NCBI GenBank assembly: GCA_030606485.1
Contig: JAUWGH010000003.1
Coordinates: 210,001-242,000, forward strand
Reading direction: 5' to 3'
Source: Promethearchaeota archaeon
Lineage (GTDB): Archaea; Asgardarchaeota; Lokiarchaeia; Sigyniarchaeales; SOKP01
Length of the DNA stretch: 32,000 bases
Shown: positions 1 to 32,000 of the stretch, one piece after another
Numbering within the stretch: position 1 is the stretch's first letter
How the letters are laid out: every line of letters starts with the position of its first letter
Notes under the pieces: generated by a model
What the model was told of the DNA's origin: nothing
Databases searched by the model: none
The model's input: the letters and a program-made list of their open reading frames with translations, nothing else
Translations under genes and position numbers: made by a program

Positions 1-7
1 AAAGATA

Positions 8-1255
8 ATGGGAGTACAACCAGCAATAGTTAGTGCGGGGTTTAGTGAACACGCATCAAAAAGATCGGATGTAAATATGGCAGAATTGATGAATGAGGCA
101 ATTGAAGATGCTTTAAACAAATGTAATTGTACAATTGATGATATTGACTGTGTTATCAATGGAAATATGCCTGCATTCGAAGGTGCTAATATTCCAGAGT
201 TGTGGATGACAGATCATATAGGAGCAAAAAATAAACCATTTATGAGGGTAACCACTGGTGGAACCACAGGAGGTTCAGTAGCGATTGCAGCATATTATGC
301 TGTAGCATCAGGGTTATATGATACAGTTTTAGCAACATCATTTGAACAACAATCTTGTGGAAGTACTACAGTTGGTTTATCATCAGTTGCTTTAGGTGAA
401 GTTTCAATATATCTACAATTGGGATATGATTTTGAAAAATTAAGAAGAAATATGGGTGCGGGAGCAGCAATCGGAATTGGTGCATATCAAGCGATAAATT
501 ATATGAGACGAAGTCATTGCACTGAAGAAGATCTAGCCAGAGTTGTTGTTCAAAATAGACATAATGCTGCAAAAAATTGGTGGACTCATTTAAAAATGCC
601 AAACATTACAATTGAGCAAATATTAGAAACACCTTATATCTCATATCCCTTGCGATTTGGTATGGTTACACCAGCTTCAGACGGTAGTTGCGCTATGATA
701 TATACTACTGAAGAAAATGCTAAAAAATTTACAGATACTCCTGTTTATGTGAATGGAGTTGCAAGTGTTAGTAATGAAAATGCAATAGTAGCGCCAGAGG
801 CTTCTGGTTGTGGGCAAATTGACCCTTGTGAGCAATTAAGCGCTACAATATCTGCAAAATTAGCTTATGAACAGGCAGGCATTTCATTTCCAGAGAAAGA
901 AATCGATTATGTTGAAGTATATTCACCATTTCCAAATCAAGAATTTATGTGGCTAGAAAGATTGGGGCTATTTGAAGAAAATACCGCACCTATGCAATAT
1001 AGGGAAGGGGTAACAGCCCTTGATGGAGATTTACCGGTAAATTGCTCAGGTGGAGTAAATTCAACTAATGCTATTGGTGCTTCAGCAATGGAAAGAGTAG
1101 CAGAAGCGGCTTTACAGATCATGGGAAAAGCAGGGAATCAAAGTCCAAAAGAGATACATACAGCAATTGGTCATGGTTGGGGTGGTACTATTAATTTAAT
1201 TACATTATCCGTTTTGGCTGATCAACCAAGAAGAAAATATAAAGGAGGGATATAA
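8..1255 (+). CDS. Thiolase-superfamily protein, Ltp3-like (SCP-x/non-specific lipid transfer type), probable aldolase/retro-aldolase
   Basis: Thiolase-fold motifs (PASDGSCAM, NCSGG..N.IGAS, GHGWGG). The canonical Cys site reads TTGGTTGGS, and EVYSPF replaces the E.HD.F motif. From memory it closely resembles actinobacterial Ltp3. Confidence 0.85.
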   Translation: MGVQPAIVSAGFSEHASKRSDVNMAELMNEAIEDALNKCNCTIDDIDCVINGNMPAFEGANIPELWMTDHIGAKNKPFMRVTTGGTTGGSVAIAAYYAVASGLYDTVLATSFEQQSCGSTTVGLSSVALGEVSIYLQLGYDFEKLRRNMGAGAAIGIGAYQAINYMRRSHCTEEDLARVVVQNRHNAAKNWWTHLKMPNITIEQILETPYISYPLRFGMVTPASDGSCAMIYTTEENAKKFTDTPVYVNGVASVSNENAIVAPEASGCGQIDPCEQLSATISAKLAYEQAGISFPEKEIDYVEVYSPFPNQEFMWLERLGLFEENTAPMQYREGVTALDGDLPVNCSGGVNSTNAIGASAMERVAEAALQIMGKAGNQSPKEIHTAIGHGWGGTINLITLSVLADQPRRKYKGGI

Positions 1256-1256
1256 A

Positions 1257-1778
1257 ATGGTAAGATTAGAATATATTAAAAAACAATATACAAGAACAAG
1301 AAGAGTGCATGGAAATTGGTATTTGGCCTCATATCAATATAAATTCAATGTTAAAAGAATTAATCAGTGTCTTGAACATCTAAGGAAGGGAGAACTAGTT
1401 GGATTGAAATGTCGTTCTTGCAATACAGTGTCTTTCCCTCCCAGACTTATATGTCCCAAGTGTTTAAAAATGCCAGATGAATGGGTTCATTTGAGGGATA
1501 CAGCTACCGTAGCAACTTTTTCTGGAACTTACGCTCAAGAAGCTGGAGATACAGAACCAAGACCTTATCCTGTTGTAGCAATTCGTCAAGATGGTTCGGA
1601 TACAACTTGGCTTGCAAATTTACCGGAAGGCTATGATTTCTTTAAAGTCTATGTTGGGATGCCTTTAAAAGTTAAATGGGCGGAGGATAAAAAAGGAGAT
1701 TTTAGTGATATTGAATATTATGAGCCAATAGAAGATCCAAGCATTGAAATGAACAAAAAAGAGGAAGCAGAGAAATAA
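1257..1778 (+). CDS. DUF35/ChsH2-type Zn-ribbon plus OB-fold protein, thiolase partner
   Basis: CRSC...PPRLICPKC Zn ribbon followed by OB-fold-like strands. It starts 2 nt after the thiolase stop, with RBS GGAGG. Confidence 0.88.
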   Translation: MVRLEYIKKQYTRTRRVHGNWYLASYQYKFNVKRINQCLEHLRKGELVGLKCRSCNTVSFPPRLICPKCLKMPDEWVHLRDTATVATFSGTYAQEAGDTEPRPYPVVAIRQDGSDTTWLANLPEGYDFFKVYVGMPLKVKWAEDKKGDFSDIEYYEPIEDPSIEMNKKEEAEK

Positions 1779-1874
1779 TTTAAGTATACATTGATTCTCA
1801 ATTATTTATTTTAAATATTTTTATTCTTTTTTTTTTACTTACTACATCTTAGATTTATATTTTGATATTTTCAT

Positions 1875-1890
1875 AAAGATTTTTAATATA
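1875..1890 (+). promoter_or_regulatory. Putative archaeal BRE/TATA promoter of the dehydrogenase-hisS-pyrF run
   Basis: AAAGATTTTTAATATA about 50 nt upstream of the ATG at 1941. Similar AAGATTTW motifs occur before hdrA, the MFS gene and lutA. Confidence 0.45.
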
Positions 1891-1940
1891 ATACTAAGAG
1901 TTATTCATTAAGTAAAATAAAAAAGAGTATAAAAATTTTC

Positions 1941-2903
1941 ATGAAAGCGGCTGTTTTTAAGGGATTAAAAGAAAAAATAAAAATAATTGAAGATTATCCT
2001 AAACCAGTTCCAGATAAGGATGAAATTTTAATAAAAGTTAAATTCTGCGGTATTTGTGGAACCGATGTATCTAGCTATTTTTATCAACTAGGTAATGTTC
2101 CAATTATTATGGGGCATGAGTTTTCAGGCTTTATAGAATCACTTGGAGAGAATGTCAAAAATTTTCAAGTAGGAGACACAGTTTCGGCTTGGGCAGATAA
2201 AGAATATTTCGGGAATGTTGAGGATGGTGGATTTGCTGAATATATAAAAGTAAAAGAGAGTTATGTAGTGAAAAAACCAAATGAAATAACTTTTGAAGAA
2301 ATGTGTCTTGCAGAGCCTGTATCGTGCCTTACTCATGCGCGAGATATTTCGGGAATAGGAAAAAATGAAGGAGTTATTATTTTAGGGAGTGGTGTTATGG
2401 GAATCTCTTTATTGCAAGTATTATTAGCAACGAGAGAACCTAAGTATGTAATAATGGTAGATTTTAATCAAAGTTTACTTGATAAAGCAATGGAGTTAGG
2501 AGCAAGTGCTTGTTTTACACCAAAACAAAAAGTAAAGATAAGGAAATTTATAAAAGAGCATGGAGCTTGTTCTTTTGTATATGATTGTGCTGGAACAGAA
2601 TCTTCTTATTTATTAAGTCTAGAATTAGTTGAAAAAGGTGGAACGGTATTACTCGAGGGGATTAAAAGAGGAAATATTCCAATACCAATGTTTATGATTG
2701 TATATAACGAAATTGTAGTTAAGGGAAGCCTTTGTCAAACCAGAAAAGACTTTTTGGAAGCTATAGAACTCATAAAAAATAAAAAGATAAACACACAAAA
2801 AATGATTTCAGATATAATTCCTCTAGAGAAGGTTCAGGAGGGAATAGAAAGAATGAAAAAAAGTGATAGAACTGAAATTAAAATTTTAATAAAAATATCA
2901 TAA
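1941..2903 (+). CDS. Zn-dependent medium-chain alcohol dehydrogenase (MDR family)
   Basis: CGICGTD and GHE catalytic Zn motifs, GGFAEY, AEP, GSGVMG Rossmann motif and an acidic residue (VDFN) suggesting NAD preference. Confidence 0.88.
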   Translation: MKAAVFKGLKEKIKIIEDYPKPVPDKDEILIKVKFCGICGTDVSSYFYQLGNVPIIMGHEFSGFIESLGENVKNFQVGDTVSAWADKEYFGNVEDGGFAEYIKVKESYVVKKPNEITFEEMCLAEPVSCLTHARDISGIGKNEGVIILGSGVMGISLLQVLLATREPKYVIMVDFNQSLLDKAMELGASACFTPKQKVKIRKFIKEHGACSFVYDCAGTESSYLLSLELVEKGGTVLLEGIKRGNIPIPMFMIVYNEIVVKGSLCQTRKDFLEAIELIKNKKINTQKMISDIIPLEKVQEGIERMKKSDRTEIKILIKIS

Positions 2904-2936
2904 TTTAATAGTTTTTTTCTCATTATTAGTCTTAAG

Positions 2937-4274
2937 ATGAAAGAAAAATTTAATAATCAGCCATTAAGAGGAATGGCAGACCGTTTCCCTCCTGATATGA
3001 GGGAAGAATATTATATAATTAATAAAATTAGGGATATTTCTAAAAAATATATATATGAAGAATTTGAAACTCCACTTTTAGAACCTATAGAGATTTATGC
3101 TGCAAAATCATCAGACGAGTTAATATATGAGCAATCATTTACTTTTACGAGTAAAGGTGGAGATGAATTAATACTAAGACCAGAATTAACTCCTTCTTTA
3201 GCCCGAATGATATCAAGAAAGAGTCAAGAAATGAAGAAACCCATTCGTTGGTTTAGCGTTCCAACTTGTTATCGCTACGAAAGGCCACAGAGAGGGCGAG
3301 CGAGAGAGTTCAAACAAGTTAATTTTGATATTTTAGGCGAGATTAGTTTATTAGAAGAAGTTGAAATACTTAATATATCTATAGATATTTTTACATCATT
3401 TGGTGCAACAAGTGATCAATTTCAAATATATTATAATAACAGACGTTTAATTGATGCGATTTTTAAATTCATTCTTAAAATTCCTGATACCTTTTATATG
3501 AAAGTTTATAAGACACTTGATAAATCTGATAAAATGGAAGATGAGGAATACCAAAAATACTTGATGGATACTTTTAACGATGATAAATTAGTAAAGAATA
3601 TTTTACAATTAAATGAGATTAATGATATTGAGAATTTACCTTATGATAACATTCCAAATGAATTTTATAATTCTCAGGGATATAAAGAAATAAAACAGTT
3701 GCAAAAATTATTAAAAGAAACAAATTTGGAAGAATATTGCACCTTTTCAGCTGGTGTAGTAAGAGGTTTAGATTATTACACAGGAACTGTTTATGAAGTA
3801 TATGATATGGGAGAAGAAAATAGAAGGGCTATTTTTGGTGGTGGTAGGTATGATGATTTATTAACTTTATTTTCCAATGAACAGATATCTGGGATTGGTT
3901 TTGGAATGGGACTCTTATCATTTAAATTGTTTTTACGAACCTATAAGCTGATTCCAGAGAATGTAAAAGAGTTAGATTATTCAAATATTATTTATATAAC
4001 AACGTTTAATGAGAAACTTGCTCCTTTAAGCATTAAATTATCTCAAAAACTTAGAAAAATGGGTTTTGAATGTCTTATTGACTATTCTTGTGGAAAGTTG
4101 GGAAATCAAATAAGCAAAGCTAATGAATTAAATTGTAAAGCAGTTGTAATAATTGGACCAAAAGAACAGGAAGAAAAATCAGTAACTATTAAAAATTTGC
4201 TCACTAATACTCAAAAAACACCAAAATTAAAAGATTTAAATGTAAAAGTTTTAGAAGATATACTTAAAAAGTGA
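2937..4274 (+). CDS. hisS: Histidyl-tRNA synthetase
   Basis: RGMAD, LRPELTPSLAR, YRYERPQRGRAREF, RGLDYYTGTVYE, GGGRYD and GFGMG motifs, plus a C-terminal anticodon-binding domain. Confidence 0.97.
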   Translation: MKEKFNNQPLRGMADRFPPDMREEYYIINKIRDISKKYIYEEFETPLLEPIEIYAAKSSDELIYEQSFTFTSKGGDELILRPELTPSLARMISRKSQEMKKPIRWFSVPTCYRYERPQRGRAREFKQVNFDILGEISLLEEVEILNISIDIFTSFGATSDQFQIYYNNRRLIDAIFKFILKIPDTFYMKVYKTLDKSDKMEDEEYQKYLMDTFNDDKLVKNILQLNEINDIENLPYDNIPNEFYNSQGYKEIKQLQKLLKETNLEEYCTFSAGVVRGLDYYTGTVYEVYDMGEENRRAIFGGGRYDDLLTLFSNEQISGIGFGMGLLSFKLFLRTYKLIPENVKELDYSNIIYITTFNEKLAPLSIKLSQKLRKMGFECLIDYSCGKLGNQISKANELNCKAVVIIGPKEQEEKSVTIKNLLTNTQKTPKLKDLNVKVLEDILKK

Positions 4275-4280
4275 ATTTTT

Positions 4281-5258
4281 ATGGGCAAAAATTTTGCGGA
4301 TGAATTGATTTCACAAATTCAGGAGAAAAAATCAATAATTTGTATCGGTTTGGATCCTCGGCTCCCGGGTGATAATGAAACAAATTTCATCCCACAATTT
4401 CTAATAGATGAATATAGTGATAATTCTAAGGTGATTTTTGAATTTAATAAAAGATTGATTGATGCCACAGTTGAATTTACTCCAATCTATAAACCCAACA
4501 TAGCTTTTTATGAAAAATATGAAGCATTAACAGGATTAAAAAAAACAATAAGATATATTCAAAAAAAAAATGCATTAGTTATTTTAGATGCAAAAAGAGG
4601 AGATATCGGAACTACATGTCAAGCATATGCTTCAAATCTTTTTGAAGGGTATAATGCTGATTCAATAACATTAAATTCTTATTTTGGAAGTGACGGTGTT
4701 ACGCCATTTTTATCCTATAAAGAGAAAGGATTTTTTACTCAAGTTAAAAATTCAAATAAGAGTTCTGCAGAATTTCAAGATTTATTCTCAATTCGTTTAG
4801 AAAATGTCCCAATTGAACAAGTTGCAATTGAGATTGAGAAAATTAAAGGAAAAAAAATAATTTTAGAGAGAAATTTTATTCATATGGCGCGTTTAGTTAA
4901 AGAGTGGGGTAAAGAATTAATAGGAACAAATGAGTACAGCTCATTTGGCGCTGTAGTGGGAGCAACTTTTCCTGAACAGATGATCTCAATTCGAAAGATA
5001 ATAGATAATTGTTTTCTATTAATTCCGGGTTATGGCACACAAGGTGCTACAGCGGAGGACGTGGTTCATGGAGTAAACGACGATGGATTAGGAGCAATTA
5101 TTAATTCATCTCGAAGCATTGATTTTGCATATCAGAAACTGAATTATTCTAAAAAATTCTCTCCCGAAAATTTTGATAAAGCAGCAAGTGAATCTGCATT
5201 GAAAATGAGGGAAGACATTAATAAAAAATTAAAGCAGAATAATAAAAGGATAATTTAA
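4281..5258 (+). CDS. pyrF: Orotidine-5'-phosphate decarboxylase (subfamily 2 type)
   Basis: CIGLDP, YKPNIAFYE, DAKRGDIGTT active-site motif, GAVVGATFP, LIPGYGTQG and INSSRSI. Confidence 0.95.
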   Translation: MGKNFADELISQIQEKKSIICIGLDPRLPGDNETNFIPQFLIDEYSDNSKVIFEFNKRLIDATVEFTPIYKPNIAFYEKYEALTGLKKTIRYIQKKNALVILDAKRGDIGTTCQAYASNLFEGYNADSITLNSYFGSDGVTPFLSYKEKGFFTQVKNSNKSSAEFQDLFSIRLENVPIEQVAIEIEKIKGKKIILERNFIHMARLVKEWGKELIGTNEYSSFGAVVGATFPEQMISIRKIIDNCFLLIPGYGTQGATAEDVVHGVNDDGLGAIINSSRSIDFAYQKLNYSKKFSPENFDKAASESALKMREDINKKLKQNNKRII

Positions 5259-5270
5259 ATCTCCAATTTT

Positions 5271-5660
5271 TTATATTTCTCCCATTAATGGTGCAATTAT
5301 TGACATTGCGACTGTAATAGGAATTATTAATAAAACCGTAATAAAAATTGCCTTTTTAATTCCGGTGTCATGGAAAATATTAATCATATTTGTCACAATG
5401 AATGTAGCTAGAGCTGCTAACCCAAGAATTGGAACAATACTAAAACCTCTCATTTCAATAAACATTAATTGCATCATGATAAACATGATTGTTCCCAAAT
5501 AAATGAGATAATATATTAAAACTTGCTTCATACCCGTCTTTTTTTCCGCTTTAACGATAACCAATCCCACCTTTAATAATAATATTCCAATCAATGAAGC
5601 CACTGATATTATCACTATTTGGATAATCATTTCAACAGGAATTCCATTTTGAAATAACAT
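5271..5660 (-). CDS. Hypothetical small membrane protein (about 4 TM helices)
   Basis: 129-aa hydrophobic ORF with RBS-like AGGTA 5 nt before the ATG. Confidence 0.65.
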   Translation of the reverse strand: MLFQNGIPVEMIIQIVIISVASLIGILLLKVGLVIVKAEKKTGMKQVLIYYLIYLGTIMFIMMQLMFIEMRGFSIVPILGLAALATFIVTNMINIFHDTGIKKAIFITVLLIIPITVAMSIIAPLMGEI

Positions 5661-5718
5661 ATCAATACCTTATTGTAAAAAGTAATTTATTTATAATTTT
5701 GTTTATATTTTTACAGAT

Positions 5719-5730
5719 AAAAGATTTAAA
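5719..5730 (+). promoter_or_regulatory. Putative BRE/TATA promoter of hdrA-mvhD
   Basis: AAAAGATTTAAA about 105 nt upstream of the ATG at 5837. Confidence 0.4.
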
Positions 5731-5836
5731 GTTAAATTTAATTTATCTAACTTAATTATAATTAATCAAAAATAATACACTTTAATAAATTTGGAGGAAT
5801 ATTTTAAAAGGAAAAATAAAAATTAAGGTCATTGGA

Positions 5837-7801
5837 ATGGAAACTGAAGAAATAAGAATATTTGTAGCAGTATGTCGTTGAGGGATAAATATTGGTGGAT
5901 ACATCGATACAAAAGCTTTAGCTGAATATGCCAAAACATTACCTAATGTTGTAGCATCAAAAGACTATATAAGTATGTGTACTGAAGGTGGTGCAGTATT
6001 TATAAAAGACAACATGGAAGAGGCCAATTGCAATAGACTAATAGTTTGTGCTTGAACCCCTATAACACATGAACCTGTATTTAAGAAGGTTCTGGAAGGA
6101 ATTAATATTGATCCATCTTATTTAGAATTTTGCAATATTAGGGAGCATTCATCATTAGTCCATATGCATGATAAAGAAGGAGCATTAAAGGTGGCAAGAG
6201 ATTTGCTTCGTTCTGCTGTAGCAAGAGCCTTAAAATTAGAAAAAGTTCTAATTAGAGAGGTTGATGTAATCGATAAGATATTAATCATTGGTGGAGGAGT
6301 TGCGGGATTAAAGACTGCTATTGAATTAGCAGATGAGTATTTTGATGTATTTTTAGTAGAAAAAGAACCCACAATTGGTGGGAAGATGGCGATGCTTGAC
6401 AGAACATTCCCTACTGACGATTGTAGCATTTGAATTTTAGGACCTATAATGTTAGATGTTGCCCGAAATGAAAAAATTAGATTATTTACATATTCTGAAG
6501 TAACAGATATCTCAGGATATATAGGGAATTTTTCCGTTGAAATTACAAAAAAGCCAAGATATGTGAAGGATATTTGCAATGGCTGCAGTGCATGTATGGA
6601 TGTTTGCCCCGCGCGTGGTTATAACGAATTTAATCTTGGATTAAATCCTAGACCTGCGATTTACATTAGTTTTCCACAGGCAGTTCCTTCACTTGCCCAA
6701 ATTGATATGGATAAATGCATCAAATGTGGCTTATGCATTGGGGCCTGTGAGTTAGAAGCAATAGATTTTGACCAAAAAGCTGAAAAAATAAATGTAAAAG
6801 TAGGAACAATATCTGTAGCTACTGGTTGGGACGAATATATTCCAGAGGATGGTTACTTAGGATATAATAAATATGATAACGTAATTACTCAATTACAACT
6901 TGAACGAATTTTGGCACCAAATGGACCAACAATGGGCCAACTTGTAAGACCATCTGATGGGAAGGGACCCAAAAGGATTTTATTTATACAATGTGTTGGC
7001 TCACGAGATTTTAATAGAAACGTATATTGTTCAAGTGGAGTATGTTGTATGGTAAGTATAAAGAATTCAAAACTTATTAAACAGCATTACCCAGATGCAG
7101 AGATTACCGTTGCTTACATGGATATACGTGCATCGGGAAAATATTATGAGGAATATTATACTGCTTCTAGAATAGCAGGTGTAAAGTTTTTAAGAACTAA
7201 TATTTCTCGAATTGAAGAGGTTCCTGAAACGAAAAACTTGAGAATTTTCGTCCAAGATACATTAAGAGAATCTTTAGGTGTTCAAGAGATGGAATTTGAT
7301 TTAATTATTTTATCTGCTGCTATGATACCTAATTATGATATATTATCGCTGAATAAAATATTAAAATTGGAAGTTTCTCCTGATGGTTTTTTCAAAGAAA
7401 CACACCCAAGATTAGAACCAATAAATACTAAAATTCCAGGTATATCGCTTGCAGGAGTTTCTCAAGGGCCAAAGTCTATTGCTGAATCGATTATGCAAGC
7501 CGGGGGATCTGCAGCTTCAGCTGGGAAATTAATGATACGCAAAAAATACAAAATAGATCTGATAATTGCAGATGTCGACAAGGAAAAATGTAGCAAATGT
7601 GGATTATGTATATTAAACTGTTCATATAATGCTATTGATATGACGGAAGATGGAGCTGAAGTTGATGATATTAACTGTAGGGGTTGCGGTTCATGCCTTT
7701 CAAATTGTCCAAGTGAAGCAATAACTTTAAGATATTACAGAGAATCACACTATGAAGCCCAAATTGATGCATTATTAAAAGAGTTTGAAGAGGTGGCGTA
7801 G
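5837..7801 (+). CDS. hdrA: Heterodisulfide reductase subunit A-like flavoprotein, 654 aa, with three in-frame UGA (predicted selenocysteine at codons 15, 73 and 199)
   Basis: One reading frame from ATG 5837 to TAG 7801, interrupted only by TGA at 5879, 6053 and 6431. Contexts are VCR-U-GINIGG, VCA-U-TPITHEP and FPTDDCSI-U-ILGP. Also present: IIGGGVAG FAD motif, four ferredoxin CxxCxxCxxxC motifs and QCVGSRD...YCSSGVCC. Confidence 0.93.
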
Positions 7802-7806
7802 AAAGA

Positions 7807-8223
7807 ATGGAAAATTTAAAAATTCTGGCTTTTCTTTGTTTGAAATGAGGATATGGGGCAGCTGATATGGCTGGGACGATTCGAGCACAATATCCTACCA
7901 CAATTAGACCAATTAGGGTAAACTGTACAGCAAGAGTAACTCCAAGCTTAATCATGAGATCAATTGGTAATGGAGCCGATGGTGTTTTAGTAGTTGGATG
8001 ATATCCAGGTGAATGTGATTATGAAATTGGGAATAAAATTGCTTTAAAAAATGTGGAATACGTGCAAGAAATATTAGAAGTTATTGGTTTTAGCCCAGAG
8101 AGAGTATTTATGGAGTATTGTAGCTCAGCGGAAGGAGATAAATTCCAAAAAACTGCAATAATAACTTCGGAAAAGATTAATAAGCTTGGAAAAAGTCCCC
8201 TCAACAAATTAAAAACCGAATAG
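7807..8223 (+). CDS. mvhD: MvhD/VhuD (FlpD) [2Fe-2S] hydrogenase delta subunit, 138 aa, with two in-frame UGA (predicted Sec14 and Sec65); absent from the ORF track
   Basis: Manual translation: MENLKILAFLCLK-U-GYGAADMAGTIRAQYPTTIRPIRVNCTARVT...GADGVLVVG-U-YPGECDYEIGN...YCSSAEGDKF...LGKSPL. TGA at 7846 and 7999, stop TAG at 8221-8223. Confidence 0.93.
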
Positions 8224-8250
8224 AATGAATAATATGAATAAATTTTAGTC

Positions 8251-8290
8251 GTATTATGACTTCCTATCGCAATAGGATTCGGAATTATAC
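8251..8290 (+). promoter_or_regulatory. Candidate eukaryote-like (Loki-type) SECIS element 1 in the 3' UTR of hdrA-mvhD
   Basis: GTAT/ATAC lower helix, AUGA at 8256-8259 and GA at 8282-8283 (22 nt apart), C-G pair next to the core, and an upper hairpin TCCTAT-cgca-ATAGGA. Confidence 0.65.
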
Positions 8291-8357
8291 TTTTTTAATT
8301 TTTATATGGAAATATTTAAAAAAACTTAATCAAAATTTGCTTTTCTATTAAAATTCA

Positions 8358-8399
8358 AATATTATGACTTTTTATAAAATTTAAAAAATGAAATTTTTT
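8358..8399 (+). promoter_or_regulatory. Candidate SECIS element 2
   Basis: Repeats the 11-mer TATTATGACTT of element 1. AUGA at 8364-8367 and GA at 8390-8391 have the same 22-nt spacing. The stem is AU-only (TTTTT/AAAAA), so it is weaker. Confidence 0.45.
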
Positions 8400-8436
8400 A
8401 TTTTTTAATAATTTATTCAATCAGCAGAGATTTCCC

Positions 8437-9759
8437 ATGAAAGAGAGAGATAAACAAAATTTAATCGAATCTGCAAATAAAAAATTAAATAAAGCAGAAA
8501 GATTTTTCGAAATTGAGAATTATAATAAAGCCGCGAAACATTTCAAAAAAGCTGGAGAAGATTTCTTTAAAGTTGGGGAATATGATGCTGCTGAAAAAAT
8601 CTTTTCAATGGTAAGCAAATCTTATGAATACAGCCAAGAATATGAGAACATATCAGATTATTACAGGAAAGCAGCCAATGCCAGTTTAATGATAGATGAG
8701 TTTAATAAGGCAGGGCAAAGTTTTCAATTAGCGGCAAAATATGCTTTAAAGAAAGAAAGGTGCAAAGATCGAGATTTTAATGCATTGGTTTGTAGTAGTT
8801 TTTCATATTTCTGTTTTTTTTTATTGGGACGACAAGATAAAGGGTTAACATATATAAAATCAATAAAAGTCAAGGTGGATATGGATTCTTTTAGAGAGAA
8901 CATATTAACTCAACTAATAAAAAACATAACAACTGCAATCATTGAGAAAAATATTGAATCCCTGGAGGAAATTGAAAATAACCTAGAGAAATACAAATTT
9001 AGAAGGGGAGAATTACGATTAATAAAATTTGTATTACTTTTAGCTTATACTAATATTTCAATAAAAAATCAGCTAAATTTTAAAAAGGATAATTTCACAA
9101 CTGATGAAAAAATTGATTGTTCTCTTGATATTAATACAAAACCTTTACTTAATTTGACAGAAGATAAAGGTTTGAATTTTGAAATCAAAAAACTAACTTT
9201 TAATAATATAAGAATTACCGCTTCAAATAATTTATCAATAATAAGAAGGCCACAATTACCAATCGAATTGAATAAAGGAGAAAAAATGAATTTAAAGTTT
9301 AAGGCCGTTTCAAATTTTCCTGATCCAAAATCATTTTTTGGGCCAATATTAATAACTTCAAAAATAAATGAACTTTTAACATTTTATATAAAATCAAAAA
9401 TACAACATTTAAAGATTAGTTCTCCTCCTACGCAACTTGGAGTTTATTTTAAAAATTTAAGACCTCCATTAATAAATCAAACTTTTCCAATGGAGATAAC
9501 CGTTTCTAATAAAAGCACTGGAGAAGCTTTAGAAATTGAAATTGAACTAGAATTCCCTAAGGAATTAAAAGTTATGCGCGGGACAACTAAAAAACAATTA
9601 TATTCAATCAGACCAAATGAAGAGATAAGATGGGAAATTCAAGTTAAGCCACTTGAACCAGGTGAATTTGATATAAATACTACAGTAAAATATAATGATA
9701 GTGATAATAACATTATTGGTCCAAAATCAAAAGCATATCCAATAAAAATAAAGTTATAA
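8437..9759 (+). CDS. Hypothetical protein: N-terminal SNAP/TPR-like helical repeats plus two C-terminal beta-sandwich (Ig/CARDB-like) domains
   Basis: Repeated A..F.KA/Y.KAA helical units in the first ~200 aa. The last ~230 aa have alternating beta-strand patterns (FPMEITVSN, EIELEFP, WEIQVKP, FDINTTVKY). Confidence 0.7.
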   Translation: MKERDKQNLIESANKKLNKAERFFEIENYNKAAKHFKKAGEDFFKVGEYDAAEKIFSMVSKSYEYSQEYENISDYYRKAANASLMIDEFNKAGQSFQLAAKYALKKERCKDRDFNALVCSSFSYFCFFLLGRQDKGLTYIKSIKVKVDMDSFRENILTQLIKNITTAIIEKNIESLEEIENNLEKYKFRRGELRLIKFVLLLAYTNISIKNQLNFKKDNFTTDEKIDCSLDINTKPLLNLTEDKGLNFEIKKLTFNNIRITASNNLSIIRRPQLPIELNKGEKMNLKFKAVSNFPDPKSFFGPILITSKINELLTFYIKSKIQHLKISSPPTQLGVYFKNLRPPLINQTFPMEITVSNKSTGEALEIEIELEFPKELKVMRGTTKKQLYSIRPNEEIRWEIQVKPLEPGEFDINTTVKYNDSDNNIIGPKSKAYPIKIKL

Positions 9760-9801
9760 AAGTTATTAAAAAATTAAACTTATTTATGCCTTTGTTTTAT
9801 T

Positions 9802-11052
9802 TTAAATACGCTCAATTATCATACCTCCTAAAATTACCGGACTTGATGCGTTAAAAATTTTTGTTGCTTTCTCTAATTTAGAACTATTTTTCGCATAAAT
9901 TTTAAAAATTAGGTCTCCTTCCTTAACCAATGCACCAATTTTTTTGAAGAGTTGGACCCCAGCTAATTTTTCTTGCGGACAGCCAGCTGTTTTAGCAATT
10001 TTATTAATTATTGAATTATCAATATCGGTTACATAGCCTGATTTAGCTGAGAAGAATTCTGCTTCTTCGGGACCCACTTCAATATCTTCAGGTTTGATAT
10101 TTGGATTTCCCTCTTGGATTTCTATGATTTCCTTCATTTTTTCTAATGCTTTTCCAGATTTTAATATATTTTTTGCCATTTGTTGTCCTGTTCCTTGTTG
10201 GGCTTTTCCACCCATTTCTAATAGTATACCCGCTAAATCAGTTGATTTTTCAATTAAAGAATTTGGTCCTTTCTTATAATCATATAAAAGGTGTAAGGCT
10301 TCCCGTGCTTCAATAGCTGGACCTACACAATGTCCAATAGGTTGAATTGCATTTGTTAAGGCACATTCTGTGTCAATTTTTACTTTTCTCGAGATTTCTT
10401 TAAAAAATAACGCGAATTTTCGCCCTTCATCAGCGTTCTTAAATTTAGTACCTTTTCCACAAGGAATATCTAAAACTAATTTTTTCACGCCCATAGACAT
10501 TTTTTTAGCTAAAATTGATGGAATCATTAGACCAAATGGATCTAAGTGTAAATTTTTCTCAATTCTAATTAAAATCGAGTCTGCGGGGGCTGTCTCAAGG
10601 TGTCCCCCCAATATAATACAAGCACCATTATTTTTTATCATTTTTTTAACCTCATCAGATTTAAATTTAACAGGTGCAAGGACTTCCATTGAGTCAGCCG
10701 TACCAGATGGAGAAGTAATCGCTCGCGTTGAAGTTTTTGGAATAATTAAACCAGCTGCTGCAACTATTGGGACAATTATCAAACTCACTTTATTCCCTGG
10801 AACTCCACCAGTGCTATGTTTATCATATACATCCGAACCAAAATCAAATAAATCTCCAGTACTTACTTCTGCTTGTGTTAAATTAATAATTTCTTCATTT
10901 GTCATTCCTTGGATTTTAATTGCTGTAATCAAAGCAGCAAGTTCTATATCTGATAATTTTCCATTAACTGTATCTTTTATAATTTCTCTAATTTCTAATG
11001 CGGATAATATTTTTCCTTTAATTTTTTTTAAAATATAATCGTAGCTTGACAT
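9802..11052 (-). CDS. AMP phosphorylase (archaeal thymidine/AMP phosphorylase family), short form
   Basis: DKHSTGGVPGNK, PKTSTRAITSPSGTAD, SILAKKMSMG, LDIPCGKGTK and QPIGHCVGPAIEA motifs, matching the archaeal AMP phosphorylase core. Confidence 0.9.
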   Translation of the reverse strand: MSSYDYILKKIKGKILSALEIREIIKDTVNGKLSDIELAALITAIKIQGMTNEEIINLTQAEVSTGDLFDFGSDVYDKHSTGGVPGNKVSLIIVPIVAAAGLIIPKTSTRAITSPSGTADSMEVLAPVKFKSDEVKKMIKNNGACIILGGHLETAPADSILIRIEKNLHLDPFGLMIPSILAKKMSMGVKKLVLDIPCGKGTKFKNADEGRKFALFFKEISRKVKIDTECALTNAIQPIGHCVGPAIEAREALHLLYDYKKGPNSLIEKSTDLAGILLEMGGKAQQGTGQQMAKNILKSGKALEKMKEIIEIQEGNPNIKPEDIEVGPEEAEFFSAKSGYVTDIDNSIINKIAKTAGCPQEKLAGVQLFKKIGALVKEGDLIFKIYAKNSSKLEKATKIFNASSPVILGGMIIERI

Positions 11053-11226
11053 AAAATCACATTAAGTAAGTATCAATTAAATTTCATAAAAAAATGACTT
11101 ACTAATTTATTATAGATATTAGAAATACTTAACTTTAATCATATTCATTCAAAATAAGGAGAGAGATGAGAAAATATTGAAATTAATTCAAATAAATAAA
11201 AATTTGGAAAAAAAAGTATTTTTCTG

Positions 11227-11562
11227 TTAATATTGCACCCATATTCCTATAATATGACCCAATAAAAGAAGAAGTAATGGTAATACAATTATTATAAATA
11301 TTAAAATAAGAATGTTTTTTATAGTATTGCGATAAATATGATATTTTTTGCCCATTTTGTGTTGACGATAAAAATAAACACAAATAAAAATAGTAAGTAT
11401 TGGAATGGTTATTATCCAATAATACAATAAAATATATCCTAAAAAAGCAACAGCTGCAATAATTAATGGGAAAAGAAAAAAACAAGAAATAAATGCTACA
11501 CATAAAATAGTTAAAAGAACAAGAATTTGAATATCCTCTTTCTCTAATTTGTCAAACGGCAT
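11227..11562 (-). CDS. Hypothetical small membrane protein
   Basis: 111-aa ORF with three hydrophobic segments and an ATG start; no family recognised. Confidence 0.5.
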   Translation of the reverse strand: MPFDKLEKEDIQILVLLTILCVAFISCFFLFPLIIAAVAFLGYILLYYWIITIPILTIFICVYFYRQHKMGKKYHIYRNTIKNILILIFIIIVLPLLLLLLGHIIGIWVQY

Positions 11563-11725
11563 AAAAATCTTAATCTCATTTATTATTAATATTATATATT
11601 AAGTTTTTATTTATAAAGTGTTTGGTTCCGTTATTATACGAGCTCGGTAAAAAATATCTTGGAAAATCTGCTTATCTCATCAAAATGATTGAGTTAAATT
11701 AATTAAGGGATATTATTTTTCTAAA

Positions 11726-12883
11726 TTATTCTCCTTTTAAATCTATTGATTTAATTACGTTAAAACAAATTTCCAAACAACTATTGAGAATTTCAGGAGA
11801 ACATTTATCGGGAGTATCTTTTACTGAATGTATAAATTTACAATCTTTAACTGAATGAATACAGCATACTTGAAATTTTTCATTGGTTTTTTCAGAAAAT
11901 GACTTAAATGATATATGGTCGCTTTTAATTGGAATATTACTATTAAATTTTATTAAGGAAATATTCAATTTTTTTGCTGTTGCTTCAATAATACTATTTA
12001 AATTATAATTAACATTTTTCTTTTTAATTAAACCAATTTTTTCTTCAAGTCCAATATAGGTACCAACCATATCAATATTAATATTAAAAGAATTAGAGAG
12101 ATCAAATTTTTGATTTAATTCATCAAAATATTTCTCACAAAATCTTTTTGAACCATATAAACCAAATTCTTCGGCACCGCACCATAAAAATAGTAGATTT
12201 ACATTTTTAAGGGAATTTTTATTAAATAATTTCACCAATTCAATTAAAATAGCAACCCCACTCGCATTATCAATTGAACCAGTAGATTCACTTTTTTTGG
12301 AGCTGAACATTAAAACAAATAATGGAAGTATATATGTGCCTACTAAAGAAGATATTGTAACAAATGATGGAAAGAAATCATCAATAGGTAATTCATAATA
12401 ATAAAAAAAAGTAATAATTACAGAAAGGAATAAAATAAATAAATAAAATGGTATGATAATAATTTTTAATACTAAATTAAATAATTTGTGCCATTTTAAG
12501 GGTAATATTGATACCATAGAATCGTAGTGAGCTGAAATAATAATTAAAGGTTGCCTAATTTTATTATTTTTTGCTGATATTTCTACAATAATATTTCGTG
12601 AATTCTTTTCCTTTATTAATGAAATACCACGTGTTTTATACGACATGGTTTTTAATAAGAGAAATATTAATAGAATTAGAACTAAACGTAGAATGAGCAT
12701 ATAACATATGAGTATTATATATATAGTTCTTAAAACAAGACGATTAGGATTAACCCATTTGAAATACTCAATATTAGTTTCAATATTCTCTTTTTTTAAT
12801 TCATTTTTAATATAGTCAATAGCGTTTATTTCGCCTATAGTCGAAGCTTCACGGTTAAAGGCTAAAGATTTAATATGCCCCAT
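11726..12883 (-). CDS. M28-family metallopeptidase with membrane-spanning insertions
   Basis: SAHYDS, GSIDNASG, GAEEFG, NIDMVG, SDH and IHS Zn-ligand motifs, interrupted by hydrophobic helices. Confidence 0.85.
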   Translation of the reverse strand: MGHIKSLAFNREASTIGEINAIDYIKNELKKENIETNIEYFKWVNPNRLVLRTIYIILICYMLILRLVLILLIFLLLKTMSYKTRGISLIKEKNSRNIIVEISAKNNKIRQPLIIISAHYDSMVSILPLKWHKLFNLVLKIIIIPFYLFILFLSVIITFFYYYELPIDDFFPSFVTISSLVGTYILPLFVLMFSSKKSESTGSIDNASGVAILIELVKLFNKNSLKNVNLLFLWCGAEEFGLYGSKRFCEKYFDELNQKFDLSNSFNINIDMVGTYIGLEEKIGLIKKKNVNYNLNSIIEATAKKLNISLIKFNSNIPIKSDHISFKSFSEKTNEKFQVCCIHSVKDCKFIHSVKDTPDKCSPEILNSCLEICFNVIKSIDLKGE

Positions 12884-13149
12884 TGTTGCCAGAGAATTAT
12901 AATTTATTAAATCTGAAATAGGAAATCACATTATATTTAATTATTAAAATTTATATCTACTTAATATTGTCTATTTATTAAAATTATGGCAATTATTGCC
13001 TATTCTTAAACACAGATTTAACATATTTTTAGGTATTTAAGCCTTGATCAACAAAATTCTATCCCTTGCAATTTGAAATTTATCAAATTCAAAATAAAAA
13101 ACAAATAGAAAAAGATTTTTTATACAAAGTAGAAAATTTTTATACCTTC

Positions 13150-14172
13150 TTAGAATTTCTTTCCATTTTTAAATGGTTGGCACCAAATGTGATGGGTTTC
13201 ACTTATAGAGATTTTCGTTGGTTCCTCTATGTTACAACCGATATGATCTTCCATTTCTGGGCATCTTGGATGAAAATAACATCCAGAAGGTGGATTTATT
13301 GCACTGGGAACTTCACCTTCTAATATAATCCTATTTGATCTTGTAGTAGGATCGAAAGTAGGTCGAGCTGATAATAATGCTTTGGTATACGGTTGTGTGG
13401 GATGGTAAAAAACATCATCAATAGTTCCTTCCTCTACAAATTTACCTAAGTACATTACTTCAATTCTATCTCCGATATGCTGAATTACACTTAAATCATG
13501 AGTAATGAAAAGAAGAGCTAAATTAAATTCTATTTGAAGATCTTTTAATAGATTTAGGATCTGGGCTTGGACGGAAACATCAAGAGCCGATGTGGGTTCG
13601 TCTAATATTATCACTTCAGGATTACATGCGAGGGCTCTAGCAATTACGATTCTTTGTTTTTGTCCGCCAGAAAATTCATGTGGATATCGATCCAAGTGTT
13701 CAACTTTCATGGAAACTGTTTCTAGAAGTTCTAGAACCCTTCTACGAATTTCTCTCCGCTTTTTCATTCCTTCCAATATTCTTAGAGGTTCACCAATAAT
13801 ATTAACTATTTTCCAGCGAGGATTTAATGATGAATCGGGATCTTGAAATACCATTTGAATCTTTTTACGATAATCCTGTGTAAAATTATTATCAATCCTA
13901 TCATCTTCAAAATATATCTCTCCCGATGTTGCAGGGACTAGATTTAAAATTGTATTCCCAATAGTTGTTTTCCCACACCCACTTTCTCCAACTAATCCTA
14001 GGGTTTCACCTCTATAAAGATCAAAAGAAACATCATCTACAGCTTTAACTACTCCAATTTTTCGGTGAAAAAGACCGCCAAAAATCGGATAATATGTCTT
14101 TAAATTTCTTACTGTGATTACAACATTTTTTTTTCTTTCTGAGATTTTTTCTTTTTCATTAATAACTGTCAT
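13150..14172 (-). CDS. Oligopeptide/dipeptide ABC transporter ATP-binding subunit (DppF/OppF-like)
   Basis: GESGCGKT Walker A, FSGGQKQR signature, ILDEPTSALD Walker B and C-terminal PSGCYFHPRC. Confidence 0.93.
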   Translation of the reverse strand: MTVINEKEKISERKKNVVITVRNLKTYYPIFGGLFHRKIGVVKAVDDVSFDLYRGETLGLVGESGCGKTTIGNTILNLVPATSGEIYFEDDRIDNNFTQDYRKKIQMVFQDPDSSLNPRWKIVNIIGEPLRILEGMKKRREIRRRVLELLETVSMKVEHLDRYPHEFSGGQKQRIVIARALACNPEVIILDEPTSALDVSVQAQILNLLKDLQIEFNLALLFITHDLSVIQHIGDRIEVMYLGKFVEEGTIDDVFYHPTQPYTKALLSARPTFDPTTRSNRIILEGEVPSAINPPSGCYFHPRCPEMEDHIGCNIEEPTKISISETHHIWCQPFKNGKKF

Positions 14173-14213
14173 TTCTTCACGTTCTTTTTATTTAAAACAA
14201 AATCTATTTATTA

Positions 14214-15491
14214 TTATACTTTATAAGATTCCTCACTTTCAGTTTCATCCCATTGGTATTTGGGCGATTCCTTATATTCAGGATCGAAAAGATGACACGC
14301 AATGAAGTATCTATCATTGATTTCAAGAAATCGGGGTTTAATCTTATCACAAATTTCCAAACGTTCAGTACATCTTGGATGGAACCTACAACCTGATGGG
14401 GGATAAATTAGATTTGGAACCATTCCCCGAATGACTGTTAACTTTGTATCTTTCTTTTCAACACTGGGAATAGCTCCTATCAATCCTTGTGTATATGGAT
14501 GCCGTGGATTTTTAAATAGATCCTCAGCCGTTGCATATTCTACTATATTCCCGCTATACATCACAGCAACCCTATCGCACAGTTCTGCAATAATTCCTAA
14601 GTCATGTGTAATCATAAGAATTGAAGTATCGAATTTCTTTTGTAAATTTTTCATTAAATCAAGAATTTGAGCTTGAATGGTAACATCTAAAGCAGTTGTT
14701 GGTTCATCGGCAATTAATAGTAGTGGGGTGCATGAAAGTCCCATTGCAATCATAATACGTTGCCTCATACCACCACTTAACTCATGTGGATATCTTTTTA
14801 GGATCTGTTTCGCATCTGCAATTCCGACTTCTTTTATAATTTGTTCTGCTTTTTCTAATGCTACATCTTTTAAATTTGGTGCTTTTGGTATTTTTTTTTT
14901 TAAATCTTTAATTTTTACCTTAAATTCTTCCTTTTCCGTTTCAGATAATTGTTCTTTATTTTCTTTAAATTCCTTTTTTAATTCTTTTAATTCTTGAACC
15001 AGTTTATCCCTTTCTAATAAACGCACATCTATTATTTTATTAAGCTCTTCTTCTTGATGCAACAAGAATACTTCCGCTACTTGGTCGCCAGCTAAAATAA
15101 CAGGATTTAATGAATTTAGAGGGTCTTGAAAAATCATGGTAATATCATTACCACGATGACTCCTCATTTCCTCTTCGGATAATTCCAGCAAATTAACGTT
15201 ATTAAACTCTATTGATCCTTCGATAATTTCTCCCGGCGATCTCACTAAACGTAATATTGAGAGGGCTGTGACAGATTTCCCACAACCAGTTTCACCGACA
15301 AGTCCAAGTACCTCATTTTTAAATATATTAAAGGAAACACCATCTACTGCCTTAACAATTCCTTCTTCGGTATAGAAGTATGTTTTAAGATTTTTTACCT
15401 GAAGTAAGAGGTTTGAATCTTCCTTTATAGCTGATTTCATTTGATTTTTTCTATTTTCTTCAATTATTTCTTTTTTTTCTGTGAGTGTCAT
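14214..15491 (-). CDS. Oligopeptide/dipeptide ABC transporter ATP-binding subunit (DppD/OppD-like) with a charged helical insertion
   Basis: GETGCGKS, LSGGMRQR, IADEPTTALD and PSGCRFHPRC motifs. Confidence 0.93.
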   Translation of the reverse strand: MTLTEKKEIIEENRKNQMKSAIKEDSNLLLQVKNLKTYFYTEEGIVKAVDGVSFNIFKNEVLGLVGETGCGKSVTALSILRLVRSPGEIIEGSIEFNNVNLLELSEEEMRSHRGNDITMIFQDPLNSLNPVILAGDQVAEVFLLHQEEELNKIIDVRLLERDKLVQELKELKKEFKENKEQLSETEKEEFKVKIKDLKKKIPKAPNLKDVALEKAEQIIKEVGIADAKQILKRYPHELSGGMRQRIMIAMGLSCTPLLLIADEPTTALDVTIQAQILDLMKNLQKKFDTSILMITHDLGIIAELCDRVAVMYSGNIVEYATAEDLFKNPRHPYTQGLIGAIPSVEKKDTKLTVIRGMVPNLIYPPSGCRFHPRCTERLEICDKIKPRFLEINDRYFIACHLFDPEYKESPKYQWDETESEESYKV

Positions 15492-15545
15492 ATTCTTTTT
15501 CCAAAAATTTTATTAATTTAATTTATAAATAGGTTGAATAAAATA

Positions 15546-16568
15546 TTACAAGTTTCTCAATCTCGGGTCTAAAGCATCTCTTAACCCATCACCAAACAGC
15601 ATAAAGCCCAAAACAGTTATCAAAATCATAATACCAGGCCACATAGCCCCCCACGGTGCGTCATATAAATGCATTCTTGCATCGGCAATATCATTTCCCC
15701 ACTCAATTAATTGAGGATCACTGAAACCCAAAAAACTTAAACCAGCTAAACTCAAAATAATCCCACCGATGTCGAATGTGAATGAAATTATAACTGGTTG
15801 GATACAATTCGGTAATATGTGTTTAAACATAATTCTCCAGTTTGATGCCCCAGCGACTTTTGCCGCTTGTACATAGGGCAACTCTCGAGCTTGTATGACT
15901 GATCCCCTAATTAAACGTGAATAATAGGGAATGCCAATAATTCCATAAGCTATCATTATATATTCAATATGTTGCCCCCAAATTGCGATAAATACCATAG
16001 CAAGAATTAATCCTGGAAATGCAAGAAAAACATCCATAATTCTCATTATAATCGACTCTGACCAACCTCCATAGAATCCAGCAATCACTCCAAAAATAAC
16101 TCCAAAAACAAGACTAAAAGATATAGCTGGTAAAGCGATTGTTAAAGAAGCTCTGGCACCATATATTATTCTCCCTAAAATATCACGTCCTAAAGTGGTT
16201 TGTCCTAAAGGATGTTCTGGAGATGGTGGATCCCACATACCTGTGTGAACACCAGCTAAATGTTCAAATGAATACAGTGAAAACCATGGAGCAAACACAG
16301 CTAAAGTAACAATAAAAAAGATAATTGCTATTCCCAAGATTGTTAATGTAGATTTCAATCTTCTAATGAATTTTCTTTTACTTATTTTCATTTCATACTC
16401 GCGTTCTCGAGACGTCAAATCGTCTAATCTAGAAGCGGGTATAAGTAGAAATTTAATATTATTTATAACCCAAGATAAAATATTTTTTATAACATTATCG
16501 CTCTCTTTAGATTTTGTTTTTTTCTCAGGTTCCTGTTTCAAACTTTCATGTTCCATAATATTTTTCAC
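15546..16568 (-). CDS. Peptide ABC transporter permease (DppC/OppC-like)
   Basis: HPLGQTTLGRDILGRIIYGAR and EAA-loop YVQAAKVAGAS...HILPN. The true start may be the ATG at 16556. Confidence 0.92.
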   Translation of the reverse strand: MKNIMEHESLKQEPEKKTKSKESDNVIKNILSWVINNIKFLLIPASRLDDLTSREREYEMKISKRKFIRRLKSTLTILGIAIIFFIVTLAVFAPWFSLYSFEHLAGVHTGMWDPPSPEHPLGQTTLGRDILGRIIYGARASLTIALPAISFSLVFGVIFGVIAGFYGGWSESIIMRIMDVFLAFPGLILAMVFIAIWGQHIEYIMIAYGIIGIPYYSRLIRGSVIQARELPYVQAAKVAGASNWRIMFKHILPNCIQPVIISFTFDIGGIILSLAGLSFLGFSDPQLIEWGNDIADARMHLYDAPWGAMWPGIMILITVLGFMLFGDGLRDALDPRLRNL

Positions 16569-16598
16569 TTCAATTCTTTTTTATTATTTATTTTTCCT

Positions 16599-17615
16599 TT
16601 AATATCTTATTCTCGGATCGATTAGTCCATAAATTAGATCAGCACCTAAATTAACCATAACAAATGTTAGTGTTATGACAAACACAACTGCATTTAAGAC
16701 CCAGTAATCAGTATTTCGTATAGCAATCATTACTAGAGCACCAACTCCGTTTAAATTAAAAGTTGTTTCTGTAAGAATTGCTCCTCCTAATAAACCGCCA
16801 AAACTCATTCCAATAACCGTGACTACAGGAATCATAGCATTCTTTCGGGCATGTATATTTATTACATCTTCTTCTTTACATCCTTTTGCTCTTGCTGTTC
16901 TTACATAATCCTGTTCTAAGACTTCCAACATACTTGAACGAGTTTGTCTAACAACCGAAGCAAGACTAATAAAGGATAAACAGAATACCGGTAAAATTAG
17001 ATGGTATAAATAATCAATAATCAAATAGATTTGTCCGGATAATATTGAATCAATTACTCTGAAATTAGTAATAATAGGCGGATCTCCAATACCTGGACTT
17101 TTATAATTAAGACCTGGAAATAGTGGAATATAATAAGAGAATACCAATCGAAGGATCATTCCCATCCAAAATACGGGAATAGCAACACCAACAAGGGCCA
17201 TTCCCCTAAATATTGTGTCTTTAGGTTTATTTCTGTTAGTAGCCGAAATTATTCCAGTTTTAATACCAACTATTGCGGAAATAATAATTGCCATAATGGC
17301 AATATCAAAAGTCCTTGTGAATCTATCTAGAACAAGATCCCAAACTGGTTGACCTTTATTAATAGAAACAGAAACACCCCATTGACCTGTAAATAAATCG
17401 CCCAAATATATAAAATATTGTTCTATTATTGGTTTATCTAGGCCAAGTCGATGCAATTGAAAATTATATTGTTCTGTTGTAAATCGATCACCTAGAAAGG
17501 CTAAAACTGGGTCTCCTGGCATAAATCTAGAAAGTACAAAAGTCAAAGTCAAAACTCCAAATAATACAGGTAATAAAGCAATAAACCTTCTAACTATATA
17601 TTTAATCAAACTCAT
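16599..17615 (-). CDS. Peptide ABC transporter permease (DppB/OppB-like)
   Basis: PGDPV, LGLDKP, DYVRTARAKG, HARKNA, ETTF and DLIYGLIDPRIRY motifs. Confidence 0.93.
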   Translation of the reverse strand: MSLIKYIVRRFIALLPVLFGVLTLTFVLSRFMPGDPVLAFLGDRFTTEQYNFQLHRLGLDKPIIEQYFIYLGDLFTGQWGVSVSINKGQPVWDLVLDRFTRTFDIAIMAIIISAIVGIKTGIISATNRNKPKDTIFRGMALVGVAIPVFWMGMILRLVFSYYIPLFPGLNYKSPGIGDPPIITNFRVIDSILSGQIYLIIDYLYHLILPVFCLSFISLASVVRQTRSSMLEVLEQDYVRTARAKGCKEEDVINIHARKNAMIPVVTVIGMSFGGLLGGAILTETTFNLNGVGALVMIAIRNTDYWVLNAVVFVITLTFVMVNLGADLIYGLIDPRIRY

Positions 17616-17652
17616 AAGACTTAAAATCCCCTTCTTATTCTGTTATTATTTT

Positions 17653-18114
17653 TTAAACATCTTCAATTTTTTTTAATTTTTCAATATATCTTTTATATTT
17701 CTCTTTTAAGATAGCAGCGCTAATAGCACTTACAAAGTTAATTCCAAGAAGTGATATAATTGTTAAATATCCTTCTATACACGTAAAATAAACACCAATT
17801 AAGGCTATATTAAATCCGTTAAGTAACCAATACCAAAACCACGATAATAGGATTATAATTGGAACGAGCCATATACTATTTCTAATTCCATATTCAAAGA
17901 AATTTTCTTTAATTACCATTAAAAATATAATTGCAATGAGAATTACTAATGATAGAATAGTGGATGGATTAAATAAAATCTGATATAAAAATACTAGTTC
18001 TTCCTCAATAGTTCTTAGATAAATATTACATATAAATCCGAAAAAAACAAAATGAATTAATAGAATAGCTAAGATAAAATTACCTTGCCTACTTAGATCA
18101 ATTTTAATTTTCAT
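17653..18114 (-). CDS. Hypothetical membrane protein (about 4 TM helices)
   Basis: 153-aa hydrophobic ORF overlapping the upstream ORF by 4 nt (coupled). Confidence 0.65.
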   Translation of the reverse strand: MKIKIDLSRQGNFILAILLIHFVFFGFICNIYLRTIEEELVFLYQILFNPSTILSLVILIAIIFLMVIKENFFEYGIRNSIWLVPIIILLSWFWYWLLNGFNIALIGVYFTCIEGYLTIISLLGINFVSAISAAILKEKYKRYIEKLKKIEDV

Positions 18115-18968
18115 AATAAGTGCTCTAAATCAATAATTTCCAATTTAAATTTTGTTAAATCACATTCGGGGTTGAATTTTTCAATATTAGATCGTTTATA
18201 TATTATTCCATTATCACTCCATATTTTCAAATTGATTTTGTTCTCAAAACCTTCATGTAATAATTTCTTATTATAAGAAAAAACATCAAGAATATCATCA
18301 TAAATTAAATACGGGACAAAATGCATTTTCTTTATTTTATTCTTTAAATTTTTCACTTTAACAGAAACAATTTCTGGATAATATTGATCCTTTTTTTCTT
18401 TATAAAATTGTACAATTCTTTTGATATTTTTATTTTCAATTTCAAATTTATTTTGTTCAATTCTTTCCTTAAAGTAAATAAATACATTTTCACAATATTT
18501 TATAAGCTCTGAATGATATTCTTCATTTTTTGAGTCTATTCCTTGATTTTCACAATAAGCATAAAACTTTAAGAATTCTGAAAATAAAAATGTGAAATCA
18601 TCTGTGAGGCTTGGAATATTTGTTTTTAATTCAAGGGATTTTTCAAACCAACGGGTTATTGTTTCTGGTTTTAAAGTTAAGAATGTCTTTTCTTTAAATT
18701 TATTTTTTGCAAAATTTATTAAATTTTTAATTCCAGCTAATAAAAAAGATTTCATATTCAAAACAAGATCCAACTCGTTAATTAGCCGATTCAATTTAAT
18801 CATATCAGGTAATATGAAAAATGTTGATTCACCTTTGAATAATCTATCAATTCTCATTGGAATTGGCATTACGGGAATCCTAAAAATTTCCGAAGTAAAT
18901 ATATCAAAATAGAAGCCCACTGGCGCGAGATCACTCTTATATGTTTTCATTAATTTATTTGAGCTCAT
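18111..18968 (-). CDS. Hypothetical soluble protein
   Basis: 285-aa open frame, co-oriented within the ABC cluster; no family recognised. Confidence 0.65.
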   Translation of the reverse strand: MSSNKLMKTYKSDLAPVGFYFDIFTSEIFRIPVMPIPMRIDRLFKGESTFFILPDMIKLNRLINELDLVLNMKSFLLAGIKNLINFAKNKFKEKTFLTLKPETITRWFEKSLELKTNIPSLTDDFTFLFSEFLKFYAYCENQGIDSKNEEYHSELIKYCENVFIYFKERIEQNKFEIENKNIKRIVQFYKEKKDQYYPEIVSVKVKNLKNKIKKMHFVPYLIYDDILDVFSYNKKLLHEGFENKINLKIWSDNGIIYKRSNIEKFNPECDLTKFKLEIIDLEHLL

Positions 18969-19081
18969 TTTAAGTGTAATAGAAATTTAATAATAGAAGC
19001 ATAATAAAAAAATAATAAAAAAAAGAAAATTTAATTAATTTTTATACATATAGTCAGTTTTATTTATCACATAGGATTGTA

Positions 19082-20719
19082 TTATACGAAATAGATGGTA
19101 TCAAACACATCTTTCATTGCGTTTTGCATGTATCCTCTTAGGTTGGCAACACCGCACCATGGAGCATCGGAGACATAACCATAAGCCCATGGATATATTA
19201 CTTCAGCACAGCGTTGTTGTATATTGTCGTATAATACTTTTCTTGCAGCTGGATCGATTTCAGTTACGGCGGCTTCCATCCATGTTTGTAACTGTGCATC
19301 ATCAATTTTAGCCATATTAGAAGCAATTGCTGTATTTGTCATCAACATATTGATGAAATTGCTTGGATCGTTATAATCAGGAATCCAACCAAGCCACCAT
19401 AGTTCCAACATATTTCTATGAAGGTCACCTACTTCATATCCTCGTTTAATATACTCTCCCCAAGTCATACCAGTATCTGTGATTGCGACTCCAATTTTTG
19501 CAAAATTATCTTGGCATACAATCAACATATCTTCTCGCATTTCATTCCCGATATTATAAGTATAGTTATATGTTGCAAGTGGAGTACTACTTGCAGCTAT
19601 AGCCTCCCAAGCAGCGCCATCAGTTACAGTTAATCCCGCGGTTCCTGGCCAATTTGCATCTAAAAGAGCCTGTCTTGCTATTGTGAGATCGAGAACAGGG
19701 TAATCAAAAGCATCGTTATGATATAATATACCTTTTGGAATGGGTGATGTCATTCTCATGGCATAACCTTGCATGAGTTCATCGATAAGATAGTCATAAT
19801 CAAGAGCGTAACAAAGTGCTTTTCTCATTTCTACCGGAATTAACTCGTTATTTATTCCAAGATATTGAATTGACAAGGATGGTGCTGCATCAACTACTTG
19901 AATATTCGGGTCTGCTTCAAATGTTGGGATCATTGAAAGCATAGCAGAATCAATCAAGGAAATCTCCCCTGTTAATAATGCGGCGTTCTTCGCATCTGCA
20001 TCAGTAATTATTGCGAAAATCATATCATCAACTGCTGGCTTACCATCCCAGTAATTTGGATTTGGAGTGAATGATACCTCAACTTCAGCTTCAGTTCCGT
20101 CATAGATATATGGTCCAGTTCCAACTAGATCTCCAGTTGCTGTATCAATAAGAGCAGTCTTATTAGTTGCTGCAGGTGACATGAAATATGCGCTCCAAGA
20201 AGCTAATAATCCTAAGAGTGGAGCGTATGGTTCATTTAACACGAGCTTTACTGTGTAAGTATCAACTACTACAGTTTCTTTAATAATCCATTCGTGAGAT
20301 GGGAGAACCCATAGTTCTGCTATTTGGATTTCGTCAATCAAGCCATATAATCTGTCAAAATTCCATTTCACTACTGTAGCATCAAAGTCAGTTCCATCAT
20401 GGAATTTAACTCCTTGTCTTAGTACAAATGTAATTTCTTTACTATCAGTGCTCCATGAGTAGGATGTTGCTAAGTTAGGTATAATGGCTAAATCTGGATC
20501 AGCTACATCAACGTCTAATAAACCCTCAACAACAGCATGAATTACATCAATTGAAGCACTATCCCATGCTTGATGTGGATCAAGGTCCACAGGACCATAC
20601 ATCACTCCAAAGACGAATTTACCACCTTTTGGCATATTCATATACACAACCACGCCAGAAACACCTGCTATTGCAATAATAGCAACTATTCCTATTGTTA
20701 TGTATTGTTTTTTTTCCAT
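19082..20719 (-). CDS. Peptide ABC transporter substrate-binding protein (family 5, DppA/OppA-like) with N-terminal membrane anchor
   Basis: N-terminal TM helix, DLDPH, LRQGVKFHDGTDFDA, GTGPY and W..GWIPDYNDP motifs. RBS GTGA upstream. Confidence 0.93.
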   Translation of the reverse strand: MEKKQYITIGIVAIIAIAGVSGVVVYMNMPKGGKFVFGVMYGPVDLDPHQAWDSASIDVIHAVVEGLLDVDVADPDLAIIPNLATSYSWSTDSKEITFVLRQGVKFHDGTDFDATVVKWNFDRLYGLIDEIQIAELWVLPSHEWIIKETVVVDTYTVKLVLNEPYAPLLGLLASWSAYFMSPAATNKTALIDTATGDLVGTGPYIYDGTEAEVEVSFTPNPNYWDGKPAVDDMIFAIITDADAKNAALLTGEISLIDSAMLSMIPTFEADPNIQVVDAAPSLSIQYLGINNELIPVEMRKALCYALDYDYLIDELMQGYAMRMTSPIPKGILYHNDAFDYPVLDLTIARQALLDANWPGTAGLTVTDGAAWEAIAASSTPLATYNYTYNIGNEMREDMLIVCQDNFAKIGVAITDTGMTWGEYIKRGYEVGDLHRNMLELWWLGWIPDYNDPSNFINMLMTNTAIASNMAKIDDAQLQTWMEAAVTEIDPAARKVLYDNIQQRCAEVIYPWAYGYVSDAPWCGVANLRGYMQNAMKDVFDTIYFV

Positions 20720-21096
20720 ATTTAAATCACTTAAATATTTTTGTTTTATTTTAATAATTTTTTAAATACTTTTTATTAAATTGTTGTTACACAATTTTTA
20801 GATATTGTAATTTATAAGTTTTATCTTTTTTTTTTCCTATCTTCCAATGGAGATATATTAAATGAATTATGTTTAAATCGTTAAAAAGTATCGGCTTTGG
20901 CACTTTTTTCTTATTTTGGGCAAATATTCCCATAACTTTATCACTAGTTTTTATTATAAAAGATTTAATATTACTAAGAATTGGAAGATTATTAAAACTA
21001 AGTGAAATAAAAGAGTTCGTTAATTTTCGCTATGCCGCTTAAAATCTATTAATAAAAACCTTAAAATTTTAAAAGATATGGTTTAATGAGTTGAGT

Positions 21097-22854
21097 TTAT
21101 TGTTCATAGTAGAAGTTTTTAATTTCTTGAGTTGTTGTTATTTGAGAAGGAGATTTATCATCTCTGAAGCGCAAGAAAACAGGAAATCGTATTGAAAAAC
21201 CAGTTTTAGATTCAGAAGATTTTCCAGCGTCAAATTTTTCACTTATAGTAATCTCATCACCAATAATTTCTATTACTACTTTAGGTTCAAACCAGATATC
21301 TGGCTCTTCCTTAGCGATAACATTAATTGGTTTTTTCCCAATCTCGTACTCCTTCATTTTCTCTAAGATATCGTCCATAATTTCATCAGTAAATCCTGAA
21401 GCAATTCTTGTTAATGCCTCAAATTTATTATTTTCAGGATTATATATCGCACCTAATAATGTGCCATATACTCCTTTTCTTCTACCACGACCCCAATACC
21501 CTCCAATAAGGACGACATCAACTGAGTCCTTCATTTTTCCTCTTTCTAGACTTTTTAATTTAATCCACAAAAAGCCTCTATTTCCTGGTTGATAAAAAGA
21601 ATCTTCTTTAATGGATTTATTTATAATACCCTCACATCCAATTTCTCGCGATTCATTGAAAAATTCTACCATTTCGTCAGTGTTATTAATCTCTTTAGAA
21701 ACAACTATCTGAAGTTCATCCCGTTTAATAATAATTTCTTCTAACTTCTTTTTCCGTTTAAGAAATGAATGATTAATATATTCTTCTCCTTCACACATTA
21801 AAAGATCAAACAAAAAAACCGTTACAGGAATTTCTTTTGCCATTTTATCAATATCATATTTTCTTCTTCGTTTACTTAATACTTGAAAGGGGAGCATCTT
21901 TTCATAGAAAGGATCCATTGCAATCACTTCACCTTCAAATATAGCTACGTTTGCTTTAATATTCGATTTAATAATTTCACACACATCAGGATATCTATCG
22001 GTTATTTCGAGTAATTGTCTAGAAAATAATTTAATCTCATTATTTTTTTTATGGATTTGAAGGCGTTCTCCATCTAATTTCTGTTCTGCAATAAATTTAG
22101 GACCTAATTTATCCATAATTTCAGAATAATCTAATCTACTAGCGAGCATCATGCGTATTGGAACTCCATAAATAATTTTTAATTTTTTTAATGCATCAAG
22201 ACCTTGAGTAATTAATATTTGAGCGATTTCACCTAAATCAGGATGAATGTTGAATGCACGTTCAATTTCTTCTCTATTATTTTTATTATCGGTTAATCCT
22301 TCAGCTAATGCATCAATAATGGTCATGGTAGACACACCCATCCTTAATGTAGAAGTTATTATTCTAAGCAAAAACTTAGCCTCTAAAGGAGAGCATTTTC
22401 CAAGAATACCTCTTAAAGATCTTAATTTTATATCTTGAGACCCTTTACCTGAAGCTTGCGATATCTTCAATAGCTCTGAATATATCTCTGAAATAGTTAA
22501 TGATTTTGTATCTCTAAATAGGGTTTGTTGTTGCTTTTTTTTCTTTAATATAATCTCAGCAGCTGAACCAATATCACCTTTTTTTAATAAAATCTCCTTG
22601 ATTCTCTTAGGACCCAATCCAGAATGAGTAGATAATGCCTCAATGATCATTTTTTCAGCAAGTCCAATCTTAGGGAATTGTTTTATGTTCGAAGTTAATT
22701 GACCTTGAGAGAGGTATATTACTTTATCAAAATCTATATACTTATTATTTTTCTTTAAATCTCGAAAAAAAGTAGAAAGAATATCTATCTTTTCAAGTCT
22801 TTTGGAAGTCTCCTCAAGGGATGCAAAAATTTTTGTTAAATCCTTAAATTCCAT
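21097..22854 (-). CDS. lig: ATP-dependent DNA ligase (archaeal type)
   Basis: N-terminal DNA-binding domain, motif I EQKLDGER, FEGEVIA, FLFDLL, EGIINK, WIKLK and SIRFPVFLRFRDDK. Confidence 0.96.
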   Translation of the reverse strand: MEFKDLTKIFASLEETSKRLEKIDILSTFFRDLKKNNKYIDFDKVIYLSQGQLTSNIKQFPKIGLAEKMIIEALSTHSGLGPKRIKEILLKKGDIGSAAEIILKKKKQQQTLFRDTKSLTISEIYSELLKISQASGKGSQDIKLRSLRGILGKCSPLEAKFLLRIITSTLRMGVSTMTIIDALAEGLTDNKNNREEIERAFNIHPDLGEIAQILITQGLDALKKLKIIYGVPIRMMLASRLDYSEIMDKLGPKFIAEQKLDGERLQIHKKNNEIKLFSRQLLEITDRYPDVCEIIKSNIKANVAIFEGEVIAMDPFYEKMLPFQVLSKRRRKYDIDKMAKEIPVTVFLFDLLMCEGEEYINHSFLKRKKKLEEIIIKRDELQIVVSKEINNTDEMVEFFNESREIGCEGIINKSIKEDSFYQPGNRGFLWIKLKSLERGKMKDSVDVVLIGGYWGRGRRKGVYGTLLGAIYNPENNKFEALTRIASGFTDEIMDDILEKMKEYEIGKKPINVIAKEEPDIWFEPKVVIEIIGDEITISEKFDAGKSSESKTGFSIRFPVFLRFRDDKSPSQITTTQEIKNFYYEQ

Positions 22855-22904
22855 CTTAAGAAGCCTTTTTTTAAAAAAAATAAGAAGAAATTAATTCTTT
22901 TATA

Positions 22905-23771
22905 TCATTTTAACATTTTTGAAAGTTCTACAAATCTTTCTTGGATAGCGGTCTTTTTTTGAGCGTCTATTCCCTTGAAAGAGTTTATTGAAAATTTAAT
23001 ACCTGTGCCTTCAATTTGAAATTCACACACCGGCCCATCCATAATCTCGACTGCTATACTTCCATCATCCTTTTTACTTGCCCAAACATCATTAAACTCT
23101 TCTAAAATTGAAACTAGGACAAATCCAATTCTTGCATCAGAGATAGTTGGGATTTCTTTTAAGGGTGTTGGCTCTTTTTCAACTGTTTTTGGAGGTTCTT
23201 CAATAGGAATTTTTGGTTCTGGTATTACAGTTTTAGGTATCTCCTTTTTAAGTTCATATTCTGTTGCGGGAGAAATAATTTTCTCTTCTGTCTTTACAGG
23301 TTTTAATTCAGGCTCTGAAATTTCCACTTTTTTCGGTTTTTCTTTAAGTATAGGGACAGAAGGAACTGCTGGTGTGGGCTTAGGGATTTCTTCAGGAGGT
23401 TTTTCTTTGCCAACGAGAGTAAAGGAAATAATATTATCTCCTATCTCTTGGTATTCACGATCTAACAATTTTTGAAATTCTTCATTTACTGCATCTGTTT
23501 CGGGATCCCTACCTATTTTTCTTTCATCAATTTCAATTAATTGTTTAATATCTCTACCCAGAATAGATTTTCCAATTTGATAACCATGTCCCTTAAGCGC
23601 TTCTGCTTGCCTTAAAGCTACTCTACGGGAGACTAAATTTTGTCTTTTTCCATGCCATAGCCATAATTTAAGATTCCCTTCGTCTAAAACAATAATTGAG
23701 CTATCAGATATAAGATTTTCTTTACCCCACTTAATTGGAGTAGAAACTCCACCTTCTTCAACGTTAAACAT
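22905..23771 (-). CDS. Gelsolin-like domain protein with Pro/Glu/Lys-rich linker and an unknown C-terminal domain
   Basis: SIIVLDEGNLKLWLWHGK...RRVALRQA resembles the gelsolin repeat core (hydrophobic strand-D...W.W.G...A..A). Confidence 0.65.
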   Translation of the reverse strand: MFNVEEGGVSTPIKWGKENLISDSSIIVLDEGNLKLWLWHGKRQNLVSRRVALRQAEALKGHGYQIGKSILGRDIKQLIEIDERKIGRDPETDAVNEEFQKLLDREYQEIGDNIISFTLVGKEKPPEEIPKPTPAVPSVPILKEKPKKVEISEPELKPVKTEEKIISPATEYELKKEIPKTVIPEPKIPIEEPPKTVEKEPTPLKEIPTISDARIGFVLVSILEEFNDVWASKKDDGSIAVEIMDGPVCEFQIEGTGIKFSINSFKGIDAQKKTAIQERFVELSKMLK

Positions 23772-23983
23772 TAATAAATATGCTCGTGATTCAGATATTT
23801 TAAAACACCTGTTATTATTAATTTTTGATATTTATGTTTTTATGATTATTTTTTAGATTTACTATTATAATTAATATTAATTTTATTATAGTTAATTATT
23901 TTTTTAAAAACATTTAAAGATTAAAATTACCAATATTGAAATAATTATTATTGAGCGAAAACTAAAAAATTGTTGCATCATAA

Positions 23984-25072
23984 ATGGATTTAGAAAATTT
24001 ACTTAGAGAAGATTTTGACAAGATAGAACAATATATACCAGAAGAACAACCATCTGAAGCAGGATGGATTAAGTTAAACATAAATGAGAATCCATATCCC
24101 CCTCCACGGGTAATTTTAGATGAAATTAAAATGGCGATTAATGATAAGTTAAGATTATATCCCGAGCCAACTGGAAAAGATTTAAGGAAAATGATTAGTT
24201 CAGTTCTTTTAGTAGATAAAAAGACGCTAACTAATCCAAATAACATTTTTATAGATAACGGAGCCGATGGAGTTTTGGAAAATATTATGAAAGCTTTCAT
24301 CAATCCAGGAGATGAGGTAATTTATTTTTATCCAACATATGGATTATATAAAACATTGAGTACGATTTATAAAGCTAAAAAAAATGAAATAAAATTAAAT
24401 GATGATTTCTCAATTCCCGAAAGTGCATATTCACTAAAAGGTAAATTAATATTTATTAATTCACCAAATAATCCAAATGGAAAAGCATTCTCAAATGATG
24501 TAATTTTAAAAATTTGTAAGAATTTTCCAGGAATTGTTATTGTCGATGAGACTTATGGAGATTTCAGTCAAACTACCTCTTTACCTTTATTAAAGGAATT
24601 TAAGAATCTAATGATTGTTAGAACATTTTCTAGCTCATTTTCACTTGCTTCATTGAGAATTGGATACGCTGTTGCAAATGATAAAATCATTAAAGCAATG
24701 AATAAAGTAAGATTACCTTATAATGTTAACTATCTTGCGCAGATTGCCGCTATTTCTTGTATAAAACATCGAGATTTAGTCTTTAAGCAAAACCAGAAGG
24801 TAATTTCAGAAAGGAAAAGATTAGCAGAAGTATTATCTAAATACAATGGAATAAGTGTGGAACCTTCAGATACAAATTTTATATTCGTAAAATTCTCAGA
24901 TAAAAGTATTTGTTTAAAATTTATATGGGATTTAAAAGAAAAAAAAGTATTAGTACGACATATAAGTAGACCCGGATTATATCAATATATGAGAATTACA
25001 ATAGATACACCAGAGAATAATAATAAATTTTTAGAGATATTTAATGAACTTTCAAAAAAATATTTACAATAG
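23984..25072 (+). CDS. HisC-like (class II / fold type I aminotransferase) protein lacking the PLP Schiff-base lysine
   Basis: IKLNINENPY, YPTYGLY, SPNNPNG, VDETY and LRIGY motifs are present, but the consensus RTFSK reads RTFSS. Confidence 0.85.
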   Translation: MDLENLLREDFDKIEQYIPEEQPSEAGWIKLNINENPYPPPRVILDEIKMAINDKLRLYPEPTGKDLRKMISSVLLVDKKTLTNPNNIFIDNGADGVLENIMKAFINPGDEVIYFYPTYGLYKTLSTIYKAKKNEIKLNDDFSIPESAYSLKGKLIFINSPNNPNGKAFSNDVILKICKNFPGIVIVDETYGDFSQTTSLPLLKEFKNLMIVRTFSSSFSLASLRIGYAVANDKIIKAMNKVRLPYNVNYLAQIAAISCIKHRDLVFKQNQKVISERKRLAEVLSKYNGISVEPSDTNFIFVKFSDKSICLKFIWDLKEKKVLVRHISRPGLYQYMRITIDTPENNNKFLEIFNELSKKYLQ

Positions 25073-25109
25073 TAATTAAAAAAAAATAATAGAAAAGAGC
25101 CATTAACTC

Positions 25110-26279
25110 ATGCTTTTTGGAAGAGAATTAGAAAAAATTCAATGTAAAAGTTGTGGTTATGTAATAACTAAACCATTTCCATTGGATCAATTATGCCCAA
25201 ATTGTAAAAAATTTCTTCCAAATTTATTTGAGGTTTTAGCAAAAGCGGAAGATGAGAAAAAACTAATAAAAGGGATTCCAAAAGAAATTCAAAAAGTAAC
25301 TAAAACTCCAGCATCTGAACTTTCTAGTAAAGTAAAAGTGAAAAAAAAAGCGGTTAGGACAATAGAATTATCTAATGATGAAATTGAAGTTAAAACAGGA
25401 GAAGAGTATATTAAATTATTAGGTATTATCACCCAAAATCGGATACCTATATTTTGCAGCAATGTAAGATATAATTATTTACTTGAACTTGCTTGTAATC
25501 TTGATTTTATAGCAAGTAGTATTTTGGGTGGGGAATTAGACCAAATGATGTTAGAATCAATAGAAACTCAAAAAATGGAGAATTGTATTTTTGTAATAGA
25601 TAAAAGCATAATTTATATACTATATGGAAAATTTCCGAATAAAAAAGGGTACTGGCTAATAGAACAAATGAAAAAAAACCTTGATGCCGCCCTAGAGGGC
25701 TTAGATCCAGATCAGTTAGAAAAAATTCAAGCCCATAACATTTCCCTGAAATTGGAATCTGCATTAAAATATTGCATACTGGAATATATTAAACTTCAGG
25801 AAGTATTTAGTGATAAAAAAATCCCATTTGTCGAGGACACACTGAGAGTTCATTATTTTGGATTATCATCTCAATCAATTGGAATTATATCATTATTATT
25901 AGGTGAAGAATTACCAATTGTATATAAAGGTCCAACTTCTTCCCCTCAAGAAGAATTAGAAATAAAAGAGTCATTAGTAACTGCTACGGTAGAAGCGATG
26001 GCAGCAAATACAGCTGGAAATACCGGTGCTATGCCTAGATGGATTGCAGTAAAATTAGGTTTTCAAAATTATCGTTTCTTAACCTTTACACAATTAGAAA
26101 AAGATTATATTATTAATATGTTGAGTGAAGGTAATATTGAAAAACTGGAAAAAGTGGAAAAATTATTACAAAATGTTGTACAAGATGCAGTACAAACCAA
26201 ATTCCACGGTGATTTAAGACCGTTTAATAAATTAAAAACTGATTTAAAAATCTTTTTTGAAAAAAAAGTATTTTCTTAG
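25110..26279 (+). CDS. Hypothetical protein: N-terminal Zn ribbon plus two putative longin-like domains
   Basis: CKSC-x13-CPNC, then two segments with a beta-beta-alpha-beta-beta-beta-alpha-alpha pattern. The fold call is by eye. Confidence 0.6.
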   Translation: MLFGRELEKIQCKSCGYVITKPFPLDQLCPNCKKFLPNLFEVLAKAEDEKKLIKGIPKEIQKVTKTPASELSSKVKVKKKAVRTIELSNDEIEVKTGEEYIKLLGIITQNRIPIFCSNVRYNYLLELACNLDFIASSILGGELDQMMLESIETQKMENCIFVIDKSIIYILYGKFPNKKGYWLIEQMKKNLDAALEGLDPDQLEKIQAHNISLKLESALKYCILEYIKLQEVFSDKKIPFVEDTLRVHYFGLSSQSIGIISLLLGEELPIVYKGPTSSPQEELEIKESLVTATVEAMAANTAGNTGAMPRWIAVKLGFQNYRFLTFTQLEKDYIINMLSEGNIEKLEKVEKLLQNVVQDAVQTKFHGDLRPFNKLKTDLKIFFEKKVFS

Positions 26280-26388
26280 CAGCTTTAATAATAACTATTA
26301 AAAAAAGAAAAGATCATTATTCTTTATCAAAAACATATCCACCAACAACACATTTAAATATTTTGATGCAAAAAGAGATTAAATTCTT

Positions 26389-27081
26389 TTAATTTTTCTT
26401 TCTTCCTTTCAATTTTAATGAATAGAATGTATTTATAAAAATTATAGAATATACCAGAATTACCAGTAATAGATACCACCATTGTGTGAAGATCGCCGTA
26501 ACCCATTCTTGATGGGCAATTGGAAATATAATTAAACTCTCAATAATTAAAACCAAAATTAACCATAAAGGCGCTGTTGAAATGCTGATTAGGAAGCCGA
26601 GAAATCCTAAAACGATCCCAAAAATTACATCAATGAAATAATGGGAACCAAGATAGATCCTACTAAAACATACTAAAAAAGAAATAATAACTAAAAATGG
26701 AATAAGTATCCATAAATTTAATAAAAATATAATTGCACAAGACATCGAAATTATATTGTAACAATGCCATGAAGGAAAACTTGGGGAAATTTGTGGTCTA
26801 TCCAAAAAAATAATTCCATCAATTTGTTGAAAAGGGCGCTTTCTCTTAATGATATATTTTAAAGGCACAACTAAATAGATTCCTGCTAATAAATTTCCTC
26901 CAAGAACGATGAAAATATTTGGATCATACCATATAAATAGAAAAAATGCCAAAATACCTAACCATATAGGTTCCTGACCAAAAAATGCAAAAAATTTAAT
27001 GATAGGAGTTAAATAATTATTCTTAAAACTATTAAGTCTTAAGGTTATTTCTTTATCAAATAGAATAATCTTCTCGAACAT
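26389..27081 (-). CDS. PAP2-family membrane phosphatase (lipid phosphate/undecaprenyl-PP phosphatase-like)
   Basis: Motif 1 KYIIKRKRP, motif 2 PSWH, motif 3 SRIYLGSHYFIDV, and multiple TM helices. Confidence 0.88.
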   Translation of the reverse strand: MFEKIILFDKEITLRLNSFKNNYLTPIIKFFAFFGQEPIWLGILAFFLFIWYDPNIFIVLGGNLLAGIYLVVPLKYIIKRKRPFQQIDGIIFLDRPQISPSFPSWHCYNIISMSCAIIFLLNLWILIPFLVIISFLVCFSRIYLGSHYFIDVIFGIVLGFLGFLISISTAPLWLILVLIIESLIIFPIAHQEWVTAIFTQWWYLLLVILVYSIIFINTFYSLKLKGRKKN

Positions 27082-27527
27082 ATTTTTAATAAAAAATCCG
27101 TATTTAATTTTTTATATGTTAATAACAGAAAAAATTAAATCTTTTTTAAATAGTAATCTAATTATTTTAACTATATAGTTACCAAAAATAATAAATTCCA
27201 TAAAGATTAATATCGGTTGATAATATCCTTGAATTCTTTAGAGTTTTTCACTTTATAGAAAATCTGTTGTCTTGTTAAATTTAAATGCTTATTTTGCTTG
27301 TTTATTACAAGAAAGAATTAATTTTGCATCGGATCAGCTCCGAGGGTATCCCTCAATTGTGGAAAAGAATTCCCATATCGGGAAAATAAAACGGAAAGTA
27401 TTCCCAAATACTCTTGTAGTGGATGGGATAGAGGCGTTCGGACTAATGCCACAAGTAGTTTGTCAAAATCTGTTTGATAATATTATTTGAAATAATTTGA
27501 ATACAATTTTATTCATTTTAATAGTCT

Positions 27528-27541
27528 GAAGATTTTATATA
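27528..27541 (+). promoter_or_regulatory. Putative BRE/TATA promoter of the MFS gene
   Basis: GAAGATTTTATATA about 60 nt upstream of the ATG at 27602. Confidence 0.45.
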
Positions 27542-27601
27542 TTTAGTAATGTAATATATATCTATTTAAAATAACAATTTTACATAAAAAGGAATTTAAT
27601 C

Positions 27602-28924
27602 ATGACTGAAAGTAAATCCAATTCAAAATGGATTGTATTGGTAATTATTTTAGCAGCAATGATTGCTTGGATGCATGATGGATACTCATTAGTTTTAATT
27701 AGCCTACTTGCTAACGATTTAAAGGCATATTTCGCAGTAAACGATGCTGCAATTGGTCTTGTTATATCGCTTCAATTCGTGTGCACAGTGCCTGGCGCCA
27801 TAATATTTGGCGAATTGGGAGATCGATTTGGACGTAAAAAAGCATTAATTATTTCAATAGCATGGGATGCAATTTTTTCATCATTAACTTCATTAGTCCC
27901 ACCAAATGGTTTTATACTTTTTGCTGTATTAAGAATGGTTTCTGGACTTGGTGTAAGCTGGGGAATTTCTTTCTCTTTAATTTCAGAACATTTTTCACCG
28001 AAAAAAAGAGGGGCTGCTGGTGGGTTGGTTCATTCGACATTTGTTGTTGGATATATCGCTGCGATTATCGTAACATTATTAATTGCACCGTTTGGATGGC
28101 AATTCTGCTTTATAACGGCTTTATTTCCCATACCATTTCTAATACTCTTCTGGTTTGCATTACCCGAATCGGAAATTTGGTCAGAATATGATAAAATAAC
28201 GAAAGAAAAAAAGGTTAAGCAAAAATTAAGAGTTAAAGAAATTTTTAGCGGAAAATGGCTAAAATTAACATTATCATTAATAATACTCTTCTGGTTGTGC
28301 GAAACGGCATATCACACATTAGTAGATTTTGCACCAGTTTTTTTTGAATACCTTTTTGCTCATCTAGGTTATTCAAATCCAGCAACTAGTTCATTAATGT
28401 TTATGCTAGTCCTTATGTTAATAGCAGCATTTGTATTAATTGGTTTCGGCGCATTAAGTGATTTTATCGGCAGAAAAAAGGCGTTTCTTATTGATAATAT
28501 ATTCGGCATTGTAGGTGGCTCAATATTTGGAATATTTCTTTTACTGATGTTTGATAGTTCAATGATTATGGTAGCGGCAATATTAATTACGGTTTCATTT
28601 GGTCTTCATGGCATCTTTGGTGTGTGGTCTTCTGAATTGTATGATACTGAAGTAAGAGCATCAGCAAATTCCATTATATTTTCAATTGCACGTGGGGCAA
28701 GTCTTGGAGCGTTTTTTGTGGGATTAATTTCTGATAGTTTAAATCCATACACTACTACAGCAGAAAGGTTAGCAAATCCATTTATTTCACTTCAAGCATT
28801 AGGCACTGGAATGTTGCTTTGTCTATTAGCATATATTGGGGTATTTATCGTTTTATTCTTCGTACCAGAACCTAAAGATAAAATAATCACAGCTATAAAA
28901 AAACCGAAAATTCTTGAATCTTAA
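27602..28924 (+). CDS. MFS transporter (aromatic acid/sugar porter-like)
   Basis: GELGDRFGRKK motif A, LISEHFSPKKRGAAGG, LPES, second-half GALSDFIGRKK, SELYDTEVRASA and about 12 TM helices. Confidence 0.92.
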   Translation: MTESKSNSKWIVLVIILAAMIAWMHDGYSLVLISLLANDLKAYFAVNDAAIGLVISLQFVCTVPGAIIFGELGDRFGRKKALIISIAWDAIFSSLTSLVPPNGFILFAVLRMVSGLGVSWGISFSLISEHFSPKKRGAAGGLVHSTFVVGYIAAIIVTLLIAPFGWQFCFITALFPIPFLILFWFALPESEIWSEYDKITKEKKVKQKLRVKEIFSGKWLKLTLSLIILFWLCETAYHTLVDFAPVFFEYLFAHLGYSNPATSSLMFMLVLMLIAAFVLIGFGALSDFIGRKKAFLIDNIFGIVGGSIFGIFLLLMFDSSMIMVAAILITVSFGLHGIFGVWSSELYDTEVRASANSIIFSIARGASLGAFFVGLISDSLNPYTTTAERLANPFISLQALGTGMLLCLLAYIGVFIVLFFVPEPKDKIITAIKKPKILES

Positions 28925-29034
28925 AATTTAATTTTAACAATTTTTCTCTTTTTTTTTTATTTTGAGATAACTCATCTTTTGATTAATTAAAAAAACTTAA
29001 GTTTTTAAAAAAAAAATTAGTGGTTAAAATCATT

Positions 29035-30318
29035 TCAATTTAGTTTCAAATCTTTTATTTTCTCTTTAATTTGATAAATTGCATTGTCTATTATATTAGC
29101 TGCTATGAAAGATGTCTCATCGTTTGCTTTTTGTTTCAATATTTTATACTTTAAATTAAAAGCTTCCAAGAGTATTTTATTATGCATTTCATCGGTTCCT
29201 TTTATTATAATATCAAGAATATGAAGGGATAATTGTAATTTTCCTTCTTCAAATAGTTTTTTAGCATGTTCAATATAGTTCTCTTCGCTATTCAATCTCA
29301 AAAATTCTTTTGCAATCTCTTCTGACTTAGCTGGAAACAGATCTGTTGGATTTCCGCTATTATACCAACCATGATATAATCTATAACTTGCATGTATTGC
29401 AAAACGAACACACCCGTACATTGGTCTTAAATATTTATGTTTTTTGAATTTCTCCGGATAAATCTCAAGTATTTCATGGTATATCTGTTCAAACCATTTA
29501 CCTTCATTTAATCTTTTTACAACCTCATCATGTACAAAATGCATAGCCTCTGCTGTAATTGATAAGACATCTTTTACTTTTTCTTTACCTTCAACTAAAG
29601 GACCATGCCCGGGAATTAAATAGTCAGCGTGTTTTTCCATCATCCTTTCCATTGCTATAGCCCATTGTTTAGGATATCGTTGCACTTTATATGGATTGCC
29701 AACATTAGGGAAAGAAGAGACCATCAAATCTCCCGCACATATGAGCTTTTTTTCTGGTACCCATAACCAAATTGAATCGTCAGTTTCACCTTTATCATGA
29801 TAGATATTAAAAGTACAATCACCTAATTTAAATGAATATTCTGCCTTATTTCCATGTATAATTATAGTAGGATCAAGTGTTTCATGTGCTGAAACAAGAA
29901 TCTTTTGTCTCTTACCAGATACGGAAGCAAATTGTTGTTTGTTTAACCAATTATGATAGTTATCTAACATTCTATATTTTTCAAATCTTCTTTCGCAATT
30001 TTCGTGGGCAATTATTTGAGGCATCTCCCAACCTTTTTCCTTAATTTCTTCAATGAACGGTGCATACCCAAAACAATGGTCAAAATGTCCATGTGAATAG
30101 ATAATATATTTAACCTGTTTATTCGTAAATTCTCGAACCTCTTTAAATGTCCTTGGGCCATATTGCACTATGGGAAGATCAAATATTACTAAACCGTCAT
30201 CAGTTTCAATAACACCCGTATTACCCATGCCGGGGATTATATGGCATGAATTGTCTGCAAACGTGGAAGATGGAAACATTCCAAACCAATCACGCATACC
30301 TTGATTTGTAACTCTCAT
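29035..30318 (-). CDS. Metallo-beta-lactamase-fold hydrolase, alkyl sulfatase-like, with C-terminal dimerisation region
   Basis: YSHGHFDH, GETDD, CAGD, PNVGNP and LIPGHG motifs, followed by YRLYHGWYNSGNPTDL. Confidence 0.85.
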   Translation of the reverse strand: MRVTNQGMRDWFGMFPSSTFADNSCHIIPGMGNTGVIETDDGLVIFDLPIVQYGPRTFKEVREFTNKQVKYIIYSHGHFDHCFGYAPFIEEIKEKGWEMPQIIAHENCERRFEKYRMLDNYHNWLNKQQFASVSGKRQKILVSAHETLDPTIIIHGNKAEYSFKLGDCTFNIYHDKGETDDSIWLWVPEKKLICAGDLMVSSFPNVGNPYKVQRYPKQWAIAMERMMEKHADYLIPGHGPLVEGKEKVKDVLSITAEAMHFVHDEVVKRLNEGKWFEQIYHEILEIYPEKFKKHKYLRPMYGCVRFAIHASYRLYHGWYNSGNPTDLFPAKSEEIAKEFLRLNSEENYIEHAKKLFEEGKLQLSLHILDIIIKGTDEMHNKILLEAFNLKYKILKQKANDETSFIAANIIDNAIYQIKEKIKDLKLN

Positions 30319-30762
30319 AATTTTTACTTACTCAACATTTTTTTAATTTTTTATTAATTAAAACTATACTTCTTGACTTATATAAAAATTAAACTCATAA
30401 TATAAAATCATTCAACTATTGAATTTTACTAAAAAATCAAATAAAGTAAAGACGATATAATTTCCCATTATTCAAAAATAGAAATTCATTACCTATTTAT
30501 AAACTTGAGAAAAGAGCTATTCCAATTTGTAATATAAGAGTAAAAATATTATTGAATCTTTTTTTATGAAAAATTATAGTTCAAAAATTTACCATTTCAA
30601 TTTAAATAACGGTATCAGAGTTATTAGTCTTAAACATTTTAAACATATTTTCTAAATGAAGATTTTATTGAAAATTCTTATTAATCAATTTTTTTCATTT
30701 CTCTTGTAATTCTCAAATAAATAAGAGAAATCTTAAAATTTACTTAAAACGAAATAAATAGT

Positions 30763-31500
30763 ATGGTTAAATTAATTTATCATGGTTGTATAAACTTAAG
30801 CAAATTACCAAATCTATGTGAAGCGGGAACAGAATTAATCAAATTTCTTGAGCCAGAATATCAAGAGTTAGAAGACCCTCCTTGTTGTGGCTCATTATTA
30901 TTTCATACTGACGAGGAGGGGGCAAGAAAGAATTGTAATGAGGTCTATGATTGGTTAAAAAAGAATAATGTAACAGAATTAACAACTATTTGTGCGGGGT
31001 GTTATAATTATTTTGTAACGTTTTATCCACAATATATACCTGAATTTGATGTTAAAATAAATCACATATCACAGTTTCTTTCGAAACCAGAATATATGCA
31101 AATGCTTGATTTGAAATATCCCGGAGAAAAGAAAATAAAAATAACATATCATGATCCATGCCATATGAAAAATGCTCGGATTCCAATATTCGAAGAACCA
31201 AGAGTAATACTAAGTAATATAAAGAATGTTGATTTAATGGCTCTTGAGTGGGAGAGAGAATTATCAACTTGTTGCGGAGCAGGAGCTGGGGTATATTCTT
31301 CGTTTAAGGAGGTCAGTAATTTTACTACAGCAGATATTTTTAGGCAAGTTAAAAAGTCAAGAGCTAAAATTCTTATTACTCCATGTAGCTTTTGCTATGT
31401 ATCGTTTAAAAGACTTGAATCAGAAAAAAATCCACGATTTAAAATATTAAAACTTGAGGAATTCATAAATAAATTGAAAAAAGGAGAGGTGATTGAATAA
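30763..31500 (+). CDS. Two-CCG-domain Fe-S protein (LutA/YkgE/GlcF-like)
   Basis: PPCCG, TICAGC, YHDPCH, TCCGAGAG and PCSFC motifs; coupled to a LutB-like gene. Confidence 0.85.
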   Translation: MVKLIYHGCINLSKLPNLCEAGTELIKFLEPEYQELEDPPCCGSLLFHTDEEGARKNCNEVYDWLKKNNVTELTTICAGCYNYFVTFYPQYIPEFDVKINHISQFLSKPEYMQMLDLKYPGEKKIKITYHDPCHMKNARIPIFEEPRVILSNIKNVDLMALEWERELSTCCGAGAGVYSSFKEVSNFTTADIFRQVKKSRAKILITPCSFCYVSFKRLESEKNPRFKILKLEEFINKLKKGEVIE

Positions 31501-32000
31501 TGACATCAGGAAAAGAATTATATGAAAATAATAAGGAAAAACTTAAGAAACTTCTTGATGAAACGAGCGAAGAGTATCAATTTGCTGATTTTTGGGGTAA
31601 TCTTGCATCAGTTAAAAAGCACCGAGAATTTGATGAGGATACTAAAGAATATGTTGATAAATATGTAGATAAATTAAGACCAATGAGAGAAGAATTAGTA
31701 AATAATCTTGAAAAATATACTGAACAAGCAATGAAATCAATAGAAAAAACTGGCGCCAAAGTTTATCTAGCTAAGACTAATGAGCAAGCTCAAAAATTAT
31801 TTTTACAAGAATTAGGAGATGAACGAACTCTATATAAATCAAAAAGTGCAGATGCAAAAGAAATGGGCATTTTAGATGCTTGTAAAAAAAATGGAATAGA
31901 GGTTATCGAAACAGACCTTGGAGATGTTTTGGTGCAAATGTTTGAATATGAACTGCCATCATATCAATTAGCACCGGGAGTGCATTTTCACCCTAGTCAA
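31500..32000 (+). CDS. LutB/YkgF-like LUD-domain protein (5' part, runs off the window); absent from the ORF track
   Basis: ATG at 31500 overlaps the upstream TAA, with RBS GGAGAGGTGA. Translation includes YKSKSADAKEMG...IEVIETDLGDVLVQM...PSYQLAPGVH, matching the LutB KSKS...ETDLGE...P.H..APA.H pattern. Confidence 0.8.
   Translation, partial: MTSGKELYENNKEKLKKLLDETSEEYQFADFWGNLASVKKHREFDEDTKEYVDKYVDKLRPMREELVNNLEKYTEQAMKSIEKTGAKVYLAKTNEQAQKLFLQELGDERTLYKSKSADAKEMGILDACKKNGIEVIETDLGDVLVQMFEYELPSYQLAPGVHFHPSQ

Follow-up and report, generated by a model that had tools for sequence, protein, structure and literature searches.

Multi-selenocysteine forms of HdrA were described in Lokiarchaeota by Mariotti et al. 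(2016, PMC4989117), who give five possible selenocysteine (Sec) positions, all of them at conserved Cys residues and the canonical one always included. In their account hdrA and vhuD form an invariable tandem in which a single lokiSECIS lies past vhuD and up to six UGA codons are spread over about 2 kb, and the non-UGA stop of hdrA is explained as selection against a stop codon that the SECIS could recode. The lokiSECIS is defined there by an AUGA core ahead of a 9-bp stem, by an apical loop of 11 nt with an A-rich beginning and a final G (mostly AG), and by GA following the stem. The same paper reports that standard SECIS tools fail on the element, and states that no SECIS-binding protein is known in the Lokiarchaeota lineage. 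Huang, Xiao and Zhang (2024, PMC11227280) catalogued 1439 Asgard selenoproteins, with Sec written as X in the supplementary FASTA file. VhuD, the product of the partner gene, is the carrier of a [2Fe-2S] cluster that feeds the FAD (Nature 2026, PMC13518236).

The locus described here lies in a window of 32,000 nucleotides (the whole stretch of DNA that was analysed) from a metagenome-assembled genome of Promethearchaeia (Lokiarchaeia), whose nearest relative in public data, at 95% identity, is isolate ABR01. The stretch was found again in cold-seep and marine-sediment metagenomes from nine studies; one run labelled RNA-Seq (X18), which is probably DNA, covers it in fragments only. A preliminary description of the window had proposed a single HdrA frame of 654 residues with TGA codons at 5879, 6053 and 6431, and had stated, correctly, that Sec-containing HdrA with a eukaryote-like SECIS was already reported from Lokiarchaeota (PMC4989117). 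Read-through translation of 5837–7801 on the forward strand bears the frame out: its only internal stops are TGA codons 15, 73 and 199, and it contains no frameshifts or further internal stops. Table-11 ORF calling fragments the gene, the listed pieces being 6164–6433 and 6449–7801. The coordinates proposed for hdrA were right; missing from that description were the adjoining vhuD gene, with TGA codons at 7846 and 7999, and a SECIS at 8225–8259, and it is this partner gene and shared element that would explain how recoding of hdrA works. The gene and its recoded codons are:

5837–7801, forward strand: hdrA, 654 codons followed by a TAG stop, with TGA read through
5879–5881, forward strand: UGA read as Sec15, in the motif C-R-U-G-I-N-I, at the second of the Cys columns in the N-terminal domain
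6053–6055, forward strand: UGA read as Sec73, in the motif C-A-U-T-P, at the fourth of the Cys columns in the N-terminal domain
6431–6433, forward strand: UGA read as Sec199, in the motif D-D-C-S-I-U-I-L, at the canonical HdrA Sec site, equivalent to Methanococcus Sec197

The product of this frame is HdrA. It resembles solved HdrA chains over nearly its full length, with E-values of 2e-200 for 9sfi_A (query residues 7–648), 9e-197 for 5odc_A and 1.6e-190 for 8rvu_a, and features an N-terminal Fe-S domain, a FAD/thioredoxin-reductase-like domain with the FAD Rossmann motif, and two 2x[4Fe-4S] ferredoxin domains, one inserted and one C-terminal. Pfam places Pyr_redox_2/FAD_binding at residues 147–195 and Fer4 families at 239–309 and 578–631. 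All Cys/Sec columns conserved among orthologs are present when the protein is compared with its paralogs and orthologs. In the alignment with the Methanococcus chain 9sfi_A, residues 15 and 73 lie opposite Cys and residue 199 lies opposite X (Sec), which agrees with the earlier proposal that the third UGA is the Sec site known from Methanococcales.

The housekeeping character of the surroundings is evident from the neighbouring genes, which encode a thiolase, an alcohol dehydrogenase-like protein, histidyl-tRNA synthetase, a member of the OMP decarboxylase family and a thymidine phosphorylase-like protein, with a peptide ABC transporter, a DNA ligase and others further along the window. No hdrBC or hydrogenase gene stands beside hdrA-vhuD. 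Elsewhere in the genome there are many genes for CCG-domain proteins, and [NiFe] hydrogenases are encoded at two loci, of which one includes a Sec-containing VhuU.

In order to see how the three UGA codons behave in related proteins, Sec and Cys were counted at columns 15, 73 and 199 in the paralogs of the same genome and in 28 orthologs from 28 related genomes (57–100% identical). Four HdrA copies of the genome, the one described here included, carry in-frame TGA codons, and all four, despite being only 45–51% identical, have Sec at each of the three columns; three further paralogs have Cys at all three, and one paralog of the genome has an additional Sec at column 297. Among the orthologs, column 199 is Sec in 28 and Cys in none, column 15 is Sec in 18 and Cys in nine, and column 73 is Sec in seven and Cys in 21. 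The relatives also have Sec at column 48 (Sec in six orthologs, Cys in 22) and in the ferredoxin CxxCxxC motifs at columns 297 and 595, the latter being Sec in two orthologs and Cys in 26. No TGA was found at a non-Cys column within the coding sequence of any of the 28 orthologs, so the scattered stops expected in relatives of a degenerating gene do not occur. The claim that every UGA falls on a conserved HdrA Cys is therefore upheld by the alignment with 9sfi_A, by the paralogs and by all the orthologs.

The fact that standard ORF calling breaks hdrA into pieces is what would be expected of a decaying pseudogene whose three TGA codons are nonsense mutations. That explanation is extremely improbable: every TGA falls on a Cys column, the same columns recur in the paralogs and in orthologs of many genomes, which bears out the view that three chance nonsense mutations at these sites are implausible, and the frame is otherwise intact. 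In comparisons with orthologs of the same genus, moreover, dN/dS is 0.04–0.14 in the measurable stretches of segments 16–72, 74–198 and 200–654, on either side of the UGA codons, and for this reason we take the stretches between them to be translated. That the TGA codons are sequencing or assembly errors for TGY or TGG has practically negligible probability, and no observation in its favour was found: contigs of three other studies (X2, X3 and X6) that cover the gene differ from it at 2–10 sites and at none of the five TGA codons of hdrA and vhuD, and the codons are also present in species-representative genomes of relatives.

The frame would also be open if TGA had been reassigned genome-wide to Trp, Gly or Cys, once the codon is read as sense. 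TGA retains its meaning as a stop in the window, however, where it terminates four of 22 long ORFs including the histidyl-tRNA synthetase gene at 2937–4274. In-frame TGA is confined to Cys columns of known selenoprotein families with a SECIS behind them, and the genome has a dedicated tRNA-Sec and genes of the Sec pathway (see below), so that reassignment stands almost no chance of being correct. Conservation of the Cys columns, purifying selection, the contigs of other studies and the genes that end in TGA together exclude, for practical purposes, a pseudogene, a sequencing error and a change of code, and leave recoding of the UGA codons as Sec as the reading pursued here.

Downstream of hdrA the following features were identified:

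7807–8223, forward strand: vhuD/mvhD, 138 codons followed by a TAG stop, starting 5 nt past the hdrA stop
7846–7848, forward strand: UGA read as VhuD Sec14, in the motif C-L-K-U-G-Y
7999–8001, forward strand: UGA read as VhuD Sec65, in the motif V-V-G-U-Y-P-G-E-C, 51 codons past Sec14
8225–8259, forward strand: lokiSECIS with an AUGA core, a 9-bp stem (8229–8237 with 8249–8257), an 11-nt apical loop AUAAAUUUUAG and GA
8262–8304, forward strand: hairpin (8262–8267 paired with 8272–8277) and oligo-T, with T runs at 8291–8296 and 8300–8303

The product of 7807–8223 is assigned to VhuD/MvhD by its match to Pfam FlpD (PF02662, 141 bits), by a predicted MvhD fold and by two Sec residues about 50 codons apart. 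The predicted structure (pLDDT 86.5) matches the MvhD chain 5odc_D with a Foldseek E-value of 4e-10 and 47% identity. Sec14 and Sec65 are two of the five conserved Cys columns of VhuD; the motif C-x-K-U-G-Y recurs in each of the 24 vhuD orthologs whose motif was located, and the spacing of 51 residues between the Sec residues is repeated in those orthologs in which both were found. A homology search between HdrA's N-terminal domain and VhuD gave a BLASTP E-value of 0.72, and no HdrA chain was among the matches listed when the VhuD model was searched with Foldseek and VIA-align. An hhalign comparison of the two gave a weak match (Prob 4.8%, E 0.008) in which HdrA columns 13, 15, 48 and 73 are in register with VhuD columns 11, 14, 40 and 65. 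The gap between the two genes is only 5 nt and neither a SECIS nor a terminator was found between them, and for these reasons we infer that hdrA and vhuD are carried on one mRNA.

The element at 8225–8259 was found by a targeted pattern search and shows every published feature of the lokiSECIS, including its site just past vhuD, with none near hdrA. It begins one base past the vhuD stop and pairs at nine of nine stem positions; at the DNA level it reads ATGA, the stem, the 11-nt loop ATAAATTTTAG and then GA. The strict pattern has eight matches in the 3.75-Mb genome against one to three in shuffled sequences, and among the eight are three behind HdrA-VhuD pairs and one behind a VhuU-like ORF. 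The same geometry recurs in 22 of the 28 orthologous loci, either at most about 40 nt from the vhuD stop or immediately ahead of it or overlapping it, and the stem sequences themselves vary, with compensatory changes in all nine stem pairs. Across these 22 loci 91.9% of the stem cells are paired, compared with 36–56% when the 3' partner is slid, a value that is inflated by preselection of the loci for at least seven of nine pairs; that choice does not affect the compensatory changes or the constancy of position. A covariance model (R1) built from the alignment of these loci (A1) gave a single match in the 32-kb window, at 8219–8265 with 62.4 bits, all others scoring 13 bits or less, and in the genome it recovered the SECIS elements of two paralogous operons outside the training set with 57.6 and 54.2 bits. 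A search of the whole window with Rfam gave no match at gathering thresholds, and a search of 5600–8500 with E up to 10 returned no SECIS family and only chance matches to miRNA and lncRNA models, an outcome expected from the finding of Mariotti et al. that standard SECIS tools fail on this element. The minimum free energy fold of the whole 3' region gave no signal (z = -0.23). The hairpin and oligo-T at 8262–8304 likely mark the end of the transcript just past the SECIS, judging from their sequence and the predicted fold.

The machinery for Sec insertion was searched for in the genome, as the preliminary description had proposed, and tRNA-Sec, SepSecS, EFSec, a Sec-containing SelD and a PSTK-like gene are present. 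The tRNA-Sec scores 47.1 bits against an Rfam cut-off of 47, with UCA as the anticodon, 9 bp in the acceptor stem and an insert of 25 nt behind the anticodon loop; ARAGORN makes no tRNA call at this locus, whereas the Rfam model does. The gene for SepSecS (487 bits, above cut-off) adjoins the tRNA-Sec, and that for EFSec/SelB (264 bits, above cut-off) lies about 3.4 kb from this pair. SelD (184 bits, above cut-off) has one TGA of its own, and the PSTK-like gene scores 141 bits, which is under the NCBIfam cut-off of 290.5. The earlier proposal of a tri-selenocysteine HdrA is thus supported by the Sec and Cys counts, by the machinery, by the independent contigs and by the restriction of in-frame stops to Cys columns.

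With these results in hand we conclude, with high confidence, that hdrA and vhuD together make up a selenoprotein operon of two genes in which five UGA codons (positions 15, 73 and 199 of HdrA and 14 and 65 of VhuD) are read as Sec and share one SECIS. In the proposed mechanism, the lokiSECIS in the 3' untranslated region would recruit the Sec-specific elongation factor carrying Sec-tRNA(Sec), which would then serve UGA codons 226, 379, 1794, 2172 and 2346 nt upstream on one bicistronic mRNA. The TAG stop of hdrA would escape recoding, not being UGA.

Recoding could in principle be partial, with the two N-terminal UGA codons inefficient or read as Cys, so that truncated products arise, or with translation starting at the ATG at 6449 and yielding a protein that lacks the N-terminal domain. 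Several observations point in this direction. The two codons lie 2172–2346 nt from the SECIS, and the action of an archaeal SECIS at that distance is without experimental precedent, being described as "unparalleled" by Mariotti et al. (PMC4989117); an ATG-initiated ORF of 450 residues spans 6449–7801; and relatives readily exchange Sec for Cys, or Cys for Sec, at columns 15 and 73. Segments 16–72 and 74–198 are nevertheless as constrained as the rest of hdrA, and because they are under the same purifying selection they must be translated often enough to matter. Moreover, in all 28 orthologs hdrA, with vhuD close behind, ends in TAA or TAG and never in TGA, which is what one would expect of a SECIS whose action extends over the entire gene. 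Partial recoding is very unlikely, and recoding of all five codons remains the preferred reading.

As for the role of the Sec residues, Sec199 would form with Cys196 a C-x-x-U redox pair by the bifurcating FAD. Of the four invariant Cys columns (13, 15, 48 and 73) of the N-terminal [4Fe-4S] domain, two are occupied by Sec15 and Sec73, and the Sec residues of VhuD would take the place of Cys in the [2Fe-2S] protein that feeds the FAD. In the crystal structure of HdrA, the N-terminal [4Fe-4S] cluster is ligated by a residue of the partner protomer, Cys197, which corresponds to Sec199 here. In the 2026 cryo-EM structure from M. maripaludis, a density that bridges cluster A3 and the FAD is held by Sec197 together with a Cys (PMC13518236). 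Since residue 197 ligates or bridges A3 and Sec15 and Sec73 sit in the domain of that cluster, the Sec residues might all line one electron-gating path that converges on A3, although we regard this as a tentative and rather doubtful reading. If three of columns 13, 15, 48 and 73 supplied the remaining ligands of A3, at least one N-terminal Sec would bind iron directly and the cluster could have up to three selenium ligands. Were this true, there would exist a natural family of Sec-ligated iron-sulfur clusters that tune the low-potential branch of flavin-based bifurcation.

The multi-Sec HdrA-VhuD operon (PMC4989117) and both N-terminal Sec positions (PMC11227280) are already on the published record, which settles a point that the preliminary description had left undecided. 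The tandem of Mariotti et al. and the locus described here share the gene order, a tiny gap between the genes, a VhuD with two Sec residues, several HdrA Sec residues at conserved Cys columns, the canonical one among them, one SECIS that lies past vhuD, a non-UGA hdrA stop and an identical SECIS geometry; up to six UGA codons are reported there compared with five here, which is not a difference in kind. In the supplement of Huang et al. (PMC11227280), the motifs XGINI, XGVNI, AXTP, SXTP and CSIXIL occur 192, 148, 115, 13 and 203 times, respectively, so that hundreds of its sequences have Sec at the two N-terminal sites. Two entries, Lokiarchaeia_GCA_023128565_U_4 and GCA_023127985_U_3, agree with the HdrA of the window over every stretch compared, with X at all three sites. 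The text of that paper does not discuss individual Sec positions or their structural location. The convergence of Sec residues on A3 and the gating path, with possible binding of iron, would be the sole idea put forward here beyond those papers.

This arrangement, found in the archaeal lineage nearest to eukaryotes, places five Sec codons in two genes under one eukaryote-like SECIS that would act over distances of up to 2.3 kb. It also matters for annotation, because standard gene callers break such genes and HdrA and VhuD then look fragmented or missing. Compared with the HdrABC-MvhAGD and Hdr-Vhu-Fwd complexes (5ODC; PMC13518236), the HdrA of the window retains all the Fe-S Cys columns of HdrA, with E-values from 1e-190 to 2e-200. 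Lokiarchaeia are not known methanogens, and the hdrA-vhuD pair has no adjoining hdrBC or hydrogenase gene. The Sec-containing HdrA and VhuD of Methanococcales and Methanopyrus belong to the same families and share the canonical Sec (197/199) and the two-Sec VhuD with a spacing of about 50 codons. In the methanogens, however, HdrA has one Sec and Cys at columns 15 and 73, and each gene has its own archaeal SECIS of the GAA_A type, whereas here HdrA has three Sec residues and the two genes share one lokiSECIS.

The Sec positions of HdrA extend beyond the three of the window protein (columns 15, 73 and 199, numbered by its residues), as is seen in a paralog encoded elsewhere in the same genome (G000).

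G000:C1:56646-58571 (locus L012), (+) strand: HdrA paralog with four Sec

The fourth Sec of this paralog lies within a ferredoxin CxxCxxC motif, at the position equivalent to column 297 of the window HdrA. Among relatives, columns 48 and 595 are also Sec in some proteins, and up to 5 TGA codons are found in a single HdrA (genome G020). The chemistry of Sec at classical [4Fe-4S] ligand positions in HdrA is worth examining.

The own genome also contains a cluster for Sec synthesis and insertion.

G000:C2:188523-194265: Sec machinery cluster with SepSecS, tRNA-Sec and EFSec

The tRNA-Sec gene directly adjoins SepSecS, with EFSec ~3.4 kb from this pair, and carries a 25-nt insert 3' of the anticodon loop that is probably an intron.

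Several vhuD genes, orthologs as well as paralogs, have a reading frame that enters the AUGA of the SECIS, or extra TGA within the last ~30 codons.

Loci L046, L054, L060 and L061, and own genome C10:156110, (-) strand: vhuD genes with one or other of these features

These terminal TGA codons probably function as stops because the SECIS is too near for recoding, as Mariotti et al. proposed (PMC4989117).

Two side observations concern the window itself.

8437-9759, (+) strand: 440-aa ORF just 3' of the hdrA-vhuD operon
30763-31997, (+) strand: CCG-domain (HdrB/LutA-like) gene followed by a LUD-domain gene

For the 440-aa ORF, Pfam gives only weak, sub-threshold matches (E ~5e-4 to 8e-4) to two eukaryotic families, TRAP-beta and TRAPPC13 C-terminal; these could be due to chance or to an Ig-like or beta-sandwich domain. 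The CCG and LUD genes are like a lactate-utilisation type pair and, 23 kb away, have no relation to the hdrA-vhuD unit.

Outside the window, the own genome encodes a putative small membrane selenoprotein.

G000:C1:355019-355171 (L141:617-772), (-) strand: 51-codon ORF of a putative selenoprotein

Its product has a basic N-terminus followed by a single transmembrane helix, and closes with a Pro/Gly tail ending in GGG-U-C, so that Sec is penultimate. The ORF is followed, after 35 nt, by a perfect lokiSECIS. In three same-genus genomes the ORF is conserved together with its penultimate Sec and its SECIS. In a genome of a different genus (G022), a similar small membrane ORF ends in S-U-P-G and is accompanied by a SECIS of unlike stem sequence. 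This family is absent from the Asgard selenoprotein families listed in Huang 2024 (PMC11227280). No paper joining Asgard and SelK was found among the literature matches listed. We take the layout of the 51-codon protein to resemble that of eukaryotic SelK/SelS.

Follow-up and report, generated by a model that had tools for sequence, protein, structure and literature searches.

How are five in-frame UGA codons, distributed over two adjacent genes, decoded in an AT-rich archaeal genome, and does this involve one RNA element or two? This question is raised by the hdrA-vhuD gene pair in the window, the 32,000-nucleotide stretch of DNA analysed here. The host genome comprises 3.75 Mb with 29% G+C; MAGs labelled Promethearchaeota (Lokiarchaeota) are most closely related to it, the cultured Promethearchaeum syntrophicum being more distant. 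The two genes and their UGAs are arranged as follows.

5837 to 7801, forward strand: hdrA, 654 codons when translated with TGA as U, stop codon TAG (7799-7801)
5879 to 5881, 6053 to 6055 and 6431 to 6433, forward strand: in-frame TGA codons of hdrA (U15, U73 and U199, respectively)
7807 to 8223, forward strand: vhuD/mvhD (FlpD family), 138 codons, stop codon TAG at 8221-8223
7846 to 7848 and 7999 to 8001, forward strand: in-frame TGA codons of vhuD (U14 and U65, respectively)

These positions agree with the five UGAs that an earlier note on this sequence had counted. The hdrA product matched HdrA chains in the PDB with E = 2e-200 and contains Fer4 and FAD domains according to Pfam, and the vhuD product belongs to PF02662 (E = 1.8e-41). 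In the PDB alignments, U15 and U73 of HdrA lie opposite cysteines and U199 lies opposite the X (Sec) position of chain 9sfi_A; both U14 and U65 of VhuD are found opposite cysteines of MvhD/VhuD chains. In addition, a search of 40 related genomes revealed that both TGA codons of vhuD are retained in most close homologues. Elsewhere in the genome, a tRNA-Sec candidate detected with the Rfam model adjoins the gene for SepSecS (387 bits). Because the UGAs occupy Cys or Sec positions of solved structures, and because a tRNA-Sec candidate is present beside SepSecS, the selenoprotein reading of hdrA and vhuD is sound. The tRNA-Sec candidate itself is 113 nt long, may contain an intron and scores 47.1 bits, which is just at the Rfam cut-off; it is located with SepSecS on contig C2 of the host genome (G000), at 188523-190018. 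Running aragorn on the genome returned 15 tRNAs, with no SeC among them.

The earlier note had proposed that two tandem SECIS-like kink-turns behind vhuD share the five UGAs, in the manner of vertebrate SelP. Our analysis leads to a different structure. We conclude with considerable confidence that the hdrA-vhuD mRNA, which we infer to be dicistronic, is served by a single lokiSECIS-type element at 8216-8282. An AUGA/GA SECIS of eukaryote-like type is thus indeed present behind vhuD, as had been claimed, but its core AUGA is at 8225-8228, which had been overlooked. The element is composed of the following parts.

8216 to 8282, forward strand: whole SECIS, a three-way junction that includes the final two codons of vhuD and its stop codon, from covariance models and MFE folding
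8216 to 8220, forward strand: helix I, 5' strand CCGAA, pairing with 8278-8282
8222 to 8223, forward strand: C-stem, 5' side, the AG of the TAG stop codon, pairing with C8260 and U8261
8224 to 8228, forward strand: bulge A8224, A8225 and U8226, followed by G8227 and A8228; the AUGA core is 8225-8228
8229 to 8257, forward strand: helix II (8229-8237 with 8249-8257, 9 bp including one G-U) and its apical loop (8238-8248)
8258 to 8261, forward strand: 3' core G8258 and A8259, followed by the 3' side of the C-stem, C8260 and U8261
8262 to 8277, forward strand: helix III, a hairpin of TCCTAT, loop CGCA and ATAGGA (8262-8267 with 8272-8277)
8278 to 8282, forward strand: helix I, 3' strand UUCGG; G8282 and the following A8283 are the first "GA" of the earlier note

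The lokiSECIS was defined by Mariotti 2016 (PMC4989117), whose text describes an AUGA, a 9-bp stem, an 11-nt apical loop and a GA after the stem, located near the end of the coding sequence, with a loop in which the first five bases are A-rich and the last base is a G usually preceded by an A. Every one of these sequence features is present here: the AUGA starts 1 nt after the vhuD TAG, the stem has 9 bp, and the apical loop of helix II, AUAAAUUUUAG, is 11 nt long, with an A-rich start and an AG end, and is followed after the stem by the GA. The strict pattern (AUGA, 9 bp, 11 nt, 9 bp, GA) has its sole match on either strand of the window at 8225-8259. When folded, the 80-nt element adopts a three-way junction at -15.0 kcal/mol, in which helix III branches from the non-bulged strand, helix I closes the junction and the vhuD stop codon lies inside it. 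The core reads as a classical kink-turn, with a C-stem, the 3-nt bulge AAU, tandem G.A/A.G pairs formed by G8227 and A8228 with G8258 and A8259, and an NC helix. An alternative in which AUAG (8220-8223) and CUAU (8265-8268) form a simple eukaryote-like lower helix was rejected, this pairing not being conserved in the paralogues.

Covariance models identified the same element. Model R1, whose training set includes the window's own sequence, scored 91.7 bits at 8211-8299, and with filters off it found one element between 5600 and 8600, the next best match reaching 12.5 bits. Model R2, trained on a set that excludes the window and its genus but built on an alignment made with R1, gave 74.9 bits (E = 2.8e-17) at 8211-8299, its only match in the 32-kb window at E <= 10. 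A search of the whole window with Rfam returned nothing at gathering score, and at E <= 10 the region 8150-8500 had no match to a SECIS family, the only hit being an irrelevant 18-bit match to a viral pseudoknot. Within the window both models thus place one element behind vhuD and none behind hdrA, whose stop codon is separated from the vhuD start at 7807 by a spacer of just 5 nt, as the earlier note had stated. The five UGAs lie 226, 379, 1794, 2172 and 2346 nt upstream of the SECIS. Since hdrA lacks its own element, the proposed action across a cistron boundary and over up to 2346 nt is supported, and it has been published for HdrA-VhuD of Lokiarchaeota (PMC4989117; PMC11227280).

To follow the element through evolution, we collected 30 loci from genomes belonging to the same order, using the best vhuD homologue of each. 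The SECIS pattern was found just behind vhuD in 28 of these loci, with the stop codon at the same place in most, and for most of these 28 orthologues unconstrained MFE folding, applied to each sequence on its own, produced a junction of three helices; of the 28 orthologous elements that entered the alignment, 24 have an 11-nt loop. In a plain MAFFT alignment 77% of cells were paired compared to 60% in shuffled alignments, with 100 compared to 36 both-side changes, and a model-fitted alignment of 29 sequences gave 80.9% compared to 61.2% and 119 compared to 40; related sequences are not independent, so that these shuffle counts overstate significance, and the better guards are slid controls, all of which were only about 35-41% paired in the model-fitted alignment, and a second group of vhuD paralogues. 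Judged by eye (not scored), the 22 loci of this second group have three arms in the same layout, with helix I reading UGUGUUA/UAACACA, the C-stem swapped to CU/AG and helix III reversed. R1 misses many loci of the group, which have a different helix I sequence and the same architecture according to a pattern scan.

Conservation is strongest in the core and in helix II. The AUGA core at 8225-8228 is present in 28 of 29 orthologues and is GUGA in the remaining one, so that the U, G and A columns are invariant; the 3' core shows no variation at its G and hardly any at its A, and the apical loop has invariant AAA columns and an almost invariant final G. Helix II is paired in 92% of cells, all nine of its pairs change on both sides, and its score was reached by 0 of 500 shuffles. 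Helix I is paired in 82% of cells (29 sequences), with both-side changes at three of five pairs. Within the C-stem, 27 of 29 sequences retain the G-C pair, and the A-U pair can be replaced by U-A or C-G. Pairing between A8222 and U8261 is absent from 10 of 29 orthologues, and the C-stem may therefore consist of one G-C pair only. Next to the G.A pairs, 13 of 29 sequences have a non-canonical combination, which is usual at the 3b.3n position of kink-turns.

A divergent version of the element was seen behind the vhuD homologues of Promethearchaeum syntrophicum MK-D1 and two Promethearchaeum MAGs (L078-L080), with a 10-nt loop, a helix II containing internal mismatches, the closing helix AUAUGG/CCAUAU and a side hairpin whose loop is CGCA or UGCA.

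Helix III required a separate analysis. Its fixed-column pairing in the model-fitted alignment is poor (62%) because the lengths of linker and loop vary, and its support comes from per-sequence folding: each of the 29 orthologous segments, comprising 27 distinct sequences, forms a hairpin of 3-6 bp when folded alone, and their summed MFE is -96.4 kcal/mol compared to -25.6 +/- 6.6 kcal/mol for shuffled segments. RNAalifold returned no consensus pairs for the isolated segments, in which variable loop and linker lengths shift the register. A G-Y-R triplet is found in all 29 segments and is GCA in 21 of them.

We also considered whether the hairpin at 8262-8277, together with the run of T residues downstream, is mainly a terminator or an RNA-stabilising 3' hairpin that adjoins a simple stem-loop SECIS by chance. 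The relevant downstream feature is the following.

8291 to 8304, forward strand: two oligo-T tracts, T6 at 8291-8296 and T5 at 8300-8304, the probable end of the hdrA-vhuD transcript

In 19 of 29 orthologues at least five consecutive T residues follow helix I at a distance of no more than 25 nt, compared to 8 of 29 for a run of A, and the published models require only core, stem and loop, all of which would suit such a reading. However, the covarying helix I, formed between coding sequence and the 3' side, encloses the hairpin, and the T-run follows helix I rather than the hairpin. Moreover, the G-Y-R triplet shared by all 29 hairpin segments would not be needed by a mere terminator stem, and archaeal termination is not known to require a hairpin. 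We therefore regard a chance neighbour of this kind as unlikely and favour helix III as an arm of the SECIS itself. Archaeal RNA polymerase terminates at oligo-T, and the hdrA-vhuD transcript most likely ends at the tracts at 8291-8304. Contigs from four public runs, examined for RNA evidence of this end, did not cover 8124-8527 and contained no transcript ends, a result that is neutral with regard to its position.

The observations from which the tandem model was drawn are correct as far as the letters are concerned. The 11-mer TATTATGACTT is present twice, at 8252-8262 and 8360-8370, and in both copies the AUGA (8256-8259 and 8364-8367) is followed by a GA (8282-8283 and 8390-8391) after exactly 22 nt. 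The repeat and the spacing are no more than expected by chance: TATTATGACTT occurs 13 times in the genome, an exact 11-mer direct repeat is found in about 3% of equally AT-rich 150-nt windows, and with one mismatch allowed there are 6 matches in the window compared to 2.4 expected. ATGA-N22-GA is present 3733 times in the genome, and in 369 of these cases at least five of seven outer positions are paired, as in the second copy.

For the first copy, the TCCTAT/ATAGGA hairpin is real and corresponds to helix III, but the AUGA/GA core and the GTAT/ATAC stem drawn around it are in the wrong register, because the upstream AUGA at 8225-8228 was overlooked. The AUGA at 8256-8259 consists of the last two bases of helix II and the GA of the true core. 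It is conserved in only 13 of 29 orthologues, in contrast to the 28 AUGA and one GUGA of the true core, and the corresponding GA reads GT (GGA to GGT) in two congeners with 93% VhuD identity. The GTAT/ATAC stem is paired in 48-50% of cells, and the whole first-copy structure is paired in 56.8% compared to 57.5% when it is slid by one column. Folding did not distinguish either copy from shuffled sequences (z = -1.4 for the first and 0 to +0.6 for the second). The first-copy fold is, in addition, incompatible with helix II, which covaries at all nine of its pairs.

Both folds can nevertheless be drawn on the window sequence, and the MFE structure of a truncated 44-nt segment takes the stem of the earlier note at -8.1 kcal/mol. 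This would accommodate a switch confined to this genus, in which the 3' half refolds into the first-copy kink-turn and two mutually exclusive SECIS conformers regulate recoding. For the 80-nt element, however, the preferred fold is the three-way junction (-15.0 kcal/mol). Congeners that are 93% identical in VhuD have lost the alternative core through the GGA to GGT change, and the alternative stem shows no covariation. We consider a switch of this kind highly improbable and retain the single three-way junction.

The second copy was then evaluated as an element in its own right.

8360 to 8391, forward strand: second copy of the earlier note, judged to lie outside the element; AT-rich, upstream of the gene at 8437-9759

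This region just meets the very loose type I rules of Huang 2024, with seven positions, two mismatches and an 8-nt loop, which together with the exact repetition of the 11-mer and its spacing is what speaks for a tandem arrangement. It is unstructured, however, and scored only 8.3 bits (E = 3.2) with R1 when filters were off; R2, as described above, has its single match elsewhere. Nothing corresponding to it was seen in three congeners, whose sequences resemble the window only up to about 8335 and then continue into a different gene, and it lies beyond the two oligo-T tracts. With a transcript end at 8291-8304, the second copy would not be on the mRNA and would represent a chance repeat. It overlaps the TATA-like sequence TTTATAAAA at 8371-8379 (by eye), ahead of the next gene at 8437, and is likely, judging from this position, to belong to the promoter region of the gene at 8437-9759. 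Orthologous loci carry one element behind vhuD, and no second model match was found directly behind vhuD in any orthologue. Given these results and the 369 equally good ATGA-N22-GA arrangements in the genome, two tandem elements sharing the five UGAs are very improbable. There is no evidence for a SelP-like division of labour between the UGAs, and the single lokiSECIS remains our preferred reading.

Several observations were made in the same region. Synteny with the three closest congeners (L002-L004) breaks about 50 nt after the T-tracts of the SECIS. The gene at 8437-9759 comprises 440 codons, with weak Pfam matches to TRAP_beta and TRAPPC13_C, both below cut-off. In one orthologous locus, a second model match of 33 bits (L028:165-252, minus strand) follows the vhuD SECIS at a distance of about 1.1 kb and is presumably located after a further selenoprotein gene.

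We also asked how the element is represented elsewhere in the host genome. A loose pattern (AUGA-9-11-9 followed by GA or AA, with at least eight pairs) was not enriched genome-wide, with 48 matches compared to 48-52 in random genomes, and addition of a loop filter resulted in enrichment (9 compared to 1-4). Five matches in the genome have an A-rich loop ending in AG, and each is located directly behind, or overlaps the end of, a UGA-containing ORF. Besides the element described here, they accompany a pair of vhuD paralogues, a vhuU-like gene and a tiny ORF, and judged by eye these four share more than the published core. The tiny ORF has 51 codons (contig C1 of G000, 355019-355171, minus strand; L082:320-472) and encodes a single-pass membrane peptide ending in GGG-U-C; 38 nt after it, at C1:354946-354980, is a canonical lokiSECIS with a three-way junction of its own. 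Over residues 1-49 the peptide is 92-98% identical in three congeners, and when used as a query it was not found in most other relatives, with three weak matches (E 0.004-0.009). Its product is a candidate small membrane selenoprotein, of a family not named in the main texts of the lokiSECIS papers.

Comparison with known systems places the element firmly among the lokiSECIS. Core, loop, GA and position at the end of vhuD are as described in the texts of PMC4989117 and PMC11227280, with no defining difference. The use of one SECIS for five UGAs in two cistrons is an already published arrangement: Mariotti 2016 (PMC4989117) described as unprecedented that one lokiSECIS should serve as many as six UGAs spread over about 2 kb, and Huang, Xiao and Zhang 2024 (PMC11227280) confirmed the same arrangement across Asgard archaea, with an Asgard type I eSECIS-like structure. 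The HdrA-VhuD pairs described there resemble the one in the window in having one element for both genes, a multi-Sec HdrA and an hdrA stop codon that is TAG and never TGA. The main texts of the lokiSECIS work differ in showing neither a third hairpin nor a closing helix, both of which are present in the window. No three-way junction appears in the main texts of PMC4989117, PMC11227280 and PMC13188914, and a full-text search for SECIS with "three-way junction" returned nothing relevant. The third arm and the closing helix therefore seem to be undescribed in the main texts of published lokiSECIS work.

Eukaryotic type I SECIS (RF00031 and others) share with the window the AUGA/GA quartet, the unpaired adenines at the start of the loop, a location in the 3' UTR and action over kilobase distances. 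Unlike them, the element in the window has a shorter upper stem of 9 bp and a branch on the 3' strand instead of a simple helix I with an internal loop, and it has no Rfam match. Vertebrate SelP likewise has several UGAs decoded from 3' signals, but it uses two SECIS for one ORF, whereas the window has one element for two cistrons. The VhuD SECIS of Methanococcales and Methanopyrus, as described in the text of PMC4989117, has the same gene upstream, similar AUGA/GAC sides and a short extra closing stem; unlike the window, its upper structure is the euryarchaeal GAA_A bulge and it serves vhuD only. Finally, a kink-turn with a branch from its non-bulged strand recalls the k-junction of the TPP riboswitch (Wang et al. 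2014, PMC4005666), in architecture only and with no sequence relationship; the secondary structure is compatible with it, apart from one or two C-stem pairs lying between the G.A pairs and the branch point.

How might such an element work? By analogy with the lokiSECIS family, the folded RNA would recruit the archaeal Sec-specific elongation factor, perhaps via a kink-turn-binding protein, and Sec-tRNA would then be delivered to ribosomes at all five UGAs in both cistrons, 226 to 2346 nt upstream. SBP2 was not found in Lokiarchaeota according to the text of PMC4989117, and the lokiSECIS literature, as far as its main texts go, contains no experimental demonstration of Sec insertion by any lokiSECIS, the family resting on computation.

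The position of the stop codon adds a further aspect. Among 30 orthologous loci from AT-rich genomes, 19 use TAG to terminate vhuD, and the G of this stop codon forms a pair with the C in the conserved GAC. Because this pairing is kept in 27 of 29 sequences, the choice of the vhuD stop codon seems to be constrained by the SECIS kink-turn. A ribosome terminating on vhuD must unfold helix I and the core. We tentatively propose, as a possibility that we hold to be somewhat less than probable, that helix III and the closing helix are functional, that the kink-turn within the three-way junction docks an archaeal SECIS-binding factor, and that each terminating ribosome melts and resets the element; the latter would follow from the location of the vhuD UAG inside the junction and the pairing of its G.

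Two elements would have made this the first archaeal double SECIS; one element was found instead. The window provides a clean further example of the lokiSECIS, which has been proposed as a link between archaeal and eukaryotic selenocysteine decoding. Its structural increment is a covarying junction that includes the stop codon and is absent from the two-helix models in the main texts of published work. Because the element is a three-way junction, searches and reporters restricted to AUGA, stem and GA may be incomplete. If our proposal for the junction is true, its resetting by the ribosome could link the capacity for recoding to operon translation.

Follow-up and report, generated by a model that had tools for sequence, protein, structure and literature searches.

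The locus and its genes

The window considered here is the whole stretch of DNA that was analysed, 32,000 nucleotides of the genome of an Asgard archaeon designated below as G000; G001–G004 are genomes that represent further species of its genus. The subject of the study is an open reading frame (ORF) on the plus strand, starting with ATG at 23984 and ending with the stop codon TAG at 25070–25072. Its neighbours in the window are a DNA ligase, a 288-aa gene, a gene with longin domains and PAP2, and there are no his genes among them. The main features of the locus are as follows:

22905–23771, minus strand: divergent gene of 288 aa, bounding on the left the slot occupied by hisG-hisD-hisC in relatives
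23772–23983, no strand assigned: divergent intergenic region upstream of hisC with inferred promoters, the slot of hisG-hisD in relatives
23984–25072, plus strand: intact hisC ortholog of 362 aa with the HisC fold and without the Schiff-base lysine (profile, structure alignment, tree)
24632–24634, plus strand: codon AGC, giving Ser217 in place of the catalytic lysine (alignment to 3hdo and 1h1c)
25110–26279, plus strand: co-oriented gene of 389 aa with a Zn ribbon and tandem longin domains, 37 bp past the hisC stop

The 288-aa gene has no Pfam match, adjoins hisC only where no hisD lies beside the latter, and adjoins the longin gene where hisC is entirely gone. The 389-aa protein has no Pfam match either, and in its structural model (pLDDT 81.5) a Zn ribbon, a linker and two longin-type domains are seen. 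The best fold matches of this model are subunits of Fuzzy/Inturned, BLOC-3 and Mon1-Ccz1 (E 2e-5, with a TM of only about 0.22), and the predicted tandem-longin fold may resemble eukaryotic tri-longin Rab-GEF subunits.

The 389-aa gene immediately follows the native hisC, as the ortholog group of the window ORF is called here, in 20 of the 20 relatives with checkable loci. Of 41 genomes of the order, 38 carry it, some of them without native hisC, and it counts as a core gene; a canonical start codon is missing from it in 11 of 20 relatives, and in the lysine-less clade described below it has its own ATG. An obligatory functional pair of hisC and the longin gene was considered and is weakened by the longin gene's presence without native hisC (38/41 genomes; G011 and G015), so the pairing may be historical rather than functional, and a functional link between the two genes is not supported. 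A complex prediction for the two proteins gave a score of 0.00, which carries weight neither way.

Identity of the protein and the missing lysine

Aminotransferases of fold type I need the Schiff-base lysine for the internal aldimine and for transamination. The window protein scores 314.1 bits with the hisC model TIGR01141 (cut-off 276.55), covering model positions 1–348 of 349, and 172 bits with Pfam Aminotran_1_2 over residues 28–351 of 362, the only domain above the Pfam cut-off. Its AlphaFold model, for which 52 orthologs served as input, has a pLDDT of 84 and a pTM of 0.84, and the top Foldseek matches of this model are all HisC, the best being 3hdo (TM 0.84, E 2e-33). The codons at 24620–24634, AGA ACA TTT TCT AGC, encode R213, T214, F215, S216 and S217. 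In phmmer alignments, Ser217 stands opposite the Schiff-base lysine of RTLSK in 3hdo and of RTFSK (Lys202) in T. maritima 1h1c.

The first-pass annotation, in which an intact HisC-fold ORF with lysine replaced by serine had been described, is borne out by the family score, phmmer and AlphaFold/Foldseek, and re-reading gave the same RTFSS codons with AGC at 24632. By family score, fold, remaining pocket residues and orthology, the protein belongs to HisC; the Schiff-base lysine and the pathway context of this family are absent.

Distribution of the replacement among relatives

Lysine occupies the Ser217 column in 149 of the 149 nearest 50%-identity cluster representatives, taken from all life, and in 117 of 121 close Asgard orthologs. 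The 90%-identity cluster of the query was represented by 14 full-length members from several sources, and lysine is absent from all 14. Members about 98% identical to the query carry Ser, with the exception of P0125 (Asn), and those about 91% identical carry Asn. At the codon level, AAA (Lys) was found in G004, AAC (Asn) in G001 and G002, and AGC (Ser) in G000 and G003; the lysine was replaced first by asparagine and then by serine in single-base steps, AAA to AAC to AGC.

An artefact of sequencing or assembly, or a mutation private to a single genome bin, was also considered, and we assign this explanation a probability close to nil. The three bases 24632–24634 are identical in contigs of four independent metagenome studies (cold seep, marine sediment and subsurface), which excludes a sequencing or assembly error, and Ser is also present in G003 and seven further cluster members. 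In addition, it had been argued from the sequence that the passage from a Lys codon to AGC takes two base changes, making a single error unlikely; this argument gains from the finding of the intermediate AAC allele in the 91%-identical sister species. The artefact reading is refuted.

In the maximum-likelihood tree, the window ORF lies inside the native hisC clade. The lysine-less sequences form one clade (support 99), whose sister is P0003, followed by G004 with P0005 (P0003, P0005 and, below, P0011 and P0021 are further native hisC sequences, P0003 having been read on a contig). The window gene nests with support of 97–100 with P0003 and G004, where the copies directly follow hisD. The lysine-less clade comprises four species-level genomes, G000 and G003 with Ser and G001 and G002 with Asn, and the loss of lysine dates to their common ancestor. 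The nearest lysine-bearing relative, P0003, is 86% identical. Whether close orthologs keep the lysine, a question posed in the first-pass annotation, is therefore answered differently at different distances: it is absent at 90% identity and above and present at 86% and below, so the loss is young at the genus level. It is not a fresh inactivation.

Histidine pathway and genomic setting

The completeness of the G000 genome is 100% by marker genes. No match to hisD, IGPD (hisB) or hisG was found in it, and for hisF there were only weak hits under the cut-off; G000 is without the histidine pathway. Native hisC directly follows hisD in the 16 copies checked (15 related genomes and the P0003 contig), and the usual order in these hisD-linked copies is hisG-hisD-hisC. 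In G017, for example, the order is DNA ligase (minus strand), the 288-aa gene (minus), hisG, hisD, hisC and the 389-aa gene (plus). In the lysine-less species, hisG-hisD is gone and hisC adjoins the 288-aa gene.

In G001 and G002, a different contig carries a his operon of another type, compact and complete, with the order hisC2, hisB, hisH, hisF, hisA-hisIE fusion, hisG and hisD, where hisC2 denotes the hisC of this separate operon and carries the canonical TFSKAFGLAGLR motif. The flanking genes of this operon are 60 bp apart in G000, and the operon is absent; hisC2 was found neither in G000 nor in G003. A second, lysine-bearing hisC, the search for which had been proposed earlier, thus exists in G001 and G002 as hisC2, whereas G000 has only L002, a distant lysine-bearing HisC-like paralog. 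L002 is about 29% identical to hisC2, has lost the phosphate-binding Arg and is unlinked to the window hisC. The ancestor of the lysine-less clade may have had the his operon, with redundancy and then loss, or may have been auxotrophic already.

Recurrent loss of lysine

The native hisC ortholog group has seen at least four independent losses of lysine:

Loss 1: the genus clade of G000–G003, with Asn or Ser
Loss 2: G005, with Glu, in a single genome, which could be an error
Loss 3: P0011, with Asn, on a single contig and 96% identical to a lysine-bearing sequence, which could be an error
Loss 4: P0021, with Gln, on 11 contigs

All four lineages have copies without an adjacent hisD. Lysine is absent in 7 of 10 rows without adjacent hisD versus 0 of 16 hisD-linked copies, a direction consistent with an association of the two losses that is not significant, being based on 3–4 independent contrasts. 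The replacing residues differ (Asn/Ser, Glu, Asn, Gln), which fits a release of constraint at the site better than the gain of another catalytic residue. A 320-aa gene upstream of the P0021 and P0011 copies was considered as a decayed hisG and rejected, since it matches no family and has no equivalent at the G017 locus.

The hisD-less G014 and G023 have kept lysine across a dS of about 1.5 with omega 0.07. From this, hisD-less copies appear to be usually catalytic, and a lysine-independent role therefore needs a special postulate for the lysine-less clade. HisC is known for its promiscuity, and the lysine-bearing hisD-less copies are presumably general or aromatic aminotransferases. In G011 and G015, hisC is wholly deleted and the 288-aa and longin genes are about 290 bp apart, so some backgrounds can do without the gene.

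Selection after the loss

Since the divergence of the Ser and Asn groups is all later than the loss of lysine, dN/dS within the clade measures selection after this event. Pairwise values within the clade are 0.15–0.24. Between G000 and G001, dN/dS is 0.18 for the HisC-like gene, 0.16 for DNA ligase, 0.14 for the 288-aa gene, 0.18 for the 389-aa gene and 0.13 for PAP2. For the lysine-less subtree, parsimony on a six-taxon tree gave 60 synonymous codon changes and 47 non-synonymous ones, i.e., omega of about 0.20; in the binomial test, omega=1 is rejected with p=2e-16, a value of 0.5 with p=1e-6 and one of 0.35 with p=0.002. No stop codon was gained, while about 15 would be expected under neutrality (P=2e-7), as random substitutions produce a stop in 5.1% of cases in this AT-rich ORF. 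Purifying selection persists after the loss of lysine with a strength like that on the neighbours, and the conservation of the K-to-S change under purifying selection, which the first-pass annotation had suggested checking, takes the form of a lysine loss (Ser in two species, Asn in two) maintained under such selection across the four lysine-less species.

The intergenic region 23772–23983 differs between G000 and G001 by 8 mismatches and one 13-bp indel over about 203 aligned bases, far less than the flanking genes, the dS of which is 0.26. This conservation beyond that of synonymous sites suggests conserved expression signals. The lysine-less clade is young (dS of about 0.26–0.34), so long-term retention cannot be claimed.

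The youth of the clade has to be weighed together with another explanation, which in our opinion is unlikely. According to it, the gene is a functionless relic, a young ORF left as the first cistron before the core longin gene after hisG-hisD and the transaminase role had been lost, in which nonsense, frameshift and misfolding mutations are selected against even though the protein does nothing. It is favoured by the confinement of the loss to one sub-clade of the genus with a lysine-bearing relative at only 86% identity, by the two genomes without any hisC (G011 and G015), and by the position of the core longin gene (38/41) 37 bp after hisC, where a non-canonical start codon in 11 of 20 relatives fits translational coupling. 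However, polar effects alone leave missense changes unrestrained, whereas the observed dN/dS of about 0.2 equals that of DNA ligase and the other neighbours and is significantly under 0.5 and 0.35; moreover, the longin gene of the lysine-less clade has an ATG of its own.

Pocket residues and other changes

Fourteen residues are unchanged in every lysine-less lineage, namely Y17, Y59, G93, D95, Y119, N162, N163, D188, Y191, T214, S216, R225, R325 and R337. They make up the cofactor- and substrate-site set, including the two C-terminal arginines and the N-terminal tyrosine; their individual roles we take to be those indicated by homology and by the E. coli and T. maritima HisC structures. By homology, the PLP pocket is intact except for the lysine, and both substrate-phosphate arginines are present. 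On the lysine-less subtree these residues show 0 changes against a neutral expectation of 8.4 (P(0)=2e-4), which again speaks against a relic, in which a useless pocket would be the first part to be freed. At the gene-average omega of 0.2, the expectation is 1.7 changes (P(0)=0.18), so only neutrality is rejected, and constraint on the pocket above the gene average is not demonstrated.

Most departures from the family consensus are common to the lysine-bearing congeners P0003 and P0004 and are therefore older than the loss of lysine. Two of the motifs earlier taken as signs of degeneration have to be read otherwise: SLASLR is the normal consensus of lysine-bearing Asgard orthologs, and in GADG the Gly96 is common to lysine-bearing hisD-linked congeners, only S94A being specific to the lysine-less clade. 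The latter change is in a less conserved column, and Ala occurs there also in 7 lysine-bearing orthologs. At columns conserved at 90% or more, the clade-specific changes are K217N/S, D232N, D61E and V211I; G341 is already Ser in P0003 and is D, N or E in the lysine-less clade. The changes at the formerly invariant G341 and D232 hint at some relaxation and count in favour of the relic explanation.

A compensating lysine was sought in the sequence alignment and rejected. The only clade-specific lysines are K80 and K234, neither of them a gain near the site, and K234 corresponds to a position where T. maritima HisC already has a non-catalytic lysine; the concern raised by the first reading, that another lysine might fill the site, is answered accordingly. 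No compensating histidine was gained in the lysine-less clade either.

These data bear on the suggestion that the protein is still an enzyme, either alone, with non-covalently bound PLP or PMP and another base that performs different chemistry, or paired as an inactive subunit with a lysine-bearing paralog in a heterodimer, on the pattern of LCB1/LCB2 or Ser4/Ser5. Active sites of fold type I are built of residues from both subunits, which counts for this suggestion, as does the preservation under selection of the whole cofactor and substrate pocket except for the lysine. Lysine-bearing paralogs do exist, hisC2 in G001 and G002 and L002 in G000, and lysine-less inactive partners that are needed for activity are on record (PMC11726168; PMC3794620). 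We nevertheless find it improbable. The replacements Ser, Asn, Glu and Gln of the independent losses include no plausible general base, and neither Lys nor His was gained as compensation. Furthermore, G000 and G003 are without hisC2, L002 is distant and has lost its phosphate-binding Arg, and G000 has no substrates of the his pathway.

Interpretation and significance

In our opinion, the balance inclines slightly towards a catalytically dead HisC ortholog which is kept by selection for some lysine-independent property of the intact fold and pocket. In the native, vertically inherited hisC of an Asgard lineage (the order of Prometheoarchaeum), both the histidine-pathway context and the Schiff-base lysine are gone, and what persists would be a folded, selected pseudo-aminotransferase. 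Judging from the sequence, a protein without this lysine would form no internal aldimine and perform no 1,3-proton shift, and so would not be a working transaminase. The property of pocket and fold retained by selection would most likely be non-covalent binding, either of PLP or PMP or of an amine ligand that is phosphorylated or aromatic, and such binding might serve in sensing, in buffering or as a scaffold. The verdict "dead or repurposed" of the first-pass annotation stands as far as the shared loss of lysine, the maintained selection, the kept pocket and the absence of a new lysine are concerned, and falls where SLASLR and GADG had been added to it as decay.

A much bolder version may be formulated, to which we give very little credence. 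In it, native Asgard HisC would have a second, ligand-sensing or scaffolding role that requires the pocket and not the lysine; this would be the sole role left in pathway-less lineages, perhaps reporting amino-acid or vitamin B6 status to the co-transcribed Zn-ribbon/tandem-longin protein. If true, it would represent a prokaryotic forerunner of the metabolite-sensor-to-longin signalling of eukaryotic nutrient sensing. Literature searches revealed nothing specific on an Asgard aminotransferase–longin link.

Dead homologs of PLP enzymes kept by selection, such as antizyme inhibitor, LCB1 and Ser4, are already known; in literature searches, no lysine-less HisC ortholog of such a kind was found to have been reported. 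The stages of the change may be read in living relatives, from a working hisG-hisD-hisC through a stranded lysine-bearing hisC to the loss of lysine in one-base steps. This is a natural experiment on the passage from enzyme to pseudoenzyme, set in the archaea most closely related to eukaryotes. There is also a practical side, since public records list the lysine-less genes as "histidinol-phosphate transaminase", and such annotation would wrongly credit the histidine pathway in metabolic reconstructions of Asgard archaea.

Comparison with known systems

With HisC (EC 2.6.1.9; 1H1C of T. maritima and 3HDO of G. metallireducens), the window protein shares descent, full-length collinear sequence and fold, as well as the Asp, Asn, Tyr, Ser/Thr and Arg of the PLP pocket and both substrate-phosphate arginines. 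It differs in having Ser (Asn in sisters) in place of Lys, in the absence of the his pathway and in the lack of an adjacent hisD.

ColD and E1 are PMP-dependent sugar dehydratases of the DegT/DnrJ/EryC1 group in which His replaces the Schiff-base Lys as the base. They resemble the window protein in being of fold type I with this lysine naturally absent, but they are catalytic, and His in the DegT subfamily stands there against Ser, Asn, Glu and Gln in the HisC family here.

Lysine-less partner subunits required for activity are represented by LCB1/SPTLC1 of serine palmitoyltransferase (PMC3794620) and by Ser4 of the Ser4/Ser5 aminotransferase, an inactive partner needed for activity (PMC11726168). 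Like the window protein, they are of fold type I and conserved in spite of the absent PLP lysine; unlike it, they are obligate partners of an adjacent or co-conserved lysine-bearing subunit, and none is evident for the window protein. There is no co-conserved lysine-bearing partner in the clade, as hisC2 is confined to G001 and G002, where it lies on a different contig, and G000 has only the distant, unlinked L002.

The aminotransferase-like domains of MocR, PdxR and GabR and antizyme inhibitor, a dead ornithine decarboxylase, are PLP folds turned into sensors or regulators. Regulators of the MocR type keep the lysine and have a fused wHTH, whereas the window protein is a bare aminotransferase domain of 362 aa. 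In these systems the fold of a PLP enzyme serves for binding and not for turnover, and it is in this respect that they would, by analogy, resemble the role proposed here.

Variants of the native hisC slot and a second HisC-like gene

Two variants of the slot of the native hisC were found in genomes related to that of the window (G000).
G024:C53:6019-7107 (L026): native hisC of the related genome G024, with no hisD adjoining.
L050:4920-5879, L053:876-1838 and L061:190-1149: 320-aa gene between the 288-aa border gene and hisC in the genus of G014.

The genome G024 contains a type-2 hisG-hisD-hisC cluster in addition to its native hisC; the latter has kept the Schiff-base Lys, and Arg325 of the substrate site, otherwise conserved, is replaced by Lys. 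The 320-aa gene occupies the place of hisG-hisD in other genera, and no family match was obtained for it.

A second HisC-like gene is present in the genome of the window and is also conserved in the other three lysine-less genomes (G001-G003).
G000:C10:744465-745424 (L002:1501-2460), minus strand: HisC-like paralog, 320-325 aa.
Its TIGR01141 score (214 bits) is under the cut-off. The Schiff-base Lys is retained in this paralog (RTLSK), and the position of the PLP-phosphate Arg is occupied by Gly (GLAGSGIGY).

A his operon of another type

In G001 and G002 a compact his operon was found that belongs to another type and includes a hisA-hisIE fusion.
L039 (G001:C36:47023-53617): compact his operon, in the order hisC2, hisB, hisH, hisF, hisA/IE, hisG, hisD.
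It resembles a his cluster that is mobile or has been replaced. The hisG or hisC2 of similar type occurs also in G011, G024 and G035, and the operon is absent from G000, where the genes flanking its site are 60 bp apart (G000:C1:433977-434037).

Divergence along the locus

When window 16599-27081 was compared with locus L041 (G000 vs G001), dS was about 0.23-0.32 in the block that extends from the DNA ligase gene to PAP2 (window 21097-27081) and about 0.74-0.90 in the four genes to the left of it (window 16599-20719). This step may be a recombination boundary, and the block bearing the lysine-less allele may therefore have been transferred between lineages.

Antisense to the HisC-like gene there is also an open reading frame, which overlaps it in the 5' part.
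Window 23962-24303, minus strand: ORF, 113 aa, with nothing pointing to a real gene.

The downstream longin gene

The next gene was found in 38 of the 41 genomes of the order.
Window 25110-26279, plus strand: 389-aa longin-domain protein, recognized by predicted structure and fold matches.

In the window this gene starts with ATG. Comparison of its orthologs at loci L016-L032 showed that 11 of 20 relatives have no ATG, GTG or TTG between the preceding in-frame stop codon and the CxxC of the Zn ribbon, which is invariant. A conserved 'I-S-x-L-F'-like start, with ATT or ATA, points to translation that either begins non-canonically or is coupled to the hisC upstream of it.

No Pfam match was obtained for the 389-aa protein. 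In its predicted model a Zn ribbon of the form CxxC...CxxC is followed by a Lys-rich linker and a pair of longin-type domains, and the top Foldseek matches (E 2e-5, with a TM of only about 0.22) are subunits of eukaryotic tri-longin Rab-GEFs, namely Fuzzy/Inturned, HPS1/HPS4 and Mon1/Ccz1.
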